Part shown: positions 1 through 64,000 of the stretch, one piece after another
Layout: the number at the start of each line of letters is the position of its first letter
Numbering within the stretch: position 1 is the first letter of the stretch
Source: a virus
DNA: 64,000 bases
Direction: 5' to 3' (one strand)
IMG/VR virus record: IMGVR_UViG_3300049259_000288
Span: 12,961-76,960 of that record
Notes under the pieces: model-generated
The model's database searches: none
What the model was told of the DNA's origin: nothing
What the model saw: only the letters and a program-made list of their open reading frames with translations
Program-made: the position numbers and the translations under genes

Positions 1-1
1 G

Positions 2-199
2 AACGGCCAGACCTGGCAGTTCAGCAACGCCGGCACCGACGCCTATGGCAACCGCGCGAAGTCCTACAGCCAGGGGATCTTCCACACGCTTGACGCCGGT
101 CGCATGGCCGCCCTCGGCTACTTTCAGGCACCGATCGAAGCGATGCTGCTCGCTCCGCCGGAGCGCCGGCGTCCCGTCCTCGCCCAGTTCCTCAGCTAG
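2..199 (+). CDS. C-terminal fragment of probable terminase large subunit (5' end outside window)
   Basis: Frame 2 is open from the window start: NGQTWQFSN...GIFHTLDAGRMAALG...FLS*. HxxDA-R resembles the terminal terminase nuclease motif. It lies upstream of the head module. Confidence 0.55.
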   Translation, partial: NGQTWQFSNAGTDAYGNRAKSYSQGIFHTLDAGRMAALGYFQAPIEAMLLAPPERRRPVLAQFLS

Positions 200-206
200 G
201 AGGCCC

Positions 207-509
207 ATGACCACCGACCACATCTACGCCCCGTTCACCGCGGAGCAGGTCACCACGCTGAACCACTACCAGCACAGCGGCCACTTCCATCCGTTCACCT
301 GCGGGCGCTGCCGCGACAAGCTCGGCACCGGCGCGTGGCCGCACCAGCCATACCAGGGACCGCACGACGACCGCCTGCTCGTGGCCACGCTCAACGGCTG
401 GATCTGCCCGACATGCGATTACACCCAAGACTGGGCGCACGCCTTCATGGCGGCCGCCGACGCTCCGTGGATGCAGCCGGGCTACGCGGGACCGCTCGGT
501 GTCCGCTGA
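207..509 (+). CDS. hypothetical Zn-binding phage protein
   Basis: GGAGG RBS before ATG; HPFTCGRC and WICPTC motifs. Confidence 0.7.
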   Translation: MTTDHIYAPFTAEQVTTLNHYQHSGHFHPFTCGRCRDKLGTGAWPHQPYQGPHDDRLLVATLNGWICPTCDYTQDWAHAFMAAADAPWMQPGYAGPLGVR

Positions 510-819
510 GAGCGACATCGCACTCGCGCAGTCGGGCACCTGGTGGGACGTGCGGAACTGGCCGCGGTACCGCAGCGACCCCTTCCCGCACGAGACCGTG
601 ACCGAGAGCGGGCTCAAGATGCTCCTCGACCTCGCGCGGGACGGCGATGATCTCTGCGATATCACCACCCAGATGCGCCACTACGACCTGCGGAAAGGCT
701 CGGAGGTGCGCGACGCCGTGTGCATGATGCCCAAGGGCCACGACACACCGCACCTTCCCCAGGACGTGGCCACCCTCGACGGTGTCGGTCGCATGATCGT
801 GCGAAGCGTGAGTTCCTGA
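499..819 (+). CDS. hypothetical protein
   Basis: Overlapping start/stop chain with neighbours. Confidence 0.6.
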   Translation: MSAESDIALAQSGTWWDVRNWPRYRSDPFPHETVTESGLKMLLDLARDGDDLCDITTQMRHYDLRKGSEVRDAVCMMPKGHDTPHLPQDVATLDGVGRMIVRSVSS

Positions 820-1094
820 TGGTCGCTCCGCGCGCTGAGACGATCTTCGACTGGAACCGCCACGTTGTGGTCGGCGTCGTGCTGCGGTGTCCCGAGTGCT
901 CGGGCGTCCTCGCGAACCCGCTGCGCGTCGAGACGATCGCCGACTACGTGGGCGTCGGGGGCATCGCGGTCCCCGAGCTCGTGCGCAACGCCGGCGCGCT
1001 CGGCTTCATCCTGCGGTGCGACGTGTGCGGCTTCCGTGTCGAGATGCACGGCGACCGGCTGCCCACCGTCGCGATGCTCAAGGACTTCCGCTGA
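819..1094 (+). CDS. hypothetical Zn-ribbon protein
   Basis: TGATG coupling; CPEC...CDVC. Confidence 0.6.
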   Translation: MVAPRAETIFDWNRHVVVGVVLRCPECSGVLANPLRVETIADYVGVGGIAVPELVRNAGALGFILRCDVCGFRVEMHGDRLPTVAMLKDFR

Positions 1095-1366
1095 TGGTCC
1101 GCGTCGAGACCGTTGGCTCGGTGTGGCTGATCGACGAGACCGAGGGTCGCTACTGCCGCTTCCCGCTCGAGGAGAAGCCGCGCGAGCGGGCCGAGTGGGG
1201 CGACGAGCGCGCCGGTGACCTGCAGGACCTCGTATGGCACGACTTCGCCGGTCAGTGGCGCATCGACGACTACACCGGCCGGCTCTTCATCGAGACGCGT
1301 TGGAGCGAGGACGAGGGCTGGTGGGTGGTCACGGCCCCCCGTGCCCGCGTGGTCAGCGAGACGTGA
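1094..1366 (+). CDS. hypothetical protein
   Basis: TGATG coupling; Trp-rich. Confidence 0.6.
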   Translation: MVRVETVGSVWLIDETEGRYCRFPLEEKPRERAEWGDERAGDLQDLVWHDFAGQWRIDDYTGRLFIETRWSEDEGWWVVTAPRARVVSET

Positions 1367-2085
1367 GCGAGGACCTCTGGGCGCAGCGCGACGACCCGCG
1401 CGTGCGCGAGCGGCTGATCCTGCAGTACCAGCCGCTCGTCGAGCGTGTCGCCGGCGGCATGTCGACCGGCCTGCCGGCGAGCGTCGATCGAGCCGACCTC
1501 GTCGCCGACGGCATCTTCGGTCTGATCGAGGCGGTCGAGTCCTTCGATCCCTCCGTCGGCGCGCAGTTCGAGTCCTTCGCGATGCGTCGCATCCGTGGCG
1601 CCATCCTGGATGCGCTGCGCTCGATCGACTGGGCTCCCCGGACGATCAGGATGAACGCGCGCCAGCTCGAGCGCGTGCGCAGCGACCTGCAGGCCGAGCT
1701 CAATCGCACGCCGACCGAGGCCGAGATCGGCGCCGAGATGGGCATGAGCGAGGAGTCCGTGGCGCGCCTGATGGGCGAGGTCAACGTGGCTCAGGTGGGT
1801 CGCTTCGACGCCGAACTCGAGCAGTGGCACGGCTACGTGTCCCGCAGCGACAACCCCGGCGCTCCGGAGTTCCGGCTGTTCGACCCCGAGCGCCTGGCCG
1901 ACCTGCTGGCCGACGCCATCGTCGAGCTCACGGGCCGGGAGCGCGTGGTCTTCACGCTGTACTACGTGGAGGAGGTCACCTTCAAGGAGATCGGCGAGCT
2001 CCTCGGCGTGTCGAAGGTGCGCGTCAGCCAGCTGCGCGACGACGCCATGCTGCGCGTCAAGGAACACCTGGCGAAGGCGTCATGA
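1363..2085 (+). CDS. RNA polymerase sigma factor, FliA/WhiG (sigma-28) family
   Basis: RERLILQYQPLV...DLVADGIFGLIEAVESFDP...FESFAMRRIRGAILDALRSIDWAPR; region 4 LTGRERVVFTLYYVEEVTFKEIGELLGVSKVRVSQL. Confidence 0.95.
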   Translation: MSEDLWAQRDDPRVRERLILQYQPLVERVAGGMSTGLPASVDRADLVADGIFGLIEAVESFDPSVGAQFESFAMRRIRGAILDALRSIDWAPRTIRMNARQLERVRSDLQAELNRTPTEAEIGAEMGMSEESVARLMGEVNVAQVGRFDAELEQWHGYVSRSDNPGAPEFRLFDPERLADLLADAIVELTGRERVVFTLYYVEEVTFKEIGELLGVSKVRVSQLRDDAMLRVKEHLAKAS

Positions 2086-2210
2086 ACACGATCGAGAAGG
2101 CCATCTACACCGCCGACCGCGTGCTCACCGACAGGTTCCGCATCTGGTGGCGGCGGCGCCACGGCATCTACACCATCGGTCGATGGAAGTACCCGTGGCG
2201 ATCCTCGTGA
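2082..2210 (+). CDS. small basic hypothetical protein
   Basis: ATGA overlap with the sigma stop; 42 aa. Confidence 0.45.
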   Translation: MNTIEKAIYTADRVLTDRFRIWWRRRHGIYTIGRWKYPWRSS

Positions 2211-2226
2211 CGATCGCATAGACGCC
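2204..2226. repeat. left arm of long-range inverted repeat bounding the tRNA operon
   Basis: CTCGTGACGATCGCATAGACGCC is the reverse complement of 7541-7564 (14-bp perfect core, one mismatch, one bulge). Confidence 0.85.
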
Positions 2227-2302
2227 TGGCTCGGGGAGCACGGTTCGAACGTGCATCGTCCTGATCCAAAGTCAGGCGTCTTTCCGCTTAGACCACCCCC
2301 GA
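2227..2302 (-). tRNA. tRNA-Gln(TTG)
   Basis: CCTGA-CTTTGGA-TCAGG; TTCGAA T-loop; encoded CCA. Confidence 0.92.
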
Positions 2303-2380
2303 ACGAAGAACCAGCAAGGGGGTCCCTTTCGGGACCCCCAGGCCGGGATAGAGCACCGCCTCGCGGCGGGGGCTTCGTAG
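2303..2380 (-). ncRNA. structured spacer (two GNRA hairpins in a closing stem); ncRNA or processing element
   Basis: ACGAAG/CTTCGT closes CCGCC-GCGA-GGCGG and GGGGGTCCC-GAAA-GGGACCCCC. Confidence 0.4.
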
Positions 2381-2391
2381 CGCAGGTGATC

Positions 2392-2940
2392 CTACGCGAC
2401 GGCGCCGGCGACGTTGTCGATGGGGAGGTACGGGGCCCACGTCGGGTTGGCCTCGCGGATCCCCATGAGCAACCAGTACGTGCCCGTCGGGACGTAGGGC
2501 TTGAACGCGAGAACCCAGTCCATCTCGGCCAGCGTGTGAGCGGCCTTCCGCGCGTTGCACGGACGGCACGCGGCCACGACGTTGGTCCAGGTGTGCCGGC
2601 CACCCCGCGACCGCGGGTGAACATGGTCGACGGTGGTGCCGCGCCGCGGCGCCCACTGCCGTTCCCCGCGGTGGTTCTCGGGGATGCAGTAGGCGCACCG
2701 GTGCTCGTCACGCCGCAGGACCGCGGCGTTCGACAGCGCGATGCGCGCGGTGTACGGCACCTGCACGTACTTCCGCAGGCGGATCACCTCGGGCACGGGC
2801 ACCGAGGCGCGTGCTGAGTGGTAGGCGTCGTCACCGGCCTCGAGCACCTCGGCCTTCTCGGCCATGACGAGCACGACGGCCCGGCGGGTGTCGATGATCC
2901 GAAGCGGGGTGTAGTCAGCATTGATCAGCAGGGCCGCCAT
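2392..2940 (-). CDS. HNH endonuclease (actinobacterial McrA-like)
   Basis: LLINADYTPL...VLRRDEHRCAYC...TVDHVHPRSRGG.HTWTNVVAACRPCNARK. Confidence 0.92.
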   Translation of the reverse strand: MAALLINADYTPLRIIDTRRAVVLVMAEKAEVLEAGDDAYHSARASVPVPEVIRLRKYVQVPYTARIALSNAAVLRRDEHRCAYCIPENHRGERQWAPRRGTTVDHVHPRSRGGRHTWTNVVAACRPCNARKAAHTLAEMDWVLAFKPYVPTGTYWLLMGIREANPTWAPYLPIDNVAGAVA

Positions 2941-2956
2941 CTGCGTCTCCTTTCCT

Positions 2957-3688
2957 TCATCGTTGGCGCGCCCTTGTTTGCGCATCCAGTCGTTGTTGTC
3001 GTTGGACCGGGTCGGCCCAAACCTTCCGCTGTGCCTCGGCCATGCGCGCGCGGGTCTCCTCGCTCACGACCCGCGCGGTGTTCATCTGCGCGATGGCTTC
3101 CCGCTGCGTCTCGGTGCGCTCGTAGCGCCCGACGCCAGGCGAGGGTCCGTTCCTGGCGTAGGTTGCACGCAGGGACGCAGCGATCTTGGACCGGGTCTCA
3201 TCTGAGAGCCGTCGCCCGGTGTTCGACCTGGCGATCTTCGCGATGACTTCGGGCGCTCGTGGGCGGTCTTTGAGCGTCGCGCGTATCTTTTCGCGAACCA
3301 CCGTGGGCATGGGCCCCTTGGGCTTGCCCCTTTGCCAGGCTGACATCTTCGCCTTTGTTGACACGGAGTGGTGATGGCCTGTCAGACCTTCGCCGCCATC
3401 CGTGTGATTCGTGAGTCGGGCTACAGCGCGGTAGTGCTGGATCCAGTGGCGTTCGCGAGCGGCCCAGTCCTCGCGACCGTCTACGACCTCCACGAGCTGG
3501 ATGATCGGCGGCGAGTTGTCTGCGAGACATCTTCTGATCCACCGATCACGATGGGTGGAGGTTCGACCGGATCGCGCAGACCAAAGGTGGTAGGCGAGCC
3601 GGTCGCCCAGTGGCTTGACGGTCTTTCCGACGTACCGGATTTCGTTGGAACGCTGGTCGATGAGCACATAGATGGACGTGGGTTGCAC
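2957..3688 (-). CDS. GIY-YIG homing endonuclease with NUMOD3 repeats
   Basis: IYVLID...IRYVGKT...RL.YH...E..WI..Y...LTN.TDGGEG; HSVSTKAKMS and LSDETRSKIA repeats. Confidence 0.88.
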   Translation of the reverse strand: MQPTSIYVLIDQRSNEIRYVGKTVKPLGDRLAYHLWSARSGRTSTHRDRWIRRCLADNSPPIIQLVEVVDGREDWAARERHWIQHYRAVARLTNHTDGGEGLTGHHHSVSTKAKMSAWQRGKPKGPMPTVVREKIRATLKDRPRAPEVIAKIARSNTGRRLSDETRSKIAASLRATYARNGPSPGVGRYERTETQREAIAQMNTARVVSEETRARMAEAQRKVWADPVQRQQRLDAQTRARQR

Positions 3689-3696
3689 GATCTCCG

Positions 3697-3718
3697 ACAG
3701 TAAACGGAGGGTGTGACG
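3697..3718 (-). promoter_or_regulatory. PafBC/RecA-NDp-like promoter, leaderless GIY-YIG gene
   Basis: CGTCA-N11-TACTGT, 8 nt before GTG. Confidence 0.6.
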
Positions 3719-3723
3719 GAAAG

Positions 3724-3795
3724 CTCCGGGACGAGGACTTGAACCCCGTATTCGAGGTCCAGAACCTCGCGTGTTGCCGATTACACCATCCCGGA
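3724..3795 (-). tRNA. tRNA-Gln(CTG)
   Basis: CGAGG-TTCTGGA-CCTCG. Confidence 0.92.
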
Positions 3796-3802
3796 ATGAT
3801 GG

Positions 3803-3877
3803 TGGTCGGGAACCGGGGAGTCGAACCCCGCGCCTTCTGCCCCCCAGGCAGACGTGCTACCGCTGCACCAGTTCCCG
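3803..3877 (-). tRNA. tRNA-Pro(GGG)
   Basis: TCTGC-CTGGGGG-GCAGA; CCA. Confidence 0.92.
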
Positions 3878-3884
3878 TTGTCGA

Positions 3885-3959
3885 TGGTCAGGGTGACACG
3901 AGTCGAACGTGCATCCTCCTGCCCCCAAAGCAGGCGCGCGGCCTTTGCGCTACACCCTG
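3885..3959 (-). tRNA. tRNA-Pro(TGG)
   Basis: CCTGC-TTTGGGG-GCAGG; CCA. Confidence 0.92.
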
Positions 3960-3964
3960 TTGCG

Positions 3965-4039
3965 TCTAGCTGGGGAGATTTGAACTCCCGACCTCCTCGT
4001 CCCGAACGAGGCGCGCTGACCAAGCTGCGCTACAGCTAG
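3965..4039 (-). tRNA. tRNA-Pro(CGG)
   Basis: CCTCG-TTCGGGA-CGAGG. Confidence 0.92.
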
Positions 4040-4040
4040 T

Positions 4041-4115
4041 TGGCGTCCCCGGCACGACTCGAACGTGCGCGCTGCGATTTAGAAGATCGCGGCTCTGCCG
4101 CTGAGCTACGGGGAC
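4041..4115 (-). tRNA. tRNA-Arg(TCT)
   Basis: GCGAT-CTTCTAA-ATCGC; GCCA end. Confidence 0.92.
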
Positions 4116-4120
4116 TCGCG

Positions 4121-4193
4121 AGCCGGTGACAGGAGTCGAACCTGCGCGTTCCGCATTACGAGGGCGGTGCTCAGCCACCCGAGCATCACCGGC
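4121..4193 (-). tRNA. tRNA-Thr(CGT)
   Basis: CCGCC-CTCGTAA-TGCGG. Confidence 0.88.
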
Positions 4194-4235
4194 GAGAACT
4201 ACTAAATCGCGAAGAACTAGTAGAGAACTAGTAGT
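4194..4235. repeat. AT-rich spacer with three AGAACTAsTAr direct repeats
   Basis: gAGAACTACTAA...AGAACTAGTAG AGAACTAGTAG. Confidence 0.6.
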
Positions 4236-4238
4236 TGG

Positions 4239-4314
4239 TGGTACCCGCGGCGCGAGTCGAACGCGCAAACACCTGATCTTGAGTCAGGCGGCTCGCCGGA
4301 TGGCCTACGCGGGC
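4239..4314 (-). tRNA. tRNA-Leu(CAA), short variable loop
   Basis: CCTGA-CTCAAGA-TCAGG; ACCA. Confidence 0.88.
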
Positions 4315-4319
4315 TTGCG

Positions 4320-4394
4320 TGTCCACGACAGGCGTCGAACCTGCACGTTACGACGGTCTGAACGTCGCTCCTCTGCCAGTTGGGATACGTGGAC
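4320..4394 (-). tRNA. tRNA-Leu(CAG), short variable loop
   Basis: CGACG-TTCAGAC-CGTCG. Confidence 0.88.
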
Positions 4395-4395
4395 G

Positions 4396-4472
4396 TGGTA
4401 CTCGGGATGGGATTTGAACCCACACGCACCACGCTCTCGACGTGGCGGCTTTGCCGATTTGCCTACCCGAGC
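4396..4472 (-). tRNA. tRNA-Leu(GAG), short variable loop, C33
   Basis: CCACG-TCGAGAG-CGTGG; ACCA. Confidence 0.85.
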
Positions 4473-4479
4473 TTGGTGC

Positions 4480-4553
4480 TGGTGGACCCGACGGGAGTTG
4501 AACCCGCAATCGTCTCCTTGCAGGGGAGGTGCTAGCCGTTCAGCTTCGAGCCC
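4480..4553 (-). tRNA. tRNA-Ala(TGC), C33
   Basis: G3-U70 identity pair; loop CCTGCAA; ACCA. Confidence 0.88.
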
Positions 4554-4557
4554 GAGA

Positions 4558-4646
4558 TGGTTGGTGCGGCTGCCCACGCTCGTCAGCGCGAAGCATCACG
4601 GCAGGGGCTCTCCCGATGCGCTCGGGCGCCTTTCTCAGCCGCACCA
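4558..4646 (-). ncRNA. CCA-ended non-cloverleaf RNA with 11-bp terminal stem
   Basis: TGGTGCGGCTG/CAGCCGCACCA followed by ACCA; two internal hairpins; no T-loop or anticodon arm. Confidence 0.55.
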
Positions 4647-4647
4647 G

Positions 4648-4719
4648 TGGAGCCACGGAGAATCGAACTCCGACCTTCGCCATGCCATGGCGGCGTGCTG
4701 CCACTATCACTATGGCCCC
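4648..4719 (-). tRNA. tRNA-Ala(GGC)
   Basis: G3-U70; loop ATGGCAT. Confidence 0.9.
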
Positions 4720-4721
4720 GT

Positions 4722-4780
4722 AGAACGTGCTCGGCCCGGCTACGGATCCCTTGGGATTCCGACCGGGCCGAGACGCTTCT
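4722..4780 (-). ncRNA. long imperfect hairpin between tRNAs
   Basis: CTCGGCCCGG/CCGGGCCGAG 10-bp core, extended at both ends. Confidence 0.4.
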
Positions 4781-4788
4781 CTCGCAAA

Positions 4789-4867
4789 TGGTGGCAGGGA
4801 GAGGATTTGAACCTCCGACCTCCGGGTTATGGGCCCGGCGAGCACATCCAGGCTGCTCCACCCTGCG
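4789..4867 (-). tRNA. initiator tRNA-fMet(CAT)
   Basis: 1:72 mismatch; GGG/CCC anticodon stem; loop CCCATAA. Confidence 0.9.
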
Positions 4868-4912
4868 TCGCTCTTGAGACGATACGCCTTGGCGCCGGCG
4901 TCGTCCAGTGTT

Positions 4913-4986
4913 TGGTACCGGTGCTCGGAGTCGAACCGAAGTCCGCGCGGGTATGGGCCGCACGTCGCACGCCTGTCATCACCGGC
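4913..4986 (-). tRNA. tRNA-Met or Ile2 (CAT), atypical D-arm
   Basis: TGCGG-CCCATAC-CCGCG; TTCGAC; ACCA. Confidence 0.75.
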
Positions 4987-4987
4987 A

Positions 4988-5013
4988 TGAACCTTCTCGT
5001 CGATGTCGCCGAT
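4988..5013 (+). promoter_or_regulatory. sigma-28-type promoter firing antisense inside the tRNA array
   Basis: TGAA-N16-GCCGATCG; GTG at 5023. Confidence 0.7.
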
Positions 5014-5022
5014 CGACGGGAT

Positions 5023-5145
5023 GTGAAGCTGAGCTCGCGTGCGGTCACCAACATCCTGACGATCATCGTGCTGATCGTGGCGCTGCTGCCGCTCGAGGTG
5101 TGGCTCCTCGACAACATCTTTCACTTCGGATACAGCGGCGACTAG
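5023..5145 (+). CDS. small single-pass membrane protein
   Basis: VKLSSRAVTNILTIIVLIVALLPLEVWLLDNIFHFGYSGD; fills the gap between two tRNAs. Confidence 0.65.
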   Translation: MKLSSRAVTNILTIIVLIVALLPLEVWLLDNIFHFGYSGD

Positions 5146-5146
5146 A

Positions 5147-5220
5147 TGGGGTGACCGAGCGGAATTGAACCGCCATCACCAGGGCCACAACCTGGCGCTC
5201 TACCATTGAGCTACGGCCAC
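5147..5220 (-). tRNA. tRNA-His(GTG)
   Basis: CCAGG-TTGTGGC-CCTGG; C73 plus CCA; no genomic G-1. Confidence 0.92.
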
Positions 5221-5222
5221 AG

Positions 5223-5295
5223 TAGGCGTGGGGGGAGTCGAACCCCCGCAACACAGCGTGTGGAGCTGCTGCTCTGGCCACTGAGCTACACGCCC
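5223..5295 (-). tRNA. tRNA-Val(CAC), C33
   Basis: GCAGC-TCCACAC-GCTGT. Confidence 0.88.
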
Positions 5296-5304
5296 GAGAA
5301 CTGC

Positions 5305-5381
5305 TGGTGCCGGCAGCGGGGATCGAACCCGCGATGCTGTCCGCTTAAAAGGCGGCTGCCTTGCCACTCGGCCACACCGGC
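5305..5381 (-). tRNA. tRNA-Lys(TTT)
   Basis: CCGC-CTTTTAA-GCGG; ACCA. Confidence 0.82.
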
Positions 5382-5389
5382 ATCGTTTC

Positions 5390-5465
5390 TGGTACGCCAT
5401 CAGGGAGTCGAACCCCGGACCCTCTCCTCATCAGGGAGATGCTCTCACCACTGAGCTAATGGCGC
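5390..5465 (-). tRNA. tRNA-Ile(GAT)
   Basis: TCTCC-CTGATGA-GGAGA. Confidence 0.9.
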
Positions 5466-5466
5466 T

Positions 5467-5542
5467 TGGTAGTCGCGACTGGATTTGAACCAGCGACCTC
5501 CTGCGTGTCGAGCAGGCGCTCTAGCCACTGAGCTACGCGACC
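5467..5542 (-). tRNA. tRNA-Val(GAC), C33
   Basis: CCTGC-TCGACAC-GCAGG. Confidence 0.9.
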
Positions 5543-5543
5543 A

Positions 5544-5620
5544 TGGTGGAACCGACTGGCGTCGAACCAGCACCCTTCCGGGCTTCAACCGGACGCTCTC
5601 CCTGCCTGAGCTTCGGTTCC
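5544..5620 (-). tRNA. tRNA-Phe(GAA)
   Basis: TCCGG-TTGAAGC-CCGGA. Confidence 0.9.
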
Positions 5621-5624
5621 ATGA

Positions 5625-5676
5625 GGCGCTTGCCCCAGAGTCGCACTGGGTGAAACGGGCTCGAAGCCCAAGCGCC
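5625..5676 (-). ncRNA. compact three-way-junction RNA between tRNAs
   Basis: GGCGCTT/AAGCGCC closes GGGCT-TCG-AGCCC and CCCAG-N7-CTGGG. Confidence 0.5.
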
Positions 5677-5678
5677 AG

Positions 5679-5752
5679 AGCCGGTGACAGGAATCGAACC
5701 CGCGTCCTTCTGCTTACAGGGCAGGTGCTCAACCAACGTGAGCTACACCGGC
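5679..5752 (-). tRNA. tRNA-Thr(TGT), C33
   Basis: CTGC-CCTGTAA-GCAG. Confidence 0.88.
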
Positions 5753-5756
5753 GAGA

Positions 5757-5831
5757 TGGAGCGGCTGACGCGAATCGAACGCGCATCACATGCTTGGAAG
5801 GCACGAGCTCTAGCCATTGAGCTACAACCGC
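5757..5831 (-). tRNA. tRNA-Gly(TCC)
   Basis: CGTGC-CTTCCAA-GCATG; TCCA. Confidence 0.92.
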
Positions 5832-5832
5832 A

Positions 5833-5909
5833 TGGAGTGTGTGACCGGGTTCGAACCGGCGACCTCGACGTTGGCAACGTCGCGCTCTGACCAACTGAGC
5901 TACACACAC
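5833..5909 (-). tRNA. tRNA-Gly(GCC)
   Basis: CGACG-TTGCCAA-CGTCG; TCCA. Confidence 0.92.
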
Positions 5910-5913
5910 GCGA

Positions 5914-5989
5914 TGGAGAGCGTGACCGGAATCGAACCGGTGAATGGACTGGGTTGCAACCAGCCGCCTTCCCACTTGGCTACACGCCC
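5914..5989 (-). tRNA. tRNA-Cys(GCA)
   Basis: GCTGG-TTGCAAC-CCAGT; U73 plus CCA. Confidence 0.92.
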
Positions 5990-5993
5990 ACGG

Positions 5994-6068
5994 CCCCGAG
6001 ACGAGGACTCGAACCCCGCTCCTTCCGCGTTAACAGCGCGGCGTCGTCGCCCGGACGACTCTCTCGGG
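5994..6068 (-). tRNA. tRNA-Asn(GTT)
   Basis: CCGCG-CTGTTAA-CGCGG. Confidence 0.88.
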
Positions 6069-6069
6069 T

Positions 6070-6145
6070 TGGTAGTCCGTACGAGATTCGAACTCGTGAT
6101 CTTCTGGTTGAGAACCAGATGTGTTCACCCCTACACCAACGGACC
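6070..6145 (-). tRNA. tRNA-Glu(CTC)
   Basis: TCTGG-TTCTCAA-CCAGA. Confidence 0.9.
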
Positions 6146-6246
6146 ATGTGCGCCGTTGACGACGTGCGCCGGCGCTGCGCTTGCCATCGAAGAGCACGGC
6201 CCTGTGCGGCCCGGAACCGTGTGGCATCTCGTCGATCGTCGCCGAG
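6146..6246 (-). ncRNA. possible structured spacer RNA
   Basis: GACGAT/GTCGTC, TGCCA/TGGCA and CACGGTTC/GGGCCGTG nested stems. Confidence 0.35.
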
Positions 6247-6319
6247 CACTCCGTACCGGATTCGAACCGGTGCCGTGACCTTGAAAGGGTCGTGTCCTTG
6301 GCCGCTAGACGAACGGAGC
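6247..6319 (-). tRNA. tRNA-Glu(TTC)
   Basis: GACC-CTTTCAA-GGTC. Confidence 0.9.
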
Positions 6320-6320
6320 A

Positions 6321-6406
6321 TGGCGGAAGGTGGAGGAATTGAACCCCTGCGCTTGCACGCACCACTGGCTTCGAACCAGCTCGCCTCACCGTCGGCGGCA
6401 CCTTCC
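6321..6406 (-). tRNA. tRNA-Ser(CGA) with 8/4 acceptor/T-stem fold
   Basis: GGAAGGTG/CACCTTCC 8-bp acceptor; 4-bp T-stem GGGG/CCTC; long variable arm; G73. Confidence 0.8.
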
Positions 6407-6411
6407 TCGAG

Positions 6412-6499
6412 CGGAGCGAGTGAGATTCGAACTCACGGCGCATTGCTGCGCGCACGTCTTTCCAGAACGGCCCGTTCAGCCAGACTCCGGCATCGCTCC
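6412..6499 (-). tRNA. tRNA-Ser(GGA)
   Basis: Loop CTGGAAA; long variable arm. Confidence 0.9.
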
Positions 6500-6503
6500 G
6501 AGA

Positions 6504-6593
6504 TGGCGGATCGTGGAGGGCTCGAACCCCCGCCAGTTCCTCACTGACGCCCCGCGCTTCAAACGCAGTTCGCCCCCACGGGCGGCACGATCC
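6504..6593 (-). tRNA. tRNA-Ser(TGA) with 8/4 acceptor/T-stem fold
   Basis: GGATCGTG/CACGATCC 8-bp acceptor; T-stem GGGG/CCTC; loop TTTGAAG. Confidence 0.8.
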
Positions 6594-6597
6594 TCGA

Positions 6598-6688
6598 TGG
6601 CGGAGACGGTGGGATTTGAACCCACGGCGCATCACTGCGCGCACGACTTAGCAGGTCGGCCCGATGAACCAGACTCTGGCACGTCTCC
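6598..6688 (-). tRNA. tRNA-Ser(GCT)
   Basis: Loop CTGCTAA; long variable arm; GCCA. Confidence 0.9.
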
Positions 6689-6692
6689 GAGA

Positions 6693-6768
6693 TGGCGTCC
6701 TCGGCGCGACTCGAACGCGCGACCTGCGCGTTAGGAGCGCGCTGCTCTCGCCACTGAGCTACGAGGAC
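6693..6768 (-). tRNA. tRNA-Arg(CCT)
   Basis: GCGCG-CTCCTAA-CGCGC. Confidence 0.92.
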
Positions 6769-6769
6769 G

Positions 6770-6846
6770 TGGAGCCGAAGTCGGGAATCGAACCCGAGGC
6801 CTCACCCGTACCAGGGGTGCGCTCTACCAAACTGAGCTACGTCGGC
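6770..6846 (-). tRNA. tRNA-Thr(GGT)
   Basis: CACCC-CTGGTAC-GGGTG. Confidence 0.92.
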
Positions 6847-6847
6847 G

Positions 6848-6922
6848 TGGCGCCCACGACAGGACTCGAACCTGCAGCCTCGACCTCCGGAGGGTCGCGC
6901 TCTCCCATTGAGCTACGTGAGC
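6848..6922 (-). tRNA. tRNA-Arg(CCG)
   Basis: CGACC-CTCCGGA-GGTCG. Confidence 0.92.
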
Positions 6923-6949
6923 TACGTGCTACGTGAGCATCGTGCATTG

Positions 6950-7021
6950 CGTCCCAGAGAGGGGTCGAACCTCCAACCTACGGCTCCGTAGACCGTCGCT
7001 CTTCCATTGAGCTACCGGGAC
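6950..7021 (-). tRNA. tRNA-Arg(ACG)
   Basis: ACGGT-CTACGGA-GCCGT. Confidence 0.92.
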
Positions 7022-7122
7022 TCGCGGCGGGCGCTCTGCCACAGAGCTTCGCCGTCCTCGGATGCTGCGCGCAGCATCGTCATCGAACGGCGGCAGGAAT
7101 TGAACCTGCGCCTCCCGCCTCG
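7022..7122 (-). ncRNA. circularly permuted tRNA mimic (YrlA-like domain order)
   Basis: The 3' half (GCGGG, T-arm GCAGG-TTCAATT-CCTGC, CGCCGTT) precedes the 5' half (GACGGCG, D-arm GCTC..GAGC, CCCGC); the acceptor stem is capped by a hairpin. Confidence 0.8.
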
Positions 7123-7198
7123 CGCGGCTGACGGGATTTGAACCCGCGATCTCTTCCTTGACAGGGAAGTGAGGACGACCAGACTCCTCCACAGCTGC
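7123..7198 (-). tRNA. tRNA-Asp(GTC)
   Basis: CTTCC-CTGTCAA-GGAAG. Confidence 0.9.
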
Positions 7199-7203
7199 TT
7201 GGG

Positions 7204-7278
7204 TGCGCGATCAGGGACTCGAACCCTGCCTATGTCGGTTTAAGAGACCGCTGGTCCAGCCATCTGACCAAATCGCGC
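7204..7278 (-). tRNA. tRNA-Lys(CTT)
   Basis: CGGT-CTCTTAA-ACCG. Confidence 0.88.
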
Positions 7279-7283
7279 GTGAG

Positions 7284-7424
7284 GTGCGTGGAGTGGGCGC
7301 GGCGTGTGTGCCTGTTCTTCGATCGGTTTGGAACCCGGCCAGGCCCTCTGTCACGAGAGCCCACTTCCGTCGGTGACACGAACCGGGTGCGTTCTCGCAC
7401 GCCTCCATGTCGATCTCCACGCAC
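7284..7424 (-). ncRNA. ~140-nt rod-like RNA with potential pseudoknot
   Basis: 10-bp terminal stem GTGCGTGGAG/CTCCACGCAC; GGCGTG/CACGCC; loop GTGACA is complementary to upstream TGTCAC. Confidence 0.6.
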
Positions 7425-7427
7425 GAG

Positions 7428-7507
7428 TGGGCCCGGAGGGAATCGAACCCCCTGTGTCATTCGACGTCTGGGTTACAACCAGGTGCGCCCCATGGCGCGT
7501 CGGACCC
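7428..7507 (-). tRNA. tRNA-Tyr(GTA)
   Basis: CTGG-TTGTAAC-CCAG; variable arm GTC-GAAT-GAC. Confidence 0.85.
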
Positions 7508-7540
7508 GTGTGGCGAGGGTTGGCGCCCTCGCCCTATCTC

Positions 7541-7564
7541 GGCGTCTATGCGATTGTCAACGAG
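7541..7564. repeat. right arm of long-range inverted repeat; boxA-like on the minus strand
   Basis: Minus strand GCTCGTTGACAATCGCATAGACGCC pairs with the 2204-2226 arm. Confidence 0.85.
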
Positions 7565-7576
7565 CTGGTACTCAAG

Positions 7577-7648
7577 CAGGGGCGGGAGGGATCGAACCTC
7601 CGTTGCCGGTTTTGGAGACCGGAGTCCGTTCCACTGGACCACGCCCCC
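7577..7648 (-). tRNA. tRNA-Trp(CCA)
   Basis: CCGGT-CTCCAAA-ACCGG. Confidence 0.92.
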
Positions 7649-7652
7649 TGGG

Positions 7653-7907
7653 TGTTGCTGCGGTGAAAGGCAGCCGAGCAGCGGCGCCGGGTATCCCGAC
7701 GGCTGATCCGCTTCACTGGCTTGCCCTTCGATGTCCTGCGGTCTGTCGACCTACAGGTTCGACGGCGTTACCAGCTAACGCGGGTCCCCGGCTTATTCGC
7801 CGGGATGCGCTTGGCTTCGTACGTCACGCACGAAGGAAGCGCCTCGGGCGCGCCGGCGGACAGAGCGAATCGCTCTGTCCTCGCATCGGCGTGTGCCCGG
7901 TACAACA
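7653..7907 (-). ncRNA. ornate ~255-nt multibranched leader RNA of the tRNA operon
   Basis: Terminal TGTTG/CAACA stem, nested GCCGA/TCGGC, GCCGG/CCGGC, CCCGA/TCGGG, and at least five hairpins. Confidence 0.65.
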
Positions 7908-7915
7908 TCGACGCC

Positions 7916-7946
7916 ATCATGCCCACGTCTCGCGCCGCGCAGTCAA
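7916..7946 (-). promoter_or_regulatory. putative SigA-type promoter of the tRNA operon
   Basis: TTGACT-N19-CATGAT; predicted start coincides with the 5' end of the structured RNA. Confidence 0.5.
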
Positions 7947-7970
7947 TGAATTTCTCGCGATGATGTTCGT

Positions 7971-8156
7971 ATGAGGCTCATCGACCGGGCGACCGGCCAG
8001 CCGCCGGTGCTCCGGAACGGCTACTCCTTCTCCATCGAGACCATGCTCATCGAGGGCACGGAAGTCCCCGACGGCGTCGTCGGCGAGGACGTCGCGACCG
8101 CTCAGTCCTTGCGGACCTCCACGTACTTCACCTCGTACCGTGCACCAGGTGGGTGA
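7971..8156 (+). CDS. hypothetical protein
   Basis: Divergent from the tRNA operon; GC3-biased codons. Confidence 0.5.
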   Translation: MRLIDRATGQPPVLRNGYSFSIETMLIEGTEVPDGVVGEDVATAQSLRTSTYFTSYRAPGG

Positions 8157-8556
8157 CGTCGACCAGAAGGCGGAAGCCCGCGAGACGGTCGACGCGTTGC
8201 GCGGGCGGAGCGACTACGAGCTGGGGCTGCTCTGCACGGAGATCCTGCAGTCGCGCGCGCCGCGGCCGATCGAGAACCGCAAGGGACGCCGGTGCCGGTG
8301 GTGTGGCAACGGGATCGCGCCGGACGCGCCGGCGTACCGCATGTTCTGTCGTGACGTCTGCATCCAGGCGAAGCAGGACGCCATGGTGCGCGCCAACTGC
8401 GAGCACCTCGATTGGGTCGAGGCGCGCGACGCCTATGGCGAGTTCGAGCGGTGCGCGCGCTGCGGCATGGAGCGCACCGTCGAGGACCGTGTCATGGCCA
8501 TGCTGATCGCGCTCTTCCGGCCCATGGTCATCGTGCCGGTGGGCGAGTACCTCTAG
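8149..8556 (+). CDS. hypothetical Zn-finger protein
   Basis: CRWC...FCRDVC, CEH...CARC. Confidence 0.6.
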   Translation: MGDVDQKAEARETVDALRGRSDYELGLLCTEILQSRAPRPIENRKGRRCRWCGNGIAPDAPAYRMFCRDVCIQAKQDAMVRANCEHLDWVEARDAYGEFERCARCGMERTVEDRVMAMLIALFRPMVIVPVGEYL

Positions 8557-8566
8557 CCTTCCGGCC

Positions 8567-9040
8567 ATGCTGGATGCTGCGTACCTCGACCGTCGCCTCG
8601 GCGAGCGGCTCACCTTCCCGACCTTCCTCGCGTCGATCGGCGAGCCCCTCGAGGGCGACCGACTGCCCGACGGCGAGTGGACCTGGGTGACACTCGGTGG
8701 CTACGTGGAGCGGGCCCATGGCGCTATCGCGCCGCCGGCGGATCAGGTCGGCTTCCACGTCATGGAGTTCGTCACCGAGCTTGGCGATGCGGAGAACGTC
8801 GATCGGCTCATCGACCTCGCCGGCCAGCAGATCGACCGCGCCGTGCTCCTGCGGCTCAGCGCGCTCATCGCCGCGGGCTCGGGCTACCTCGTCGAGAACA
8901 TGGACGTCATGTACTCGATCGGGGCGCGCGAGACGAAGGTGTGGGAGGAGCCGATGAACTTCGAGTCGTCGGTCCTGCACTGGATGTGCCGGACCCCGGT
9001 GCGCCTGGCGATTGGGATGCCAGCGGGCGTTCCCGCCTGA
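8567..9040 (+). CDS. hypothetical protein
   Basis: ORF with phage-typical codon bias. Confidence 0.65.
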   Translation: MLDAAYLDRRLGERLTFPTFLASIGEPLEGDRLPDGEWTWVTLGGYVERAHGAIAPPADQVGFHVMEFVTELGDAENVDRLIDLAGQQIDRAVLLRLSALIAAGSGYLVENMDVMYSIGARETKVWEEPMNFESSVLHWMCRTPVRLAIGMPAGVPA

Positions 9041-9054
9041 GCATCCGCCCAGCG

Positions 9055-9076
9055 CGTCACGGCGCCCCCGTATCAT
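9055..9076 (+). promoter_or_regulatory. PafBC/RecA-NDp-like promoter
   Basis: CGTCA-N11-TATCAT in an intergenic gap. Confidence 0.55.
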
Positions 9077-9149
9077 CGGTGCGAGGTTGCACGCGGCAAA
9101 CCAACCGGTGGCCTCGGTAGCAGACGATTCGTCTCCCGAGGAGGGCCCT

Positions 9150-9392
9150 ATGGCCGAGCGAGTGCGTGCGAAGTTCTACGTGGCCGAGATCGGCAAGACG
9201 ACCTACGGCGGCAAGGTCGTGCTGCGCGCGGTGTCGCGCGGTGAGGACAACAAGCAGTGGGCGAACGCGACGCCCAGCGGCGAGATCACGCTGTCCATCC
9301 GCAACGAGCTGGCGCTCGAGGTGTTCGACGTGAACGACGAGTTCTACGTCGACTTCATCAAGGCGCCCAAGGGCGAAGAGGGGATGGGCTGA
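9150..9392 (+). CDS. conserved small phage protein
   Basis: GAGGAGG RBS; VRAKF...N..WA.ATPSG.I.L.I.N...F...EFYVDF. Confidence 0.75.
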   Translation: MAERVRAKFYVAEIGKTTYGGKVVLRAVSRGEDNKQWANATPSGEITLSIRNELALEVFDVNDEFYVDFIKAPKGEEGMG

Positions 9393-10144
9393 TGGCCTAC
9401 CCCGCCATCAACTGCAGGTTCATCACTCCCACCGGCTGGATCCGGCGCGTCACCGTCCACTGGAAGCGCCCCGAGGGGTGCCGGGTCGAGGCGGCGTACT
9501 GCAACGAGCGCCGCAACGTCGACGACGGACCGGGCATCCCGGCCGACGATGGGTGGCAGACCCAGCTGCCGGCGCCGTGGACGCCAGGCATGTGCGAGGA
9601 CTGCGCCAAGCCCTACGACGGCTCCGAGGCCCACGCCACGAGCATGGTCCAGATGCGGTGGAGCACCGAGAGCGGGCGGCCAGAGCCCGGCGACCTGCTC
9701 TACATCACCGAGGACATCCGCGAGATCGAGCGGATGATCCACGTCAACGGTCACACCCCTCACGAGGGGTGCGACCAGTGCGTGCCGGGGGCCGCGGGCC
9801 CGATGGCGTGCGGTGACCTGTGCTACGCCCGGTCAGCCGGCGAACCGGAGGATGCTCCGCAGCGGATCGCGACAGCTGGCTGGCACAACTGCGATGGCCG
9901 TCACCTGGTGTGCATCCTGCCGAACGGACACCCCTGGGACGTCGACGGCCGGGCCAACAACTGCACGATGCCGAACGAGCGGCTGCACCGCTGCTGGGTG
10001 CGACACGGCAGCCCGGAGAACCTGACCGTGCACGTCTCGAAGAACGGACCGTCCTGCGCCGCTGGCGCGGGGTCGATCCTCTCCGGCGACTACCACGGCT
10101 TCCTGCAGATGGCCAACGGGCGATCGACGCTGACCGCCGGATAG
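9392..10144 (+). CDS. Cys/His-rich hypothetical metal-binding protein
   Basis: WDVDGRANNC...HRCWVRHG...SCAAGAGSI...YHGFL. Confidence 0.7.
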   Translation: MAYPAINCRFITPTGWIRRVTVHWKRPEGCRVEAAYCNERRNVDDGPGIPADDGWQTQLPAPWTPGMCEDCAKPYDGSEAHATSMVQMRWSTESGRPEPGDLLYITEDIREIERMIHVNGHTPHEGCDQCVPGAAGPMACGDLCYARSAGEPEDAPQRIATAGWHNCDGRHLVCILPNGHPWDVDGRANNCTMPNERLHRCWVRHGSPENLTVHVSKNGPSCAAGAGSILSGDYHGFLQMANGRSTLTAG

Positions 10145-10422
10145 GTCTACGGTGCTCGTGGCGGCCGGCCTGCTTCCGCCGTGCAGGTCTGGCCGCCATC
10201 ATCACCTGGTGCGAGGGTTCCACCGCCAGTGATGCACGACTGCGTCCGGATCCGCGAGGAACTCCTGGGCGTCGCGCTCGCCGAGCTTGAGCACGCTGAG
10301 CACGTAGGGGTTGACCCGGCCCACGCCGACGCGCTGGATCAGGTAGGTGGTGCCGGCCTCGGTCCGGACGAGGTCACCCACCTGGGGCGGGTCCGCGTGC
10401 CAAGACGTCGCCGTCAGGCGCC

Positions 10423-10647
10423 TTAGCGATTCCGGCGCTTGGACTCCCGCTGCATCTTGCGGCGCGCCGCGCGCGCGTCGAGCTCCTTGGCGCCGAGCTT
10501 CACGCGTTGGGCGATGGCGTTGATCTCGTCCTCGGTGCCGAAGGCGAGGATGGCGCCCTCCATCGCCTTGCGCGCTGCCATCTCGTGCTTCGCCTCATCG
10601 AACGTCGTCGCTTCGAGCATCTCGACGTGGCCGTCGGGTTGGATCAT
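10423..10647 (-). CDS. hypothetical protein
   Basis: AGGAGG RBS; basic C-terminus. Confidence 0.65.
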   Translation of the reverse strand: MIQPDGHVEMLEATTFDEAKHEMAARKAMEGAILAFGTEDEINAIAQRVKLGAKELDARAARRKMQRESKRRNR

Positions 10648-10724
10648 CGGGTCCTCCTGTGCGTCTGGGGACCTGGTACCAGCCGATGACGGCCACCGCA
10701 GGGTGCGCTCAGGATAGGCCAGCC

Positions 10725-10750
10725 TGAAACGTCGAGGTCGGATAGCCGAT
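10725..10750 (+). promoter_or_regulatory. sigma-28-type late promoter
   Basis: TGAA-N16-GCCGATAG. Confidence 0.7.
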
Positions 10751-10785
10751 AGAGGGAACGAGAACTCACCCCGTGGAGGACTGAG

Positions 10786-11007
10786 ATGGCAGAAGGCGAC
10801 CGCCCGTTCGCGGGGACCCAGATCGGCAGCGACGGCAAGCGGTACGACACCGGCGATCAGCCGACGACCCGCGAGACGCCCAAGACCACCTACCAGGTGT
10901 TCGGCACGCCGTCGCCCGGCGACATCGTCTGGTGGAACCCCGACACCGAGCGCCTCGAGTTCACGGACTTCGACACGGCGTCGGCGTACGTCCCGTCGAG
11001 CAGCTAG
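10786..11007 (+). CDS. hypothetical late protein
   Basis: GGAGG RBS; downstream of the sigma-28-type promoter. Confidence 0.65.
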   Translation: MAEGDRPFAGTQIGSDGKRYDTGDQPTTRETPKTTYQVFGTPSPGDIVWWNPDTERLEFTDFDTASAYVPSSS

Positions 11008-11792
11008 CGAGTCGCTGGGTCGTACACCAGGGGCTCACCCTTGAGCCCCGCCTCGGGGTCGGGCGCGAAGAAGTGCTCGCGGAACCAGTCTGCGCACGCC
11101 TCGTCGCCGCGCTCTTCGGCGATGCCGCCGTACATGCGCCAGTGGGCGCCGGCTGAGTACGGCAGGTCCGTGGCGTCGTAGGCCGCCTTGCCGTTGATGG
11201 CCTTGCGCACGAACTGGGTGGCCGAGCGGTACGGGAAGTGGCGCACCTCGAGCACGCCGTCGATGCGCGTGGGCACCATGTTCGTGTAGTGGGCGCCGTG
11301 GTTGCCCTGCTCGATGACGAGGTCCTCGCGCCAGCGGCACGCCACCTTGGGAAGCCCGCCCGGCGTGACGCGACGCCATCCCATCCGGAGGAACGGCGAG
11401 GTCTCCTCGTCGTCGTCGAGGCCGGTGGCGACGTGGTCGTAGAGCGTGGCCGTGGCGATCCAGGTGTCGTCGGGGAGTGTGGCCAGTGCTTCGGCGACGC
11501 GCCGGTGTCCGTAGGCGAACCAGAGCTCATCGGCGTCGAAGGGCACGATCCAGTCGGCGCCGTACTGCACGACCGCCGCCTGTGCCAGGGCCGTCATCTT
11601 CTCGGACTGCCGGTAGGCCGGGTCGGGGTCCTCGAGCACGTCCACGCCGAGCTCGTCGAGGATGGCGCGCGTGCCATCGGTGGAGAGGTTGTCGGCGACG
11701 AGGACATGGTCGACCTGGTGCATCATCCAGGTCACCGAGTCGCGGATGACGTCCTCCTCGTCCTTCACCATGGAGATCGCGACCGTGGTCAT
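11004..11792 (-). CDS. glycosyltransferase family 2
   Basis: SMVKDEED...VADNLSTDGT...WIVPFDADE...HFPYRS. Confidence 0.9.
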   Translation of the reverse strand: MTTVAISMVKDEEDVIRDSVTWMMHQVDHVLVADNLSTDGTRAILDELGVDVLEDPDPAYRQSEKMTALAQAAVVQYGADWIVPFDADELWFAYGHRRVAEALATLPDDTWIATATLYDHVATGLDDDEETSPFLRMGWRRVTPGGLPKVACRWREDLVIEQGNHGAHYTNMVPTRIDGVLEVRHFPYRSATQFVRKAINGKAAYDATDLPYSAGAHWRMYGGIAEERGDEACADWFREHFFAPDPEAGLKGEPLVYDPATR

Positions 11793-12361
11793 GGCTTGGT
11801 CGCCAGGAAGATCGTCTCGACGCCGTACTGGGTCTGTGGGCTGTCGATCGTGGTGTGCGCCACGACGGCGCCAGCGGTTGCAAAGGCGTTCTCGATGTAG
11901 TCGGTCGGCAGCGACAGGTCGGGGACGCCAGGGTCTTCGTTCCACGCGATCTCATGGTCGTGCCACGCCGCGGGGAACTCGTCGCTCTGGTGCATCGGGG
12001 TGAAGATGATCAGCGCCATGCGCTCCCGGAACGACTCGATGGCGTTGGAGAGGATCTCGCGCCAGCGGTAGTCGTGCTCGAGGACGTGGCGGATGAAGAT
12101 CCCAGCCACGTCGCTGTGGTAAGTGGTGAGATCGGCGACCTCGTCGGCGAACGGCGAGTGCGAGCCGTCGATGCCGCGGTACCGCTCGGGCTCGACGAGC
12201 GTGCGCAACCAGCCCTTTCCGCACCCCCAGTCCTCGATCACGCTGCAACCGGCGAGGTGCTCGGCGCCGAGCTTGTAGGTGTCGGAGTCGCCGTAGGGCT
12301 GGGGCCCATCCTCCTCGCTCATCAGCGAGTACCAGCGGTCCCACTTCCCGACGTTGCTCAT
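11789..12361 (-). CDS. class I SAM-dependent methyltransferase
   Basis: IEDWGCGKG motif I; GID; RHVLEH. Confidence 0.85.
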   Translation of the reverse strand: MSNVGKWDRWYSLMSEEDGPQPYGDSDTYKLGAEHLAGCSVIEDWGCGKGWLRTLVEPERYRGIDGSHSPFADEVADLTTYHSDVAGIFIRHVLEHDYRWREILSNAIESFRERMALIIFTPMHQSDEFPAAWHDHEIAWNEDPGVPDLSLPTDYIENAFATAGAVVAHTTIDSPQTQYGVETIFLATKP

Positions 12362-13038
12362 CAGTAGCCCGTCCCTGCTCGTTCGTCGCCGATGTGCAGC
12401 ACCTTCGGGGGATCGAACTTCTTGCCCCAGAAGGCGAAGGGGCAGCCGCGTCGGTGCGTGAGCAGTCGGTGCGTGAACGCGCCCTCGCTGTGCTCGCCAT
12501 CAGGCCAGCCTTCGCGCAGCAGGGCGCGATGGTAGACGGACGGGTTCGTGGTGAAGAACCGGCGGTGTGCTGTCCACCACGACTCGCCGTCGCTCATCTG
12601 GAAGAAGTCCTGCGGGTTGGCCTCGATGATGCCGCCGGCGGCCCGCTCGATGTCGTTCCACGGCTGGCGCTTGAGGGCGACCTGGACGAGCTCACGCTGG
12701 CGGATCAGCAGGCGCTCCATGGCCACGACGTTGATGTCCTCGGTGAACACGAAGTCGTCCTCAAGGTGGAAGATGAAGTGCGAGTCGCTCGAGGCGAGGT
12801 AGGCCCAGGCTGAGCGGATGGCGCCGCCGAAGCCCGAGCGGCCGGGTGTCGAGATGATCGTGAACTGGGGGAACTGCTCGGCGAGCCACGCCCGGTAGTC
12901 CGGGTCGCCGGAGTCGTCGTGGATGATGCGCTCGGTGAACGGCAACGCCTCGGCGCGGAGGTGCACGAGCGCCGAGTGCAGCGTCCGGCTGATGCAGTCG
13001 CGACGGCCGTCGGTCATCACCAGCAGCGTCGTGCTCAT
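12361..13038 (-). CDS. GT-A fold glycosyltransferase
   Basis: LVMTDGR...IIHDDSGD...FIFHLEDDF...FTTNPS. Confidence 0.85.
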   Translation of the reverse strand: MSTTLLVMTDGRRDCISRTLHSALVHLRAEALPFTERIIHDDSGDPDYRAWLAEQFPQFTIISTPGRSGFGGAIRSAWAYLASSDSHFIFHLEDDFVFTEDINVVAMERLLIRQRELVQVALKRQPWNDIERAAGGIIEANPQDFFQMSDGESWWTAHRRFFTTNPSVYHRALLREGWPDGEHSEGAFTHRLLTHRRGCPFAFWGKKFDPPKVLHIGDERAGTGY

Positions 13039-13607
13039 CCCGCGGTCTCCCTCCCCGTGCGGCGCGCGTCGGTGTGCTTCGTGCGGTAGGTCCAGGTCAC
13101 CTTCGGGACCACCTCGAAGGCGCAGCCCAGCCGGTACATCTGCTTCCAGAGCTCCCAGTCCTCGTACGGCTTGTCGAGCGGGAAGCCGCCGGCGCTGAGG
13201 ACGGCGGAGCGCCGTGCCAGCACGGTGATGGGGAAGATGCCGTGCCGGCGCAGGTCGTTCCAGGCGAAGGGGCGGTTGTAGTAGCCCCCGCAGCACGCGA
13301 TCTCCGGGAGCGGCGGGCCCTCGAAGCGGCAGTGCGGGATCACCACGTCGACGCGGTTGTCCGCTGCGTGCGCGGCCAGCGTCTCGATGTGGTCGGTGTC
13401 CAGATGGTCGTCGTCGTCGAGGAAGGCGATCCAGGAGGTGGTAGCCGCCTCGACCAGCTGGTTGCGCGCCTCAGCGACCCCAACGCTGTCGTCCACGCAG
13501 ATGAGGTGCGCGGCTGCCTGGGTCTGGGCGCCGACGGAGGCGACTGCCTCGGCGAGCAGGGACGCGCGTCGAGGCAGCGACGCGGTGATGACGGTGACGT
13601 CGATCAT
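13035..13607 (-). CDS. glycosyltransferase family 2
   Basis: VTVIT...ARN...WIAFLDDDD...GGF...YEDWELW. Confidence 0.9.
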   Translation of the reverse strand: MIDVTVITASLPRRASLLAEAVASVGAQTQAAAHLICVDDSVGVAEARNQLVEAATTSWIAFLDDDDHLDTDHIETLAAHAADNRVDVVIPHCRFEGPPLPEIACCGGYYNRPFAWNDLRRHGIFPITVLARRSAVLSAGGFPLDKPYEDWELWKQMYRLGCAFEVVPKVTWTYRTKHTDARRTGRETAG

Positions 13608-14296
13608 GGCTCGATGGGCTCGAGGTGACGGGTGAAGGCGGCCAGACGCCGCTTCCGGATGTTCCAGGTGCGCGCGTCCATCCGCCACTGGGCCTTGCCC
13701 AGCTCGTAGGTCGGATCGCTCTCGGCCTTCTTCCAGGAGGGATGCACGTGCTCGACGATCGAGTCGGCGGCGAAGGCCCATGCCCGTCGGCGGATGGCGG
13801 TCTGGACCATCTCGACGTCACAGAAGTTGTGGTCGTATCCCTCGTGGTAGATCACGCCTGGCTGGTCGTAGGTGCCGTGCTCGAGGGCGTAGTCGCGTGT
13901 GACGATCGAGTGGGTGGCGTGGCGGCCAGCCACGACGTCGGGGTTGCCGAGGTCGTTCGTACCGACGACGCCGATGCCGTCGGCGAGCTTCGCCATGGCG
14001 GCCTCTAGCCAGCCGGGGGAGAACACGAGGTCGTCGGCGCCGGTGAAGATCAGCGGCTCCGTCGAGGCGCGCATCCCGGCGTTGATCTTGCGGGCGTAGT
14101 CGCCGGGCTGGCGGTCCGCCGAGGGCGTGATGTAGTCGGCGCCGGCGCGCGCCAGGGCTTCGATCTCAGGCCTGTCGGTGCCGGTGGCGACGAAGAGGAG
14201 CCGGAAGCCCGTCGTCGCCCTGGAGACGCTCTCGATGAACGGAACGATCCGTTCTGGCCGGTTCAGCACCGGGACGACGATGCAGACGTTGGCCAC
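13604..14296 (-). CDS. glycosyltransferase family 2
   Basis: IVVPVLNRP...KINAG...IFTGADD...HNFCD...VEH.HP. Confidence 0.88.
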   Translation of the reverse strand: MANVCIVVPVLNRPERIVPFIESVSRATTGFRLLFVATGTDRPEIEALARAGADYITPSADRQPGDYARKINAGMRASTEPLIFTGADDLVFSPGWLEAAMAKLADGIGVVGTNDLGNPDVVAGRHATHSIVTRDYALEHGTYDQPGVIYHEGYDHNFCDVEMVQTAIRRRAWAFAADSIVEHVHPSWKKAESDPTYELGKAQWRMDARTWNIRKRRLAAFTRHLEPIEP

Positions 14297-14350
14297 GGGC
14301 CGAGGGTATGGATGCGCTGGCCGTCGTAGTGGGATGCCTACTGTGCGGCG

Positions 14351-15079
14351 ATGGCGGTGTCGGTGCTCATCCCCTTCCGCCCCACCGATGTGCACCGCCA
14401 GCGCGCGCTCGACTGGGTGCTGGGGCAGTTCGAGCGCCAGTACCCCCGTTTCCAGGTGATCGTCCAGGAAAGCGAGCGAGGTCCATGGTCCAAGGGTGAG
14501 CTCGTCGAGCGGGCGCTGCGCCGCGCCACGGGCGATGTGATCGTGGTCGCCGACGGCGACGTCTGGACCGCCGGACTCGAGCGGGCAGTGCAGCTGGTGG
14601 CCGACGGGGACTTCCACTGGGCGCTCCCGCAGCTCTGGGTCTACCGGCTGACCGAGGCGGCCACCGCCCGGGTCTACGGCGGCGCCGGCCTGTCGATCAA
14701 CGCCGAGACCGTGCGAGTCCACAAGGCTGTGCGCGGCGGCGGCTGCGTCGTGCTGGACCGACCCACCATCGAGCGCATCCCGATGGATCCCCGCTTCGTG
14801 GGCTGGGGAGGAGAAGACATCGCCTGGGGCAAGGCGCTGTCGGTGCTCGCCGGCGACTGTTGGCGAGCTCGATCGCCGCTGTATCACCTCTGGCACCCGC
14901 CGGCGCTCCGGGAAGACGAGATCGCAGGCAGCGCCGAGAACGCTGCCCTCCTCAAGCGGTACACGATGGCCAAGGCGCGCTCGAGCTGGCCGGAGAAGAT
15001 GCAGGAGGTCATCGACGAGGTGCTGGCTGGCCATCCGCCGACTGAGCTTGTCCAGCGAGCATCATCGGAACGTCACTGA
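14351..15079 (+). CDS. glycosyltransferase (GT2 with GT7-like C-terminal motif)
   Basis: VSVLIPFR...VVADGD...FVGWGGED...YHLWH. Confidence 0.88.
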   Translation: MAVSVLIPFRPTDVHRQRALDWVLGQFERQYPRFQVIVQESERGPWSKGELVERALRRATGDVIVVADGDVWTAGLERAVQLVADGDFHWALPQLWVYRLTEAATARVYGGAGLSINAETVRVHKAVRGGGCVVLDRPTIERIPMDPRFVGWGGEDIAWGKALSVLAGDCWRARSPLYHLWHPPALREDEIAGSAENAALLKRYTMAKARSSWPEKMQEVIDEVLAGHPPTELVQRASSERH

Positions 15080-15092
15080 GGTCGCCGGAGCC

Positions 15093-15118
15093 TGAATCGA
15101 GCGCCTCCGAACGCCGAT
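15093..15118 (+). promoter_or_regulatory. sigma-28-type late promoter (portal operon)
   Basis: TGAA-N16-GCCGATGA; GTG at 15128. Confidence 0.75.
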
Positions 15119-15127
15119 GAGGTGCAT

Positions 15128-17053
15128 GTGAGCGTCGTCCATGTCGAGACCGACGAGTTCGGCGACATCGCAGCAGCGGATGCGACCGGTCTGCACCTGA
15201 GCCCGGGCGAGGTCCGTCAGGTGTGGTCGCAGATGATGGCGAACGACCCGCTGGTCGCCGCGCTGACCACCTGGACTCGCAAGGTCCAGCGGCCCCGGCG
15301 CCGGGGCGGCCTGCTCGATCGTGACCGCTACGCCACCCCCGGCACTACCTTCGACCAGATCCGCACGGCGCGCGACGCCATGGACGACGACGTCGTCGAG
15401 GGCATCGCCGACCTCACCGAGGCGCTCGCGTTCAAGAAGGTCGGCTTCTTCTCCCCCGACGAGGACGAGGAGAGCGCCTGGAACCAGTGGGCTGGCACGG
15501 TGAACCTCGACGGACTGCTGCGCCAGGCGTGGCGGACCTACTTCACCGACTCGCAGGCGGTCGTTGCGTTGTGGTGGGGCCGCACGCAGTACAAGGTCAC
15601 CGGCAAGACCCGCAAGGGCAACGAGCGCCGAAAGACCTTCGACCTCGCGGTGCCGACGGCGATCGACACCATCGACTCGCTCAAGGTCACGCCCGTCGGC
15701 GACATGCTCTTCGGCCGGGAGCGGCTGGCCTACATCGCCACCATCGGAGAGGCCGAGGCGTTCGACGAGATCCTCGGGCGTCGGAACTCGATCATGAAGC
15801 GCACGGGCCGGCTGCCCAGCGGGGCGCCGTTCCCGCGGATGCTTCCCGTGCGCTGGGACGACGAGGAGACCCTCGACAACGAGGTCGTCGATCGCCTGCT
15901 CGTGGGGCGCTACACGCCCGATGGTGACGAGGCGCGCCTGCTGATGAGCGAGGGGGTCGACCCCCAAAACCTCTTCCTGATGTCGAACGACTCGGTGTTC
16001 CGGCACACCGCGACCAAGGGCGGCCACGAGCGGTTCGCCCGGGTGCGGATGAAGTCCACCTTCGAGCTCCTCGACATGAAGCACCAGCTGCGCCAGAAGG
16101 ACCGGGTCTTCCTGCTCGCCGGCATCAACTTCATCCTGGTGATCAAGCAGGGCTCGGACACGCTGCCAGCGCTGCCCGAGGAGATCAGCCACCTGCGCGC
16201 CAACACCCAGGTGCTGGCGCAGATGCCGGTCATCGTCGGGCCCCACACCCTGACCGTCGACGTGGTGACGCCGGACCAGGAGTCGGTGCTGAACCGCGAC
16301 AAGTGGGATGTGCTTGATGAGCGCATCGCCGCGCGTCTGCTGCGGCAGTTCGGGCCACGCGGCGGCGGCGCCGGCGACCAGACCGCCGACCTCGCTCAGC
16401 TCGCCGGGCTGTGGCTCGAGTCCGAGCGCCACATGCTGAACCGGACGCTCGAGGCCAAGATCTTCGACCTCATCCGCAAGCGGAACGAGCAGCTGACCCA
16501 GCGCGCCAAGCTCCGGTACTACCCGAAGCGCATCGCACTGGCCTTCGACTCGGCCTACGCCTCGTTCCTGCTGGACATGCGCGACAAGAACGAGGTCAGC
16601 CGCGACACCGTGCACACCGAGTTCGGCCTCGACCAGGGCGACGAGGCGGCGATGCGCGAGCGCGAAGAGCGCGACTTCGACGAGATCTTCAAGACCCTGG
16701 CGACGCCCGGCGCCGGCATGGCGACCGGAACGCCGGGGGCTCCAGCCGGTCTCCCGGGCGGAAATCCCGGCGGCGGGGACGGCGGTGCCGGCGGCGGCCG
16801 CGCGGCGCAGAAGCAGGCGGGTCGCAATGGTGGTGGCACCAGCAACGGCGGCGGTGCGGCGCCGGGCAGCGGCCAGGGTCAGGCGCCGCGCCGGCTGCGC
16901 AAGCTGTCGGCGAGCTCGACGCGCACGGCGCTGCTCGCCGCGGCCAAGGAGCTCGAGATCCCCGGGCGCTCTGGCATGAACCGTGAGCAGCTGGCGACGG
17001 CGATCCACGCCGAGCTGGGAATCGACGGTCCCGAGGAGGACGACGATGAGTGA
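15128..17053 (+). CDS. portal protein with Gly-rich linker and C-terminal Rho-N-like HeH domain
   Basis: Size and position before protease/scaffold/capsid; C-terminal TRTALLAAAKELEIPGRSGMNREQLATAI. Confidence 0.75.
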   Translation: MSVVHVETDEFGDIAAADATGLHLSPGEVRQVWSQMMANDPLVAALTTWTRKVQRPRRRGGLLDRDRYATPGTTFDQIRTARDAMDDDVVEGIADLTEALAFKKVGFFSPDEDEESAWNQWAGTVNLDGLLRQAWRTYFTDSQAVVALWWGRTQYKVTGKTRKGNERRKTFDLAVPTAIDTIDSLKVTPVGDMLFGRERLAYIATIGEAEAFDEILGRRNSIMKRTGRLPSGAPFPRMLPVRWDDEETLDNEVVDRLLVGRYTPDGDEARLLMSEGVDPQNLFLMSNDSVFRHTATKGGHERFARVRMKSTFELLDMKHQLRQKDRVFLLAGINFILVIKQGSDTLPALPEEISHLRANTQVLAQMPVIVGPHTLTVDVVTPDQESVLNRDKWDVLDERIAARLLRQFGPRGGGAGDQTADLAQLAGLWLESERHMLNRTLEAKIFDLIRKRNEQLTQRAKLRYYPKRIALAFDSAYASFLLDMRDKNEVSRDTVHTEFGLDQGDEAAMREREERDFDEIFKTLATPGAGMATGTPGAPAGLPGGNPGGGDGGAGGGRAAQKQAGRNGGGTSNGGGAAPGSGQGQAPRRLRKLSASSTRTALLAAAKELEIPGRSGMNREQLATAIHAELGIDGPEEDDDE

Positions 17054-19040
17054 GCTCGAAGCGCCCCTGGTGGTGCAGGCGAACCGCGGGTTCCACGTGC
17101 TGTCGCTGGCCGAGGTCATCGACGACACGAAGGAGACGGCGGCGTCCTGGGCCGGCGAGCACATCCAGCTGCGCCCGGACTTCGGCTGGATCGTGGGCCG
17201 CTACGTCGAGGCGGACAAGCCCAACCGCAACGGCCACATCTTCCCGATGGAGGACCTGCGCGCCTCGCACCAGGGCGTGGTGCACACCTACCTGAACATG
17301 CTCCACCGCCAGCACCACGTCGTGGGCACCTTCACCGCGGCCAAGCTGCTCGAGGGCGTGGAGTCTGCGGTGCCGTTCGCGGCGTCGGAGCAGGCGGCGA
17401 TGCTCAACCCGCACGTCGAGGCCGTCTCGGCGTTCTGGCGCTACGCCTTCCCGGACGAGTACCGCGCCACCCAGGCCGCCTTCCGCGATCGCAGCGCGTG
17501 GCTGTCGATGGAGGCCGTGCCCCGGCGGATCACCTGCACCGCCGACAACCTCACCTTCGACTACAAGGGCCCGGCGCACGACAGCTACTGCGAGCACCTC
17601 CTCGCCTCGCCGCGTGCGCAGCGTCGGCTGAACCAGCCGCACTTCGTCGGCGGCGCCGTCATCATCCCGCCGACGCGCCCGGGTTGGGCCCACGCCGACA
17701 TCCGCGACGTCGCCGGCGTCATCGAGAAGCACCTGGATGAGGCGGAGATGGTCTATGAGACGGTGGCCGCCGCCGCGTCGCACCTCGATCCCAAGACCTG
17801 GGAAGCGGTGATGGCCAAGGTGCTCGCCCACGCGTTCCCCCGCGACGCCGTGGCCACGGCGCGCCAGTTCTCCACCGGTGAGCGCGAGAAGCTCGCGAAG
17901 AGCGGCGAGGCCATGTCCGACGGCTCCTTCCCGATCAAGAACGCCGAGGACCTCAAGAACGCGATCAGCGCCTACGGCCGCGCCAAGAACCGCGCAGCTG
18001 CCAAGCGCCACATCATGAAGCGCGCCCGCTCGCTGGGCCTCGAGAACCTGATCCCCGAGGAGTGGAAGGGCCGGGAGACAGCGGCGACGTCGATGCCGGC
18101 GAACGTCCGGGCAGCGTATGACGCCCACCTCGCCGAGGGCGGCTGGGAGCCCGACCCGCAGGTGAACTACCAGGCGCACCCCTACAAGGGCGGCGTGCTG
18201 CACATGGTCGCCGACGGCTGGGGCGAGTGGTTCTTCGCCGAGGTGCAGGGCCAGGTGGCCTTCGTGGCCCAGAAGATGGCTGACGTCCGCGCCTTCCACG
18301 TCGCCGAGGGCATCAACATCGGCAAGCCCCTCGTGAAGCAGATGGGCTGGGGCGACAAGGCGTGGATCGCCGAGCTCATCACCCAGCTCGAGAAGGCCCA
18401 GCCTGACGTGAAGCCCAAGCCAGCGGCTGCTGCGCTTGAGGACATCTCCGGGCTCATCCTCGAAGCGGCGGCCACCAAGAAGGGCGCCATCGTGGCTCTC
18501 GTGCCGCCGCCGGCGATCGCCGAGGACATGGCGAAGCTCGGCAAGGAGCTCCCCGAGGAGATGCACGTCACCCTCGTTTTCCTGGGCGAGATCGCTGATG
18601 GCGGCGGCACGGTGGCCCTCGACGACAAGGACCCGGCGTCGACCGGTCAGCCGGTGAGCAAGGAGCGCGTGCTCGGCGCCGTCGCTGCCTTCTGCGCCGG
18701 CGCGCCGGCGCTGCCCAAGGCCGCCGTGTCGGGACTCGGCGCCTTCGCGCTCGGCGACGACCGAGCCGTGATCTACGCCTCTCTCGACGTCCCCGGCCTG
18801 CCCGAGACCCGTGAGCGCCTGGTGGCGTCGCTCAAGGCCGCCGGCGTGCCGGTGAGCACGCTGCACGGGTTCAGCCCGCACATGAGCCTCGAGTACACGA
18901 CCGCGGCCGACGCCGCGCCGCGCGTCGACGCCTTCGACGGCGACCTGCCGGAGTGGGTCGTCGATCACCTCGAGGTGTGGTGGGACGGCGAGCACATCAG
19001 CTATGAGCTGGCCGGCGGCAAGGTGGCGTTGCCGGCGTGA
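17046..19040 (+). CDS. capsid maturation protease-like protein fused to a C-terminal 2H phosphoesterase
   Basis: N-terminal PNRNGH.F...NMLH...WLSME; middle AMSDGSFPIKN..DLKNAI module; C-terminal HVTL and PHMSL. Confidence 0.75.
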   Translation: MSELEAPLVVQANRGFHVLSLAEVIDDTKETAASWAGEHIQLRPDFGWIVGRYVEADKPNRNGHIFPMEDLRASHQGVVHTYLNMLHRQHHVVGTFTAAKLLEGVESAVPFAASEQAAMLNPHVEAVSAFWRYAFPDEYRATQAAFRDRSAWLSMEAVPRRITCTADNLTFDYKGPAHDSYCEHLLASPRAQRRLNQPHFVGGAVIIPPTRPGWAHADIRDVAGVIEKHLDEAEMVYETVAAAASHLDPKTWEAVMAKVLAHAFPRDAVATARQFSTGEREKLAKSGEAMSDGSFPIKNAEDLKNAISAYGRAKNRAAAKRHIMKRARSLGLENLIPEEWKGRETAATSMPANVRAAYDAHLAEGGWEPDPQVNYQAHPYKGGVLHMVADGWGEWFFAEVQGQVAFVAQKMADVRAFHVAEGINIGKPLVKQMGWGDKAWIAELITQLEKAQPDVKPKPAAAALEDISGLILEAAATKKGAIVALVPPPAIAEDMAKLGKELPEEMHVTLVFLGEIADGGGTVALDDKDPASTGQPVSKERVLGAVAAFCAGAPALPKAAVSGLGAFALGDDRAVIYASLDVPGLPETRERLVASLKAAGVPVSTLHGFSPHMSLEYTTAADAAPRVDAFDGDLPEWVVDHLEVWWDGEHISYELAGGKVALPA

Positions 19041-19165
19041 TCCGGTGCCTCTTGCAGGCCCTTGGGCGGGCGTGCGCTGCCTTCGCGCAGGCCGGTTCTG
19101 CTGGCCCGAATCGCTCGGAACGACGGGGTGAACGACCCGAGGAGAACCGGCTCCGACGCCGTTTC

Positions 19166-19191
19166 TGAATCTTCGGAGGGTCGCCGCCGAT
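19166..19191 (+). promoter_or_regulatory. sigma-28-type late promoter (scaffold/capsid)
   Basis: TGAA-N16-GCCGATCC; GTG at 19201. Confidence 0.75.
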
Positions 19192-19200
19192 CCATCGAAC

Positions 19201-19902
19201 GTGGAGGGCGCAGTGGTCACCGACGAGCTTCGTGCGATCCACGATCTGCTCGTCGAAGCCAAGGCGCCTGAGAGCGAGCACGGTCCTGCGAACTGCGGGG
19301 TGTGCGCCGAGCGTGCCGGTCTGACGCCGGTTCATCAGGAGGGACACGTGAGCACCTACACCAAGGAGCAGCTCGACGCAGCCGTCGCCGAGGCGACGGG
19401 TCCGCTGCAGGCGCAGCTGGCCGAGCTCGAGAAGGCACAGACCGCCGAGCAGATCGCGGCCCAGATCGCCGAGGCGGTCACGCCGCTGAACGACAAGATC
19501 GCTGAGCTCGAGGCTGCGAGCGACACGCTCACCGCCGAGCTCAACACGGTGAAGGCCGAGCGCGACGAGCTCGTGCAGGCCAACACCGACCGCGAGGCCG
19601 CAGCCGCCGCCGAGGCCGAGAAGGCCGCCCGGCGCGACGAGCGGGTCTCCAAGGTGCTCGAGGTGGCGTCGTTCACCGAGGAGCAGGTGGCCGAGCGCGC
19701 CGACCGGTGGGCCGACATGGACGACACGTCCTTCGACACGCTCATCGAGGATCTCAAGGCCCAGGCCACCCCGCCCGGGCCCGGCGAGGTCGTGCCGAGG
19801 CCGGTCCTCAAGGCCCACGAGTCCGCCAAGGCCACCGGTGGTCTGTCCAGCGCCATGACCACGGCGCTCGGCTTCCGCCGCCAGGGCATCAAGACCGTCT
19901 GA
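19201..19902 (+). CDS. scaffolding protein
   Basis: Ala/Glu-rich coiled coil before the capsid genes. Confidence 0.7.
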   Translation: MEGAVVTDELRAIHDLLVEAKAPESEHGPANCGVCAERAGLTPVHQEGHVSTYTKEQLDAAVAEATGPLQAQLAELEKAQTAEQIAAQIAEAVTPLNDKIAELEAASDTLTAELNTVKAERDELVQANTDREAAAAAEAEKAARRDERVSKVLEVASFTEEQVAERADRWADMDDTSFDTLIEDLKAQATPPGPGEVVPRPVLKAHESAKATGGLSSAMTTALGFRRQGIKTV

Positions 19903-19918
19903 GGTTCGAGGAGGACCG

Positions 19919-20491
19919 ATGAGCAACTACGGCCGCTACTTCGAGTTCCGCAACAGCCCCCGTCCGGAGAACCGGTACGGGCGTGCGCTGTCGCCGAACG
20001 CCGTCATCCCGATCGGTGCGCCGGTCGTGGCTGGCACTGCCGCCCCCAACGCCGACGGTCGCAGCGTGTACGCGCTCAAGACCGGCGGCCAGACGGGTCG
20101 GCCCCTGCCGGTCAAGAACGGGCTGGCGATCTTCGAGCACTCGTACAACGCGTACGCGGGCTTCGACACCGAGCTCACCGTGCCGTCGGACTTCTCCGAC
20201 ATCCCGGCGAACTCGCCGATCCAGGTGTGCCACGGCACGAACATCAAGGTGGTGTTCCGCAACATCACGGCGGACACGGTCTTCCTGGGCCAGCGGACCT
20301 ACGACGACGCCAGGGTGATGATCGCCCCCGGCAACCTCGGCACCCTCGGTGTCGGCGACTTCATCGTGCCCGGCACGGGCGACGGCACCTCGGGCTACTG
20401 GGCCGAGGGCGGCGACGCCGACACGGCCTGGTTCCAGATCACCTCGGTCGACACCGCTCGCGGTGAGGTCGAGGCCCAGATGTTGTTCTGA
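19919..20491 (+). CDS. capsid decoration/cement protein
   Basis: Beta-rich; between scaffold and major capsid; strong RBS. Confidence 0.55.
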   Translation: MSNYGRYFEFRNSPRPENRYGRALSPNAVIPIGAPVVAGTAAPNADGRSVYALKTGGQTGRPLPVKNGLAIFEHSYNAYAGFDTELTVPSDFSDIPANSPIQVCHGTNIKVVFRNITADTVFLGQRTYDDARVMIAPGNLGTLGVGDFIVPGTGDGTSGYWAEGGDADTAWFQITSVDTARGEVEAQMLF

Positions 20492-20511
20492 CGGTCTGAG
20501 GAGGACCTGAC

Positions 20512-21447
20512 ATGACCACGGTGACCAAGGTCGACCCCTGGACCAACAACGAGGAGCGAGCCAAGGCTCGCGCCATCGTCGAGGCCGCCAACCAGGAGGC
20601 GCGCGACCGGTGGGAAGATGACGACTTCCACCGGGAGTTCGCGGCGGTGATGACCACCAACATCTTCGAGGGCTTCCGGCACGAGAACGTGCTCTCGCTG
20701 ATGACCCAGGTGGAGACGGTCGGGCTCAACGACCGCATCACCATCCGCGAGGTGCGCGGCCTCCGGGTGTTCTGGGTCTCGCTGGGTGGCTACATCGAGC
20801 AGAGCACCCTGCGTGCTCGCGTGATGGAGCTCACCAAGGACCAGGTGGGCTTCCACCTGTCCGAGAACGAGGACAAGATGACGGCGAACTTCGTCGAGTC
20901 CTCGGGCGAGATCGAGGACCTGGCCATCCAGACGATGGATGCCGCCATGCAGGTCCGCCTGATCTCGATGTTCCAGGTGGCGATCCCCGACACCTCGCCG
21001 TACTACATCGAGGGCGCGGGGCTGTCGCTGGCGGCGCTCGACACCGCCCTCACCGAGGTCGAGGACGAGACCGAGCTCGACCTGCCGGCCATCATCGGTC
21101 GTGCGCCGATGGTCAACCAGATCTTCAACGATCTGCTGGCCAGCAACAACTTCACGCCGGAGACCAACGAGCAGCTGCTCCGCACCGGCGTCATCGGCAT
21201 CTACAAGGGTGCCCGCGTCATCCGGCTCCGCAACTTCAAGAACGACATCGGGACGCCCTACTTCCCGAACAACGAGCTCTACGTCGTCGGACGTGACGCC
21301 TCGAAGTTCGGCTTCTGGGGCGGCCTGACCACGAAGGAGTGGGTGGAGCAGGGCGGCTGGTACTGGCACCTCATGGGTCGCCGGCTGGCCGGTGGGGCGC
21401 TCTACCGCCCCGAGCGGGTGCGCCGCATCGTCGACACCTCGCTCTGA
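20512..21447 (+). CDS. major capsid protein
   Basis: 311 aa; GVIGIYKGARVI and ALYRPERVRRI pattern; strong codon bias; followed by a hairpin. Confidence 0.75.
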   Translation: MTTVTKVDPWTNNEERAKARAIVEAANQEARDRWEDDDFHREFAAVMTTNIFEGFRHENVLSLMTQVETVGLNDRITIREVRGLRVFWVSLGGYIEQSTLRARVMELTKDQVGFHLSENEDKMTANFVESSGEIEDLAIQTMDAAMQVRLISMFQVAIPDTSPYYIEGAGLSLAALDTALTEVEDETELDLPAIIGRAPMVNQIFNDLLASNNFTPETNEQLLRTGVIGIYKGARVIRLRNFKNDIGTPYFPNNELYVVGRDASKFGFWGGLTTKEWVEQGGWYWHLMGRRLAGGALYRPERVRRIVDTSL

Positions 21448-21464
21448 TCCGAGACGCGATGACC

Positions 21465-21488
21465 GCCGGCCCCTTCACCGGGGCCGGC
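21465..21488 (+). terminator. hairpin terminator after the capsid gene
   Basis: GCCGGCCCC-TTCACC-GGGGCCGGC. Confidence 0.6.
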
Positions 21489-21579
21489 TGTCGCGTCCGG
21501 GACCATCACGTGCATCTTGGCCATGCTGCGGTAGAACTCGTCGCTGCGCACGTGCTCAGCGTGCAGACGGAGGACACCT

Positions 21580-22164
21580 ATGGCGACAGAAGTCGACCCC
21601 GCAGACCCGTTCGCCGGTCTCGAGGCATGGCAGTACACGGCGCGCGGCAAGCTCTACCTGCGGAGGTACACCGGCAAGCACGGCGAGGTCTCCTACGAGC
21701 CCATCCAGGGCGGGCAGACCTTCCACCTGACGCCGGCGGAGCGCCACCTCAACAGCGACAAGGTGAAGGACCCGGCCCGGGACCCCTTCCGCAACGGCAC
21801 CTGCGTGCCGGTGCGCCTGACCGAGGAGACGCCGTCGCGCGACCGCGAGGCGATCGAGTCGAACCCGACGCTGCTGACCGACGATCAGATCATCGCTCTG
21901 TTCTCGAACCGCAAGGGCTCGGCCGAGACGCTCGTCGACACGCTGGCCAAGATCGACAACCCGGTGGTGCTCGAGCGCATCCTCAACCTGGCCAACGATG
22001 CCGACCTGCCGGGCAGCCGGATCTCGGCCATCAAGTCCAGGCTCGAGGACGTCAACCCCGGCGTCGCCGGCGAGCGCACGCTCATCGCGGCGGCGAACGA
22101 GGTGGACTCGGCCGACATCTACGGCGACACCATGACCGGGCCGAGGACGGTCACGGCCGACTGA
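21580..22164 (+). CDS. hypothetical virion-module protein
   Basis: GGAGG RBS; position. Confidence 0.7.
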   Translation: MATEVDPADPFAGLEAWQYTARGKLYLRRYTGKHGEVSYEPIQGGQTFHLTPAERHLNSDKVKDPARDPFRNGTCVPVRLTEETPSRDREAIESNPTLLTDDQIIALFSNRKGSAETLVDTLAKIDNPVVLERILNLANDADLPGSRISAIKSRLEDVNPGVAGERTLIAAANEVDSADIYGDTMTGPRTVTAD

Positions 22165-22204
22165 GCCTGCCGGTCGTCCCGGCTGGCGGGACGAGGAGGA
22201 TCCC

Positions 22205-22711
22205 GTGGGAGTAGCACTCGCCAACCTGGTGCCGACGCTGCGGCGGACGGTGAACCCACCCGGACAGGACTTCTATCCGGGGACCGGCCAGGCCGAGTGG
22301 CGGGGCCGTCTCGCTGACGCGTTCTGGAAGGCGCGGCTCAACGACTTCTTCTCGGGCTACGCCATCAACGAGGACGGCTCCGAGGTCGTGCCGATCGACT
22401 CCACCGCCGAGGACCTCGGTCGCGAGCAGCAGGAGCTGATCGTGCAGTTCGCCGCGCTCACCGCCATCCGCAACAAGATCCTGTCGCTGCCGACGACCTC
22501 GCGGGCCAAGGCGGGGCCGGTCGAGACCGAGACCCAGCGGTCCGCCGCGGTGCTCGTCCAGATGCTCAAGGACATCACCGCGGAGATGGCCGAGACCCGC
22601 CACATCGTGCTCGCCGGCAACGCGCCGCGCGCCGCCACGTTCTTCGACAGCATGGTGCTCGCCGCCAACCGGCTGGCTGCGAGCTACGACGTCTACGGGT
22701 TCGTGACCTGA
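22205..22711 (+). CDS. head-to-tail adaptor (putative)
   Basis: Position; AKAGPVETE motif. Confidence 0.55.
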   Translation: MGVALANLVPTLRRTVNPPGQDFYPGTGQAEWRGRLADAFWKARLNDFFSGYAINEDGSEVVPIDSTAEDLGREQQELIVQFAALTAIRNKILSLPTTSRAKAGPVETETQRSAAVLVQMLKDITAEMAETRHIVLAGNAPRAATFFDSMVLAANRLAASYDVYGFVT

Positions 22712-22712
22712 C

Positions 22713-23162
22713 GTGGCCGAGCCCGACCCGACCGGCAACTTCAACGCCGCGGAGACGCGCGCCCAGCTGCAGGCGGCGATGCAGCTGGGCCTGCCGAACG
22801 ACGAGGACCAGCGCCCGACGTTCTACTTCCCGACCGACGACTCCTTCGTCGAGGCGTCGATGTCGGGCGCGCCGTGGGACTGGGAGGCCACGCCCCTCGA
22901 GAACAACCCCGACCGCGAGCCCGTGCAGGTTCCGTGCGCCGTGGAGGTCAGCGGCATCGAGATCGACCTGAGCACGGTCGGGCAGTTCAATCCCCAGCGC
23001 GCGCGGCTCACGATCCTCGACGAGGACTTCGAGCTCGTGCGCGGCTTCCACGAGGTGACGATGAGCGGTGCCATCTACCGCTACTCGAAGCTCGTGCAGA
23101 TCATCGGGCTCTACGACATGGACACCTATATCGTGGAAGTCCTCGCCCGGGATCGCCCCTGA
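22713..23162 (+). CDS. head closure/stopper (putative)
   Basis: Position; beta-rich. Confidence 0.5.
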   Translation: MAEPDPTGNFNAAETRAQLQAAMQLGLPNDEDQRPTFYFPTDDSFVEASMSGAPWDWEATPLENNPDREPVQVPCAVEVSGIEIDLSTVGQFNPQRARLTILDEDFELVRGFHEVTMSGAIYRYSKLVQIIGLYDMDTYIVEVLARDRP

Positions 23163-23683
23163 TGACCGTCGACTTCACCACCGGCGGCAAGCGCGACCGG
23201 CTGATCCGCGACGCCGTGGCCGGCGTGGTCAAGGACGGCATCGACTCCCTCGGCTGGCTCAGCGGGACGCGCAAGCACCTGCCGATCAACTGGCGCGATG
23301 AGGCGATCACCGAGACCGACACCGTGGTGCCGCTGAACACCATCACGCTGGTGTCCGACAGCGAGCGGGACGAGGAGCGCGAGCTCGGCACCAACGCCAC
23401 CGAGGACCGCTGGTCGTTCTGGGTCGACTTCTACGCCGAGAACGAGGACATCGGCCGCGAGATGATCGGTGACGTCCGGGACATCCTGCGCGGCAAGTAC
23501 CCGTCGATCGGGCGGACGGCGCCGGTGGTGCTGGTCTATGACCCGCTCTCGGACCCGCCCGAGCTGCTCTTCGGGCTCGAGATCGAGAACGTCGAACCCG
23601 ACCGGCCGCCCCGGCAGACCCAGCGCCCATTCGAGCAGTTCTGGTTCACCTGCTCCTTCGATGTGGTCGACGAGCGTGACTGA
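23162..23683 (+). CDS. tail terminator (putative)
   Basis: ELG...FWVDFYAE...DVRDIL pattern. Confidence 0.55.
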   Translation: MTVDFTTGGKRDRLIRDAVAGVVKDGIDSLGWLSGTRKHLPINWRDEAITETDTVVPLNTITLVSDSERDEERELGTNATEDRWSFWVDFYAENEDIGREMIGDVRDILRGKYPSIGRTAPVVLVYDPLSDPPELLFGLEIENVEPDRPPRQTQRPFEQFWFTCSFDVVDERD

Positions 23684-23969
23684 CGAGCTCGCCAGCCTGG
23701 TCGAAGACCGGTCGCGCGCCGCGGTCAAGCGGATCCTGTCGCTCAAGGAGCGCATTGCGGATCCCCACCTGGAAAAGCGGGACCAGGAGAGGCTTCGTGC
23801 GGTCGTCGTCGACGAGATCGGCGAGCTCACGCGCCTGTCCTCCACGCTGCTGCGTTCGCTGAGCGGCCAGCTCGTGGACGGGTACGCCATGAACCAGATG
23901 TGGCTCGAGCAGATCGCCCAGAGCCTGGGCGTCGAGCTCGAGGAGGTGGAGGGTGCCCGCACCGTATAG
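23676..23969 (+). CDS. hypothetical protein
   Basis: Overlap-coupled ORF. Confidence 0.55.
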   Translation: MTDELASLVEDRSRAAVKRILSLKERIADPHLEKRDQERLRAVVVDEIGELTRLSSTLLRSLSGQLVDGYAMNQMWLEQIAQSLGVELEEVEGARTV

Positions 23970-24891
23970 GCACGCCCGGATGCTCGACGCCCATCTCGTG
24001 GCGACGTCGCATGACATGGGCCAGGCCTACAACCTCGCGCTGGTGGACGCCTTCGTCGCCGCCGTGGAAGCCGCTGGCACTGAGGTCGGCAAGGTCCTGC
24101 GCGACATCACCCGTGTCATGGCATCGGGCGTGGGCGATGCGCAGCTCGCCAAGGCCCACGAGACCATCGCCCGCAAGGGCCAGGACTCGGTGCTGCGCTC
24201 CTATGACCAGGTGGTCACCGCGCGCAACAAGCGCCGCCTGGGGCCCTACCGCGACGTCATCGACCCGCCGTCGCGCCCGCAGAACGTCCGCTTCGCCAAC
24301 GGCAAGCTGCGCGCGGCACTGGGCGCGGCGGACTTCTGGGAGGCCGATGCCCACGGCATCCGCTTCATCAACGTCGACATGCTCAACCACCGGGCTCGGC
24401 AGTGGGCCCGTCTGTCCGCGGGCGCCGGCGGCCGTGGCGCGGGCAGCAAGCAGCGGTTCGAGGTGAAGTGGGGCGAGCTCGTGGTGGCGAGCCTCGGGCT
24501 GAACATGCGCCCCTCGCCATCCTTCGTGGTCCCGAAGGGCTACTGGTTCGATCCCGAGTCCGGGCATCCGGTCGGCCCGGGAGCTCGCGGCACGTCCCGC
24601 TTCTTCCCCATGGGTGAGGGCCCTCGTTCCGGTGCGCGCTCTTCTCTCGTCGGCAAGAACGCCGATGGCAAGAAGGTCCGGGTGCCCATGCAGCGTCGAC
24701 GCGTCTCGAGGGGCATCGAGGCGCGCAACTTCCTCGACGCCGGCGTGCGGCGCATCGCGCGCGAGATCGGGCCCACCTACGAGCGCGTCCACCGGGAGTG
24801 GTTCGAGACCAAGGTCGCGCACGCCCGTCCGGCGTCCCAGACCTTCCACGTGACCGTGCGGAAGAACCTGGCATCCGTCGGCGTCCGGTGA
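23953..24891 (+). CDS. basic neck/tail completion protein (putative)
   Basis: C-terminal RGIEARNFLDAG, HK97-gp10-like. Confidence 0.5.
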   Translation: MPAPYRHARMLDAHLVATSHDMGQAYNLALVDAFVAAVEAAGTEVGKVLRDITRVMASGVGDAQLAKAHETIARKGQDSVLRSYDQVVTARNKRRLGPYRDVIDPPSRPQNVRFANGKLRAALGAADFWEADAHGIRFINVDMLNHRARQWARLSAGAGGRGAGSKQRFEVKWGELVVASLGLNMRPSPSFVVPKGYWFDPESGHPVGPGARGTSRFFPMGEGPRSGARSSLVGKNADGKKVRVPMQRRRVSRGIEARNFLDAGVRRIAREIGPTYERVHREWFETKVAHARPASQTFHVTVRKNLASVGVR

Positions 24892-24914
24892 ATCTTCGGC
24901 CCTCGGCCGCCGAT
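24889..24914 (+). promoter_or_regulatory. sigma-28-type late promoter (tail operon)
   Basis: TGAA-N16-GCCGATCT. Confidence 0.75.
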
Positions 24915-24922
24915 CTGTGAGC

Positions 24923-25189
24923 GTGAACGCTGCAACGCCGCGCACCGATCAGGCGTTCATCTACGCGCTCTCGGACCCCCGGGACGGCCGGGTTCGGTAC
25001 GTCGGCAAGACGATCGACGTGGGTCAGCGCCTTGCCGATCACATGCAGCCGTCACACTCGGTTGCGCGCGCCTTCGGCACCAGCGGTGCCTACGTCAACC
25101 AGATCGTTCACGGGTTGTACCGGCTCGCCGCCGGCGGGCCGATCCGTGAGTTTGCCGCCGGGCACGTCGCCCAGCCGGCCCAGGTGTAG
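24923..25189 (+). pseudogene. internally deleted GIY-YIG homing endonuclease
   Basis: FIYALSDPRDGRVRYVGKT...RL..H joins directly to an HTH-like tail (VARAFGTSGAYVNQIV). Confidence 0.6.
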
Positions 25190-25201
25190 GAGGAATCGGT
25201 C

Positions 25202-26419
25202 ATGGCAGTGAAAAGTGGGCAGTTCCTCCACGTCGCGAACGGCTACCTCATCGACCGCATCCAGTCCGCTGGGGCGGGGAACCTCAACATCCCCGAGGAG
25301 CGGATCTACGAGCTCGGCAACTACAAGACCGTCGGCCTGATCCGCGACACCCCGGATCTGGCCTTCGACCTCGAGTCCCTCGACCCCACGGTCGAGATCG
25401 AGGCCATCCTCATGGGGATCGACCCCACGACGGTCTCGGCCGGCGACGAGATCGACTTCGCCGACTGCCAGCCCATCGACATCGTCGCCCCGTTCAAGGA
25501 CCAGGGCGGCGTGTTCACGACGGTCAAGGGCGTCATCGTCCCCGAGCTCCGCATGGAGTCGGCGGCCTACCGCGCCGGTGTCCGCCAGAACTTCTCCAAG
25601 CAGTTCTCGCTGCGCGGCGACTCGATCTACTACACCCAGGGCACGCCGTACGCGGCGGTCTACACCGTGCCGGGCTCGGGTGGGACGGGCCCGTACGTGC
25701 TGGCGCACACGGCGCTGCCGTACGTCGACAGCCACGGCGACACGCGCTACGTCCTCAACGCCCGCCTGGTCTACGCCTCGGGTGCCACGCGCCGGCTGGT
25801 GCACGGTGTCGACTACACCGACACCAACGCCAACATCACGCTGGCTTCGGCGCCGCCGGCGGGCACGCTGCTGCGGGTCGTCTACGGCTCGGCCGCCGCC
25901 GCCACCTTCGCCCAGGCGGGGCACCCGACCAGCTCGGTCAAGCCGGCCGCGGCCCGAGCCCGCAACGTCAAGGTCTACGTCGGCCCGCAGGGTGGTCCGC
26001 TCACCCAGTGGCTGGGCGTGCAGACCGTCGAGGCGAACTGGCGCGTCAACCTCGACCGTGACGAGGAGCTCGGCAACGACCAGATCGTCGCCGCCGACTA
26101 CGACACCGCCGAGGTCACCGGCAGCCTGGCCGTCCGGGCACGGGACGTGGCCTACCTCTTCGACCGCATCGCCGAGGTCACGGACACGGCGAACTCGGGC
26201 GTCGTCGCCGGCACGCTGTCGTCGATCCCGCTCGAGGTCGAGGTGCAGATCGAGAACATCACGACCGGCGACGTCGAGGAGACCCTCTTCGTTCCCGACG
26301 CCGTGATCCAGCCGCCAGCCATCCAGGGCCGTGTCCAGCAGAAGATCGAGACGAGCTTCCCGTTCACCAGCGAGAGCGGAACGCTCCTCGCCTACTCGGG
26401 CGAGCGCCCGGCGTCGTAG
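25202..26419 (+). CDS. major tail (tube) protein
   Basis: IDRIQS...IYELGN; EELGN; strong RBS; precedes chaperone and tape measure. Confidence 0.75.
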   Translation: MAVKSGQFLHVANGYLIDRIQSAGAGNLNIPEERIYELGNYKTVGLIRDTPDLAFDLESLDPTVEIEAILMGIDPTTVSAGDEIDFADCQPIDIVAPFKDQGGVFTTVKGVIVPELRMESAAYRAGVRQNFSKQFSLRGDSIYYTQGTPYAAVYTVPGSGGTGPYVLAHTALPYVDSHGDTRYVLNARLVYASGATRRLVHGVDYTDTNANITLASAPPAGTLLRVVYGSAAAATFAQAGHPTSSVKPAAARARNVKVYVGPQGGPLTQWLGVQTVEANWRVNLDRDEELGNDQIVAADYDTAEVTGSLAVRARDVAYLFDRIAEVTDTANSGVVAGTLSSIPLEVEVQIENITTGDVEETLFVPDAVIQPPAIQGRVQQKIETSFPFTSESGTLLAYSGERPAS

Positions 26420-26485
26420 TCACTCGAGCAAGACCGGGGCCTTCGGGCCATGTGCGGCGAGAGCCGTAGGAGAAAGGGGTAGTCC

Positions 26486-27421
26486 ATGGGGAACCGCTCG
26501 AAGCAGCGGCGCCTTGGCGATCTGTACGTCATGGGCACGCCGGTGGAGGTCACCGGCAGGCTCGGTGACGTGACCACCGTCTGGGTGCAGAAGCTCGATC
26601 CCGTCGACCACGACACGTGCGTGCGCAAGGCGAAGGCGGCGCGCGCCCGGGCTCGGGCGTCCTACCGTGACACCGACAGCGAGGAGTACCTCGACGCACG
26701 GGACACGGTGGAGTCGATCCCGCGAGAGACCCTGATCGAGACCATCATCTCGCCCGAGGTCGACAAGATCCGCGAGTCGGTCCGGGCCGAGCTGTCGATG
26801 GGCGAGGACAGCGAGTGGGCCAAGGACGACTACCTCTCCGGGCTCTACGACGAGTGGGGCGACGCCCTCTCGGCGCGCTACGAGGAGGATCCCGATGATC
26901 CCGAGGCGCTCCGCGTGCTCGCCGAGTTCGAGCGGTTCGAGGCGGCGCTCAAGGAGGCGCTCGACCCCCAGGTCGACGAGCTCCGCACGATGTGGACCGC
27001 AGCCGACGAGTCGGCGCTGCAGGAGAAGGCGCTCGAGGTGCTCATCGAGCGCCAGCTGCAGGAGCGGTGGCTTGAGGAGTTCGTCCGCTCGGAGGTCTGG
27101 CTTGCCACGCGAGAAGCCTGCGAGCACTGCCTGAGCGAGATCGACGAGGCCCGTCGTCGCATCGACGCTGGCGAGCCGCCCCAGGACGCCAAGAACCTCC
27201 ACCAGGACCCGCACCCTCGCTACTACTTCGTCGATCGGGTCGAGGTCGATCGGCTCCCACCGCATGTCCGCTCCTACCTCGAGGCCGTCTACATGCAGGT
27301 CGCGGTGGACGCTACGGAGGGAAAAGACTTGCCGGAGACTGGGGCTTCCTCCGGCTCGTCCGACTCGTCCGAAGCGGAGGAGACACCAGCGTCCTCTGGC
27401 CCCGCGGCTGTACCCGCGTAG
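26486..27421 (+). CDS. tail assembly chaperone (G)
   Basis: Acidic protein between the tail tube and tape measure genes; slippery site near its 3' end. Confidence 0.75.
   Translation: MGNRSKQRRLGDLYVMGTPVEVTGRLGDVTTVWVQKLDPVDHDTCVRKAKAARARARASYRDTDSEEYLDARDTVESIPRETLIETIISPEVDKIRESVRAELSMGEDSEWAKDDYLSGLYDEWGDALSARYEEDPDDPEALRVLAEFERFEAALKEALDPQVDELRTMWTAADESALQEKALEVLIERQLQERWLEEFVRSEVWLATREACEHCLSEIDEARRRIDAGEPPQDAKNLHQDPHPRYYFVDRVEVDRLPPHVRSYLEAVYMQVAVDATEGKDLPETGASSGSSDSSEAEETPASSGPAAVPA
27319..27325 (+). other. -1 programmed frameshift site GGGAAAA giving the GT chaperone to 27666
   Basis: The -1 frame is open from the site: RLAGDWGFLRLVR...PPRWMWH..ITDWFERI to TGA at 27666. Confidence 0.85.
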
Positions 27422-27662
27422 AGGACATCCCTTGGGATCTCGTCAACGCCGTGGACCACGCACACATGGTCCTCAACTGGCACGAGAACCGCCCCAGCAA
27501 GGAGATCCCGCCTCGATGGATGTGGCACGTGGACCACGAGATCACCGATTGGTTCGAGCGCATCTCCAACGAGCAGGACGCCAAGTCGAACCCGGTCTCG
27601 GGTCGCAATGACGAAGAGGCCCCGATGATGACCAACGAGCTCGCGGCAGGAGTACGAGGTCG

Positions 27663-28130
27663 ATGATCACGAAGGTCTGTACGAAGTGCGGGGTCGAGAA
27701 GCCACTCGACTCCTTCGTCACGGAACGACGGACGAAGTCGGGCCGTGGGGCGCGGTGCCGCGCCTGCCAGTACCTCGCGGTCAAGGACTGGGATCGGCGC
27801 CATCCCGAGAAGCGCGCCGAGTACCTGCGGCGTGAGCGCCAGGTCCGTCCTGAGCGGACCCGGCAGTACAACCGCCAGCGGTGGGCGCGCCGCGCGAACG
27901 CCGGCGGGGTGATCCGCGATGCGGATTGGCGGCGGCTTGTCGATCGGTTCGGTGGTCGCTGCGCGTACTGCGAGCGCCCGGCGACGTCGCAGGATCACGT
28001 CGTTCCGCTGAGTCGCGGTGGTCGGCACACGATCGGCAACGTGGTCCCGGCGTGCGGGTCCTGCAATAGCAGCAAGGGCAGCCTGCTGCTCGTCGAGTGG
28101 CGGTCGCGTCAGATTCGAGAGGCGGCGTAG
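27663..28130 (+). CDS. HNH endonuclease
   Basis: CTKC..K....F; CAYC...DHVVPLSRGG...NVVPACGSCNSSK. Confidence 0.9.
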   Translation: MITKVCTKCGVEKPLDSFVTERRTKSGRGARCRACQYLAVKDWDRRHPEKRAEYLRRERQVRPERTRQYNRQRWARRANAGGVIRDADWRRLVDRFGGRCAYCERPATSQDHVVPLSRGGRHTIGNVVPACGSCNSSKGSLLLVEWRSRQIREAA

Positions 28131-28132
28131 CC

Positions 28133-31100
28133 ATGCCTCCCTCGAACTTCCAGCTGGTCATCGAGGCGCTGCTTCGCACGCCGAACGTGCGCGGCTTCGC
28201 TGGCGAGTTCGAGTCGACCATGGCGCGCATCCGCGCCCAGGCAGCGGCGGGAACGACGACGCCACAGCGGGCGTCGAAGGAGCTTCGCTCCTCAGCGGCC
28301 GCCACCGAGGCGGCGATCCAGCTTGAGGGACAGGGAGGGTTCCTCAGCAGCCAGGAGCAGGATGCGCTCCGCAAGCACTTCCGCCAGCTCTACGCGAACA
28401 CTGTTCGGGAGACGCGGACGCTACTCGGCAAGGAGGTCACCCTTGCCACCCAGAAGCAGGTCGAGACCGAAGCGCGGCGCCAGATCGGCCGCTCGGGAAG
28501 TCCGATCGTCCCGTCGCTGCAGACGGACCCCGCTCGCAACCAGCCCTCGCTGAGCCCGGCCATCACGCGCATCCAGCGACGGCTGGCCGAGATCGCGCTC
28601 ACCGACCTCGACTACATCGAGGAGCGCGCCAAGCTCGTCTCCGCGCTGCGCCGGCTGCGCACGGCAGAGAACGCGGTCGCCGAGGCGCTCGAGAGCCCGG
28701 AGGTCCGCGGCGAGCGAGAGTCGGTCCGCGCTGAGCAGGCGCGCAACCGCCGAGCGGCCGCCCTCGGCGTGCCGGAGAGGTCCGTCGGCCGAGACGCCAA
28801 CGGCCAGCTGCGGACCGAGACCACCGCGGACTACGAGGCTCGTCTCGACGCCGCCAAGATCCACCAGGCCAACGTCAAGAAGATCCACACCATCAACACC
28901 CTGACCGACGAGCAGAAGCAGCTCCAAGCCGTCGCCAACGAGGACCAGGCCGCACTCAACCGGGAGATCAAGGAGCGCCAGCTCGCCGAGCGTCGCGCCC
29001 GGAACGGTCCCGCCGGCTTCTTCCGCACCGCTCTCAACATCGCCCACGGCCGTCCTGGGCGCACGGTGGACGCCGCCGACGAGCAGGGGCCAGTCCAGTT
29101 CCTGGCCTCTCGCCTGCTGACCACGGCGTCCTATGGCGCCTCGGCGGCGCTGCTCTACGGCTTCGTCAACAGCGCCCGGGAGGCCACCAAGCAGGCGCTT
29201 GAGCTGCAGCGCGTCACCGAGCGACTGCGGGCCCAGTTCCAGGCGCTCGGCCAAGGGGATCAGTTCACCGGCTTCCGTCGTTCTCTGCTCAGCATCGCGC
29301 GCGACACGGGTGTGGCCGGCAGCGACGTCGTCGAAGTCGGCCTGCAGATGAAGGGCGCCTTCGGCGACACCGAGCTCGCCGTCCGGCGGACCAGCGAGGC
29401 GATCCGGGCGGCCCAGATCTCGGGTCTGCCCCTCGCCGAGGTCGTCGACTCGCTGACCGCGGCGTCCATCTCCTACGGCGTGTCGATCGACGCCATCTCC
29501 GACAAGGCCATCGGCATCGAGCAGCGGTTCGGTGTGCTCGCTGGCGCGTCGATCAAGTCCTTCGGTGATTTCGCGTCGACGGCGGAGGAAGTCGGGCTCA
29601 ACCTGAACGAGGTCGCCGGCATCCTCGGCGTGATCAACCAGCGATCGGGCAAGGGGCTCGGGGCCATCACCGAGGGTCTGTCGCGCGTGCTGCCCCAGGT
29701 CCACGACAAGTTCGCCGACATCCTGCTGCTCGCCAACCAGGACCCGGCGCTCCGTCCGTCGTTGCCGAAGCTGCAGGAGGAGGTCGCCGGCGGCCAGAGC
29801 GGTCAGGTGCTCCTCACCCTGGCGGGGGCGTGGGACCACCTCGGTCGCTCGACGCGATCGACGATCCTCACCATGCTGGGCGCCAGCCGCAACGCCCAGT
29901 ACCTCATCCCGCTCTTCGAGGGCAACGCCAAGCTGGCGGAGGAGGCAGCGCGCGCCAACGAGGACGACGGCAAGGCCATCGCCTACCAGGCCGCTCAGCA
30001 CCGCACGCTCAGCTACGAGCTCGGGCGGCTCCGTGAGCAGTTCAATCAGATCGCCGGCTCCCTCGGCCGGTTGGGTCTGCTGCAGGGCTTCTCTGCCCTC
30101 GCGGGCCTCGCCGTTGGTCTCGCCACCGGCATCGGCACGCTCGTGCGCATCCTCGCCGACCTGAACGACGCCGCCAATGGCATCCCCTCGAGGCTGCTGG
30201 CGATCGCCTTCGCGATGGCTGCTCTCACGAAGGCGGCGGCCGCCGGCGCGGCTATCCGCACGGTCCTCAGCGGCTACGGCATCGGCATCGGTGGCGTTGG
30301 TCGCAGCGCCGCAGAGGGTGAGGAGCTTGCAGCCGCCACCGGAGGGCGTCTCGCAGGTGCCGGTCGGGGCGCGCTCGCAGCGACCGGACTGCCGGCCATC
30401 GGTGGTGCTGTCGGGCGAGGCCTCGGCGCTCTCGGTGCCGGCGGCGCGGCGGAGGCCATCGCCGGCAGCACGCTGGCCGCCACCGGGGTGGGCGTCCTCG
30501 CTGTGGGCGCTGTCGCCGGCGGCCTCTACCTGCTCAGCAAGTCTCAAGGCGAGCGCGACCGCAAGGAGAAGGCGGCCAACGCCGCCGCCAAGCGCACCAT
30601 CGACTCGCTGATCCGGACTGGCCGTGTGGCCAACGCAGAGCTCGACAAGGCCACCAGCGACTTCATCAAGGCCGAACAGGGTGGACCTGGTGGCCCCGAG
30701 AAGCTCGGGCCTGGTGAGGCGTATGACCGTCTCGCTGCTGGCGAACAGCGGCACCCCTCGCGCGACGACAAGCACAAGGGAATCCTCGGCGCCGCCTCGC
30801 GTTTCCTCGGCCGCGTCGGTGGACTCGGCAACGTCTTCGGCAACTCCGATGACAGCGAGGACGTCGGCGACGAGTACAACAAGGCACTCGTCGAGGCGAC
30901 CGAAAAGCGGTTCAAGGCTGCTGTGGGTCTCGGACTTCTCGGCAAGCACGCCACCGCTCCTGAGCACCTCTCGGGCAAGAAGCTGCGAGAGGCCGTCGCG
31001 TTTCTCCGCGGCCTGTCGACCAAGCAGAAGGGCAAGGTCGACGAGGCCGTCGACGCCCAGGATGGTGTCGACAAGGCCGTCGCCGACGGCGGCGCCAACA

Positions 31101-32506
31101 TCCTCAAGTCGGCGCAGCAGCTGGCGCAGAGCTACGCCGATGGCGAGATCGCCTGGGATGCCTACATCGCGGCGCTCAAGTCCCAGATCGCGGCGCTCGG
31201 CACGAGTCCCGAGACCGCTGATGCCGTGGCCGCGCTGCACCAGCAGGAGCGCCAGGCGCTGGTTGACCACACGAACGCGCTTGGTCAGCTTGCCAAGACC
31301 CAGGGCCAGGTCGCGCTCGGGTCCGATCCCACCGCGCATCAGCGGGCCCAGCAGCAGCGCCGTGATGCCGAGGTCGATCTCTACACGAAGCTGGCTCAGC
31401 CGCACAGCGACGACCAACGGAGACAGGCCGAGGCCGACTTCGCCGCGGCGATCCAGCAGGCGGACAAGGCCGATGCCGATGCTGCTGAGAACGCAGCCAT
31501 CGCCCACCTGAACTTCCAGCTCGCGCAGACCGAGGACCCCCAGCAGCAGGCGCGGATCCGTCAGTCGATCGCTGCCCTCAAGGTCTCCTACGCCAATGCC
31601 GACGAGCTTGACGCCGCGAAGCAGGAGCAGGTCGAGGCGGCGCGCCAGGCCCGCGACGCCGATCGCGCCGTGCAGGACTCCCGGCACGACCTGGCCGAGG
31701 CCCAGGCGGGAAGCAACGATCAGCTGTTGGCCGTGATCGCCCAGGACCGCGCCAAGGACCAGGTCGAGCGCGCCCGCGGCGCCGGCACCGCTGCTCAGCT
31801 CGAGGCCATGGCAGCGAAGATCAGAGCCGACCGCCAGATGGAGGACTACATGGTCGACGCCGCGCGTGCGCGGCGCGAACTCGCCATTGCCGTCGCCGAG
31901 TCCGTCGGTGACGCTGCCAAGGTCGGCCAGCTGACCGTGGAGCAGGCCAATGAGGACCTGCGCATCATCAAGGAGAAGCAGTCCAAGGGCGAGGCCGACC
32001 AGGGCGATGTTGACCGCGCCACGGCCGCCAAGGTGAAGGCCGAGGCTGCCGAGAAGACGCGTGCGCGTAACGACCGGATCGGTGATCTTGAGTACCTCTT
32101 CGACTTCGACAAGATCACGGCGAACGAGCTCATCAACGGTCTCACCGCGGAACTGAACACCATCCCGGAGACCAACAAGGAAGCGCGTCGGGATATCGAG
32201 CGCCGCATCAAGCAGCTGCGCGACGACATGGGCAAGGACCTGAGCTTCAACCTGCCGACGACGATCCACCTCCCGTCGCTGCTCTACGAGACCCGCCGTC
32301 TCACCGCCGAGGGCCGCTTTGGAGCGTCGGGCATCGCCGCGCTCGGTGGCGCGCCGGCGGCGGGTTCGATGTCGACGTCGACCTACAACGACAACCGCAC
32401 CCAGCAGATCATCATTCAGGGCGGCAACGCCGAAGAGGTCAAGCGCGGCGTCCTCGACGCGCTCGACGAGCGGCCGCGGCTCGGCACCTACGCGGGGGTC
32501 TACTGA
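28133..32506 (+). CDS. tape measure protein
   Basis: ~1457 aa Ala-rich coiled coil with a central hydrophobic Gly/Ala region. Confidence 0.9.
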   Translation: MPPSNFQLVIEALLRTPNVRGFAGEFESTMARIRAQAAAGTTTPQRASKELRSSAAATEAAIQLEGQGGFLSSQEQDALRKHFRQLYANTVRETRTLLGKEVTLATQKQVETEARRQIGRSGSPIVPSLQTDPARNQPSLSPAITRIQRRLAEIALTDLDYIEERAKLVSALRRLRTAENAVAEALESPEVRGERESVRAEQARNRRAAALGVPERSVGRDANGQLRTETTADYEARLDAAKIHQANVKKIHTINTLTDEQKQLQAVANEDQAALNREIKERQLAERRARNGPAGFFRTALNIAHGRPGRTVDAADEQGPVQFLASRLLTTASYGASAALLYGFVNSAREATKQALELQRVTERLRAQFQALGQGDQFTGFRRSLLSIARDTGVAGSDVVEVGLQMKGAFGDTELAVRRTSEAIRAAQISGLPLAEVVDSLTAASISYGVSIDAISDKAIGIEQRFGVLAGASIKSFGDFASTAEEVGLNLNEVAGILGVINQRSGKGLGAITEGLSRVLPQVHDKFADILLLANQDPALRPSLPKLQEEVAGGQSGQVLLTLAGAWDHLGRSTRSTILTMLGASRNAQYLIPLFEGNAKLAEEAARANEDDGKAIAYQAAQHRTLSYELGRLREQFNQIAGSLGRLGLLQGFSALAGLAVGLATGIGTLVRILADLNDAANGIPSRLLAIAFAMAALTKAAAAGAAIRTVLSGYGIGIGGVGRSAAEGEELAAATGGRLAGAGRGALAATGLPAIGGAVGRGLGALGAGGAAEAIAGSTLAATGVGVLAVGAVAGGLYLLSKSQGERDRKEKAANAAAKRTIDSLIRTGRVANAELDKATSDFIKAEQGGPGGPEKLGPGEAYDRLAAGEQRHPSRDDKHKGILGAASRFLGRVGGLGNVFGNSDDSEDVGDEYNKALVEATEKRFKAAVGLGLLGKHATAPEHLSGKKLREAVAFLRGLSTKQKGKVDEAVDAQDGVDKAVADGGANILKSAQQLAQSYADGEIAWDAYIAALKSQIAALGTSPETADAVAALHQQERQALVDHTNALGQLAKTQGQVALGSDPTAHQRAQQQRRDAEVDLYTKLAQPHSDDQRRQAEADFAAAIQQADKADADAAENAAIAHLNFQLAQTEDPQQQARIRQSIAALKVSYANADELDAAKQEQVEAARQARDADRAVQDSRHDLAEAQAGSNDQLLAVIAQDRAKDQVERARGAGTAAQLEAMAAKIRADRQMEDYMVDAARARRELAIAVAESVGDAAKVGQLTVEQANEDLRIIKEKQSKGEADQGDVDRATAAKVKAEAAEKTRARNDRIGDLEYLFDFDKITANELINGLTAELNTIPETNKEARRDIERRIKQLRDDMGKDLSFNLPTTIHLPSLLYETRRLTAEGRFGASGIAALGGAPAAGSMSTSTYNDNRTQQIIIQGGNAEEVKRGVLDALDERPRLGTYAGVY

Positions 32507-32880
32507 TGGTTGTTCGATGGACCTTCTCGGACGGCAGCACGACGTACACGTTCGAGATCAACCCCAACGAGGGCGGCTCACCAGCACGCAAGCGCGGTGT
32601 CGGATTCAGCGTGACGGCGGCACCCGACGGCGGCGTGCTCGTGTACGAGAAGCGATCCGATCCGCGCACGCTGTCGTTCTCGGGCGTCGTGCTCACCCAG
32701 GCGCACTACGACGCGCTCGACGAGTGGTCGGACAAGCACGAGCCGATCACCCTCACCGACGACCTCTCGCGGTCGTTCACCGTGATCCTCACGAGCTTCG
32801 AGCCAAGGCGCGTGCGCTCGGCGCTGTATCCCTGGAAGCACACCTACACGTGTGAGGCAATCGTCCTCGCTGCAGCCTGA
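32506..32880 (+). CDS. distal tail protein (putative)
   Basis: YTFEINP; directly after the tape measure gene. Confidence 0.6.
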   Translation: MVVRWTFSDGSTTYTFEINPNEGGSPARKRGVGFSVTAAPDGGVLVYEKRSDPRTLSFSGVVLTQAHYDALDEWSDKHEPITLTDDLSRSFTVILTSFEPRRVRSALYPWKHTYTCEAIVLAAA

Positions 32881-35189
32881 TGCGCACGATCCCGACGCCG
32901 ATGCGAGAGCGGTGGGAGGCCGGCGGCCCGTTCGTCGGTGACGCCGGTCGCCCGAACGGCTACGTGACCGTGCAGCCCGACTGGTCGTTGCACGAGACGA
33001 GCTCGGTCACCACCCCGATCACGAGCAAGTTGCCGTTCCGCTGGTTCCAGAACCTCGACAACGACCAGACGGAGATCGTCGTCCCGAACGTGCGCGCCAT
33101 CGTGAAGGACCGGTCGCTCGACGCCGACTCCAACACGTGCGAGATCGTGATGGTCAACACGAGGATGGGCTCGAACGTCGGCAACCCCGGCGGGATCGGT
33201 CAACCGGGCTACTACTCGTGGGACTACGGCTCTCCGGCCGCCGCCGCCCGATGGGGCCAGGTCATCCACTCGTGGTCGAACGTGCTCATCCCCAACGCCC
33301 TGTTGCGGACCTACCAGGGGTACGGCGGCTGGGACGGCAACGCGCAGATCCCGCTCGCGGATGCCATCGAGGCCGGGTACGTGGTGCTCACCGGGCTGTG
33401 GCTCATCGACGAGGTCACGCCCAGCACCAACGCGCTGCAGACCATCAAGTGCCGGGACATGTTCAAGCTGCTGATCGAGCAGCCGATCTACGGCTACTTC
33501 GCCGGCATCATCCCGTACTTCCGGCCCGTGGGACACACCGAGGTCGCGTACCCGCTTGACTACCGGCGGTACTGGTACGAGGAGATCGTCAACCCCGCAG
33601 TCCCCGTCTACGACTTCACCGACCCCGTCGCCTCGGGGCCTGGCGGCGAAGGCCCGAAGTACATCACCGACGTCTCGATGTCCGCTGACGGCAAGGGCTA
33701 CTGGCTCGTCGGCACCGACGGCGGTGTGTTCACGTTCGGCACCAAGTTCTACGGGTCACGCGGCGGTGTCACCGACACCGACTCGATGGTGTCGATCGCC
33801 GCTGACCCGCGCAACCACGGCTACTGGCTGCTGTCCGAGGACGGCGGCGTGTTCACCGAAGGCGATGTCGACTTCTTCGGTGCGGGCGCCGGCGGCGGAA
33901 CGCCCAACTACCGGCGGATCCGTGCGCACCCGTCCGGTGATGGGTACTGGACGGTCCGCAAGGACGGCACCGTCGAGGCGTTCGGCGCTGCCGTGCACCA
34001 CGGCGACCATCCGGCGACGGCGTTCGACATCATCGACATCTGCCCTACCAAGTCTGGCAACGGCTACTGGTTGCTCGCGATCGACGGCGCCATCTACACC
34101 TACGGCGACGCGCTGTTCTACGGCCGTGCCGCGGCGAGCCTCGACATCTCCGTCGCGATGTGCGCGACACCCGACGGGAAGGGCTACTGGATTGTCAGTT
34201 GGAACGGCGTGCTCCGTGCCTACGGATCCGCGCCGACGCTCAGGCTCAACGGTGCCGATTACGCTGGCCATCTCAACGACCCGATGGTCGGCATCGCCGC
34301 CACCCCCACCGGTCACGGCGTCGTGCTCGCCGGCGGCGACGGCGGCGTGTTCACCTACGGCGACGGCCCCTTCTACGGGTCGCTGCCAGCTGGGTTCACG
34401 TACTTCGTGCAGCACCCGGGGAACTATCTCGACTACCGAGACATCGTGAAGGATCTGCTTCGGTGGGCGGGGTTCCTCGCCTACGGCGACGGCGGCGACA
34501 GCGTGTACGGCACGCTCGAGGCCACCGGGGCGTTCTCTGACGACAAGCTGCCGAAGGAGATGTTCGACAAGGTCCCGGTGATCGACGCTCTCAAGAAGAT
34601 CAAGGAAGTCGTCGGCTACAACCTGTGGTGCGGCGACGAAGGCGAGGCGCGGTTCCAGCAGCCGAACTGGTATGCGCTCGGCAATCTGATCGAGGACAAC
34701 TCACGTGTCGAGGACGTCCCCGAGATCGACGAGCGGATCCAGCTCGTCGACTACAGCGTGCCCTACAACGACAAGAGCACGCGCTCGTCGATCATCGTCG
34801 CGAGCGTCGATCCCACCGCCGGTCTTGACGCCATCGTGTCCACTGAGGCACCGCTGACGTCACCGCTGCTGCGCGGCATGAAGCGGCCCATGATGATCGT
34901 CAACGGCAACCTCACGAACATCTACGAGCAGTGGCGGATGATCGATCTCATCAAGCGGCACCTTGAGTTCGCGTACCGTCCGGGTAGCGCGACCTGCTGG
35001 GCGACACCGATGATCCAGCTGAACGACCAGGTTCGCATCTACGAGCGGCAGACAGCGGAGACGGCCATCCACTATGTGCGCGGCATCCACGACGAGATGG
35101 TGCTCGATTCGAGTGGTGAAGCGTCCTGGATGATGTCGGTGACAACGATCTGGTTGGGAGAGGCTGATGACTTCGTTCTCACAGAGTGA
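32880..35189 (+). CDS. baseplate hub/Tal with six inserted GxGYW..xxDG repeats
   Basis: LLRTYQGYG...TGLWLIDEV...IKCRD; six beta-propeller-like repeats; C-terminal PMIQLNDQVRI. Confidence 0.75.
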   Translation: MRTIPTPMRERWEAGGPFVGDAGRPNGYVTVQPDWSLHETSSVTTPITSKLPFRWFQNLDNDQTEIVVPNVRAIVKDRSLDADSNTCEIVMVNTRMGSNVGNPGGIGQPGYYSWDYGSPAAAARWGQVIHSWSNVLIPNALLRTYQGYGGWDGNAQIPLADAIEAGYVVLTGLWLIDEVTPSTNALQTIKCRDMFKLLIEQPIYGYFAGIIPYFRPVGHTEVAYPLDYRRYWYEEIVNPAVPVYDFTDPVASGPGGEGPKYITDVSMSADGKGYWLVGTDGGVFTFGTKFYGSRGGVTDTDSMVSIAADPRNHGYWLLSEDGGVFTEGDVDFFGAGAGGGTPNYRRIRAHPSGDGYWTVRKDGTVEAFGAAVHHGDHPATAFDIIDICPTKSGNGYWLLAIDGAIYTYGDALFYGRAAASLDISVAMCATPDGKGYWIVSWNGVLRAYGSAPTLRLNGADYAGHLNDPMVGIAATPTGHGVVLAGGDGGVFTYGDGPFYGSLPAGFTYFVQHPGNYLDYRDIVKDLLRWAGFLAYGDGGDSVYGTLEATGAFSDDKLPKEMFDKVPVIDALKKIKEVVGYNLWCGDEGEARFQQPNWYALGNLIEDNSRVEDVPEIDERIQLVDYSVPYNDKSTRSSIIVASVDPTAGLDAIVSTEAPLTSPLLRGMKRPMMIVNGNLTNIYEQWRMIDLIKRHLEFAYRPGSATCWATPMIQLNDQVRIYERQTAETAIHYVRGIHDEMVLDSSGEASWMMSVTTIWLGEADDFVLTE

Positions 35190-35353
35190 CGACGAGCCGG
35201 TCGACCCGCGACGCCTGCCGCTCACGCCGATCACTGGCCGTTCACGCAGGCTGCTGCTGACCCAGCTCGACAAGAGCGACAGCGAGGTCGTCGTCATGCG
35301 GCCGCACATGATGCGCAGCATCCCCACGATCATCGAGCCGGAGGAGGATACCG

Positions 35354-35743
35354 ATGCCACAGCCAGGCCCGGCGATCCGCCCGTTTGAGGTTCGTCGTGA
35401 GCAGATCGACCGTGTTGAGGCACTCGCGGGTGGCGTGTTCCGGTACTGCACGTCCTTCGCCGTGCATGGCGCTGGCGAAGCTGCCGTTGATATCAACTTC
35501 CCCGTGAAGTTCTCCGAGTTGCCGAACGTCAGCGACGGCACGAGCCTCAAAGCCGGCTCCGTCGTCGAGGAAGGCAACATGCCACACGGCCACGCCTGCG
35601 TTCTCGAGTGGCAGTTCGACGGGGCCGACGCGTACATCGGCGCGACGGTCGGGCTTGTCATGTACGGCTCCGACGACCAGGACGCCCTCATCCACCTCGG
35701 CGTCGAAGGCAAGGCGCTGCAGGCGCCGTTCCCGACGTCGTAG
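35354..35743 (+). CDS. minor tail protein
   Basis: GGAGG RBS; FPVKFSELP motif. Confidence 0.6.
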   Translation: MPQPGPAIRPFEVRREQIDRVEALAGGVFRYCTSFAVHGAGEAAVDINFPVKFSELPNVSDGTSLKAGSVVEEGNMPHGHACVLEWQFDGADAYIGATVGLVMYGSDDQDALIHLGVEGKALQAPFPTS

Positions 35744-38700
35744 TGGCCGCCTGGGCTCCCATCGCCGACCTTCCCGAAGTCGGCGACACGTGGTCGGTGT
35801 GCGCGCACGCCGGCAAGGTGTACCTCACCCTCGGGCGGACGCCCACCTACGGCGCCGGCTACCCGTGGATCCTTGAGTACGACCCGGTCGCGGACACCTA
35901 CACCCAGAAGGCGGAGTGCCCGCACCCGTGCAGCTACGGAAGCTTCGCGTACTGGGACGGGGTGTTCTACCTGATCGGCGGCGACGACGTCGACGACAAC
36001 AGCACCCGCGTGCTCGGGTACGACATCGCCACCGACACCTGGTTCGAGTGTGCTGCGCTGCCGTACAAGTCCGAGGACGGCGCGGCGATCGCGATCGCCG
36101 GCGGGGCAGGCGGCAAGATCGTCGTCACCGGCGGCTACGACGACACGACCCTGCACGGCCACACCCAGGTCTACGACATCGCCACCGACACGTGGTCGGT
36201 TGGCACCGACTGGCCTGGCGTCATCGGCTATCACGCCATGGTCCCCGGCGCCACCAGCGGCACGGTGCAGACCATCGGCGGCTACGGGAACCTCACCGGC
36301 CCCGACGACCCGCGCGACGACATGATCGTCGTCTACGAGTACACGCTCGCCACGAGCACATGGGCGCACGTCGGCGACGTCTCCCTCCCGATCGACGGGC
36401 CCGCGTTTACCCAGGTCGGCACCGACGCGTATCTGGTGTCCGGCACCTACATCCCCGATGCTGACTACGTGCCGACCGTGCAGGTGTGGGGCATCGCGTC
36501 GCACGCACCGCAGCACGACACCGACTACCCGTCCGGCATCTGGGCAGCAGCAGCAACGGCGATCGGCACGACGATCTTCGTGTTCGGCGGCTACGCCACC
36601 GGGCCTGGCGAGACAGCCGGCGCGTACAAGCTCGCCACCGACCCGCAACCCGGCTGGCCGAGTTCACCGGTGCCGTCCGAGACCCCCGGCGACTCCGCCT
36701 ACCGGCCGCTCCTCATCCCCGACCCCGGCGGGTCGTCCGACGTCAGCGGAACGCTCGACGCCACGACGGTCGGCGCGACGTCGAGGGGCTACGACCCGTA
36801 CGCGACCTTCGGCTACGGGTCGAGCATCTGGATCAAGTTCCCGCGGCTGCCAGAAGGAGCGTTCGTTCACGTCACCGTGCACGGCGGCGCGTTTGGTGCG
36901 AGCTGGTTCGCGGCCCTCTACCGCGTCACTCCCGGCAACTTCTTCGGGAGCAGCAGCGGCGGCAACCAGCTCGCCGGCGCGACCGTTGAGCTCGACAACA
37001 CGTTCATCCCGAGCGACGGGACCTACGACTACTTGCTCGTCGTCGTCTCGCAGACCACCGACGAGCACGCGTTCACCGTCGACTGGCGCCACGCCATCCC
37101 GCTGTCGGCACCGCACAACGACGGCAAGTACAGCCTCGCCGTGCCCGAACGACGAAAGCGGCACCCGTGGTACACCAAGCCGCGCTGGGCGCAAGGCAGA
37201 GGCACGTCGAGCTACCCGACGTATCCGGGAAACCCGAACGCGTACGACGTCACCATGCGGCCCGCCCCCTATGGACCAAACGACGCGATGATCATCACGA
37301 ACGAGCACATCGGAGCCGGCGTCCGCCACGTGCACTTCACCGCTGACGCCGTGACGGTCGGTCCGCCGACGCTGCTGCGTCCTGTCACCGATGACGGTGG
37401 CGGTATCTATCACTCCGACTTCCTCGGCAACGATGGCATCGCCGCGATGATCACGAACCGCATCGAAGGCGAACCCGAGTTCTGGATCTACGGGCTTGAT
37501 GCCGCCACCCAAGCGTTCGACGTCGCGCCGGGACCGGTCGGCCTCTACAACTCGAACGCCATTTGGACGGTGCGCCTCTCAGCGACGCGCGGCTTGTTCT
37601 TCTGTGACGCCAGCCAGACGGGGATCGGGCCGTACATCTCCTCGGGCATCATCGGCATTGTCGACTTCGACGGCGTCACCCCCACGATCACGTCCATCAG
37701 TCTCGACGAAGCTCTCGGCAGCCCCACCCCGAGCACGCAGTCCACGTCGGTGTTCACGTTCACGTGGGCGACCCGGCTCACCGACACGACGGCGCTCGTG
37801 CTGTTCCGCTACTACGAGTACACGGGGCCTGACTTCCCGTTCTACACCGAGCGCCGCCGCGCCGGGGTGCTCACCATCTCCGGTTCGACCGCGACGTTCG
37901 GGCCGCTCACCGAGCTCGACCCCATCGAGAACATCGACCCCGAGAACTGGGGAATCGGGTACTACGGCCTGTTCAACTCGTTCCGGTCAGCGACACCCGG
38001 CCGTGTCGACGCGCCCGTCCGCCACTTCGACGACTCGATCGACCTCGCCGTGTTCACCATCGCGGGCGGCGCCGTCTCCATCAGCTTCGAGCCTGTACCA
38101 ATCCACCCGTTCATCATCATCGGATGGCCGATGGACTTGGGCGGAGGACTGGGCTGGGCGCTCGTCGACCCCCGGTCGTCCATCCCGAACACACTTCTCG
38201 CGCCCGTGTCTCGGTTCTCGCAGAGCGGAGTCCGCTACCCGCTGCAATCCGTCGAGGACCCCGACGTCTCCATCGACATCGAGAACGCGATCCTGATCGG
38301 CGGCTCCCCCTACGGCGACAACAACAGCGAGTATTCGCTCAACCCCGTCTACATGGTCCGGCCGACCCTCGTCGGCGACCTCGTCCTCAACACCAACTTC
38401 GGGACGGACGTCGTCACCTGCATCCAGATCCCGCCGGAACCAGCGGGGCCGCGCGACGCGCAGCACGCCACCATCATCGAAGTCGACCCGACCATCCCCG
38501 ACCCTTCCGGCTTCGCGATGGCCGCCTACACGCCGATCTACGAGTTCACCGGCGAAGCAGACAGCGGCCCCGCGTTGTTCATGGGCGACGCGCACCGTTC
38601 CGACCATGACGCCTGGCGCGCCCTCGACGGGTCCACGCTCCCGGTCCTGTTTCACGAGGGCTACCGCACCGTCGACTTCCTCGGCGTGCCGCCGTACATC

Positions 38701-40338
38701 CCGGACCAGGATCTTGACATTCGCGTCCGGTGGGTCGGCACCGGCGCGCCGGCGGTCATCGGCGTGGAAAGACCCGCCGACACCTACTTCGTTGACGCTG
38801 GCGACGTCACCACGTTCGTTGCGCACTGCATGTTCCTGCTGTCGTGGGCGTTCGACGGCACCGACCAGCCGGTGCGTGAGGCGCGCGCATCGATCACGTT
38901 CGCCAACAGTTTCAACGAGGACATCACCACCGTGCACGGGCCGTGGCTTGTCCTTCCGTTCTTCGACGCCGGGTTCCGACCGATCAAGGTGAAGGCCGCC
39001 GCCCCTACTGGCACGGTCACGGCCGGGTTCACCGTCGAGATGCGCCACGGCGACGGCACACCGTTCACCTCGACCGATGACCAGCTCGTTGTGAGCTCCC
39101 CCGACTTCTGGGTGGGCGCCGACAAGCTCGTCGACTTCGGCGACAACGGCCTCGTCAAGCTCGGCGACGCGCTCATCGCCGCAGGACCATCCGCCCCGGG
39201 CGGGCCGACGCAGATGCACGTGCTCGGCGGCGACGCTTTCGGCCCACGCGCCGATCACCACGCGCTCACCGCGGGTGTGGACGACGGCACCATCTGGGCC
39301 GCGGCGTGGCTCGGCGCGCCGACCTACGAGTACCGGATCCGCCAGTACAGCCATCTCGGCGCGCTGCTCCGCGACTTCCCGTCGCCGCACGGGATGCCGG
39401 TGCAGTTGGCGCCCACCGACGGCTGGCTCTACTACACGGTCGGCACCATGAACGTGTACGGCATCCACCTCGCTACCGGCACCGACGTCATCGTCATCGA
39501 CAGCGCCTACAACCACGACCACCTCGACAACGACAACATCGCCGGCCTCGCCGTGCTCAAGCAGCCCACAGGTGACGCGCCTGCGCCGGACGACCCGGCG
39601 ATGCCGCTCCTCCCCGACGGCATCAGGCTTCTCACCGGACGGCAAGACACCTTCCACATCACCGAACCCGGCGTCGACACGACACCCGCCGACATCCTCC
39701 GCTTCGCCGCCAGCGCCATGGTCCCCGGCACCGTGCACGCGGAGTCGGAGCGGTCGTTCGTGTACCTCGCGCGCGGCAGCCTCAGCGGCTACGACCACGG
39801 CATCGCCCGCATGTGGACTGACGGCATCACCTGGATGGAGGACCCCGTCGTCACGTTCCTCACCCCAGCGCGCGGAGCCGCCGTCGCGCTCGTCCCATCG
39901 CGGGTCGTGCACGTCCTCGCGGCGCAGGGTGTGACCGCGACGTTGCACCGCGGCCGGCAGGTCAAGACCGCGAACGTCAACGTCGGCCGGATGCGACCCA
40001 ACCATCGCGTGTCGACCGGCGGCGACCTCGTGCGCGTCGCGTGGGAGGTCACCGGCCGCGTCTACGAGAACGGTCCCGACGCGACGCCGATCGACATCAC
40101 TGGGCATCTCGTCAAGGCGGTCCTCACTGCCGACATTGCCGGTACCACGGACACGACGATCACCGTGACGCGCGACGGCACCACCGTCGGCACGGCGATG
40201 CTTCCTGCCGGTGAGACCGAATGGGAGACGCCGTTCGGCACGATCACCTGGGCGTCCGGGCAGGATGTCGACTTCACCCTCGCTCCCGGCATGGGACTCG
40301 AGGGGCTCATCGTCGAGCTCGACTGGTCGTGGTCATGA
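35743..40338 (+). CDS. large tail/receptor-binding protein with N-terminal Kelch repeats
   Basis: GKVYLTLG..YDPVADTY, FYLIGG..YDIATDTW, IVVTGG..YDIATDTW; a CBM-like segment later. Confidence 0.7.
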   Translation: MAAWAPIADLPEVGDTWSVCAHAGKVYLTLGRTPTYGAGYPWILEYDPVADTYTQKAECPHPCSYGSFAYWDGVFYLIGGDDVDDNSTRVLGYDIATDTWFECAALPYKSEDGAAIAIAGGAGGKIVVTGGYDDTTLHGHTQVYDIATDTWSVGTDWPGVIGYHAMVPGATSGTVQTIGGYGNLTGPDDPRDDMIVVYEYTLATSTWAHVGDVSLPIDGPAFTQVGTDAYLVSGTYIPDADYVPTVQVWGIASHAPQHDTDYPSGIWAAAATAIGTTIFVFGGYATGPGETAGAYKLATDPQPGWPSSPVPSETPGDSAYRPLLIPDPGGSSDVSGTLDATTVGATSRGYDPYATFGYGSSIWIKFPRLPEGAFVHVTVHGGAFGASWFAALYRVTPGNFFGSSSGGNQLAGATVELDNTFIPSDGTYDYLLVVVSQTTDEHAFTVDWRHAIPLSAPHNDGKYSLAVPERRKRHPWYTKPRWAQGRGTSSYPTYPGNPNAYDVTMRPAPYGPNDAMIITNEHIGAGVRHVHFTADAVTVGPPTLLRPVTDDGGGIYHSDFLGNDGIAAMITNRIEGEPEFWIYGLDAATQAFDVAPGPVGLYNSNAIWTVRLSATRGLFFCDASQTGIGPYISSGIIGIVDFDGVTPTITSISLDEALGSPTPSTQSTSVFTFTWATRLTDTTALVLFRYYEYTGPDFPFYTERRRAGVLTISGSTATFGPLTELDPIENIDPENWGIGYYGLFNSFRSATPGRVDAPVRHFDDSIDLAVFTIAGGAVSISFEPVPIHPFIIIGWPMDLGGGLGWALVDPRSSIPNTLLAPVSRFSQSGVRYPLQSVEDPDVSIDIENAILIGGSPYGDNNSEYSLNPVYMVRPTLVGDLVLNTNFGTDVVTCIQIPPEPAGPRDAQHATIIEVDPTIPDPSGFAMAAYTPIYEFTGEADSGPALFMGDAHRSDHDAWRALDGSTLPVLFHEGYRTVDFLGVPPYIPDQDLDIRVRWVGTGAPAVIGVERPADTYFVDAGDVTTFVAHCMFLLSWAFDGTDQPVREARASITFANSFNEDITTVHGPWLVLPFFDAGFRPIKVKAAAPTGTVTAGFTVEMRHGDGTPFTSTDDQLVVSSPDFWVGADKLVDFGDNGLVKLGDALIAAGPSAPGGPTQMHVLGGDAFGPRADHHALTAGVDDGTIWAAAWLGAPTYEYRIRQYSHLGALLRDFPSPHGMPVQLAPTDGWLYYTVGTMNVYGIHLATGTDVIVIDSAYNHDHLDNDNIAGLAVLKQPTGDAPAPDDPAMPLLPDGIRLLTGRQDTFHITEPGVDTTPADILRFAASAMVPGTVHAESERSFVYLARGSLSGYDHGIARMWTDGITWMEDPVVTFLTPARGAAVALVPSRVVHVLAAQGVTATLHRGRQVKTANVNVGRMRPNHRVSTGGDLVRVAWEVTGRVYENGPDATPIDITGHLVKAVLTADIAGTTDTTITVTRDGTTVGTAMLPAGETEWETPFGTITWASGQDVDFTLAPGMGLEGLIVELDWSWS

Positions 40339-43247
40339 CAAACAGGGTTCGGCTGTACGACGGCACCACCATCACGCCGGCGCTCGACTTCAACGCGTAC
40401 CACGGGCGGTGGACGTGCACCGTCGACCCGTTCACGTGGCCGACGGGCACCGACGGCACGTTCTTCGAGTACGACTTCGCGGTCGCCGACCCGCTCGACT
40501 CGACGCTGTTCTACTGGTTCTACATCGGGTGCAACACGGCGCTGCCGACGTCGACGGTCACCGGCGGGTTCACCTTCGACAGCGACGCCCCGCCGGCCTG
40601 GGCTGACTACTGGGGTGTTGGGCACAAGGCCAAGACCGCGTATGACGGCACGTACCCGTCGCCGATCATCTACGACGGCACCTACACCGCGTACAACGTC
40701 TCGACACCCGCGTTCAGCGTTGACGTGGCGAGCCACCCCGACTGGTATCAGCACGCCCCGGTGCCGCCGTGGGATCCGCCGGACATCACGATGCCGGCGT
40801 CGGGCATCACCATCAACTCCGCGGTGACCGACATCCTCATGGTGAGCTGGAACTACCCGTCGACCGGCGGCGGGCTCAAGGACGCCGACATCCGCGTCGT
40901 ACTCGACGCGGACGACACGATCGTCTGGCACACCGAAGCGCGCGGCGGCGTGTCACTCGCGCACGAGCTGGCGACCCCGTACTCCGCGCTCACCGGCCCA
41001 GCGACGCTACAGGTACGCCACCAACCGTGGAACACCTACGGCTGGTCGGACTGGGCGTCGATCCCGATCACGTTGGCGCCGACGATCGTCGAGAACGCCG
41101 ACTGCTTCCGCCAGCAGATCATCGGCTCAGCGCCGGTCGTCGCCTATCTGTTCCAAGACACCGAGCCCCCCGTCGTCGAGGACATCAGCGGCCACGGGTT
41201 CGACGGGCAATGGCAGGTCGACTACCGGCCGGTGTTCATGAACACGCCGGCGGCTTGGCAGAACAGCCTCGGCGGAAGCAGCAACAACAAGTTCGGACCA
41301 GCGAACTACGGCATGGCCGGACAGGTGTACCCGGTCGCGTTCTACAAGTTCTATTACACGCCGGGCGACCCGGGCAACCTCGACGTCGGCGACACCATGT
41401 CGTACATGGCGACCATGCCCGCCGACTACTCGATCGCGACGCCCGCCGGCTGGACAGCGCACGTCGACAACGTCGTGAGTGGTGGTGTGCGCGCCTACTT
41501 CGCGACCAAGGTCCACGAAGCGAGCGACCCCGACACCTATCCGTTCACGATGACCGGTCCCGGCGACCCGTTCGGCGTCGGCGTGTCCCTGACCGGCGTG
41601 TTCCAGGACGTCACGCTCGCCGACGTCGACATGATCGTGCAAGGCGACGACGACCACTGGCACTGGCCGGGGTTCACCGCCGGATCGTGCACCGACTTCA
41701 TGTTCTGCATCGGGTTCGCGGAGCCCACCGTCGGCAGCGTCAACGGCCCGCCCTACTTCGCCTCCGGGTTCGTCAGCTACGGCGCCGGCGGCTACCTCGT
41801 GTTCGGCGGCTTCACCCCGCGCGTGGTCGGCACCTATTCCGACTACACGATGCCAGCCGAGGCGCCGGGATATCACGGCTACCGCGTCGCGGTGATCGTG
41901 AAGTTCGAGACGACGGATACGTTCACGCCGGCGCCGATCACGATCACGGTCCCGAACCCCGCCGCCACTTACGCCGGCCGGGAAGCGTGGATGCTGCTCG
42001 AGGCCGAAGCTGACTCCGGGTACCGGTACCACCCGACGTACCTACTCCCGCCGCGCTCACCGTCAACGCCCGCTGGGTGGACGCTCATCGGCGACGTCGT
42101 GTTCGAGGACACGCGGTGGCTCGCGCTTCGGCGCGTTATCCAGGCCGGCGACCCGGACACCGTGGACGTGACATGGCCCGACCGGTACGCGACGCAGAAG
42201 TGGGCCGTCGCCTTCTCCCAGGAGCAAGCCGGTCTGCCCTTCGAGTCGAACGACCATGCGCTTGTCGTTGGCGACGCACAGGTCGGATACTCGACGCCGA
42301 GCTTCGACGAGCCCGGCTCGGTCACGTACATGCGGTTCCTCCGACGCCACGCCAAGGGTGACACCATCCCGTTCGGGCACATCACCAACGCCGGTACCGG
42401 CGAAGGCGTCGGCGGCGCGATCACCTCGGGAGCGAACGCCGCGTCGTTCAAGGGGAACCTGCCCGGCCAGTCGACGGTCCTGAGTGTCGCCAACGTGCAC
42501 GACCCGGTGTTCGACACCGACTCCGGCATCGAAGGGATCATCGTCGTCGCCACCCACCACGACTGGGACGACTACCCGATCCTCAACCAGCACCCGGCGC
42601 CCGTGTGCGACGCGGGCTGCGACGAGAACCTCGGCTACCTCGCGGGACTGTGGCGCGGCGACGACTCGAGCCTCGACACCGCGGATCGGGTCTATCCCTC
42701 GCTCCAATACATCGCCAACGCCGACGCCCACGGCGACGGCACGTCCGTCGCGATGGAGCTCGTGTTCCGGTTCCCCCGGTCGCTCGGCGCAAACGACATC
42801 GACCGAGGCGTTTGGCTGTCCGCCGGCGGAACCCTCTCGGCCTCGATCAGCTCCTACTTCACCGGCTACTACACGTGGATCACGATGGACGACGGGAGCA
42901 CGATCATCTTCTCGGAGGAGTTCCCGTTCGAGCTGGGGTGCTGGTACCACCTCGTCGCGAGCTTCTACGCCGGCAAGTTCCATGTGTTCATCAACGGGCT
43001 CGAAGTCCGTTCGCAGTCCACGTCGAGGACGCCGCACGCTGACTACAGCGGCGCGATGATGACCGCCGACGCCGACGTCCTCCTCGCCGCCTACTACCGC
43101 GACGAGCTCGACAGCGAGGCGATCCGAGCGCACTTCCGGCACCTCTGCGACCTCTGCGGGAACACGTGGACGAAGCGCCAGGTGCTCCGCGGCCGGCTTG
43201 CCGTCACCGGCGTCACCGGAACGGTCGTCAAGATCAAGCCGCACTAG
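40335..43247 (+). CDS. large tail protein with LamG/ConA-like domain
   Basis: Aromatic and beta-rich; C-terminal WYHLVASF...VFING...AYYRDELD...IRAH. Confidence 0.65.
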   Translation: MTNRVRLYDGTTITPALDFNAYHGRWTCTVDPFTWPTGTDGTFFEYDFAVADPLDSTLFYWFYIGCNTALPTSTVTGGFTFDSDAPPAWADYWGVGHKAKTAYDGTYPSPIIYDGTYTAYNVSTPAFSVDVASHPDWYQHAPVPPWDPPDITMPASGITINSAVTDILMVSWNYPSTGGGLKDADIRVVLDADDTIVWHTEARGGVSLAHELATPYSALTGPATLQVRHQPWNTYGWSDWASIPITLAPTIVENADCFRQQIIGSAPVVAYLFQDTEPPVVEDISGHGFDGQWQVDYRPVFMNTPAAWQNSLGGSSNNKFGPANYGMAGQVYPVAFYKFYYTPGDPGNLDVGDTMSYMATMPADYSIATPAGWTAHVDNVVSGGVRAYFATKVHEASDPDTYPFTMTGPGDPFGVGVSLTGVFQDVTLADVDMIVQGDDDHWHWPGFTAGSCTDFMFCIGFAEPTVGSVNGPPYFASGFVSYGAGGYLVFGGFTPRVVGTYSDYTMPAEAPGYHGYRVAVIVKFETTDTFTPAPITITVPNPAATYAGREAWMLLEAEADSGYRYHPTYLLPPRSPSTPAGWTLIGDVVFEDTRWLALRRVIQAGDPDTVDVTWPDRYATQKWAVAFSQEQAGLPFESNDHALVVGDAQVGYSTPSFDEPGSVTYMRFLRRHAKGDTIPFGHITNAGTGEGVGGAITSGANAASFKGNLPGQSTVLSVANVHDPVFDTDSGIEGIIVVATHHDWDDYPILNQHPAPVCDAGCDENLGYLAGLWRGDDSSLDTADRVYPSLQYIANADAHGDGTSVAMELVFRFPRSLGANDIDRGVWLSAGGTLSASISSYFTGYYTWITMDDGSTIIFSEEFPFELGCWYHLVASFYAGKFHVFINGLEVRSQSTSRTPHADYSGAMMTADADVLLAAYYRDELDSEAIRAHFRHLCDLCGNTWTKRQVLRGRLAVTGVTGTVVKIKPH

Positions 43248-43280
43248 TCACCCAGCGTGGTGTCACCGTTCGTCCAGGCG

Positions 43281-43306
43281 TGAAACTCGGTTCCGATCCT
43301 GCCGAT
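43281..43306 (+). promoter_or_regulatory. sigma-28-type late promoter (lysis cassette)
   Basis: TGAA-N16-GCCGATTT; GTG at 43315. Confidence 0.75.
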
Positions 43307-43314
43307 TTAGAGAC

Positions 43315-43761
43315 GTGAAGCTCCCGGTGCCCAACTGGTTCCCGCCGCTGGCGCGCAACCACCCGGCGTTCTTCCTGTCGTACTCCTTCACCATCCTCCT
43401 GAACGCTGGACTTGCGATCTGCTACGCGGTCATTCCCGCCCGTTCCTTCGACCTCGGCTATCTCCGGCTCGTGAACATGGTCCCGCGCTGGGCGTGGGGC
43501 GGCTCCGGTGCTCTGATCGCCGCGCTCCTCATGTTCGGCCTTCGGCCCGGCCGGTTCCAGTGGGGCCGCGCCGGGTTCGCGATCGGCGTGCTCGTGTGGT
43601 TCACACGCGGCTGGCTGATGCTCTGCGCGTTGTGGCTCGACGGCGAACGCATCTCGTCGATCGCCGTCCTGGCGTTCTTCTACGCCGCCCTCATGCACAT
43701 CCCGCAGGGCGTCGAACCCCCCATCAACCCGGTCACCCAGACAGAGATCGACATCGAGTGA
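43315..43761 (+). CDS. multi-pass membrane protein (lysis region)
   Basis: About four hydrophobic segments. Confidence 0.7.
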   Translation: MKLPVPNWFPPLARNHPAFFLSYSFTILLNAGLAICYAVIPARSFDLGYLRLVNMVPRWAWGGSGALIAALLMFGLRPGRFQWGRAGFAIGVLVWFTRGWLMLCALWLDGERISSIAVLAFFYAALMHIPQGVEPPINPVTQTEIDIE

Positions 43762-44147
43762 TCGAGGTCCTCGCCGCAACTGGTCAGTCGCCGTCAACTA
43801 CTCCCGTCGCGATCGCGATCGTCATCGCGATCATCGGGATGCTCGGCGGCGTCATCGCGGCGCTCCTCACCTTTTTCAGCAGCCGACGGACGACGGAGAG
43901 TGCATCGAGAGTGGCGGACACCAAGACCGTCGTCGAGGGTCTGTCGGGCCTCGTCGACCAGCTGCAGGAAGAGGTCGCCAAGGCACGGGATCACGCCGCC
44001 GAGACGCAGGTGTTGCTCGACCATGCACGCGCTGATGCCGAGCAGCTGCGGCGTGACCTCGCCGAGCGCGAGACCGAACTGGACAACCTTCGAGCCGAGA
44101 TCGCTGGCCTTGTCGCCCAGCTCGAGCGTCTGAGAGGAAAGCAGTGA
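43758..44147 (+). CDS. membrane protein with coiled coil
   Basis: N-terminal TM followed by a heptad-rich tail. Confidence 0.7.
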   Translation: MIEVLAATGQSPSTTPVAIAIVIAIIGMLGGVIAALLTFFSSRRTTESASRVADTKTVVEGLSGLVDQLQEEVAKARDHAAETQVLLDHARADAEQLRRDLAERETELDNLRAEIAGLVAQLERLRGKQ

Positions 44148-44596
44148 CCGAAGCAACCGCACTCCCCCCGGAGGAGCCACCGACCGTTGGCGACGCCGTA
44201 CGGGCGTTGCAGAGCCAGCTGGAGTTCTGGCGCCGCATGGCGATCATCTTCGGCTCGGCACTGGCGTTCGCCGCCGTCGTCATCCTCGTCGGCCTCGGCG
44301 CGTTGCTGTCGGTGGCGTCCACGTCAGGGAGCGCCTCGAACGACGCCAAGATCGCCGCGCAGGCAGCACAGGACTCCTCCGAGTCGAACCACAAGGTGCT
44401 CGCCATCATCCAGGAGCAGACCGGCCCGGCCGCCCAGGACCGCCAAGCGACCGTCCTCAAGACGTTCCAGCACACCCTCGACTGCAACGTCCGCATGGCT
44501 GCAGCCGAGCTCGTCAAGCCGTTCGGACCGCCGCCGGCGGGCTACCTGGACGGGTGCTCAGCCACCCCGACCACCACAACCACGGAGGCACCATGA
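44144..44596 (+). CDS. membrane protein
   Basis: Single TM; extracytoplasmic Cys pair. Confidence 0.65.
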   Translation: MTEATALPPEEPPTVGDAVRALQSQLEFWRRMAIIFGSALAFAAVVILVGLGALLSVASTSGSASNDAKIAAQAAQDSSESNHKVLAIIQEQTGPAAQDRQATVLKTFQHTLDCNVRMAAAELVKPFGPPPAGYLDGCSATPTTTTTEAP

Positions 44597-45084
44597 CCAC
44601 AGCAGTCGTGCTGAGCCACGAGTGGGCGGAGACAGTCCGCCTGCTCCTGGCCGTCGGCATCCCCATCATCGTCGGGCTCATCAGCAAGTCCTCGGCGTCG
44701 AGCGGCCTCAAGTCGACGCTGAACGTCGTGCTCTCCGCGCTCGTCACCGCGGTGACCACGATCCTCGATCACGCCAACGCCGATGTCGCCCACGTGATCC
44801 GGGACTTCATCTACACCGCCGGGTTCAGCTTCGCCACCTACTACGGCGTCTGGAAGCCCACCGGCATCGCCGGCACGATCGCCGCCAAGACCGAGAAGTT
44901 CGGCTTCGGATCGCCGCCTGACCTCACGACGTCGGAGAAGGGGCTCGAGGACCTGCAGGTGGAGCCGAAGGTGATGGCCGCTGTCGCCGACGCCGTCGAA
45001 GCGGCCGACGAGGAACCGCCGCCGCCCAAGAAGGCGCCGGCCAAGAAGGTGGCCAAGAAGGCCCCCGCGACGAAGAAGGGGTAG
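44593..45084 (+). CDS. holin (putative)
   Basis: IPIIVGLISK...K...LSALVTA...ATYYGVWKPTG; Lys/Ala-rich tail. Confidence 0.65.
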   Translation: MTTAVVLSHEWAETVRLLLAVGIPIIVGLISKSSASSGLKSTLNVVLSALVTAVTTILDHANADVAHVIRDFIYTAGFSFATYYGVWKPTGIAGTIAAKTEKFGFGSPPDLTTSEKGLEDLQVEPKVMAAVADAVEAADEEPPPPKKAPAKKVAKKAPATKKG

Positions 45085-45093
45085 GGGACCGCC

Positions 45094-45240
45094 ATGTGGC
45101 TGATCGTTCTCATCCTGCTCGCCGTCCTGCTCTTCGGCCTCGGCGCCGTGATCAAGGGCGCCGTGCTCTTCGGTCTCATCCTCATCGCCGCCTCTGCACT
45201 CGGCGCCGCCCTGGCGGGGCCTCGCTACTGGCGACGGTGA
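45094..45240 (+). CDS. small hydrophobic membrane protein
   Basis: MWLIVLILLAVLLFGLGAVIKG... Confidence 0.6.
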   Translation: MWLIVLILLAVLLFGLGAVIKGAVLFGLILIAASALGAALAGPRYWRR

Positions 45241-45602
45241 ACTCGTCCCGGCCGCCGGAACGGCGTACTCCCCTTCGTCGATCCGGCGGTCTGGGGCGGT
45301 CCAGGATCAAGCCCGTATCGGACAAGCGGCGTGAGGAGAACTACGAGCGTCGCCGTGAGCTCGAGGCCGCCTTCGGGCGGTTCCCCGACTGCGTGCTCTG
45401 CGCGCCGCTCAAGGCCGCGGGCATCGACACCGGCTGCAACGGCAAGGCCACCGACGGCGACGAGATCCTGAGCCGGGCCCGAGGTGGCTCGATCGTCGAC
45501 GTCGCCAACATCAGACCGGTCGGCCGGCGCTGCCACAACTGGCTGACCACGCACCCGGCGAAGGCGCGCGAGCTCGGCCTCGTGGAGTCGCAGTTCGGCT
45601 GA
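45237..45602 (+). CDS. small HNH-like protein
   Basis: RTPLRR...CVLC...C...DEILSRARGG...N...CHNW...HP..A..LGL. Confidence 0.7.
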   Translation: MNSSRPPERRTPLRRSGGLGRSRIKPVSDKRREENYERRRELEAAFGRFPDCVLCAPLKAAGIDTGCNGKATDGDEILSRARGGSIVDVANIRPVGRRCHNWLTTHPAKARELGLVESQFG

Positions 45603-45605
45603 CGC

Positions 45606-45627
45606 TGTCACACCGCCTCAGTACAGT
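45606..45627 (+). promoter_or_regulatory. PafBC/RecA-NDp-like promoter heading the early region
   Basis: TGTCA-N11-TACAGT. Confidence 0.65.
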
Positions 45628-45659
45628 CGCCGTGAACGACTGTTCGACTCGGAGGTGAG

Positions 45660-46628
45660 ATGGCCGTCGCGATGATCGAGGACCCCGCCCTCGGCGAGCT
45701 TCGGCGCGAGACGGGCTATGGCCAGATCGAGGACGTGAAGCTGCCCGCGGGCAAGCGCAACGCCCAGGTGGTGATCAAGGCCGAGCAGCTCAAGGACCCG
45801 GTCCAGGGTTGGGTGGACTCGACGGGCGACCGCGACACCTACCTCGCCGCCGTGTCGGCCCAGGAGCAGGGCCAGCGCATCTACTACCAGATCGACACGC
45901 ACCGCAAGGACAGCGTCGACGTGTCGATCCCCTTCGAGTCGCTGGGGCGTGGCGACAAGGTCCGCGACGTCCGAGTCATCCAGGCCGTCAACGGCAAGGG
46001 CCAGCCGATTTCCGGAAGCGTTCCGGAACAGGGTCCCGTCGAGCAGCCCACGCTGCCCGTTTCCGGAAATGGACCAGGAAACGAGGAGGCCGCCACTGGG
46101 CCCGGCGCCAGCTCCACGGGTGAAGAAAGTCCTGGTCAGGGCGCTGCGGCAGCTCCAGCTCCGGCGGCTTCGAGCGCCCCGGGGGATCGTTCCGGAAAGC
46201 GCGGCCCTCGCATCGTCGAGGGCAAGCCATGGGAGCCGATGAACAGCGATGGGAGCCTGAACCTGGGCTCCTACGCCGTGCAGGCGGCCGAGGGCATGTC
46301 GCTGCTCGCGCAGGACCTGCTGGTGAGCCGGTGGCGGGCCGGTGATGCCGAGGCGCCGCCCACCCAGGGCCAGATCCGCTCGCTGGCACGGCTGCTGCTG
46401 ATCGCTGCGGACCGCGCGCAGGCTTCGGCGCGCGCCGACGGCCACGCTGACCGGATGGACAACAGCCATTCCCGCTCGCGCGCGGCGGTGCGCGCCGCGC
46501 TCGACATCTATCCCGTACCATTCGGCGCCGACCAGGCGGCCCGTGACGCGTGGCTCGAGGACATCACCAAGCACGCGTCGGAGTTCCTCGGCACCGTTCT
46601 GTCCCTCGTTGACCGGGAGGTCCCCTAG
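45660..46628 (+). CDS. hypothetical two-domain protein
   Basis: GGAGGT RBS; low-complexity linker between two domains. Confidence 0.75.
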   Translation: MAVAMIEDPALGELRRETGYGQIEDVKLPAGKRNAQVVIKAEQLKDPVQGWVDSTGDRDTYLAAVSAQEQGQRIYYQIDTHRKDSVDVSIPFESLGRGDKVRDVRVIQAVNGKGQPISGSVPEQGPVEQPTLPVSGNGPGNEEAATGPGASSTGEESPGQGAAAAPAPAASSAPGDRSGKRGPRIVEGKPWEPMNSDGSLNLGSYAVQAAEGMSLLAQDLLVSRWRAGDAEAPPTQGQIRSLARLLLIAADRAQASARADGHADRMDNSHSRSRAAVRAALDIYPVPFGADQAARDAWLEDITKHASEFLGTVLSLVDREVP

Positions 46629-46666
46629 AGCATGAGCATCCGTCCACCGTCCCCGTCCACCGTCCG

Positions 46667-47125
46667 ATGAGCCGCACCTGCCCGCTCTGCAACGGCAGCG
46701 GCACGCTTGAGGCCCGCCCCCGAGAGCAGGACGACACGCTCTTCGACGCTGGCGCCGCCATCGTCGAGATGGATCAGGAGCCCCCGGCACACCGTGCGGC
46801 GCGTGCCGCCGAGCAGCTGGCACGTCTTGCCATCGCGCCACACGCTGGCACGCTGCGCCGGCGCGTGCTCGACCTGGCGCTCGGCCGGGACTTCGGCATC
46901 ACGAGCATCGAGGCCACCGAGGCGTTGGTGTACGAGGACCTCGTGCGAGCCGGCCAGGTCCTCGGGCGCGAGCAGTTCGAGCTCGCGGTTCGCAAGAAGC
47001 TCTACTCGATCGCTCCTCGCCTGACCGAGCTCGTGGACGGCGGCTGGCTCGCCGACAGCGACGAGGTGCGCGGGAAGCGCATGGTCTACCGGGCGACCGA
47101 CAAGGCGCGCGCCGAGGCTGCCTGA
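46667..47125 (+). CDS. Zn-knuckle plus winged-HTH protein
   Basis: CPLCNGSG; SIAPRLTELV..GWL. Confidence 0.6.
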   Translation: MSRTCPLCNGSGTLEARPREQDDTLFDAGAAIVEMDQEPPAHRAARAAEQLARLAIAPHAGTLRRRVLDLALGRDFGITSIEATEALVYEDLVRAGQVLGREQFELAVRKKLYSIAPRLTELVDGGWLADSDEVRGKRMVYRATDKARAEAA

Positions 47126-47595
47126 TGCCGGTGATGCGCTTCCCCGAGCGGCTCGGCTTCGGCACGCTGGTCGACGTCGCAGGCACCATGGCGCGCCTTG
47201 TCAACGACGAGACCGGCTTCCGTGAGCTCCTGCGCAGCCGCGGCTACGCCGCGAACCAGGCCGGTGCGCGCTTCGATCCCGGCGACTGGCCGGGCGCGGC
47301 GGTGCCCACCGCGTGGGAGGAAGGCCCGCGCGGCTACCCGCTGCAGCCCGACCTCCGCCTCGCCGGCGCGCCGTCGGTGAGGCTGCGACGACTGCTCACC
47401 GACAAGCCCGTGCGCGGCATCGTCGTGGGCTCGACCTACCGCCAGGAGGGCTACCTCGTCGACGGCATGTTGGTGCCGCCGTCGCGCACCATCCACGCCC
47501 TCGAGATCGCGCTGAACGTACGATCGGGCCGAGCCCGCATCGTTCTCGCCCACCCGAACGACGTCCAACCAGTCCCTCGTCGGAGTCGCCCATGA
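47125..47595 (+). CDS. hypothetical protein
   Basis: TGATG coupling. Confidence 0.6.
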   Translation: MPVMRFPERLGFGTLVDVAGTMARLVNDETGFRELLRSRGYAANQAGARFDPGDWPGAAVPTAWEEGPRGYPLQPDLRLAGAPSVRLRRLLTDKPVRGIVVGSTYRQEGYLVDGMLVPPSRTIHALEIALNVRSGRARIVLAHPNDVQPVPRRSRP

Positions 47596-47831
47596 CCAAC
47601 CTCCCTCCTGGCACGCGCGTTCGTGTGAACGACCGCTCCGGCTGGCCCGAGCGCATCGGCAGCGACGGCGTGATCATGGCGCCGGCGCCCGACGGCTCAT
47701 ATCCGCAGCCCGGCCCGGGCGAGGTGCTGCTGCTGCTCGACAACGACCCGCTCGACCCCGGGCGGCGCAACAGGACGTGGTCGTGCGTCATCAACGCGCG
47801 CGCACTCGACACCATCTACAAGGAGAAGTAG
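47592..47831 (+). CDS. small SH3-like hypothetical protein
   Basis: PGTRVRV...; ATGA coupling. Confidence 0.55.
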   Translation: MTNLPPGTRVRVNDRSGWPERIGSDGVIMAPAPDGSYPQPGPGEVLLLLDNDPLDPGRRNRTWSCVINARALDTIYKEK

Positions 47832-48094
47832 TGGCAGACGAAGAGACGCCGGTCGTGATCGACCCGGTGGAAGAGGCGCTCGCGTCACAGGTCGACGCGT
47901 GGGAGAGCGACATCGAGGTGCTCGGTGAGGCCATCGCCGCCGCCGAGGCACAGCTGGCTCGCCAGCGCGCGTCGAAGAAGGAGCGCGCCGACAAGGTCGC
48001 CTCGATCAAGGCGCACCTCGACAAGAACTACGAGGGCTGGGACATCCGGCGCGCCGAGTACCTGCAGACGAACGTCACCAAGAAGGGCCGGTGA
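47831..48094 (+). CDS. coiled-coil hypothetical protein
   Basis: AGGAG RBS. Confidence 0.6.
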   Translation: MADEETPVVIDPVEEALASQVDAWESDIEVLGEAIAAAEAQLARQRASKKERADKVASIKAHLDKNYEGWDIRRAEYLQTNVTKKGR

Positions 48095-48614
48095 GCCTCA
48101 CCGTCACCGTCGTCGACAACGAGACCGGCGACACCGACAGCGCCCAGGTGGCCGACGGTGACTATGTACTGATCTGCGCTGCGCCCTGTCATCTTGCGCA
48201 CACGCAGTCGTATCCGACCAAGGGCACGCACGTGCTCACCGTGAAGGGACGGCTCGGTGCCCTGGGGTGAGGAGCACAAGCCGATGAACGGCGGCGCCGG
48301 CACCACCGGCGAGATCGAGGACGCGCACGCGGCGCTCGACGTCTACGACGTGCCGCGCGGCCCGCTTGCGCTGCGCGTGTTGCACTTCATCGAGCGGATG
48401 AAGCCGTGACCCCGCGCGAGTTCCGTCGCGAGACGCTCGGCGAGTTGAAGCCCGACGGTCGCGGGCATCTGTTCGAGCGAAGCGTCGAGAACGACATGCC
48501 GGTGCTGCGCTGCATGTACGGCGACTGCGGGTTCATCTGGTGGCCCGACGAGCATAAGCCCAGCAGGGAGTGCCGATCGGAGATGGCACCAGGACGCACG
48601 CTGCCGGGACGCAC

Positions 48615-49364
48615 ATGACCGCGCCGACGCCGAAGCATCCGGCCCGGTTCTCGGACCCGATCATGCCGGTGCTCGCCAAGTTCGTGGAGCCCGGTTGGAC
48701 CGTGGTCGACCGGTTCGCCGGCACTGGGCGCGTCCACGAGCTGCGCGACCTCGTCCCCGGCGTGCACACCTTCGCCGTCGAGATCGAGTTCGAGTGGGCG
48801 GCGATGCACCCGTCGACGTGGTGTGGCGACGCGTTCGAGATGACCGGCGAGAACCGCTACGACGCCGAGGTCACCTCGGTCACCTACGGCAACCGGTTCG
48901 CCGACTCACACAACGCGCAGGAACGCTGTCGGGCGTGCAAGGGCACCGGGTGGATACCGATCGCGAGTGGCGCGCCGGCGGAGCCATGCGAGAAGTGCGA
49001 GGGCACCGGCACCCGGAACCATCACCGCCGTTCGTACACGCACAACCTTGGGCGCCCTCTCACGCGCGGCAGCAGCGGGTCGATGCACTGGGGCCAGGAC
49101 TACCGCGCGTTCCACACGAAGTGGCTCGAGTCGAGCTTCACGCTCGTGCGCCGACGGCTGGTCCTCAACGTGAGCGACCACATCCGCGACAAGAAGCGCC
49201 AGCCTGTCGTCCGCTGGTTCAGGAACACCGCACGCGAGGTGGGGTTCACGCTCGTGGCCGAGCGCAGCATCGAGACGAAGCGCCTGCGCGACGGCGCGAA
49301 CCGCGAGTCGCGCGTCAAGTACGAGAAGGTCCTGGTGTTCGACAAGGAGGCAACCGATGGGTAA
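48615..49364 (+). CDS. DNA amino-methyltransferase-like protein with inserted CxxCxGxG zinc finger
   Basis: HPARF, VVDRFAGTG motif I, TSVTY at the motif IV position, LVLNVSD. Confidence 0.7.
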   Translation: MTAPTPKHPARFSDPIMPVLAKFVEPGWTVVDRFAGTGRVHELRDLVPGVHTFAVEIEFEWAAMHPSTWCGDAFEMTGENRYDAEVTSVTYGNRFADSHNAQERCRACKGTGWIPIASGAPAEPCEKCEGTGTRNHHRRSYTHNLGRPLTRGSSGSMHWGQDYRAFHTKWLESSFTLVRRRLVLNVSDHIRDKKRQPVVRWFRNTAREVGFTLVAERSIETKRLRDGANRESRVKYEKVLVFDKEATDG

Positions 49365-49737
49365 GGCCGCACGACTCAAGCGCGAGCGCCGAGCGCGCGG
49401 CACGGCCGACATCGAGGTCGTGTGCCCGGGGATGCTCGAGATCCTCAGTGTTGGCAAGGGCGACATCAAGCTCACGATCGACGGCAGCAACGAGGGCGAG
49501 GTCAACGACGCCCGCACGATCATCGAGGAGATGCTGGCCAAGGGCTACGGCATCTTCGTGGAGACTGACAAGGGGCTGACGCGCGTCAAGAAGTTCAATC
49601 CCAAGCGCATGACCTACGTGATCTCGGAAGTCGTCGAGAACGCCGAGGAAAAGCCGCTCGGCAAGCGCACGCGCGAGAAGCACGTTCCTGTCGCCGGCAC
49701 GAAGGCCAAGGCCATTGGCAGGACGGCGGGCGGATGA
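49357..49737 (+). CDS. small protein ending in di-glycine (candidate ubiquitin/Pup-like modifier)
   Basis: AGGAGG RBS; C-terminus AIGRTAGG*. Confidence 0.75.
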   Translation: MGKAARLKRERRARGTADIEVVCPGMLEILSVGKGDIKLTIDGSNEGEVNDARTIIEEMLAKGYGIFVETDKGLTRVKKFNPKRMTYVISEVVENAEEKPLGKRTREKHVPVAGTKAKAIGRTAGG

Positions 49738-49867
49738 TGTTCCGGCTCTCGATTTGGCGGCACAAGCGACGTGGTCACACCCAGACGTGGAGCCGCGTCA
49801 CGATCCCGGTGACGTCGCCCGACCGCGGTGACCTCGTCCGGTGCTCGTGCGGCGAGGTGTGGACCCG

Positions 49868-50677
49868 ATGACCGACGTCTCGACGTACATGCGCCAGGCC
49901 CGTGCCCGCCGCGGTGTCGACCCGCGCCAGAAGGACGGCTGGACCTGGGATGAGTCCCGGGCGTGGATCGACGCGCTCTCCGATCACGTCGGCGAGTGGC
50001 AGGGCATCCCCATCCCGCTCGGTGCGGACAACCCGCTGGTCCTCGCCGAGGGCCACCCGCTGCGCGACTTTTACGCCAAGGAGCTCGGCCAGGCTGACCT
50101 GACCGACGTGGACATCATCGTCGCTGGCGGCGAGGTGCCCGAGGACGAGGAGATTGTCAACACCTGGTTCTCCCGGAGGCGCAACGCCCAGGTGTACGTG
50201 GCCCGCGGCGGCGGCCGCTACTACGCGTTCGTCGTGCCGGTTTCCCCGGACCGCTCCATGGATCGCCTGACCTTCTGGCTGCAGACGATCGGCTCGGCCG
50301 ACGCGTGGGACCTCGAGGCTGAGTACCGGGCCCGCGACACGCTGCGGGCCATGCTCACTGAGCGCCAGTGGATGCACTACGACCTCACCGGCTGCTTCTT
50401 CGAGACGTCTCCGCGCTCTCGCGTCACCTACGTGTTCCGCCGGCTGCGCCCAACGCTCGCGCTGAGCCCTCGCGGCAGGGATGGGCGCGTGGGCAACATG
50501 CTCTGCCTTGCCGTGCTCTGCCTGCATCCGATCGGCTACTACGCGAACAGCTGGGCGGGCTGCATGGTGCCGAGCGACGACGTGATCGCGCACCTCAGCT
50601 GGATGCGTGGGGATGAAGCAGCGTTCTGGAAGCACGCCAACCAGCACGACCCGGCTTCGCCCGAGGCCGGCATCTGA
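49868..50677 (+). CDS. hypothetical enzyme with LCLHP and PSDD motifs
   Basis: A..TL..ML...Q...Y..TG.F.E...YVFRR..PT...LCLHP..YY..SWAG.M.PSDD..A.L...RGDE..FW..AN.H. Confidence 0.75.
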   Translation: MTDVSTYMRQARARRGVDPRQKDGWTWDESRAWIDALSDHVGEWQGIPIPLGADNPLVLAEGHPLRDFYAKELGQADLTDVDIIVAGGEVPEDEEIVNTWFSRRRNAQVYVARGGGRYYAFVVPVSPDRSMDRLTFWLQTIGSADAWDLEAEYRARDTLRAMLTERQWMHYDLTGCFFETSPRSRVTYVFRRLRPTLALSPRGRDGRVGNMLCLAVLCLHPIGYYANSWAGCMVPSDDVIAHLSWMRGDEAAFWKHANQHDPASPEAGI

Positions 50678-51020
50678 TGGCCGAGACGTTCCTCTGTTCC
50701 TGCGGCGCAGCGGCAAAGGCATCCGGCTACCCGCCCGCCCAGGCGGAGGCGATCATCGCCGAGCTTCGACGCATCCACGTCGAGGACGAGGGCCACCATG
50801 AGGTGGAACCGAAGGAACACAAGCGGATCCGCGAGCGTCAGCGCCGCGATGAGATCAAGGGGCTCTATGGCTGAGCGATGCAAGGTGACCTATCCCGACG
50901 ACGCGACCGTGCAGTGCCTCAAGAAGGCCGACGAGCCCGGCACCGGCAAGCACGAGCACTACGGCAAGGACTCACAGGGCTTCGAGTACACGTGGCGCGA
51001 CGTGCCGACAGGTGGCTTCG

Positions 51021-51299
51021 ATGCCTGACGATGACGCAGCGAAGATGAGCCACTGGAACTACCGCACCTTCGTGCGCACGTTGCCGACCGGCGCCGGCGA
51101 CTACGAGGACCAGTTCTTCATCGGCGAGGCGTACTACGACGACAACGGCAACGTCATCGCGTGGTCGTCTGAGCCGTCATGGCCGTCGGGCACGACGAAG
51201 GTCGAGTGCTATGACGACCTCGCTCGGATGATGGAGTCCATGGGCAAGGAGGTGCTCGTCCTCGACGAGCTCGAGCGGATCGTCCAGGTGATCGAGTGA
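51021..51299 (+). CDS. hypothetical protein
   Basis: WNYR...I.EAYYD..G. Confidence 0.6.
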   Translation: MPDDDAAKMSHWNYRTFVRTLPTGAGDYEDQFFIGEAYYDDNGNVIAWSSEPSWPSGTTKVECYDDLARMMESMGKEVLVLDELERIVQVIE

Positions 51300-51535
51300 A
51301 CCTCTACGACCTGGCCTCCACGATCGCCTACATCCTCTCGGACGACGGCCCGTTCAGTCGTCTCGACCCGACCAACCTCGTCATCGAGTTCATCCCTGGC
51401 TGGGGCTGGCATCCATGCGACGAGGAGTACTACTACCTCGGTCCGGCCGACATCAGCGTCGAGATCGGATCGGATGAGGACTACGGCACGCTCATGGGTC
51501 ACAACATGCTCAGCAAGTGGAAGGACATGGAGTGA
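51296..51535 (+). CDS. acidic hypothetical protein
   Basis: GTGA coupling. Confidence 0.55.
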   Translation: MNLYDLASTIAYILSDDGPFSRLDPTNLVIEFIPGWGWHPCDEEYYYLGPADISVEIGSDEDYGTLMGHNMLSKWKDME

Positions 51536-52254
51536 ACCCGACGTCCGCCAACTACTGGCTGCCGCTCATCGAAGGTGCGGGCCTTCCGGTTCCCCGGACG
51601 CTCACCGTCGACAGCTACGACCACCGCGCCATGCTCGGCGTGTTCTACGGCGAGGACTGGGACGGCTACGACGCGTTCTCTGAGGACATCTGCAAGGCGG
51701 CGATGGACGTGGGCTTGCCGGTCTTCATCCGCACCGACATGGGCAGCGCCAAGCACAACGGGCCCGTCTCGTACCGGCTCGATCGCGCCGAGCCGATCGT
51801 GCTCACACCGCTGCTGCGCGATCTCGTCGAGGACCAGGAGTCGAAGTTCTGGCTCGAGCCCGACGCCACTCCGAGCACGATCCTCGTGCGCCGGTGGCTG
51901 GACCTCGACGCGTCCTTCGAGGCGTTCGGCTGGCGCGGCAACCCGGGCCATCCCATCGCGCGCGAGTGGCGGCTGTTCGCCACGGCCGAGGGCGTGGAGT
52001 GCGTGCACTTCTACTGGCCCGAGCACGCCATCGAGGAGCACAACCCCACCGAGGAGAACTGGCGCGAGCTCCTCGCTGAGATGGCGAGCGAGCCGGTGCC
52101 GGCGGAACTGACGGAGGTGGCCGTCCGGGCAGCCGCCGTCTGTGACGCGTGCCCGATGTGGAGCGTCGACTTCGCGCAGGACATCCACGGTCGCTGGTAC
52201 CTGATCGACATGGCCGAAGGCGACAAGAGCTGGCACCCGGAGCACGATGGCTGA
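51532..52254 (+). CDS. ATP-grasp fold protein (R2K/Cdc123-like)
   Basis: LPVPRT, PVFIRTDMGSAKH, ILVRRWL, REWRLF, WSVDF...WYLIDM. Confidence 0.7.
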   Translation: MNPTSANYWLPLIEGAGLPVPRTLTVDSYDHRAMLGVFYGEDWDGYDAFSEDICKAAMDVGLPVFIRTDMGSAKHNGPVSYRLDRAEPIVLTPLLRDLVEDQESKFWLEPDATPSTILVRRWLDLDASFEAFGWRGNPGHPIAREWRLFATAEGVECVHFYWPEHAIEEHNPTEENWRELLAEMASEPVPAELTEVAVRAAAVCDACPMWSVDFAQDIHGRWYLIDMAEGDKSWHPEHDG

Positions 52255-52480
52255 GGACGAGCTTCGGTACCTGCCGTCCGTGGACGAGGAGGTTGTGCTC
52301 ACCGTCGTGCCATACGTGGTGCTCGCCATCGTCCCGCTGCTGCTGATCCTCATGGCGTGGCCGCTCATCGGGCACGTGTTCGCACTCGCCTCGTCGATCA
52401 CCGTCTGGCCGATCTGGTACGGCTTCAAGGGGCTGCGCTGGGTCTACCGGCGCGTCATGGGAAGGGATGACGATGCCTGA
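52247..52480 (+). CDS. membrane protein
   Basis: Two hydrophobic segments. Confidence 0.6.
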   Translation: MAEDELRYLPSVDEEVVLTVVPYVVLAIVPLLLILMAWPLIGHVFALASSITVWPIWYGFKGLRWVYRRVMGRDDDA

Positions 52481-52889
52481 GAGGATCCAGCTTCGGCGCA
52501 CGAAGGGATGGCGAAAGCCCGACGGCGCCATCGTCGTGGCGCGCCCGTCGCGGTGGGGCAACCCGTTCATCGTCGGCGAGGAGGTCGACATTGGCCACGC
52601 CGGCTACCAGGGCTGGTCGGTTGGTTGGGCGGGCGATCCCGATGAGCAGGAGGCGTACTTCGATCTGCACGAGACGGTGAAGATCACGCCGGAGATCGCC
52701 GTCAAGCTCTACCGCGTCGACCTTCTGCTCGGGCTCATGAAGTACCCGAAGGACCACCCGGAAGACCGGAAGCGCCGGGATGCGCTCGAGGTCGCACTGA
52801 GTCAGCTTCGTGGCCATGACCTGGCGTGCTGGTGCCCAGGCGATCAGGCGTGCCACGCCGACGTTCTCTTGGAGATGGCCAATGGGTGA
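52473..52889 (+). CDS. DUF4326 family protein
   Basis: RIQLRRTKGWRKP...RPSRWGNPF...LRGHDLACWC...CHADVLL. Confidence 0.85.
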   Translation: MPERIQLRRTKGWRKPDGAIVVARPSRWGNPFIVGEEVDIGHAGYQGWSVGWAGDPDEQEAYFDLHETVKITPEIAVKLYRVDLLLGLMKYPKDHPEDRKRRDALEVALSQLRGHDLACWCPGDQACHADVLLEMANG

Positions 52890-53277
52890 CAAGACGAAGG
52901 CCGGAACCGACGACCTTCTCGCCGAGGCGGCGCGCGATCCCTGGGCCGCGACACAGGAGTTGGCGGATCGTCGGCACCACGAGCTCGCCGTCGAGCACGA
53001 GCAGACGTTGCGTGAACGCGAGGCCCATCGGCACGAGCGACGGACCATGCTGTGGCATGGCGTTGGCTACGCGCTCGTCGTGCTCTCGGTGCTCTCGGTG
53101 TTCGTCATCATCGGCGCCGTGATCTACGGCTTTCACCACAGCGACCAGGTAGAGCAGGTCAAGGTCGAGGAACAGCGCACGGCGCGCGTCAAGCAGTGCC
53201 TCTCGTTGGAGGACACCGCCGAGCGCGAGCTCTGCGTCATCGGTTCCGCATCCGAATCAGCGCCGGGAGGCAAATGA
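52882..53277 (+). CDS. membrane protein
   Basis: Single TM. Confidence 0.6.
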   Translation: MGDKTKAGTDDLLAEAARDPWAATQELADRRHHELAVEHEQTLREREAHRHERRTMLWHGVGYALVVLSVLSVFVIIGAVIYGFHHSDQVEQVKVEEQRTARVKQCLSLEDTAERELCVIGSASESAPGGK

Positions 53278-53990
53278 TGTTCGAGCGTTTCAACAACAAG
53301 GCGCGTCGAGTCGTGGTGCTCGCTCAGGAAGACGCGCGCCTCCTGGACCACAACTACATCGGCACCGAGCACCTGCTGCTTGGGCTGCTCCACGACGAGG
53401 AGGAGATCCCGTTCCAGGTGCTCGCGGAGTTGGGGCTCACGCTCTTCCCGGCCCGCGAGGCTGTTGAGGCGCTCATCGGACGCGGCACCGAGTCGCCCCC
53501 TGGCCACATCCCGTTCACGCCGCGCGCCAAGAAGGTCCTTGAGCTGAGCTTGCGCGAGGCGCTCCAGCTGGGCCACAACTACATCGGCACGGAGCACATC
53601 CTCCTCGGCTTGATCCGCGAGGGCGAGGGTGTCGCCGCCAAGGTCATCGTGGGCGCCGGCATCGACCTCGCTGCGGTCCGCCAGGGCGTCATCAAGGTGC
53701 TCACCCAGCGATCGCCGTTGCCGTCGCCGGTATCGCACCCGTCCTCGGGAGACGCGCGGCTTGAGATGCTCGAGAAGCGCCGGACCGATCTGGTGGCGCG
53801 ACTGCACGAGTTCGTCGACGCCGCCAAGCACGCCGCGCCCGAGGTGTCATGGGACCTTCGCAAGGTCGGCAACCTCACCGTGGTTCGCCGCGTCACCTCG
53901 GAGATCGTGGCCACCTTCGCCGACCCGATGGACGCCGCCGCCGTGATGGAGAACCTGCTGCAGCGGGAGCGGGAGGCCGAGGCCGAGTGA
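53274..53990 (+). CDS. stand-alone ClpC N-terminal (double Clp_N) domain protein
   Basis: MFERF...ARRVVVLAQEDAR.L.HNYIGTEHLLLGL...GHIPFTPRAKKVLELSLREALQLGHNYIGTEHILLGLIREGEGVAA; no AAA domain. Confidence 0.93.
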   Translation: MMFERFNNKARRVVVLAQEDARLLDHNYIGTEHLLLGLLHDEEEIPFQVLAELGLTLFPAREAVEALIGRGTESPPGHIPFTPRAKKVLELSLREALQLGHNYIGTEHILLGLIREGEGVAAKVIVGAGIDLAAVRQGVIKVLTQRSPLPSPVSHPSSGDARLEMLEKRRTDLVARLHEFVDAAKHAAPEVSWDLRKVGNLTVVRRVTSEIVATFADPMDAAAVMENLLQREREAEAE

Positions 53991-54176
53991 CGCTGTGCGA
54001 GAACTGCCTCGACACCGTGGAGAACCCGGTGCGCCTGCCTGTCGGCTTCGAGAAGGGCCCGCAACGCGACCCGTTCCACATCACGCGCACGCTGTGCGAG
54101 ACCTGCGCCAACGCCGTGCAGGAAGGGCGCTGGGACGTCGTGCACGAGATGTACTCCGTCGAGCGGAAGGTCACCC

Positions 54177-54686
54177 GTGAGCAAGATTGAGTGGAGAACG
54201 TCGATGGTCGCTGGCTACGACGTGTCCAGGGACGGGCAGGTGCGATCGTGGCGGAATCGCCATGGTGGTCGTCGTGAAGAGCCCGTCATCCTGCAACCAC
54301 TTCGATCGAAGAGCGGTCACCGATACGTCTTGCTACCGCCGGAGGTCGGGTCACGGTCGCGAAAGTTCTGGGTTCATCACCTGGTTCTCGTTGCCTTCGT
54401 CGGACCCCGACCAACTGGCCAGGAAGCGCGACATCTCAACGATGACCCCGACGACAACCGTGCCGAGAACCTCCTGTGGGGCACGCGATCAGAGAACCAG
54501 CGCGATGCCGTTCGGAACGGCGGGCGCCGCACCGGCGCCGCTGCTGACGGGGCGACGCTGACGATCGAGCAGGTTCAGGTCGTCCGTGCCTCACGACGTC
54601 CATCGCGAGCGGTCGCGGCTGAACTCGGGGTGAGCCATACCACCATTCAGAAGGTGCGTCGAGGAGATCGGTACCGCTGTGGCTGA
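54177..54686 (+). CDS. NUMOD4/HNH homing endonuclease
   Basis: YDVSRDGQVRS...VHHLV..AFVG.RP...RHLND...DNR..NL.WGT...N. Confidence 0.88.
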   Translation: MSKIEWRTSMVAGYDVSRDGQVRSWRNRHGGRREEPVILQPLRSKSGHRYVLLPPEVGSRSRKFWVHHLVLVAFVGPRPTGQEARHLNDDPDDNRAENLLWGTRSENQRDAVRNGGRRTGAAADGATLTIEQVQVVRASRRPSRAVAAELGVSHTTIQKVRRGDRYRCG

Positions 54687-55482
54687 CGGAACGAAGATCG
54701 AGTGGACGGACACAACGTGGTCGCCCGTCACCGGATGCGATCGCGTCTCGCCGGGATGCGATCACTGCTATGCGATGACGATGGCAGCTCGCCTCAAGCT
54801 CATGGGCTCGGCGAAGTACCAGCGCGACGGCGATCCTTCGACGAGTGGGCCCGGCTTCGGCGTGACCTTGCACCACGGCACCCTGCGCGCGCCCCTGGGC
54901 TGGCGCAAACCGCGGCTGGTGTTCGTGAACAGCATGAGCGACGTGTTCCATCCCGAGATCCCCGACGGCTTCATCGGCTCGATCTTCGATGTCATGGCGC
55001 TCGCCGAGCGGCACACCTTCCAGGTGCTGACGAAGCGGCCGCAGCGCATGGCCAAGCTGCTGCAGGCGTGGGAGGCCGACGGCTGCATGTGGCGGCGCGA
55101 CGACATGCTCTGGTGCGGGCCCGGGCCGTGGCCACTGCCAAACGTCTGGCTCGGCACCTCGATCGAGAACGACCGCTACACCTTCCGCGTCGACCACCTC
55201 ACCGACACGCCGGCAGCGTTGCGCTTCCTCAGCCTCGAGCCGTTGCTCGGTCCGCTGCCATCGCTCGACCTCACCGGCATCGGCTGGGTGATCGCTGGCG
55301 CCGAGTCAGGTCATGGCGCGCGGCCCATGGACGACGGCTGGGTTCGCGACATCAGAGACCAGTGCGTCGAGCGCGGCATCTCTTTCTTCTTCAAGCAGAA
55401 GGCCACCTCGGCCGGCCAGAAGATCCCGCTGCCCGAGCTCGATGGCCAGGTGTGGAACCAGATGCCCGCCCATGCCGCCTGA
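54679..55482 (+). CDS. DUF5131 / phage Gp37-Gp68 family protein
   Basis: TKIEWTD.TW.P.TGC..VSPGC.HCYA, FVNSMSD.FH, FQVLTKRP, LSLEPLLG, FFFKQ. Confidence 0.92.
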   Translation: MADGTKIEWTDTTWSPVTGCDRVSPGCDHCYAMTMAARLKLMGSAKYQRDGDPSTSGPGFGVTLHHGTLRAPLGWRKPRLVFVNSMSDVFHPEIPDGFIGSIFDVMALAERHTFQVLTKRPQRMAKLLQAWEADGCMWRRDDMLWCGPGPWPLPNVWLGTSIENDRYTFRVDHLTDTPAALRFLSLEPLLGPLPSLDLTGIGWVIAGAESGHGARPMDDGWVRDIRDQCVERGISFFFKQKATSAGQKIPLPELDGQVWNQMPAHAA

Positions 55483-55774
55483 GCGTCCCTACAAGGACGT
55501 CGAGTGGCGTGAGCCCGATGATCCGCCGACGATCCCACCGGGCGCCACAGCGACGCTCCTGGGCCTTGTGATCGTCCATGCGATGAACGGGCGCGCCACC
55601 GTGCGCGAGGTGGCGATGATCACCGGCAAGCCCACGTCCATCTCCACCGTGCACGCGCACCTCGTGCAGCTGCGACGAGCTGGCTTGGTGGCGTGGGAGG
55701 ACAACCTCGGTGGCACGCTGCGCCCGCTCGTCGACATCGTCGACGGGCCATGGACGACGCGGATGACCGGATGA
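55472..55774 (+). CDS. LexA-like winged-HTH regulator
   Basis: TVREVA...S.STVHAHL..LRRAGLV. Confidence 0.7.
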   Translation: MPPERPYKDVEWREPDDPPTIPPGATATLLGLVIVHAMNGRATVREVAMITGKPTSISTVHAHLVQLRRAGLVAWEDNLGGTLRPLVDIVDGPWTTRMTG

Positions 55775-55853
55775 CCCCTTCCGCGCGTGCGTTCGACGTT
55801 GTACCTTCGGCGCCCGACCACGACCACGTTCGCGACCAAGGGGAGGCGGCGGC

Positions 55854-56675
55854 TTGAGTCGATACGACGATCGTCGCGGCGTCCACGTTCCACTGTGGGC
55901 CATGGAGGACTGCGGCGGTGACGCGCGAGACGCGATGGTGCTCGCGCAGATCACGTGGTGGCTCCAACCCGCGCAACGAGACGGGCGTCGTCGGACGCAG
56001 TGCACCACCGAACGTGATGGTCACCTGTGGCTCTTCCTGTCGGACGCGGAGTTCGGTTCCGACGTCGGCATGTCGGCGGATCAGGTGTACCGCGCGAGGC
56101 AGTCGCTGCGGAGAGCGAACGCCTTTCGACCGGCTCTGATCGAGTCCAAAAGCGCGCATGTCGACGGTCGCAAGGTGACCCTTCTGCGGCCGATCCTTGC
56201 AGTCGAGGATTCCGCGGACGCGCGGAATACTGACCGCGAGGTCGCGGAGCCACCCGCCGCGGCCTCGCGGAACACCCGCCGCGGAGTCGCGGAATCCACT
56301 TCTAATAGAGACCTACAAGACCAAGAACAAGACCCGGCTGACGCCGAGGTGGATCGCCTCTGCACGCTGCTTGCCGATCTCATCGAGGCCAACGGCTCGA
56401 AGCGCCCCACCATCACCGCCCGTTGGCGAACTGAGTGTGATCGCTTGCTGCGCCTTGATGGGCGTGCGCCCGAAAAGATCGAAGCGTGCATCCGATGGTG
56501 CCAGGCCGACCCGTTCTGGCGCGGCAACATCCTCTCGATGCCGACGCTGCGGCAGAAGTACGACCAGCTGCGGCTGGCCGCGAAGCGCGATCCCAAGCCG
56601 AAGGGCACGCTGTCTCAGATCCGCGAGGTTCCGTTCGACGAGGGCGGGATGATCGTCCAGGAGGGTTGCGCATGA
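55854..56675 (+). CDS. replication initiator protein
   Basis: N-terminal AMVLAQI.WW plus wHTH; C-terminal IRW...DPFW..NILS...LR.KYDQL. Confidence 0.8.
   Translation: MSRYDDRRGVHVPLWAMEDCGGDARDAMVLAQITWWLQPAQRDGRRRTQCTTERDGHLWLFLSDAEFGSDVGMSADQVYRARQSLRRANAFRPALIESKSAHVDGRKVTLLRPILAVEDSADARNTDREVAEPPAAASRNTRRGVAESTSNRDLQDQEQDPADAEVDRLCTLLADLIEANGSKRPTITARWRTECDRLLRLDGRAPEKIEACIRWCQADPFWRGNILSMPTLRQKYDQLRLAAKRDPKPKGTLSQIREVPFDEGGMIVQEGCA
56213..56310 (+). repeat. putative origin iterons inside the initiator gene
   Basis: Six CGCGGA copies (56213, 56221, 56243, 56266, 56280, 56288) followed by an AT-rich CTTCTAATAGAG. Confidence 0.55.
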
Positions 56676-57253
56676 CCGACAAGGAGATCGCTGCCCTGCT
56701 CGGCTTCTGCTCACAGTGGTGGCCGAACTGGCGCCCACCAGAGGACGTTCGCACGATGATCCTAGGGTGGCGTTCGCTGCTCTCCGACATCGAGTTCGAC
56801 GCCGGGTACGCCGCCCTGTCCGAGCACGCCACGGCAGGGTCGGAGTTCCCTCCCCCTGTCGGCGTCATCCGTCGCCGTGCCTTCGAGCTCACCGTGCCCG
56901 AGGGGTCGGCCCCGCCGGTGGACGAGGCGTGGGGCGAGGTCGGGCGCGAGATCCATCGGGTCGGCCACTTCGTGCCAAGCGAAGGAGAGCCGGATCGCCT
57001 GCCGTCCTTCTCCCATCCCGCCATCACCGCCGTGGTGAACGCCTTGACGTGGAAGTCGCTGTGTGAGTCGACGAACGAGGTCGCTGACCGGGCTCACTTC
57101 GCCCGGATGTACGCCGAGCGCGTGCGGTCCTACGTCGACGTTGCCGCGCGCACCGAACTGGCGCAGCAGGTGCGGATGCGCGCCCTCACCGAGGCCGAGG
57201 ACGAGCCCAAGCGCATCGGCGACAACGTGCGCGCCCTGGTGAGGCCGGAGTGA
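56672..57253 (+). CDS. helicase loader/inhibitor-like protein
   Basis: W..LL.D...A......H.....FPP.VG.IR...EAW.EV...RAHF..MY; follows the initiator. Confidence 0.7.
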   Translation: MTDKEIAALLGFCSQWWPNWRPPEDVRTMILGWRSLLSDIEFDAGYAALSEHATAGSEFPPPVGVIRRRAFELTVPEGSAPPVDEAWGEVGREIHRVGHFVPSEGEPDRLPSFSHPAITAVVNALTWKSLCESTNEVADRAHFARMYAERVRSYVDVAARTELAQQVRMRALTEAEDEPKRIGDNVRALVRPE

Positions 57254-57663
57254 CACCGGCGAGCGCGGAGGAGCGCGAGACCGGCCTCATGGCGATCGCG
57301 CGCGTCAAGCGCGCGCTGGGCACCGACCCCGCGTCGAAGCTGGCAGCGATGCCGGCCCTCACACCCGAGCCCCAGGAGCGTCCCGCCCTGCACGGTGAGG
57401 GCTGCGCCTACTGCCGACACGATCGCTGCTTCGCGTGCGAACTGGCCGGCAAGACCCTGGTCGACTGCCGACACGAAGGCCCGGCGCGCCACGGCGCCGG
57501 CGACCTGACGAATCCACCCCCGGAGGCTGAGCATGACGGAGCCGTTGCCGGAGAAGATGCGGCCGTTCGCGGAGGAGCCGATGCTGTCGGCGGTGGTGAC
57601 GGGGAAGGCGATCGCGCACCAGAGGTGCGGACGTCGGAGGTACCACCGGATCTGCCCGGGTGA
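57250..57663 (+). CDS. hypothetical Cys-rich protein
   Basis: GTGA coupling. Confidence 0.5.
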   Translation: MTPASAEERETGLMAIARVKRALGTDPASKLAAMPALTPEPQERPALHGEGCAYCRHDRCFACELAGKTLVDCRHEGPARHGAGDLTNPPPEAEHDGAVAGEDAAVRGGADAVGGGDGEGDRAPEVRTSEVPPDLPG

Positions 57664-57714
57664 CACGATCGGATTCGTGCCGGGACTTGGTTGGTGCTGC
57701 GAGTGGTGTGCCAC

Positions 57715-58530
57715 ATGACGGGAGGCGGAATGGGTGAGACACCGGTGTTCTTTGTGGACACTGAAACCCTTGGACTCGATGAGTGCCGGCACGCGATCTG
57801 GGAGATCGCGTACGTCCTGCGCACCCCTGGCGAGATGGCGGTCGAGCGTGAGCTCCTCGTGCGCCTCACCGACGAGGAGCTCGCGGCCGCCGACTCGACC
57901 GCGCTGCGCCTCAACCACTTCTACGACCGGTACGACCGTGAGAAGGCGCTCGATCCGCGCGCAGTGGCGTGGGACATCGCGCAGGCGTCCGCCGGCGCGG
58001 CGCTGCTTGCCGCCAACCCCAACTTCGATGCCGTTCGCCTCGAGCGGTTCATGCGGGCCAACGGTGCGCCGCCGGCGTGGCACTACCGGCTGTGCTGCAT
58101 CGAGAACCTGGCGGCCGGTCGACTGGGCATCCGGCCAGGGTGGGACCCCGCGCAGCTGAGCGAGATGCTCGGAGTCGAGCGGCCCGAGGCCGACAAGCAC
58201 ACGGCGATGGGCGACGTCCGTTGGAACGTCCGCATGTACGACGCCATCTACTCGTCGCCGGTGAAGCAGACGCCAGCGCCCAAGGCCAGCAAGAAGGCCG
58301 CTGCCGAGACCAAGGAGCCTCCGCCGCCGTCCGAGCCCGAACCGGTAGCGAAGGAGCCGGACTCGCGCGCCATCCTGGATGACCTCCGGGAAAACGGTGG
58401 CGATTGCGAGGACTGCAAGACCCACGTCGACCCCCAGGCCGCGGTCGTCTCCTTCACGCGGCACAAGAAGGTGCTGTGCATGAGCGGTGACGACGGCGGC
58501 TGCTACTCGCGCTACGGGAAGGCATCATGA
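57715..58530 (+). CDS. DEDDh 3'-5' exonuclease with C-terminal Zn finger
   Basis: VDTETLG, ANPNFD..RL, HTAMGDV. Confidence 0.85.
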   Translation: MTGGGMGETPVFFVDTETLGLDECRHAIWEIAYVLRTPGEMAVERELLVRLTDEELAAADSTALRLNHFYDRYDREKALDPRAVAWDIAQASAGAALLAANPNFDAVRLERFMRANGAPPAWHYRLCCIENLAAGRLGIRPGWDPAQLSEMLGVERPEADKHTAMGDVRWNVRMYDAIYSSPVKQTPAPKASKKAAAETKEPPPPSEPEPVAKEPDSRAILDDLRENGGDCEDCKTHVDPQAAVVSFTRHKKVLCMSGDDGGCYSRYGKAS

Positions 58531-58805
58531 GCGACCAGTTCACCCGCCCCTACGACGTGCTCGGCTTCGAGTTCGACCCCACCGACCTGTCGGTGACCAT
58601 CAGCATCCTCGACCCGATCCGCTCGAGCCGCGAGTACGGGGTCATGCCCGAGCTCCGGCAGATCCGACTCGACGGCATGAAATGGGAGGGCCACGTCAAC
58701 GAGATCCTCAGCGACATCATGGATCTCATCACCGAGGTCGAGCAGGCCGGAACGCCGATGACTCGCGCTGGCCGGGGTGCGGGTACTGATGACCCTGCTG
58801 AGTGA
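58527..58805 (+). CDS. hypothetical protein
   Basis: ATGA coupling. Confidence 0.55.
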   Translation: MSDQFTRPYDVLGFEFDPTDLSVTISILDPIRSSREYGVMPELRQIRLDGMKWEGHVNEILSDIMDLITEVEQAGTPMTRAGRGAGTDDPAE

Positions 58806-59212
58806 CGCACCGACTCCCCTCCGGCATGGTGGCATCGCCCACTGCCTGGTGCCCCTCGTGGAAAAGTCCTCGGGCTTCCGGGTGACCGTGGGATGGATGT
58901 GCAAGCGACCGCTGTGCGGGGTGAGCTGGGACGAGCTGCCGCCGATCAGCGAGCGCCTCACCGGCTGCCCGGGCGACTGATGGACTTCGACCCTGGTCCC
59001 CCGTGGGCGCGAGTCATCCCGGCACGATGGGGCTTCTGGATCGAGCACGGGCCAGCGCCGCTCATTGTGGAGTGCGATGGCCCAGGCGGGGCACCGCACC
59101 GGTGGTGGCGCCGCACGCAAGCCGCGGCGGATGCGAAGGCGCGGCGACTGATCGAGAAGGCGCAACGGGAGCGGGCGCGAGCGGACGCCGGCTACACGAT
59201 CAGGGGCGACTG

Positions 59213-60064
59213 ATGCGACCCCCCTTCGCCTACTTCGGCGGCAAGTACGGGATGAGCGCGCGCATCGTGTCGCTGATGCCGCCGCACAGGGTCTACATCG
59301 AGCCCTTCTTCGGCTCCGGTGCGGTGTTCTTCGCCAAGCGGCCAGCGACGCACGAGATCATCAACGATCTCGACGGCGCCGTGGTCACGTTCTTCCGCTG
59401 CCTGCGCGAACGCACCGATGAGCTCGAGCACGCCTGCTCGCTGACGCCGTACGCGCGCGAGGAGTACGAGCAGGCCGACATCGACGCCACCGACGACGAG
59501 CTAGAGATCGCGCGCCGGTTCTGGGTGCGGATCAACCAGTCCTTCGCCAAGACAGCGGGGAACCAGACTGGCTGGTCGGTGACCACGGCGCGCACGCAGG
59601 CGACGGCGGCGTCGGTGTGGTCGCGCATCGGTCGGTTCGGCGAGTGCGCGCGACGGCTGATGAACGTTTCGATCGAGTGCTGCGACGCCGCCGACCTGGT
59701 TGAGCGGATGGCCACCGATGACGCCGTGATCTATGTCGACCCGCCCTACCTCGCCGCCACGCGCGTGTCGCGTCAGGATCGGCAGCGGCCCGAGGACTAC
59801 CGGCGTGACATGGGCGGCGATTCCGAGCACCGGCGGCTCGCCGAGGTCCTGCACGCCACACCAGCGGTCGTGATCCTCTCCGGCTACCCGGGCGACCTGT
59901 ACGACGAGCTCTATGCCGACTGGTGGTCGATGGACGTCAACGTCACGGCGCACTCGTCGAACGCAGCGACGACCTCACGCACGTCGCGCGTCGAGCGGCT
60001 GTGGGCCAACCGCGAGCTCGACCGCGGGCAGATGGGATTCGTGTATGACGAGGAGGTCGTATGA
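59213..60064 (+). CDS. DNA adenine methyltransferase (D12/Dam class)
   Basis: PF.YFGGK, YIEPFFGSGAV, EIINDLD, IYVDPPY. Confidence 0.92.
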   Translation: MRPPFAYFGGKYGMSARIVSLMPPHRVYIEPFFGSGAVFFAKRPATHEIINDLDGAVVTFFRCLRERTDELEHACSLTPYAREEYEQADIDATDDELEIARRFWVRINQSFAKTAGNQTGWSVTTARTQATAASVWSRIGRFGECARRLMNVSIECCDAADLVERMATDDAVIYVDPPYLAATRVSRQDRQRPEDYRRDMGGDSEHRRLAEVLHATPAVVILSGYPGDLYDELYADWWSMDVNVTAHSSNAATTSRTSRVERLWANRELDRGQMGFVYDEEVV

Positions 60065-60444
60065 ACGTGAGGGGACGGTTCGAGGCGGAGTTCGATAGCG
60101 CGATCGGCGACAAGCCATACGTCGCGACGATGCGTGTCGTCGCCTGGGACGATCGCGGTGAGGCCCTGGTCCTGTCCCGCAGCCGGCTGGTGCGGGCGTC
60201 CGACATCATGGGGTTCAAGGGAGTGTCGGAGATCGACGAGCCGATCGGCCTGTTGCCTGCTGGTGGGTGGCGAGTGCGGTGGCCGAACGACGACGGGTCC
60301 TTCGATAGCGAGCCCATCATCGGCTGGCTGGTCGAGACTGGCGGCTACGCGAGGGCGATCATCCCCGAGGAACCGGGGTCCGGTATCCCGGTGGACGCCA
60401 TCAAGGGCGGCGAGGTGTACCACACCGAGTCCACCATCAAGTGA
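60061..60444 (+). CDS. hypothetical protein
   Basis: AGGAGG RBS. Confidence 0.65.
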   Translation: MNVRGRFEAEFDSAIGDKPYVATMRVVAWDDRGEALVLSRSRLVRASDIMGFKGVSEIDEPIGLLPAGGWRVRWPNDDGSFDSEPIIGWLVETGGYARAIIPEEPGSGIPVDAIKGGEVYHTESTIK

Positions 60445-60938
60445 GCGACGCGCTGTTCACCGACACGTCGAAGGGCGCCACCTTTTCGCCATGCAGGACC
60501 TGGCGATATCGACTCTGGCGCGAGTGGCACCCGGGCCCGACCTTCGTCGTCGTCGGGCTCAACCCGTCGACCGCTGACGAGACGCAGGACGATCCCACCA
60601 TCCGTCGGTGCATCGGCTTCGCCAAGCGCGCCGAGTGCGGCCGTCTCGAGATGCTCAACCTGTTCGCGTACCGCAGCACCGACCCGAAGCTGCTGTACCA
60701 CATCACCCGGCCCGTCGGTCCCGGCAACGACGACACGATCATGGCGATCGCCGGCACGGCCAACGTCGTGGTGGCGGCGTGGGGTGCCGAGAAGATCGCT
60801 CAGCCACGTGCTGAGCACGTGCTCACGATGCTCGCCGACGCCGGCACGACGGTCCTGTGCTTCGGGGTCACTGCAGGGGGATCGCCGCGCCACCCGCTCT
60901 ACCTCAATGCCGACACCCCACTGGTCCCCCTCACCTGA
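60441..60938 (+). CDS. DUF1643 family protein
   Basis: RYRLWR.W...GLNPSTAD...DDPTIRRC..FA...NLFA.RST.P...AAWG...PRHPLY. Confidence 0.9.
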   Translation: MSDALFTDTSKGATFSPCRTWRYRLWREWHPGPTFVVVGLNPSTADETQDDPTIRRCIGFAKRAECGRLEMLNLFAYRSTDPKLLYHITRPVGPGNDDTIMAIAGTANVVVAAWGAEKIAQPRAEHVLTMLADAGTTVLCFGVTAGGSPRHPLYLNADTPLVPLT

Positions 60939-61192
60939 TGGTCAGCGAGGCCGAGGGGCGCGTCACCTTCACCAAAGCCGAGGCCACGGTGATGGCCATG
61001 CTGGCCGAGGGGCCGTGCGAGCTCGCCAAGCGCACGGAGCGGTTCAAGAAGCGGCCGGCGGTCGGCGAACCCTTCGAGGTGCGCACCGTCGAGCAGCGGG
61101 TGGTCAAGGCGCTCGTGCGTGCTGGCTACGCCCGGGTGGACTTGGTCGGCCACGTCCACCGGACGGGCAAGGCCACCGGCACCATGCCGTGA
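60938..61192 (+). CDS. hypothetical wHTH-like protein
   Basis: TGATG coupling. Confidence 0.5.
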   Translation: MVSEAEGRVTFTKAEATVMAMLAEGPCELAKRTERFKKRPAVGEPFEVRTVEQRVVKALVRAGYARVDLVGHVHRTGKATGTMP

Positions 61193-61303
61193 TTGTGGCG
61201 GTCGGCTGACCGATCCATTACGATTGGATGACCGAGCCACCCCACAAGGGCGGCTCGTTGCGCGCCCGTAGCGCGCGTCCCAGCCCCCGACCAAGGAGCG
61301 TCC

Positions 61304-61852
61304 GTGCGCCGCCTGGCCGTAGCCATCCTCGTCGTCCTGTCGATCACCGCTCTCGTCCTGGTGGGCACCCGAGGCTCCACTGCCGCCCATCCGACCAAGC
61401 CGCCCCATGACCCGATCAGCCAGATCGAGGGCAGGTCCTCAGCGCCGGTGATCGCTCCACGGCTGATCGCGGCGGCGATGGACCCTTGCGCCGATTACGA
61501 CGCCCTCGAGGCTGGCCATGGCACACCGGAGCGCCAGGACCTCTTCAACCATCAGGACGCCCGCGGCTACGCCCGCTGGCGGATGGCGTGCGTCTACCGC
61601 TGGGGAACCTCCGAGTGGACGTGCCTCGACAACATCTGGACCCACGAGTCGAACTGGCGGCATGACATCCGTGGTCGCATCCCGCAGGCGATGCCCGAGA
61701 CGAAGATCGCCACCGAAGGCGCCGACTGGCGATCGAACCCGCGCACCCAGGTCCGCTGGGGCTTGCGCTACATCGCCGACCGCTACGGCCGGCCGAGCCG
61801 AGCCGGGATCACGCCGCCGTACACACGCCAGTCGTGCGACGCCGGCTACTGA
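61304..61852 (+). CDS. secreted lytic transglycosylase-like protein
   Basis: Signal/TM N-terminus; W.CL..IW.HESNW...IPQA.P..K...NP.TQ..WGL.YI..RYG. Confidence 0.85.
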   Translation: MRRLAVAILVVLSITALVLVGTRGSTAAHPTKPPHDPISQIEGRSSAPVIAPRLIAAAMDPCADYDALEAGHGTPERQDLFNHQDARGYARWRMACVYRWGTSEWTCLDNIWTHESNWRHDIRGRIPQAMPETKIATEGADWRSNPRTQVRWGLRYIADRYGRPSRAGITPPYTRQSCDAGY

Positions 61853-61866
61853 GCCATCCCCGAGGC

Positions 61867-61888
61867 TGTCGCAGCGCCTTCGTACGAT
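61867..61888 (+). promoter_or_regulatory. PafBC/RecA-NDp-like promoter, leaderless gam-like gene
   Basis: TGTCG-N11-TACGAT, 6 nt before GTG. Confidence 0.65.
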
Positions 61889-61894
61889 CGGCTC

Positions 61895-62497
61895 GTGGCC
61901 GATCTCGCTGAGCACCTGGCGAACCAGTACGAGCTTCCCGAGGATGAGGAAGAGCGAGACCGCTTCGTCATCGACAACGACAGCAAGGCGAACTGGGCGC
62001 TTCGTCGTCTCGCCGGCGTGCAGGCCGAGGCGGCGCGCGTGCGCGAGCAAGCGCGCGAGCAGCACGCCCTCATCGACGAGTGGGAAGAGCGCGAGCTCGA
62101 TGCCATCGGGCGCGACGAGCGCCGATTTGAGGGGATGCTGGGCGACTACTGGCGCCGCCAGCTCGAGCCCGAGGTCGACCGGCTGATGGCCACGGGGCTC
62201 ACCTTCGACGAGGCGTGGTCCAAGATCAAGACGAAGAGCATCAAGCTGGCCGCGGGCACGCTCTCGGCGGCGAAGGGCCGGGACTCCATCGTCATCGAGG
62301 ACGACGAGGACTTCGTGACCTGGGCCCGCGAGAACGCCCTCTACGACGTCCTGAACGTCACCTACCGGCCGGCGAAGGATGCCCTCGCCAAGTACAACAG
62401 GCGCGACGGCTCGCTCGTGACACCGGACGGAGAGAAGGTCCCTGGCGTCCAGGTCGTGAGCCCCGGGGTGCAGTACAAGGCCAAGCCCTCTTCATGA
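61895..62497 (+). CDS. Gam-like host-nuclease inhibitor family protein
   Basis: F.ID.D..ANWALRRL...I..W...KSIKL..G.L...DGE.VPGV. Confidence 0.75.
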   Translation: MADLAEHLANQYELPEDEEERDRFVIDNDSKANWALRRLAGVQAEAARVREQAREQHALIDEWEERELDAIGRDERRFEGMLGDYWRRQLEPEVDRLMATGLTFDEAWSKIKTKSIKLAAGTLSAAKGRDSIVIEDDEDFVTWARENALYDVLNVTYRPAKDALAKYNRRDGSLVTPDGEKVPGVQVVSPGVQYKAKPSS

Positions 62498-62778
62498 GCG
62501 ACGAGCAGGTTGATCCGTCGGATGACAGCGACGAAGCGGGCGCGCTGCGGGCACGACTCGCTACTGATGCCGTCGGCGCGCTGGTGCATCAGTTGGACCC
62601 CGGCACCCTCGCCAACAAGTTCCTGCTCATCATCGAAACCGTGACCGTTGACGGTCGGCCCGGTGTGTGGACGTTGACACCGGACAACGCCCCGATCCAC
62701 GAACTGATGGGTCTCGTGGAGTACGCCCGCGCGCGACACCAGGCGGCGGTCACCCTCATGATGCTCGACAAGGGCTAG
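62494..62778 (+). CDS. hypothetical protein
   Basis: ATGA coupling. Confidence 0.55.
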   Translation: MSDEQVDPSDDSDEAGALRARLATDAVGALVHQLDPGTLANKFLLIIETVTVDGRPGVWTLTPDNAPIHELMGLVEYARARHQAAVTLMMLDKG

Positions 62779-62782
62779 TCGG

Positions 62783-63019
62783 TCACCGAACGCCGGCGCA
62801 CTCGTCGAGGATGACGAAGTGCGCGTGCTGGCCACGGATGCCCTCGGGCGCGCTGAGCACGCGATGACACGGGTGGCAGAGTCCGACCTCGGTGGTGGCT
62901 GGGCGCGTGTCGCAGCGCCAGCAGTCATCCGGCGTCAGGTCGTAGACGAGTCCGATCTGCCACTCGTAGACCTCGACGTCGTCGCCCAGGACTTGGGTCA
63001 GTTCGTCGCGGATGCTCAT
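62783..63019 (-). CDS. hypothetical Zn-finger protein
   Basis: CWRC...LC.PC. Confidence 0.5.
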   Translation of the reverse strand: MSIRDELTQVLGDDVEVYEWQIGLVYDLTPDDCWRCDTRPATTEVGLCHPCHRVLSAPEGIRGQHAHFVILDECAGVR

Positions 63020-63891
63020 GCTGTCCTCTCACAGCCCCGCGCCCAGCGGGGGCCTTCGCGTCGCCAGTGGCAGTGACCATCGCCGCCCTCGCCGGGGTCG
63101 ATGGTGATGGTGCCGCCACACCAGGTGCAGCGCCCGTCCTCGAGGATGCGGCGCACGAGCGCGGTGGCTGCCGACTGCGGATCCTCGCCGGCGCCCTCAA
63201 GCTCGTTCGTACGGTAACGCGCGCGCGCGACCCACTGCCCGCCGGTCTGGCTGACCGTGAAGTCGCGCGCCCCTGAGCGCATGGCCAGATCGTTGGCGGC
63301 GCCGAGCACGTCCTCGTCAGCGAGCTCGGGCCCGGGCGCCGGCGCCAGCGGGTCGACGTCGGCGTAGGCGCCGAAGGGCTCGTACCACCGAGCGGGGTGA
63401 AGGTAGGGCCCGATGCCGAGTCGCTGGTTGATCTCGGACTTCGGGTCCTCGATGCCATCGAAGATCGGGTCGAAGAGCAGCAGCAGGTCGTGGTCCTCGA
63501 AGAGAGCGTCGTGGGCGGCTGCGTAGTCGTCGTCATCGGGCTCGGGGATCAGCTGTAGCCCGTAGTCTTCGGGGTCGGGCGCGACACCCTGCACCTCGGC
63601 GGCCGCCGCGTAGGCGATGACGATGTGGAGCGCGTACTCCTCGCCGGTGCAACGCGCGATGGGCAGCGCGCCGATGGCGAGCCGGTCGCGCACGACGCGG
63701 AAGGCGTCGAGCAGCCGATCCATCCACACCTGGTCGTCGGTCCACCGGCGCGCCACCGATGGCAGCCCGCTCATGAGCGAGTCGGGTTCGGCCTTGGCGC
63801 GGTCGATAATCTCGCCAGCTGCGCACCAGAGGTGCAGTGCCATGCGCGGGCTGGTGATGCTCGACAGCCAGGCGTCGACGTCGAAGGTCAT
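63016..63891 (-). CDS. hypothetical protein
   Basis: 291-aa ORF with GC3 bias; ARCTGEE.AL, LFED.D...LFD. Confidence 0.7.
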   Translation of the reverse strand: MTFDVDAWLSSITSPRMALHLWCAAGEIIDRAKAEPDSLMSGLPSVARRWTDDQVWMDRLLDAFRVVRDRLAIGALPIARCTGEEYALHIVIAYAAAAEVQGVAPDPEDYGLQLIPEPDDDDYAAAHDALFEDHDLLLLFDPIFDGIEDPKSEINQRLGIGPYLHPARWYEPFGAYADVDPLAPAPGPELADEDVLGAANDLAMRSGARDFTVSQTGGQWVARARYRTNELEGAGEDPQSAATALVRRILEDGRCTWCGGTITIDPGEGGDGHCHWRREGPRWARGCERTA

Positions 63892-64000
63892 GACGCAGGC
63901 CCGACGGGTGGCGACCCGGTCTTGCGGGAATCGCGCAAGGTGTCGCGACGCGAGAGGTCGACATCGCCGGCCCGCACGCCGCGCTGGATGACGACCGCAC

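Follow-up and report, generated by a model that had tools for sequence, protein, structure and literature searches.

A putative rRNA-type leader-trailer helix around the tRNA array of a phage

Little is known of how untranslated arrays of 30-40 tRNAs, several kilobases long, are transcribed and processed by phages. The tRNA cluster of phage T4 yields a polycistronic tRNA precursor with the stable RNAs C and D, which is processed by host RNases; to our knowledge, neither a boxA nor a long-range closing helix has been described for it. In the rRNA (rrn) operons of E. coli, a leader-trailer helix of >17 bp is essential for 30S biogenesis, and according to one proposal, tethering through boxA and NusB keeps the leader strand close to RNA polymerase while the trailer is still to be made (PMC10250234). 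The boxA of these operons reads UGCUCUUUA, followed by the spacer ACAAUUUA (PMC2724277), and UGCUCUUUA plus the spacer ACAA is the E. coli form of the boxA consensus. Antitermination by boxA also operates at the suhB leader and CRISPR arrays in Gammaproteobacteria, where boxA, much like the boxA-like motif of the phage array described here, heads a long non-coding array that would otherwise be exposed to Rho; a closing helix is proposed below for the phage array, but the sections of that report cited here describe none (PMC13753749).

The window, by which we mean the whole 64-kb stretch of DNA analyzed, from the 77-kb record of an uncultured soil phage, contains 38 tRNA genes, 37 called by ARAGORN and one by Rfam alone (4483-4553). 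As in the T4 cluster, these phage genes appear to be transcribed into a polycistronic precursor that carries further structured RNAs besides the tRNAs. Two spacers of the array (68 and 141 nt) hold the arms of an inverted repeat, 5.3 kb apart, the 5' arm lying shortly 3' of the first tRNA gene (Table 1). The arms pair over 22 bp: a perfect core of 14 bp (7554-7541 with 2226-2213) is followed by an A.C mismatch and then by two blocks of 4 bp separated by a bulged U (7560). This agrees with the original prediction of 14 perfect and eight further pairs, which had also correctly placed the 3' arm right after the CCA of the last tRNA and HNH and GIY-YIG genes within the loop. Its count of 38 tRNAs holds for the total; the loop itself encloses 37, because tRNA-Trp sits upstream of the 5' arm.

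Table 1 Coordinates of the tRNA array, the repeat arms and the flanking features in the window
Feature	Position	Strand	Remarks
Convergent FliA/WhiG-type sigma factor gene	1363..2085	+	3' end faces the trailer
Terminator-like trailer hairpin, 64 nt	2163..2226	-	-40.4 kcal/mol, z -2.7
Long-range helix, 3' arm	2204..2226	-	GGCGTCTATGCGATCGTCACGAG (2226-2204); directly abuts the CCA of tRNA-Gln(UUG)
Enclosed loop	2227..7507	-	37 tRNA genes, HNH and GIY-YIG/NUMOD3 genes
tRNA-Gln(UUG)	2227-2302		last enclosed tRNA; adjoins the 3' arm at 2226
HNH endonuclease gene	2392-2985		within loop; Pfam
GIY-YIG/NUMOD3 endonuclease gene	2957-3688		within loop; Pfam
tRNA-Tyr	7427-7507		first enclosed tRNA
Strong local hairpin GGCGAGGG-cgccaa-CCCUCGCC	7512..7533	-	between 5' arm and tRNA-Tyr; leader-helix-like
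Long-range helix, 5' arm	7541..7564	-	CTCGTTGACAATCGCATAGACGCC (7564-7541); 14-nt perfect core 7541-7554
boxA-like motif GCTCGTTGACAA	7554..7565	-	11/12 to consensus GYTCTTTRACAA
Possible 5'-strand extension GAGUACC	7567..7573	-	pairs with 2188-2194; weak on its own
tRNA-Trp	7576..7648	-	first tRNA of the operon; upstream of, and outside, the helix
Structured non-coding leader upstream of tRNA-Trp	7649..7790	-	local fold, z -3.5
Promoter-like candidate TTGACT-N19-CATGAT	7946-7916	-	sequence inspection

The 22-bp helix has a predicted energy of -36 kcal/mol. Cofold and duplexfold place a further possible 7-bp helix beyond an 8-nt bulge (about 7573-7567 with 2194-2188), with which the helix reaches 29 bp and a predicted -44 to -46 kcal/mol. 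The 5' arm is largely unpaired in the local fold of its spacer, and with both strands present the intermolecular duplex of the arms is favored over the local structures by ~18 kcal/mol. The two complementary strands lie on one transcript, as in rrn-type helices, in the spacers that bound 37 tRNAs, and their 22 bp fall within the rrn-type length of about 17-20 bp or more.

The resemblance of the 5' arm to boxA, likewise proposed beforehand, was borne out. GCTCGTTGACAA is the sole match in the 64-kb window to GYTCTTTRACAA with at most one mismatch, where 0.15 would be expected. The motif occupies the first operon spacer, 10 nt 3' of tRNA-Trp and on the tRNA-sense strand, and hence has the early, sense-strand placement in a long untranslated transcript that is typical of boxA. 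A G replaces the first U of the conserved U run, a position equivalent to E. coli U-139 and different from the known inactivating position U-141. Most of the motif falls within the 5' arm, and the helix spans 9 of its 12 nt.

Compared with an E. coli rrn operon, the phage array shares a boxA-type motif early in a long untranslated transcript, with tRNAs preceding it as in the rrn spacer ahead of 23S. It also shares a boxA-adjacent strand that pairs kilobases downstream, right behind the last mature RNA, in a helix of similar size (about 20-30 bp here, 30-44 bp for 16S and 27 bp for 23S), and a local leader hairpin that follows the 5' strand and precedes the first enclosed RNA. There are also differences. 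Where an rrn helix surrounds a single rRNA, that of the phage takes in 37 tRNAs and two protein genes, and its loop measures 5.3 kb as against 1.5-2.9 kb; the motif is one U off and mostly within the helix, whereas the E. coli boxA lies 18-19 nt upstream of boxC and the helix. Moreover, the enclosed RNAs are cut out singly by RNase P, so that the 5' strand is not covalently held.

The flanks of the array add further structure. A consensus promoter scan found no match; inspection of the sequence gave the candidate in Table 1, upstream of the leader. At the other end, the first 11 nt of the 3' arm can also pair with GUGUAGAUGCC (2173-2163) in the trailer hairpin; this pairing contains three G.U pairs, so the hairpin works in minus-strand RNA only. 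In predicted folds it competes with the long-range helix for the 3' arm, and by reading of the sequence it has no U tract. The sigma factor gene converges on the array from only about 140 nt away. The host is probably a high-GC soil bacterium.

As a bare repeat the arm pair is unremarkable, because the genome, at 68% G+C, holds 115 exact inverted repeats of at least 14 nt (58 in shuffles). Its gapped score ranks about 13th to 20th genome-wide, with about 20 pairs equal, and the energy of the duplex is unexceptional relative to GC-rich segments of the genome. The position of the repeat, unlike the bare repeat, exceeds chance. Among the inverted repeats formed by the 43 non-coding segments of the genome, the arm pair ranks first, and shuffles gave an equal score anywhere in only 5% of trials. 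Across the 20 kb downstream, the best partner of the 58 nt around the boxA-like motif is the very stretch that adjoins the CCA end of the last tRNA, with a score of 36 against 22 for the next real match; scores in 300 shuffles were 23 +/- 2.7 and peaked at 35, so that 0/300 reached 36. The core 14-mer is present only at the two arm sites in the 77-kb record. We estimate the chance of an equally strong match between the 68- and 141-nt spacers at about 2e-5, the product of 0.06 expected matches and a 3.6e-4 share of all segment pairs.

The same layout was found in other phages. A tRNA followed by boxA occurs at >120 loci in IMG/VR, and in about 70 of these the tRNA is confirmed by ARAGORN. In 8/50 loci the boxA-adjacent sequence finds an inverted partner at z>3, compared with 0/50 for a reversed-query control. 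Four other phage arrays pair this sequence with a site at or near the array end: G003/L293 (17/19 bp, 4.5-kb loop, 36-37 tRNAs, 3' arm abutting the last tRNA), G001/L172 (21 bp plus one U.G pair, 8.1 kb, 27 tRNAs), L182 (29/32 bp, 4.5 kb, 8 tRNAs, followed by a terminator, G+C 37%) and L181 (15 bp plus one U.G pair, 5.9 kb, 22 tRNAs, G+C 42%). In one of the four, a phage of 65% GC, the geometry is the same as in the window. Capsid and sigma searches, which among the four covered G001 and G003, found no kinship of these two with the present phage. The arm sequences are wholly different among the enclosed-array phages; what is retained is their complementarity and position, in the recurring order of boxA after an early tRNA, an adjoining 5' strand, and a 3' strand ending the tRNA block. 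A literature search found no published description of this layout in phage tRNA arrays.

The comparison also yields points that we count against reading the arms as a helix. In a ~90% identical relative (run X2), for which the 5' but not the 3' arm is covered, two adjacent core bases are substituted (7552 G>A and 7553 A>G); opposite an unchanged 3' arm, these would produce a C.A mismatch and a U.G pair. The mismatch in the present phage is A.C and not G.U, and over all five helices the transition mismatches number 2 G.U versus 3 A.C and are thus without an RNA-specific signature. Of the arrays that carry boxA and have their downstream sequence complete, about half show no closing helix. On the same side we place the G in the U run of the boxA-like motif, the location of this motif mostly in the helix when the core is free in other arrays, and the unexceptional duplex energy.

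Some of these observations would suit a repeat without function, which could have arisen by chance at the high G+C of the genome or as a neutral inverted duplication, ~25-40 nt long, derived from recombination. The 115 exact repeats and about 20 equally scoring pairs, the ordinary duplex energy, the A.C identity of the single mismatch and the two core bases changed in one arm of a relative all fit such an origin, and the repeat was picked post hoc in the original prediction. What speaks against it is that the arms fall in precisely the two short spacers bounding the array (chance estimated above), that the repeat coincides with the sole boxA-like site of the window, and that the geometry recurs in unrelated phages with no control matches among 50. 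We regard a functionless repeat as unlikely.

The arms probably form a single long-range RNA helix within the minus-strand tRNA precursor, comparable to the rrn leader-trailer helices, a reading that draws on sequence and predicted folds. Transcription would begin upstream of the structured leader and run through tRNA-Trp, after which the boxA-like element GCUCGUUGACAA would be made, joined to the 5' strand of the helix. Once 37 tRNAs and two homing-endonuclease genes have been transcribed, the 3' strand would emerge behind the last CCA and pair with the 5' strand, and the resulting helix of 22 bp, or as many as 29 bp if the extension also forms, would close a 5.3-kb loop, analogous to the closure of 16S and 23S rRNA precursors. 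A point against this course of events is that RNase P would cut the 5' arm off long before the 3' arm is made, so either tethering or pairing in trans is needed. The boxA-like element may recruit host NusB/NusE, which could both shield the long untranslated transcript from Rho and, by tethering, keep the 5' strand close to RNA polymerase for as long as the 3' strand is not yet made. The helix, which would have to outcompete the local trailer hairpin, might then serve as a substrate of host RNase III, whose cut would free the array from flanking RNA and open the 3' end of the last tRNA to exonucleases; among the sequencing runs listed as containing this sequence, none is an RNA run. The original prediction that the phage treats its array like an rrn operon is thus partly supported, in its boxA resemblance and in a layout that recurs in other phages; the number of enclosed tRNAs and the alternative of a DNA cassette, discussed below, are not.

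The arms might instead pair as RNA to act as a switch, not as a processing site. Pairing at the array end could strip boxA from the Nus factors and end antitermination, and it could also decide whether the terminator-like hairpin forms; by either route, read-through into the convergent sigma gene, only about 140 nt from the array, would come under its control. Most of the boxA-like motif has its complement in the 3' arm, and the helix covers 9/12 nt of the motif; the same arm doubles as the 5' half of the 64-nt trailer hairpin that the three G.U pairs make specific to minus-strand RNA. The partner covers boxA too in a small wrapped-gene family (L221, L220, L210, L248 and L289) and in L198. In the other four tRNA-enclosing helices, however, the arm starts at or after the 3' end of boxA and the core is left free, and the trailer hairpin has no U tract. 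The logic of the switch is also ambiguous, since the long-range duplex would block the trailer hairpin and so predict read-through, not termination. Overall, we find a switch improbable as the main role of the pairing.

That the arms act as DNA, either as the terminal inverted repeats of a tRNA cassette that moves or inverts or as recombination sites for the HNH or GIY-YIG endonucleases, is very improbable: they can be read as inward-facing 23/24-bp terminal repeats around a minus-strand island with plus-strand genes on both sides and homing endonuclease genes inside, but no transposase, integrase or invertase was found in the loop or flanks, where Pfam detected only HNH and GIY-YIG/NUMOD3 inside and the sigma factor outside (other flanking ORFs had no family match), and no target-site duplication is present (left flank ...GGCGATC, right flank CTGGTAC..., no shared direct repeat). 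Further, the repeat leaves out both tRNA-Trp and the operon leader, a relative that is missing the GIY-YIG gene retains its neighbor genes, and the same design elsewhere is tied to tRNA ends and to boxA, which acts as RNA; that no strand-switching joints at the arms are listed among contigs is weak evidence. We also know of no homing endonucleases that use terminal repeats.

Returning to the leader-trailer helix, a broader and rather doubtful extension is that large phage tRNA arrays are in general miniature rRNA operons, and that closure of the loop in this phage resets antitermination at the array end. The boxA would recruit the Nus complex and the 5' strand would be held at RNA polymerase while tens of tRNAs are looped out, with the helix forming once the last tRNA is complete; in this phage the helix would swallow the boxA-like motif and compete with the trailer hairpin. 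Such a reset would protect the convergent sigma gene.

If phage tRNA arrays do borrow the host rRNA machinery of Nus antitermination, a leader-trailer helix and RNase III, their escape from Rho would be explained, and the role of the leader-trailer helix would reach beyond ribosome assembly. It would also provide an annotation rule for the bounds of phage tRNA operons, namely a boxA at an early tRNA and its complement behind the last tRNA. Because the layout recurs in unrelated phages, the idea can be tested in any cultured phage that carries it.

The original prediction had likened the architecture of the tRNA array to that of an rRNA operon, a reading that is partly supported: the inverted repeat is real, sits in spacers that bound the array and overlaps a boxA-like motif, and the count of 38 tRNAs in the loop needed correcting. 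The repeat is most likely explained, we hold with moderate confidence, by a leader-trailer RNA helix of the rrn type that is coupled to this boxA-like element. The minus-strand arm sequences, CTCGTTGACAATCGCATAGACGCC and GGCGTCTATGCGATCGTCACGAG, are exactly as first quoted and pair as claimed: 14 perfect bp are followed by 4 bp beyond an A.C mismatch and another 4 bp beyond a bulged U. The 3' arm indeed starts straight behind the CCA of tRNA-Gln(UUG), which ends the array. The 5' arm sits in the 68-nt spacer from tRNA-Trp to tRNA-Tyr, so that tRNA-Trp lies outside and the loop holds 37 tRNAs.

The record comes from a soil metagenome and spans 76,960 nt at 68% G+C, with an estimated completeness of 73%; the window corresponds to its bases 12961-76960. 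Every one of its 38 tRNA genes is on the minus strand, and plus-strand genes begin to the right of the array at ~7971. The neighbouring sigma factor has relatives at 59-73% identity, all on soil contigs from Logan and ENA that reach 17 kb in length; its nearest cellular matches, annotated as FliA, share ~40-45% identity. The leader upstream of tRNA-Trp has an unusually stable fold (-66.9 kcal/mol, z -3.5) and matches no Rfam family.

Features of the tRNA array and its surroundings, in window positions
Feature	Position	Strand	Remark
FliA/WhiG-type sigma factor gene	1363-2085	+	left neighbour, convergent on array
3' arm	2226-2204	-	
tRNA genes (38)	2227-7648	-	37 by ARAGORN, 1 by Rfam
HNH gene	2392-2985	-	inside loop
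GIY-YIG/NUMOD3 gene	2957-3688	-	inside loop
38th tRNA	4483-4553	-	Rfam, 46 bits; missed by ARAGORN
tRNA-Tyr	7427-7507	-	second of array
Hairpin after 5' arm	7512-7533		strong
5' arm	7564-7541	-	
boxA-like motif	7565-7554	-	
tRNA-Trp	7576-7648	-	first of array, upstream of 5' arm
Leader	7649-7790	-	non-coding, upstream of tRNA-Trp

Folded locally, the leader spacer leaves the 5' arm mostly unpaired, with a hairpin following it. The opening 11 nt of the 3' arm have a second, local partner in the trailer, 2173-2163, with which they form a hairpin of 64 nt (-40.4 kcal/mol, z -2.7) that works in the minus-strand RNA only, because three of its pairs are G.U, and that carries no U tract. When leader spacer and trailer are folded jointly, the long-range duplex is favoured by ~18 kcal/mol and lengthens by 7 bp beyond an 8-nt bulge. 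Since the 3' arm takes part in both structures, the pairing might instead be a switch acting on boxA and the trailer hairpin, a reading we regard as improbable.

The repeat might also lack function, having arisen by chance or neutral duplication. Judged alone, it is unremarkable: exact inverted repeats of at least 14 nt number 115 in the genome, against 58 in dinucleotide shuffles, and the gapped score of the arm pair is equalled by ~20 pairs genome-wide. Trailer duplex energy was likewise dropped as a pointer to the leader, as RNAduplex did not single out the leader among all genome windows; the trailer often binds GC-rich windows more strongly, many at -50 kcal/mol or lower. It is the position of the repeat that stands out. 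Of all inverted repeats between the 43 non-coding segments, which total 7.3 kb, the arm pair ranks first, and shuffles of these segments match its score anywhere in just 5% of trials; for exactly the two segments that carry the arms (141 and 68 nt), the chance derived from this test is estimated at ~2e-5. An agnostic search of the entire 20.4 kb downstream with the 58-nt stretch that surrounds the boxA-like motif returned 2204-2226 as the best partner, with a score of 36 and the next real match at 22, while 300 shuffles averaged 23.2 +/- 2.7 and reached at most 35. The perfect 14-mer occurs nowhere in the record beyond the two arms. A functionless repeat is thus, in our estimate, unlikely.

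As to the resemblance to boxA, no site in the 64 kb other than GCTCGTTGACAA comes as close as one mismatch to GYTCTTTRACAA, against an expectation of 0.15 sites. The E. coli rrn boxA consists of UGCUCUUUA followed by ACAAUUUA (PMC2724277), an element that we confirmed on the rrnB sequence. The motif deviates in that its U run begins with G instead of U, at the position equivalent to E. coli U-139. U-141G is a known inactivating boxA mutation in E. coli (PMC10250234), and we rejected its identity with this G because U-141 sits two positions upstream, so that the deviation speaks neither for nor against the motif. Two promoter readings of the 5' arm were also rejected: the -35-like TTGACA of a sigma-70 promoter is part of the boxA-like motif, with no promoter called there, and in the sigma-28 reading TGAC and GCCGAG lie 12 nt apart rather than the proposed 16 nt.

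In searches for relatives of this phage, megablast of the array gave no match in the phage collection, an exact 14-mer scan of viral contigs gave single, chance-level matches only, and three protein anchors (the sigma factor, a 295-aa ORF and a 643-aa protein) found nothing closer than 40-42% identity among viral contigs, JGI metagenome contigs and phages. Only one locus (L142) was found with a tRNA array beside a sigma gene, in a different layout, and no RNA runs carrying this sequence are listed. Comparison of the region with contigs of four soil and groundwater runs yielded fragments only, near-identical to the window in runs X3 and X4; among the matches listed for the four runs, no contig joins either arm to its flank. 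In run X2, a relative of ~90% identity differs in the 5' arm core at two adjacent bases (7552 G>A, 7553 A>G); were its 3' arm the same as here, a C.A mismatch and a U.G pair would result. One X2 contig connects 1922, which lies in the sigma gene towards its 3' side, and 8533 through 10 intervening letters, away from the arms; this joint would skip the entire tRNA operon and may reflect an array-less relative or a short-similarity artefact.

The ~90% relative bears on the alternative that the arms delimit an invertible or mobile tRNA cassette. From its HNH gene (2543-2901) to the tRNAs at 3915, it has ~438 nt instead of 1014 nt, so GIY-YIG/NUMOD3 is absent or replaced with its neighbours kept, as expected of an independently mobile homing endonuclease gene. 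No recombinase was found, the repeat encloses neither tRNA-Trp nor the operon leader, and target-site duplication is absent, on which ground transposon ends were rejected. A DNA-level element is accordingly very improbable.

The design recurs in other phages. In a scan of viral contigs, GYTCTTTRACAA, the canonical boxA, stood 10-40 nt behind a tRNA T-arm at no fewer than 120 IMG/VR loci (L173-L291) of 27-65% G+C; among those listed, boxA usually follows the first 1-14 tRNAs of an array, and ~70 matches sit at ARAGORN-confirmed tRNAs, often behind the first few of a large array. At 8 of 50 loci that have 1.5 kb or more of sequence downstream, the best inverted partner of the 58-nt boxA stretch reached z>3, compared with none of 50 in the reversed-query control and 3 of 50 in the direct-repeat control. 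Five of the 8 form one family (L221, L220, L210, L248, L289), in which a helix of 26-28 bp, its 5' strand boxA itself, wraps ~585 nt without tRNA after a tRNA; L198 has a similar wrapped stretch of 785 nt.

The tRNA-enclosing cases include two arrays whose full sequence was fetched separately from the 50-locus test. L182 pairs 29/32 bp around a 4.5-kb loop with 8 tRNAs, its 3' arm just ahead of a classical terminator, and L181 is marginal (z 3.3), with 15 bp and one U.G pair around 5.9 kb and 22 tRNAs. G001/L172 (z 7) has 21 bp, one U.G pair and a 2-nt bulge around 8.1 kb and 27 tRNAs. In G003/L293 (65% G+C), 17/19 bp close 4.5 kb with 36-37 of 41 tRNAs; boxA lies behind the fourth tRNA, the arm directly after boxA, and the partner abuts the last tRNA, a geometry that matches this window. 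By capsid and sigma searches, this phage shows no kinship with G001 or G003, so the comparison shows recurrence of a design and not covariation within a lineage; arm sequences are unrelated from phage to phage. Six other large boxA-bearing arrays (L294-L299) showed no closing helix, which makes the design a recurrent one that not every such array shares. This window, G001 and G003 share an array start at tRNA-Trp and a boxA beside tRNA-Tyr, and this window and G001 end on tRNA-Gln(UUG). In L300 (G011:130000-149999), a perfect 19-bp inverted repeat starting 10 nt into boxA, with its partner ~173 nt after boxA, encloses one tRNA, and the array runs on with 20 more. We found no published description of a closing helix, or of boxA, for the tRNA arrays of phages.

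Transition mismatches over five helices comprise 2 G.U versus 3 A.C, which shows no RNA-specific bias and is against or neutral for an RNA role. Such a role is nevertheless favoured, because the arms are linked to boxA, an RNA signal, and to tRNA 3' ends, because the 5' arm is accessible, and because of a published leader-holding model in which the leader strand, held by NusB-bound boxA, stays at the RNA exit channel up to the emergence of the trailer (PMC10250234). By analogy with rRNA operons, we infer that the phage would subject its tRNA array to Nus-factor antitermination and RNase III processing.

What the first reader, a model, noticed from the sequence alone, without database searches (positions are those of the whole stretch)
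7022..7122. Circularly permuted, anticodon-less tRNA mimic between tRNA-Asp and tRNA-Arg
Seen on the minus strand: the 3' half of a tRNA (GCGGG, variable AGGC, T-arm GCAGG-TTCAATT-CCTGC, CGCCGTT) comes before the 5' half (GACGGCG, D-arm GCTC-TGTGGCA-GAGC, CCCGC). The acceptor stem is capped by the palindromic hairpin GATGCTGCGCGCAGCATC. The element is bounded by a direct repeat CGCGAG, and joining the ends gives CCCGCC-GCGA-GGCGGG, a GNRA loop in place of an anticodon. Known: YrlA Y RNAs have this T-arm, closed acceptor, D-arm order. Here there is no Ro60-binding stem and no Ro60 or RtcB gene in the window. Inference: a minimal tRNA-elbow decoy, possibly circularised, against tRNA-targeting nucleases or sensors.
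Basis: partly seen in the sequence, partly recalled or inferred. Interest (0 to 1): 0.8.

Follow-up and report, generated by a model that had tools for sequence, protein, structure and literature searches.

The report
Back-to-front valine tRNA in phage operon
A soil phage carries, wedged exactly between two of its 38 tRNA genes, a complete valine-type tRNA written back to front with its amino-acid end sealed by a hairpin; it is real and not chance, but nothing yet shows whether it is a working tRNA look-alike RNA or a rearrangement leftover.

Summary
The 101-nt spacer 7122->7022 (minus strand) between tRNA-Asp and tRNA-Arg(ACG) carries, in this order, the anticodon-stem 3' strand, variable loop, T arm, a 7-bp acceptor stem capped by an 18-nt palindromic hairpin, the D arm and the anticodon-stem 5' strand. 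All 31 modelled pairs are standard.

Two corrections:
- It is not anticodon-less. Joining the real spacer ends gives a 73-nt tRNA with a 7-nt loop GCGACGA, anticodon GAC (Val). It shares C33 and G1.U72 with the phage's two genuine Val tRNAs.
- The Rfam YrlA match (24.6 bits, cut-off 69) means nothing. Ordinary tandem-tRNA junctions in the same array score up to 38.5 bits.

No Ro60/TROVE, DUF2828, RtcB or RNA ligase gene is in the 77-kb record, which is about 73% complete. I found no homologue in IMG/VR, INPHARED, JGI metagenomes or GTDB genomes. Logan contigs from two other studies span the element, but their sequences could not be retrieved, so covariation and expression remain untested.

Best reading (about 0.42): a non-decoding tRNA-body mimic released when RNase Z and RNase P process its neighbours. 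Rivals: rearrangement relic (0.35) and a true permuted tRNA gene needing ligation (0.10). This scan has noted similar back-to-front tRNAs in other phages, mostly mounted on a Ro60-linked handle that is absent here.

The parts
7022..7122 (-). Whole element: the 101-nt spacer, equal to a 73-nt permuted tRNA-Val(GAC)-like body plus a 28-nt intervening sequence
7120..7122 (-). 5' end CGA, equal to loop positions 36-38 (C36 G37 A38) if the ends were joined. In the linear form C and G pair with G7023 and C7024
7114..7119 (-). Anticodon-stem 3' strand GGCGGG
7110..7113 (-). Variable loop AGGC (A44, G45, G46, C48 equivalents)
   Evidence: numbering by inference
7093..7109 (-). T arm GCAGG-TTCAATT-CCTGC
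7086..7092 (-). Acceptor 3' strand CGCCGTT
7057..7085 (-). C73-like base plus the 28-nt intervening sequence that closes the acceptor stem
7061..7078 (.). Perfect 18-nt palindrome GATGCTGCGCGCAGCATC (7-bp hairpin, CGCG loop), unique in the window
7050..7056 (-). Acceptor 5' strand GACGGCG (G1.U72 wobble at the top)
7033..7049 (-). A8 A9 plus D arm GCTC-TGTGGCA-GAGC (U14, G15, G18 G19, A21 equivalents)
7026..7032 (-). G26 equivalent plus anticodon-stem 5' strand CCCGCC
7022..7025 (-). 3' end GCGA, equal to loop positions 32-35 (G32 C33 G34 A35) if the ends were joined
7123..7198 (-). Upstream tRNA-Asp(GTC), no encoded CCA. Its discriminator G7123 sets the element's 5' end
6949..7021 (-). Downstream tRNA-Arg(ACG). 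RNase P cleavage before G7021 would set the element's 3' end

Best explanation
The element is a circularly permuted copy of a tRNA-Val(GAC)-type gene that fills the whole spacer between tRNA-Asp and tRNA-Arg. Shown: the anatomy, the exact fit to the spacer, and the kinship to the phage's Val tRNAs. Inferred: it is transcribed with the 38-tRNA operon. RNase Z (or equivalent 3' processing) after tRNA-Asp G73 and RNase P before tRNA-Arg G1 would free it as a roughly 101-nt RNA. It would fold into a tRNA L-shape. The acceptor end is sealed by a hairpin. The two ends, which hold the split anticodon loop, pair into a helix (C-G, G-C, a G.A mismatch, then 6 bp), so it cannot decode. It would then act as a stable tRNA-body mimic that occupies a host or phage factor reading the elbow or the acceptor/T-arm helix. 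This resembles the tRNA-like module of YrlA without the Ro60 handle. M. smegmatis YrlA has a 7-bp acceptor stem, is cut by RNase P and receives CCA. By analogy this RNA may also be opened at G7056 and CCA-tailed, giving a two-piece molecule.
For: All helices are intact: 31 of 31 modelled pairs are standard, and the in-context MFE fold reproduces the structure. The bases for tRNA tertiary contacts are present, read directly: T54-T55-C56-A58, G18-G19, G15/C48, G26/A44, A9, A21. The element fits the spacer exactly. Compared with the array's Val(GAC) it is 75% identical and ranks first of 37. It shares C33 (5 of 37 array tRNAs) and G1.U72 (9 of 37) with both Val tRNAs. By my reading of the alignment, five stem pairs differ on both sides and none is broken. 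The three non-anticodon loop differences (32, 37, 38) all add pairing to the terminal helix of the linear form. A contig from a 2019 groundwater study covers 6978-7265 with 3 differences, and a contig from a 2025 soil study covers 6874-7202 with 20 differences and 17 gaps. The RNase P and CCA precedent is in PMC4201824. The statement that most YrlA RNAs resemble permuted tRNAs with closed acceptor stems is in 10.1101/312249.
Against: There is no expression evidence. Covariation could not be read because the variant positions of the diverged contig were not shown. I found no homologue in IMG/VR, INPHARED, JGI metagenomes or GTDB genomes. No partner protein is in the record: no TROVE, DUF2828 or RtcB, and no RNA ligase among the roughly 50 ORFs scanned against Pfam. 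The intact helices and double stem changes could date from before the permutation, when the gene was still a normal tRNA. Several deviations (A8/U14, G32, 6-bp anticodon stem) could also be read as early decay.
Confidence: 0.42

Rival explanations
1. Rearrangement relic. Two tandem tRNA-Val copies separated by a structured 28-nt spacer lost the outer halves, or a comparable recombination or homing-endonuclease repair event occurred. What remains is a transcribed but functionless permuted pseudogene too young to have decayed.
For: The element is an orphan in every searchable collection. A functional Val(GAC) already exists at 5467-5542. Two homing endonuclease genes (GIY-YIG and HNH) sit inside the array. 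Other long spacers in the array are also strongly structured, so a hairpin spacer is nothing special here. No partner gene was found. The 6-nt direct repeat at both borders fits a recombination scar.
Against: It needs at least two events whose end points add up to exactly one 7-nt loop and abut both neighbours with no leftover bases. The element is only 75% identical to the array's Val(GAC), so it is not a recent copy of that gene, yet no helix is broken. The loop differences all favour a closed terminal helix. It is kept in a relative with 20 differences and 17 gaps over 329 nt.
Confidence: 0.35
2. A true permuted tRNA-Val(GAC) gene. RNase Z and RNase P acting on the neighbours would leave a 5'-phosphate on C7122 and a 3'-OH on A7022, held together by the anticodon stem like a healed anticodon-nuclease product. 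An Rnl-type ligase would seal the 35/36 nick. RNase P and RNase Z would then remove the 28-nt insert, and CCA would be added.
For: The joined ends give a 73-nt cloverleaf with a 7-nt loop, anticodon GAC, C33 and G1.U72, as in the phage's own Val tRNAs. The 3'-half / insert / 5'-half layout and the insert size lie within the 1-74 nt range of known permuted tRNA genes (PMC3978253).
Against: G32: no purine G at position 32 occurs in any of the 37 array tRNAs. Also G37, C73 instead of the A73 of both genuine Val tRNAs, and a 6-bp anticodon stem or an extra base at position 26. It would be redundant with Val(GAC) at 5467-5542. No RNA ligase was found in the 77 kb. There is no BHB motif, and no bacterial or phage precedent is known: 34 genes, all in algae or one archaeon. 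The nick would lie inside the anticodon, and the loop bases pair as a helix. ARAGORN also of 36 artificial junction chimeras, so its call is weak evidence.
Confidence: 0.1
3. A bona fide YrlA-type Y RNA that binds a Ro60/Rsr protein, encoded either by the host or in the missing ~27% of the phage genome.
For: It has the same order: T arm, closed acceptor, D arm. Phage YrlA RNAs are known from 22 phages (PMC4201824). Many actinobacteria encode Rsr (same paper). The record is only ~73% complete.
Against: It scores 24.6 bits against a cut-off of 69, below ordinary tRNA junctions at 38.5 and 34.1 bits. The terminal helix is short (2 + 6 bp) and lacks the GNCGAAN0-1G motif. The only copy of that motif lies in the acceptor/D junction, at a chance-level frequency of 148 per window. 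No TROVE or DUF2828 gene was found.
Confidence: 0.08

Closest known systems
YrlA (Rfam RF02553), tRNA-like Y RNA of bacterial and mycobacteriophage Ro60/Rsr (Chen et al. 2014, PMC4201824; Wang et al. 2018, 10.1101/312249)
   Same: tRNA L-shape module in the order variable region, T arm, loop-closed acceptor stem, D arm, with the RNA ends in the 'anticodon' helix. It has a 7-bp acceptor stem like M. smegmatis YrlA, which is cut by RNase P and CCA-tailed.
   Different: It has no Ro60-binding module, no GNCGAA motif in the terminal helix and no Ro60 gene nearby. It scores far below the gathering score. Its ends carry a recognisable split anticodon loop, and it sits flush between two tRNA genes.
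Circularly permuted tRNA genes of Cyanidioschyzon merolae, green algae and Thermofilum pendens (review PMC3978253)
   Same: The 3' half lies upstream of the 5' half, with an intervening sequence at the acceptor ends (1-74 nt there, 28 nt here) and the junction in the anticodon loop, like their type II.
   Different: Their junction is at 37/38 inside a BHB motif cut by the splicing endonuclease. Here the break is at 35/36, there is no BHB, and the ends would be set by the neighbours' RNase Z and RNase P cuts. No ligase was found. None is known from bacteria or phages.
Two-piece tmRNA from permuted ssrA genes (alpha-proteobacteria, cyanobacteria; cited in PMC3978253)
   Same: A bacterial precedent for a permuted tRNA-like gene (T arm and acceptor 3' strand first) whose insert is removed and whose two pieces stay paired without ligation.
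   Different: The element has no tag reading frame or pseudoknots, and ARAGORN finds no tmRNA in the window.
Stable RNAs C and D (species 1 and 2) in the phage T4 tRNA gene cluster (from my own knowledge, not checked here)
   Same: Small non-tRNA RNAs co-transcribed with phage tRNAs and released by tRNA processing enzymes; their function is still unknown.
   Different: No sequence or structural relation was tested, and they are not permuted tRNAs as far as I know.

Membership tests
YrlA (RF02553) | tRNA-like module: T arm, closed acceptor stem-loop, D arm, with bases for the elbow contacts | tested here: met
YrlA (RF02553) | Reaches Rfam gathering score (69 bits) and is the best match in its genome | tested here: not met
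   It scores 24.6 bits and ranks fourth in the genome, behind tandem tRNA junctions at 38.5, 34.1 and 25.5 bits
YrlA (RF02553) | Ro60-binding module: helix of the 5' and 3' ends with GNCGAAN0-1G in the 5' strand | tested here: not met
   The terminal helix is CGAGGCGGG/CCCGCCGCG. The only GNCGAAG lies at 7047-7053 in the acceptor/D junction, and the motif occurs 148 times in the window
YrlA (RF02553) | Encoded within 4 kb of a Ro60/TROVE gene on the same strand | tested here: not met
   No PF05731 or PF11443 match in the 76,960-bp record. The record is ~73% complete, so a distant gene cannot be excluded
YrlA (RF02553) | Bound by Ro60/Rsr | not testable with these tools
   Needs immunoprecipitation
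Permuted tRNA gene | 3' half upstream of 5' half, joined by an intervening sequence at the acceptor ends | tested here: met
Permuted tRNA gene | Halves rebuild a regular cloverleaf with a 7-nt anticodon loop | tested here: inconclusive
   ARAGORN calls tRNA-Val(GAC), but with G32, a 6-bp stem or an extra base at 26, A8/U14 and C73. ARAGORN also of 36 chimeric controls
Permuted tRNA gene | BHB motif at the termini for the splicing endonuclease | tested here: not met
   The termini form a continuous helix with one A.G mismatch and no 3-nt bulges
Permuted tRNA gene | Circular intermediate, ligated mature tRNA, aminoacylation | not testable with these tools
   No RNA run was listed. No ligase gene was found
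Canonical tRNA | Detected in the native order by ARAGORN or the Rfam tRNA model | tested here: not met
tmRNA (one- or two-piece) | tRNA-like domain plus tag reading frame | tested here: not met
   ARAGORN finds no tmRNA in the window. The only Rfam tmRNA match is 9 bits, elsewhere

The most novel reading that the evidence does not exclude
This is the first permuted tRNA gene outside algae and archaea. A phage tRNA-Val would be written back to front, with its two ends cut precisely by the neighbours' RNase Z and RNase P sites. That leaves a 3'-OH/5'-phosphate nick inside the anticodon, which an RNA-repair ligase seals, so making this tRNA would depend on ligase activity.
Probability: 0.08. Interest if true: 0.85.

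Novelty: new variant of a known kind. Interest (0 to 1): 0.5.

Why it matters
Phages with near-complete tRNA sets are thought to be fighting host attacks on tRNA. If this tRNA-shaped RNA is expressed, it would be a minimal, protein-handle-free version of the Y-RNA tRNA mimic. It cannot decode, but the sequence keeps the bases for every contact of the tRNA body. It would also show that the neighbouring tRNAs' processing sites can define the ends of a non-tRNA RNA. That gives a simple test object for what reads the tRNA elbow during infection. If instead the ends are ligated, it would be the first permuted tRNA gene in the bacterial world. If it is a relic, it documents how YrlA-like RNAs can arise from tRNA arrays.

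Tried and rejected
- Rfam YrlA as a test. Rejected, because tandem tRNA junctions outscore the element. Chen et al. warn of the same artefact.
- Own covariance model R1. Over the window plus 79 loci of distant relatives (portal-like protein at most 43% identical) it found only the element itself and tRNA junctions at 27.8 bits or less.
- DNA and pattern searches:
  - The exact 21-mer had 0 matches in viral contigs.
  - The T-loop + A8A9/U14 D-arm pattern had 0 matches in viral contigs, 3 in metagenome contigs and 1 in genome contigs. All four were unrelated, for example tRNA-Sec next to coding sequence.
  - blastn against INPHARED hit only the flanking tRNAs.
- Relatives by protein. The single-protein scan of viral contigs found none. 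tblastn found only Caudovirales GX15bay (42% identical), which has no such element. Proteins P0002-P0004 (74-76% identical) exist only in Logan assemblies.
- I translated the ORF-like frame across the element to fish for Logan gene calls. Nothing was found.
- Sequencing runs. No RNA holder was listed. Logan contigs of four runs were laid on the stretch. They show presence, but the variant positions of the low-depth diverged contig were not printed. A joint 7021->7235 in one run has only 22 letters on one side and may come from another organism, so I did not use it.
- GNCGAAG motif inside the element: chance level.
- Palindrome as a repeated operator: it is unique in the window.
- Internal promoter or terminator: none by consensus scan.
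- LigT-like 2H domain as the ligase. By established enzymology it needs 2',3'-cyclic phosphate and 5'-OH ends, not the 3'-OH/5'-phosphate ends that RNase P and RNase Z leave.

Full report
WHERE IT IS. The window is bases 12961-76960 of a 76,960-bp IMG/VR virus record, estimated about 73% complete. It has 68% G+C and comes from soil. Its capsid, portal-like and glycosyltransferase genes are only distantly related to known phages; the best match is Caudovirales GX15bay at 42%. The minus strand between 2227 and 7648 holds 37 ARAGORN tRNAs plus one more seen by Rfam, covering all 20 amino acids. Two homing endonuclease genes lie inside the array.

THE OBSERVATION. tRNA-Asp ends with discriminator G7123, and the next three bases are CGA, not CCA. 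tRNA-Arg(ACG) starts at G7021. The spacer is therefore 7122->7022, 101 nt. It reads:
- CGA, then GGCGGG and AGGC;
- the T arm GCAGG-TTCAATT-CCTGC;
- CGCCGTT, then C;
- a 28-nt insert with the perfect palindrome GATGCTGCGCGCAGCATC;
- GACGGCG, then AA;
- the D arm GCTC-TGTGGCA-GAGC;
- G, CCCGCC and GCGA.

Every one of the 31 pairs I modelled is a standard pair. The single-sequence fold has a z-score of -2.9. When tRNA-Asp, the element and tRNA-Arg are folded together, the minimum-energy structure is three independent domains, and the middle one matches my model pair for pair. As a control I took the 36 real tandem junctions of this array. For each I paired the upstream tRNA's 3' strands with the downstream tRNA's 5' strands. 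None combined a full acceptor stem with a full anticodon stem, whereas the element has 7/7 and 6/6. The feature is real and tRNA-derived.

CORRECTION 1: THE ANTICODON IS SPLIT, NOT MISSING. Two bases of the left copy belong to tRNA-Asp, and one base of the right copy is G1 of tRNA-Arg. Using the actual spacer ends, joining A7022 to C7122 and opening the acceptor gives a 73-nt sequence. ARAGORN calls it tRNA-Val(GAC) with a 7-nt loop G-C-G-A-C-G-A. Three features tie it to the phage's valine tRNAs:
- C33 occurs in only 5 of 37 array tRNAs, and both Val tRNAs have it.
- G1.U72 occurs in 9 of 37, and again both Val tRNAs have it.
- The re-permuted body is most similar to the array's Val(GAC), 55 of 73 identical. 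The margin is slim; the next best is 53.

By my reading of the alignment against Val(GAC), five stem pairs differ on both sides and none is broken. ARAGORN also of 36 artificial chimeras, so its call alone is weak. The weight lies in the perfect pairing, the loop length and the shared oddities.

CORRECTION 2: THE YrlA MATCH DOES NOT DISCRIMINATE. Rfam YrlA matches 7006-7130 at 24.6 bits, against a gathering score of 69. Only the T arm, acceptor and D arm align, and the outer stem spills into the neighbouring tRNAs. The same model over the whole record gives 17 sub-threshold hits, all inside the tRNA array. Ordinary junctions score 38.5, 34.1 and 25.5 bits, above the element. Chen et al. 2014 warn of exactly this artefact.

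IS IT A WORKING tRNA IN DISGUISE? Probably not, for these reasons:
- The loop has G32; none of the 37 array tRNAs has G at position 32.
- It has G37, and C73 where both Val tRNAs have A73.
- It has A8/U14.
- The anticodon stem is 6 bp, or else there is an extra base at position 26.
- The three loop positions that differ from Val(GAC) (32, 37, 38) all add pairing to the end helix of the linear RNA: G.A, C-G and G-C on top of the 6 bp.
- A normal Val(GAC) is already in the array.
- Sealing a 3'-OH/5'-phosphate nick would need an Rnl-type ligase, and none was found.

I ran whole-record six-frame HMM searches for TROVE, DUF2828 and RtcB and scanned about 50 ORFs against Pfam. These found no Ro60-like protein, no RtcB and no RNA ligase. 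The only RNA-end enzyme is a 2H phosphoesterase domain (PF13563, 34.4 bits) at the C-terminus of the 685-aa protein at 16983-19040. By established enzymology its chemistry does not fit these ends. Known permuted tRNA genes (34, all in algae or one archaeon) depend on BHB motifs, which are absent here.

RELATIVES AND EXPRESSION. The element is an orphan in everything I could search: INPHARED, IMG/VR, JGI metagenomes and GTDB genomes. Closer relatives of the phage (portal-like protein 74-76% identical) exist only in Logan assemblies. Laying Logan contigs of four other runs on 6000-9000 gave two useful results. A 289-nt contig from a 2019 groundwater study covers 6978-7265 with 3 differences. A 380-nt contig from a 2025 soil study covers 6874-7202 with 20 differences and 17 gaps. 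So the element exists in independent samples and in a diverged relative. The positions of that contig's differences were not printed, so covariation remains untested. No RNA run was listed.

WHAT IT MOST LIKELY IS. Shown: a complete, undamaged, circularly permuted tRNA-Val-type unit that fills its spacer exactly. Inferred: it is co-transcribed with the operon. Cleavage after tRNA-Asp G73 and before tRNA-Arg G1 would release a compact 101-nt RNA with a helical, nearly blunt end and a hairpin-capped acceptor stem, both good protection against exonucleases. M. smegmatis YrlA is the one YrlA with a 7-bp acceptor stem. It is cut by RNase P and then CCA-tailed in vivo. The element has the same 7-bp acceptor plus 5-bp T-stem stack, so a two-piece, CCA-bearing form is plausible.

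I rate 'non-decoding tRNA-body mimic that titrates or recruits a factor reading the tRNA elbow or acceptor/T helix' at about 0.42. 'Young rearrangement relic' is at about 0.35, 'true permuted tRNA needing ligation' at about 0.10, and 'YrlA proper with a Ro60 encoded elsewhere' at about 0.08. The decoy-against-defence idea fits the context: a full tRNA set, and C33 variants in five tRNAs that may be nuclease-evasion changes. It is not tested.

COMPARISON AND NOVELTY. The element works like the tRNA module of YrlA, but it fails four of the five tests for membership; the fifth could not be run. It has the layout of a type II permuted tRNA gene but lacks the BHB motif and a ligase. The nearest bacterial precedent for a permuted, unligated tRNA-like RNA is two-piece tmRNA. 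Earlier notes of this scan describe many back-to-front tRNA mimics in phage tRNA arrays, nearly all mounted on a conserved handle next to a Ro60-like gene. They also describe two handle-less singletons, one of them another valine type. Those notes are leads, not evidence. I file this as a new variant of a known kind, with moderate interest, because neither expression nor selection is shown.

Noticed in passing
window 4396-4472, 4789-4867, 5222-5295, 5467-5542, 5678-5752 (minus strand): Five of the 37 array tRNAs (Leu GAG, Met CAU, Val CAC, Val GAC, Thr UGU) have C instead of the near-universal U at position 33. This may be an anticodon-loop change of the kind proposed to evade host anticodon nucleases.
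   Followed up: partly
window 4913-4986 (minus strand), inside the 279-nt gap 4868-5146: A 74-nt tRNA-like unit, GCCGGTG...CACCGGT-ACCA. It has a good T arm, G1.U72, an encoded CCA and a 6-bp anticodon stem, but no clear D arm. Default ARAGORN and Rfam miss it. At a relaxed threshold ARAGORN calls it Val(TAC) or Met(CAT), depending on register.
   Followed up: partly
window 4483-4553 (minus strand): Rfam finds a tRNA here (46.2 bits) that default ARAGORN misses. Relaxed ARAGORN calls it Cys(GCA). It has A8 A9, like the element.
   Followed up: partly
window 4554-4646, 4720-4788, 5621-5677 (minus strand): Other long spacers of the array are strongly structured. The 93-nt one is closed by an 11-bp stem whose inner 7 bp are followed by ACCA, like an acceptor end. 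The 69-nt one is a long near-perfect hairpin.
   Followed up: no
window 6146-6245 (minus strand): The spacer between the two tRNA-Glu genes is also 101 nt counted from the discriminator, the same length as the element, but has no T-loop motif. A 516-nt contig of another soil run covers 6039-6268 with 13 differences.
   Followed up: no
window 2392-2985 and 2957-3688 (minus strand): HNH and GIY-YIG/NUMOD3 homing endonuclease genes lie inside the tRNA array, between the two tRNA-Gln genes.
   Followed up: no
window 16983-19040 (+): A 685-aa protein just after the portal-like gene has a C-terminal 2H phosphoesterase / 2'-5' RNA ligase superfamily domain (PF13563, 34.4 bits, residues 526-669).
   Followed up: partly
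window 7641-7955: The region upstream of the first tRNA (Trp) is covered by contigs of three other runs at roughly 90-94% identity. In one run the tRNA-Trp stretch 7570-7654 is replaced by 100 other letters.
   Followed up: no
window 1234-2085 (+): A full sigma-70 family factor (regions 2, 3 and 4) is encoded convergently, just downstream of the end of the tRNA array.
   Followed up: no

Follow-up and report, generated by a model that had tools for sequence, protein, structure and literature searches.

A predicted 255-nucleotide structured element at the head of a large tRNA array in an uncultured soil phage

Background

Does the stretch that leads from a promoter-like site into a large phage tRNA array give an RNA in its own right, or is it GC-rich spacer DNA that happens to fold? 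This question is raised by a stretch of an uncultured soil phage in which an initial annotation, made from the letters alone, described an elaborate and unclassified phage non-coding RNA at positions 7653-7907. In this work we present a computational analysis of that stretch, referred to below as the element, covering its borders, its predicted fold, its relatives and the explanations that compete for it.

Folded RNAs with a protecting or modifying role occur at the 5′ end of several long untranslated transcripts, among them the rRNA-operon leaders with their boxA, the put RNAs of phage HK022 and the stabiliser hairpins of the ompA leader. Large phage tRNA arrays, for their part, repeatedly carry non-tRNA RNAs (T4 species 1 and 2, GOLLD, ROOL). 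T4 species 1 (rnaC, 139 nt) and species 2 (rnaD, 119 nt) are small stable non-tRNA RNAs that form part of a tRNA precursor of about 1.75 kb and are excised from it by the tRNA-processing machinery (PMC2330249). GOLLD and ROOL are found in phages and prophages, often beside tRNA islands, and are possibly co-transcribed with the tRNAs (PMC5737381, PMC12286853).

Results

Genomic position and borders of the element

The window, by which we mean the whole analysed stretch of 64,000 nucleotides, corresponds to bases 12961-76960 of a 76,960-bp IMG/VR virus record (approximately 73% complete, 68% GC) of a high-GC soil phage. The phage origin assumed in the initial annotation is borne out by this record and by the capsid gene, sigma factor and HNH endonuclease encoded on the contig; the nearest phage relative in GenBank is an uncultured mangrove-soil virus with 49% capsid identity. 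ARAGORN places 37 tRNA genes in the window, every one of them on the minus strand, which together span 7648 to 2227. An additional tRNA, absent from the ARAGORN list, is recognized by Rfam at 4483-4553 (minus strand, 46.2 bits), so the array comprises at least 38 tRNA genes. The sigma-70-family factor, with regions 2, 3 and 4, is encoded at 1234-2085 (plus strand), just past the 3′ end of the array, and the HNH endonuclease gene (2392-2985, minus strand) is located within it, as a homing endonuclease, segB, is in the T4 tRNA cluster.

On the minus strand, the element is the stretch immediately 5′ of tRNA-Trp(CCA) (7576-7648; ARAGORN and Rfam, 58.1 bits), the first gene of the array, which has no encoded 3′ CCA. 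It is on the same strand as the tRNA genes and contiguous with them. Plus-strand genes that show the phage's codon bias begin at 7971, to the right of the element; as the tRNAs are on the minus strand, the element is placed in a divergent intergenic region. A scan of 7400-8200 revealed no terminator-like site.

At the boundary with tRNA-Trp, the 3′ strand of the predicted closing helix ends in ...CAACA (7657-7653) and is followed by CCCA (7652-7649, minus strand, read directly), which abuts G+1 of the tRNA without any spacer. The element fills a slot constructed as the tRNA slots are: 22 of the 37 array tRNAs have an encoded CCA, with the next gene within 1-5 nt. Owing to this arrangement, an RNase P cut at tRNA-Trp would release a leader ending in ...CAACA-CCCA-3′OH with its ends paired, and the predicted 3′ end would consist of a helix, one base and CCA, as at the acceptor end of a tRNA. 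The CCA at this junction was spotted after the fact and has about a 2% chance of occurring by composition.

Two further non-tRNA units closed by a helix are present in the array. One of them (4554-4646, minus strand, 93 nt) is flanked by tRNA-Ala(GGC) and the tRNA that only Rfam recognizes. An 11-bp helix joins its ends, ACCA and a UCUC spacer come next, and the fold, with z -2.4, is no cloverleaf. The other, of 148 nt, fills the gap between tRNA-Tyr and tRNA-Lys (7279-7426, minus strand), where it is closed by the 10-bp helix GUGCGUGGAG/CUCCACGCAC and has a z of only -2.2. Together they suggest that the operon yields processed non-tRNA RNAs.

At the opposite border, the initial annotation let the RNA start just after a promoter-like site. 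The hexamers TTGACT (7946-7941) and CATGAT (7921-7916) are indeed there, read directly on the minus strand (7916-7946) and unique in the window in this arrangement, and transcription beginning about 7 nt beyond them would have its start at approximately 7909-7907. They are separated by 19 nt, and because of this spacer and a non-T first base the pair fails a sigma-70 consensus scan, which detected no sigma-70-like site in 7400-8200. Related contigs share the -10 hexamer and, at a likeness of at least 80%, not the -35, the alignments ending at 7927. We therefore speak only of a weak promoter candidate. A TTGACA within ACCAGCUCGUUGACAAUCGC, in the spacer between tRNA-Trp and tRNA-Tyr (7541-7569, minus strand), is a possible -35 hexamer of an internal promoter; if it is one, leader and tRNA-Trp could make up a separate short unit.

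Stability and architecture of the predicted RNA

Read as minus-strand RNA, the element (65% GC) has a minimum free energy (MFE) of -140.5 kcal/mol, compared with -103.2 ± 4.7 kcal/mol for 200 dinucleotide shuffles (z -7.86), none of which folds as well. When energy was regressed on GC content for 2,558 windows of 255 nt, taken from both strands of the entire contig (76,960 bp), no window had a lower residual than the element, which is 4.2 sd under the regression line. The plus strand of 7653-7907 folds less well (z -4.58). The fold contains 93 pairs (65 G-C, 21 A-U and 7 G·U), and due to the seven G·U pairs the same helices are 9.3 kcal/mol costlier on the plus strand, an asymmetry consistent with transcription in the same sense as the tRNAs. 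These values agree with the originally described structured RNA of about 255 nt at the head of a tRNA operon. The remaining spacers of the array are far less structured (z +1 to -3), with the exception of the 69-nt spacer at 4720-4788 (minus strand) between tRNA-Met and tRNA-Ala, a single bulged hairpin of -40.5 kcal/mol with z -5.5. A window within the capsid gene (20701-20955, plus strand) reaches -136.9 kcal/mol and, at 4.1 sd under the same regression line, nearly equals the element, so stability alone proves no function.

In what follows, RNA position i stands for window position 7908 - i, and all parts are on the minus strand unless stated otherwise. The MFE structure is multi-branched, with five branch points, and describes a closed multi-hairpin RNA composed of a 5′ domain, four hairpins, a 3′ domain and paired ends; pair probabilities are 0.85-1.0 for every helix but the closing one. 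The predicted 5′ domain (RNA 8-63, 7845-7900; probabilities 0.85-0.99) stacks helices 9-13/59-63, 17-21/53-57 and 24-25/51-52 with the 10-bp hairpin 28-37/41-50. Its apical hairpin, GGACAGAGCG-AUU-CGCUCUGUCC (7880-7858), lies in a perfect 23-bp palindrome, GGACAGAGCGA-A-TCGCTCTGTCC (7858-7880; inverted repeat I3, 100% complementary), which is also a possible operator. Then follow the hairpin at RNA 66-101 (7807-7842), with 15 bp, one G·U and a UGA loop (0.98), the hairpin CCCGGC-GAAUAA-GCCGGG at RNA 104-121 (7787-7804; 1.0), the hairpin GCGUUA/UAACGC at RNA 127-143 (7765-7781; 0.94) and that at RNA 151-173 (7735-7757; 0.98). The 3′ domain (RNA 179-243, 7665-7729; 0.88-0.97) is a long bulged arm capped by hairpin 207-223. 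Finally, the 3′ strand of the closing helix (7653-7661) has RNA 1-6 (7902-7907) as its partner, with a pair probability of only 0.58 and the alternatives 1-6/247-252 or 1-5/251-255. The hairpin loops are plain (AUU, UGA, AUA); no GNRA, T-loop or other tertiary motif was found in the element, and no pseudoknot is predicted for it. The segment UCGAACCU (RNA 146-153) is complementary to the T-arm of tRNA-Trp (inverted repeat I10), a likeness discarded as meaningful because one related contig (X2 contig 14) both deletes and alters the segment.

All hairpins named in the initial annotation, UUCGUGCG/CGUACGAA included, are present on the minus strand of 7653-7907. Its proposal for the ends held for the pairing UGUUG/CAACA; the segments GGCA/UGCC and GCCGA/UCGGC occur in the sequence but do not pair with one another in the MFE structure. 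The long-range rod that it assembled from these two, GCCGG/CCGGC and CCCGAGGC/GCCGUCGGG is disfavoured, as the forced fold has -133.2 kcal/mol, 7.3 kcal/mol worse than the MFE, in which the same segments pair locally. Moreover, the GCCGG/CCGGC helix is broken by G221A (window position 7687) in four of four related contigs, a change that in the MFE model converts a G·U into an A-U pair.

Known RNA families and coding capacity

A search of the whole window with Rfam 15 at the gathering score returned tRNAs only. With permissive filters and E ≤ 10, applied to both strands of 7500-8100, no family matched within the element; the only matches were tRNA-Trp and Sr006, the latter outside the element (7947-8044, plus strand) and dismissed as noise at 25.6 bits, the gathering score being 100. 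This outcome excludes tmRNA, RNase P RNA, 6S RNA, GOLLD, ROOL, T-box and other riboswitch leaders, as well as the ribozyme and intron families. For tmRNA, no candidate was given by ARAGORN, no match by the Rfam tmRNA clan, and no T-loop is present in the element sequence. The multi-branched MFE also differs from the rod with a large central bubble typical of 6S RNA. The GOLLD and ROOL models remained unmatched at the gathering score and at E ≤ 10, and the element, at 255 nt, is set apart from ROOL, which has about 580 nt and contains pseudoknots. The earlier statements that the RNA is unclassified and shows no tmRNA, RNase P or intron hallmarks thus stand.

Two open frames could in principle give a small protein, one of 52 aa on the minus strand (7926-7768), the GC3 of which (0.81) speaks for it, and one of 80 aa on the plus strand (7721-7963). 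Their base composition (GC2 0.60, GC3 0.75-0.81) is nevertheless either beyond or on the margin of the values seen in the phage genes (GC3 0.82-0.95, GC2 ≤ 0.55), and neither has a Pfam match. In the minus-strand frame, the start of which would fall inside the promoter spacer, three of five substitutions hit codon position 1, and the plus-strand frame is cut by 1-nt indels in the relatives. Such single-base indels, found at 7713, 7720, 7745, 7759, 7760 and 7765 in related contigs, argue against coding, which we consider unlikely; a protein product has hardly any probability in our estimation.

Relatives of the element

Logan contigs from four soil runs, all of them DNA contigs, were aligned to 7000-8600; the runs listed for the stretch included no RNA run. 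Apart from the probable source sample, three soil-metagenome studies contain contigs with copies 93-99% identical to the element: X2 contig 14 (7659-7927, 16 substitutions and three gaps), X2 contig 12 (7641-7803, 19 substitutions and four gaps), X3 contig 21 (7655-7927, eight substitutions and one gap) and X4 contig 28 (7671-7821, two substitutions). The element is no better conserved than the neighbouring tRNAs, the tRNA-Tyr region differing in the relatives at 0 of 92 and 5 of 171 positions, which is equal or better conservation.

In contigs of two studies similarity is lost at 7927/7928, between the -10 and -35 hexamers. This point resembles a mosaic breakpoint, and one contig runs on for 1,154 unrelated bases. 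In X2 contig 12 and X3 contig 21 the tRNA-Trp body (7570-7654) is replaced by 91-100 other letters with both flanks aligned, resembling a swapped tRNA cassette. As similarity resumes at tRNA-Tyr, the related contigs represent close, mosaic strains.

At greater distance nothing comparable was found. A blastn search of 50,697 phage records with 7600-8000 gave no match, and the element produced only chance matches of 12-29 nt in 41 related IMG/VR records, i.e. records of the same capsid family with capsids at most 53% identical. The covariance model R1, built from the element (255 positions, 93 pairs) and run over these 41 records and its own record, matched only the element itself, which points to shallow conservation. 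The capsid-alignment search had returned 80 loci, the best 53% identical; closer capsid relatives, with 95%, 76% and 65% identity, were located on Logan contigs. Searches with neighbouring proteins (9257-10144 and 8507-9040) gave no related loci, and those with the sigma factor only relatives of 29-32% identity. Pattern scans yielded no match to the 23-nt hairpin in viral contigs and none to a 30-nt pattern of the 5′ domain in genome contigs. With a free loop, the 23-nt hairpin was met at five loci in metagenome contigs of 50-59% GC, which we rejected as chance copies of the hairpin alone. As a place to look for an analogous leader, the start of a distant relative's 45-tRNA array (59% GC) was set aside, that phage being too remote for comparison. 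Within isolated phages, the 41 relatives and the metagenome and genome pattern scans, no homologue below about 93% identity was detected, and we regard the element as a credible but unproven phage ncRNA or leader, apparently confined to one lineage.

Substitutions and the predicted fold

Differences listed for the four contigs were mapped onto the MFE structure; a further 24 substitutions and four indels are outside this set, and the counts below refer to the listed differences. One clean compensatory pair is found: in X2 contigs 12 and 14 alike, U159-A166 has become C-G through 7749 A>G and 7742 T>C. In X2 contig 14, U71C together with C95G re-form a shifted pair in hairpin 66-101, the loop-closing pair of which is opened by G81A. 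Three wobble-compatible changes (G221A, G182A and A180G) keep their pairs by exchange of G·U and A-U. Pairs are lost through four changes, at positions 81, 145, 173 and 196, which are all helix ends; no helix interior is disrupted, and the remaining changes fall in loops and linkers; the loop of hairpin 104-121, for example, reads GAAUCA in four of four related contigs (7794 T>G).

For the reconstructed variants the folding energies range from -138 to -141.6 kcal/mol, and the consensus from RNAalifold has the same architecture. In two of them the 3′-half MFE switches to a long-range helix of 125-138 with 188-200 at the expense of hairpin 127-143, making this arm less certain. In a permutation of the listed differences of the four contigs, five pairs were broken against 7.7 ± 1.5 expected (P = 0.07). 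The pattern leans to structure preservation in a manner that is suggestive, not significant. As for the non-coding nature claimed initially, the indels against coding and the structure-leaning substitutions make it plausible, but the covariation does not reach significance.

The listed changes all lie within RNA 71-221, and the first 70 nt together with 20 nt upstream have none, so the 5′ domain is free of listed substitutions. In window terms, the 90 nt of 7838-7927 show no listed substitution, and 7687-7837 shows 15 substitutions and six indels. The invariant block could reflect constraint on an RNA, a promoter or operator acting at the DNA level, or recent recombination near the 7927 breakpoint.

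Discussion

Sharing its strand with the 37 tRNAs, the element fills everything from the promoter-like site to tRNA-Trp, and the explanation that we prefer, with a probability of about one in two, is a non-coding leader which is co-transcribed with the tRNAs, folds autonomously and is released by RNase P. Leftward transcription would begin in the divergent intergenic region, at about 7908-7950, and the leader would fold alone into a compact unit of 5′ domain, four hairpins and 3′ domain with its ends paired. While processing the 5′ end of tRNA-Trp, RNase P would free it as a separate molecule, about 256-260 nt long, whose termini are paired and whose 3′ end reads ...CCCA-3′OH. In cis, the leader may shield the 5′ end of the 5.4-kb untranslated precursor from 5′-end-dependent RNases and may offer no unstructured site for Rho loading. 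These ideas of protection and Rho escape come from what is generally known of structured leaders. After release it could persist as a stable small RNA, in the manner of T4 species 1 and 2 derived from their tRNA precursor. Of this picture, the analysis shows the position, the strand preference, the exceptional predicted stability, the lack of a known family and the occurrence in several soil samples; transcription and its start, the release by RNase P, the stability of the RNA and any role in cis or trans are inferred.

The working analogy for a cis role is provided by structured leaders of long untranslated transcripts, in which, too, a folded RNA stands at the very 5′ end of an operon with its 5′ end in a helix. 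The put RNAs (about 70 nt) and the stabiliser hairpins are, however, much smaller than the 255-nt element, and no boxA, put or other defining leader sequence was identified in 7653-7907. As regards position, the element is like the non-tRNA RNAs that phages co-transcribe with their tRNA clusters. With T4 species 1 and 2 it would share the status of a non-tRNA RNA of a phage tRNA cluster within the same primary transcript, here on the basis of predicted position, and rnaC folds well too (z -4.6). Unlike the element, which is at the 5′ end of its array, rnaC and rnaD are at the 3′ end of the T4 cluster; they have half its size, and rnaC contains a T-arm-like hairpin, CCGGGUUCGAAUCCCGG, that the element lacks. 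A search of the T4 tRNA/rnaC/rnaD region (NC_000866, 68000-76000) with the R1 model (cmsearch, filters off) gave only noise in short fragments, the best with 6.8 bits and an E-value of 0.2, and hence no similarity in sequence or structure. The comparison with GOLLD and ROOL, already drawn in the initial annotation, extends to the genomic position only. An elaborate multi-helix fold beside phage tRNAs, in our case a predicted one, is common to them, but GOLLD and ROOL measure >800 and roughly 580 nt, and the support that they have from covariation is not comparable to that of the element.

The GOLLD and ROOL precedent near phage tRNA islands (PMC5737381, PMC12286853), together with the lack of any known family match, the element's build as a unit of its own whose ends pair and which carries a CCA at the predicted RNase P site, and the second CCA-ended non-tRNA unit in the same array, speaks for a trans-acting phage ncRNA of a new class, which would use its acceptor-like ends and CCCA-3′, for instance, as a decoy or platform for a host factor that handles or targets tRNAs. 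We hold this for unlikely, as no significant covariation is seen, the element is confined to near-identical relatives, beyond its end there is no T-arm or tRNA-like module (ARAGORN and Rfam negative), and the junction CCA, noted post hoc, has its 2% chance by composition. Quite unlikely is also the fuller proposal of a new class of RNase P-released RNAs of about 260 nt, in which paired termini and N-CCA would mimic the tRNA acceptor end, the element being one of several "tRNA-slot" RNAs that act in trans on the host tRNA-handling or targeting machinery. A GOLLD- or ROOL-like role in trans, the likeness being one of context, is possible but unsupported.

Instead of the RNA, the DNA itself might be what matters: the block 7838-7927 with its palindrome would then be a promoter and operator for the divergent tRNA operon and plus-strand genes, and the remaining fold incidental. 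Perfect palindromes are of the kind bound by dimeric regulators, this one lies 28-50 nt past the putative start, between divergently oriented genes, and the block has no listed substitution, against 15 substitutions and six indels in 7687-7837. Yet the palindrome makes up only 23 of 255 nt and is compatible with an RNA role as well, the other helices hold G·U pairs that are mismatched on the opposite strand, making the fold strand-asymmetric, and the compensatory U-A to C-G change falls outside the block. We accordingly think such DNA-level control rather improbable. The palindrome was also considered as a repeated operator and this was rejected, the window having no second copy or half-sites beyond chance. 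Equally doubtful to us is that the element has no function at all and is 65% GC intergenic DNA which folds well by chance and is kept among very close strains. The 93-99% identity of the relatives, with tRNA-Tyr conserved equally or better, the covariation P of 0.07, the similar stability of a coding window in the capsid gene and the absence of a homologue in distant relatives speak for such a case. Against it weigh the z of -7.9 and first rank among 2,558 windows, the lower structure of the other array spacers (z +1 to -3, one exception), the restriction of breaks to helix ends along with two compensations, and the exact fit of the element between promoter-like site and tRNA, where it ends at the predicted RNase P site.

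Conclusions

The element combines a striking predicted structure with an unclassified and apparently lineage-restricted sequence, and the signs of structure preservation in it are weak but consistent. Transcription start and RNase P appear to define its two ends, and the same operon holds sibling units that end like a tRNA acceptor. Should it prove to be a neutral GC-rich spacer, it would serve as a caution that a stability of z -8 alone is no proof of an RNA gene. If real, it would be a small, high-GC soil-phage addition to the poorly understood non-tRNA RNAs of phage tRNA operons, of a size (255 nt) tractable for probing, RNase P assays and structure work, and it would allow a direct test between a cis role, i.e. 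5′ protection and Rho escape, and a role in trans.
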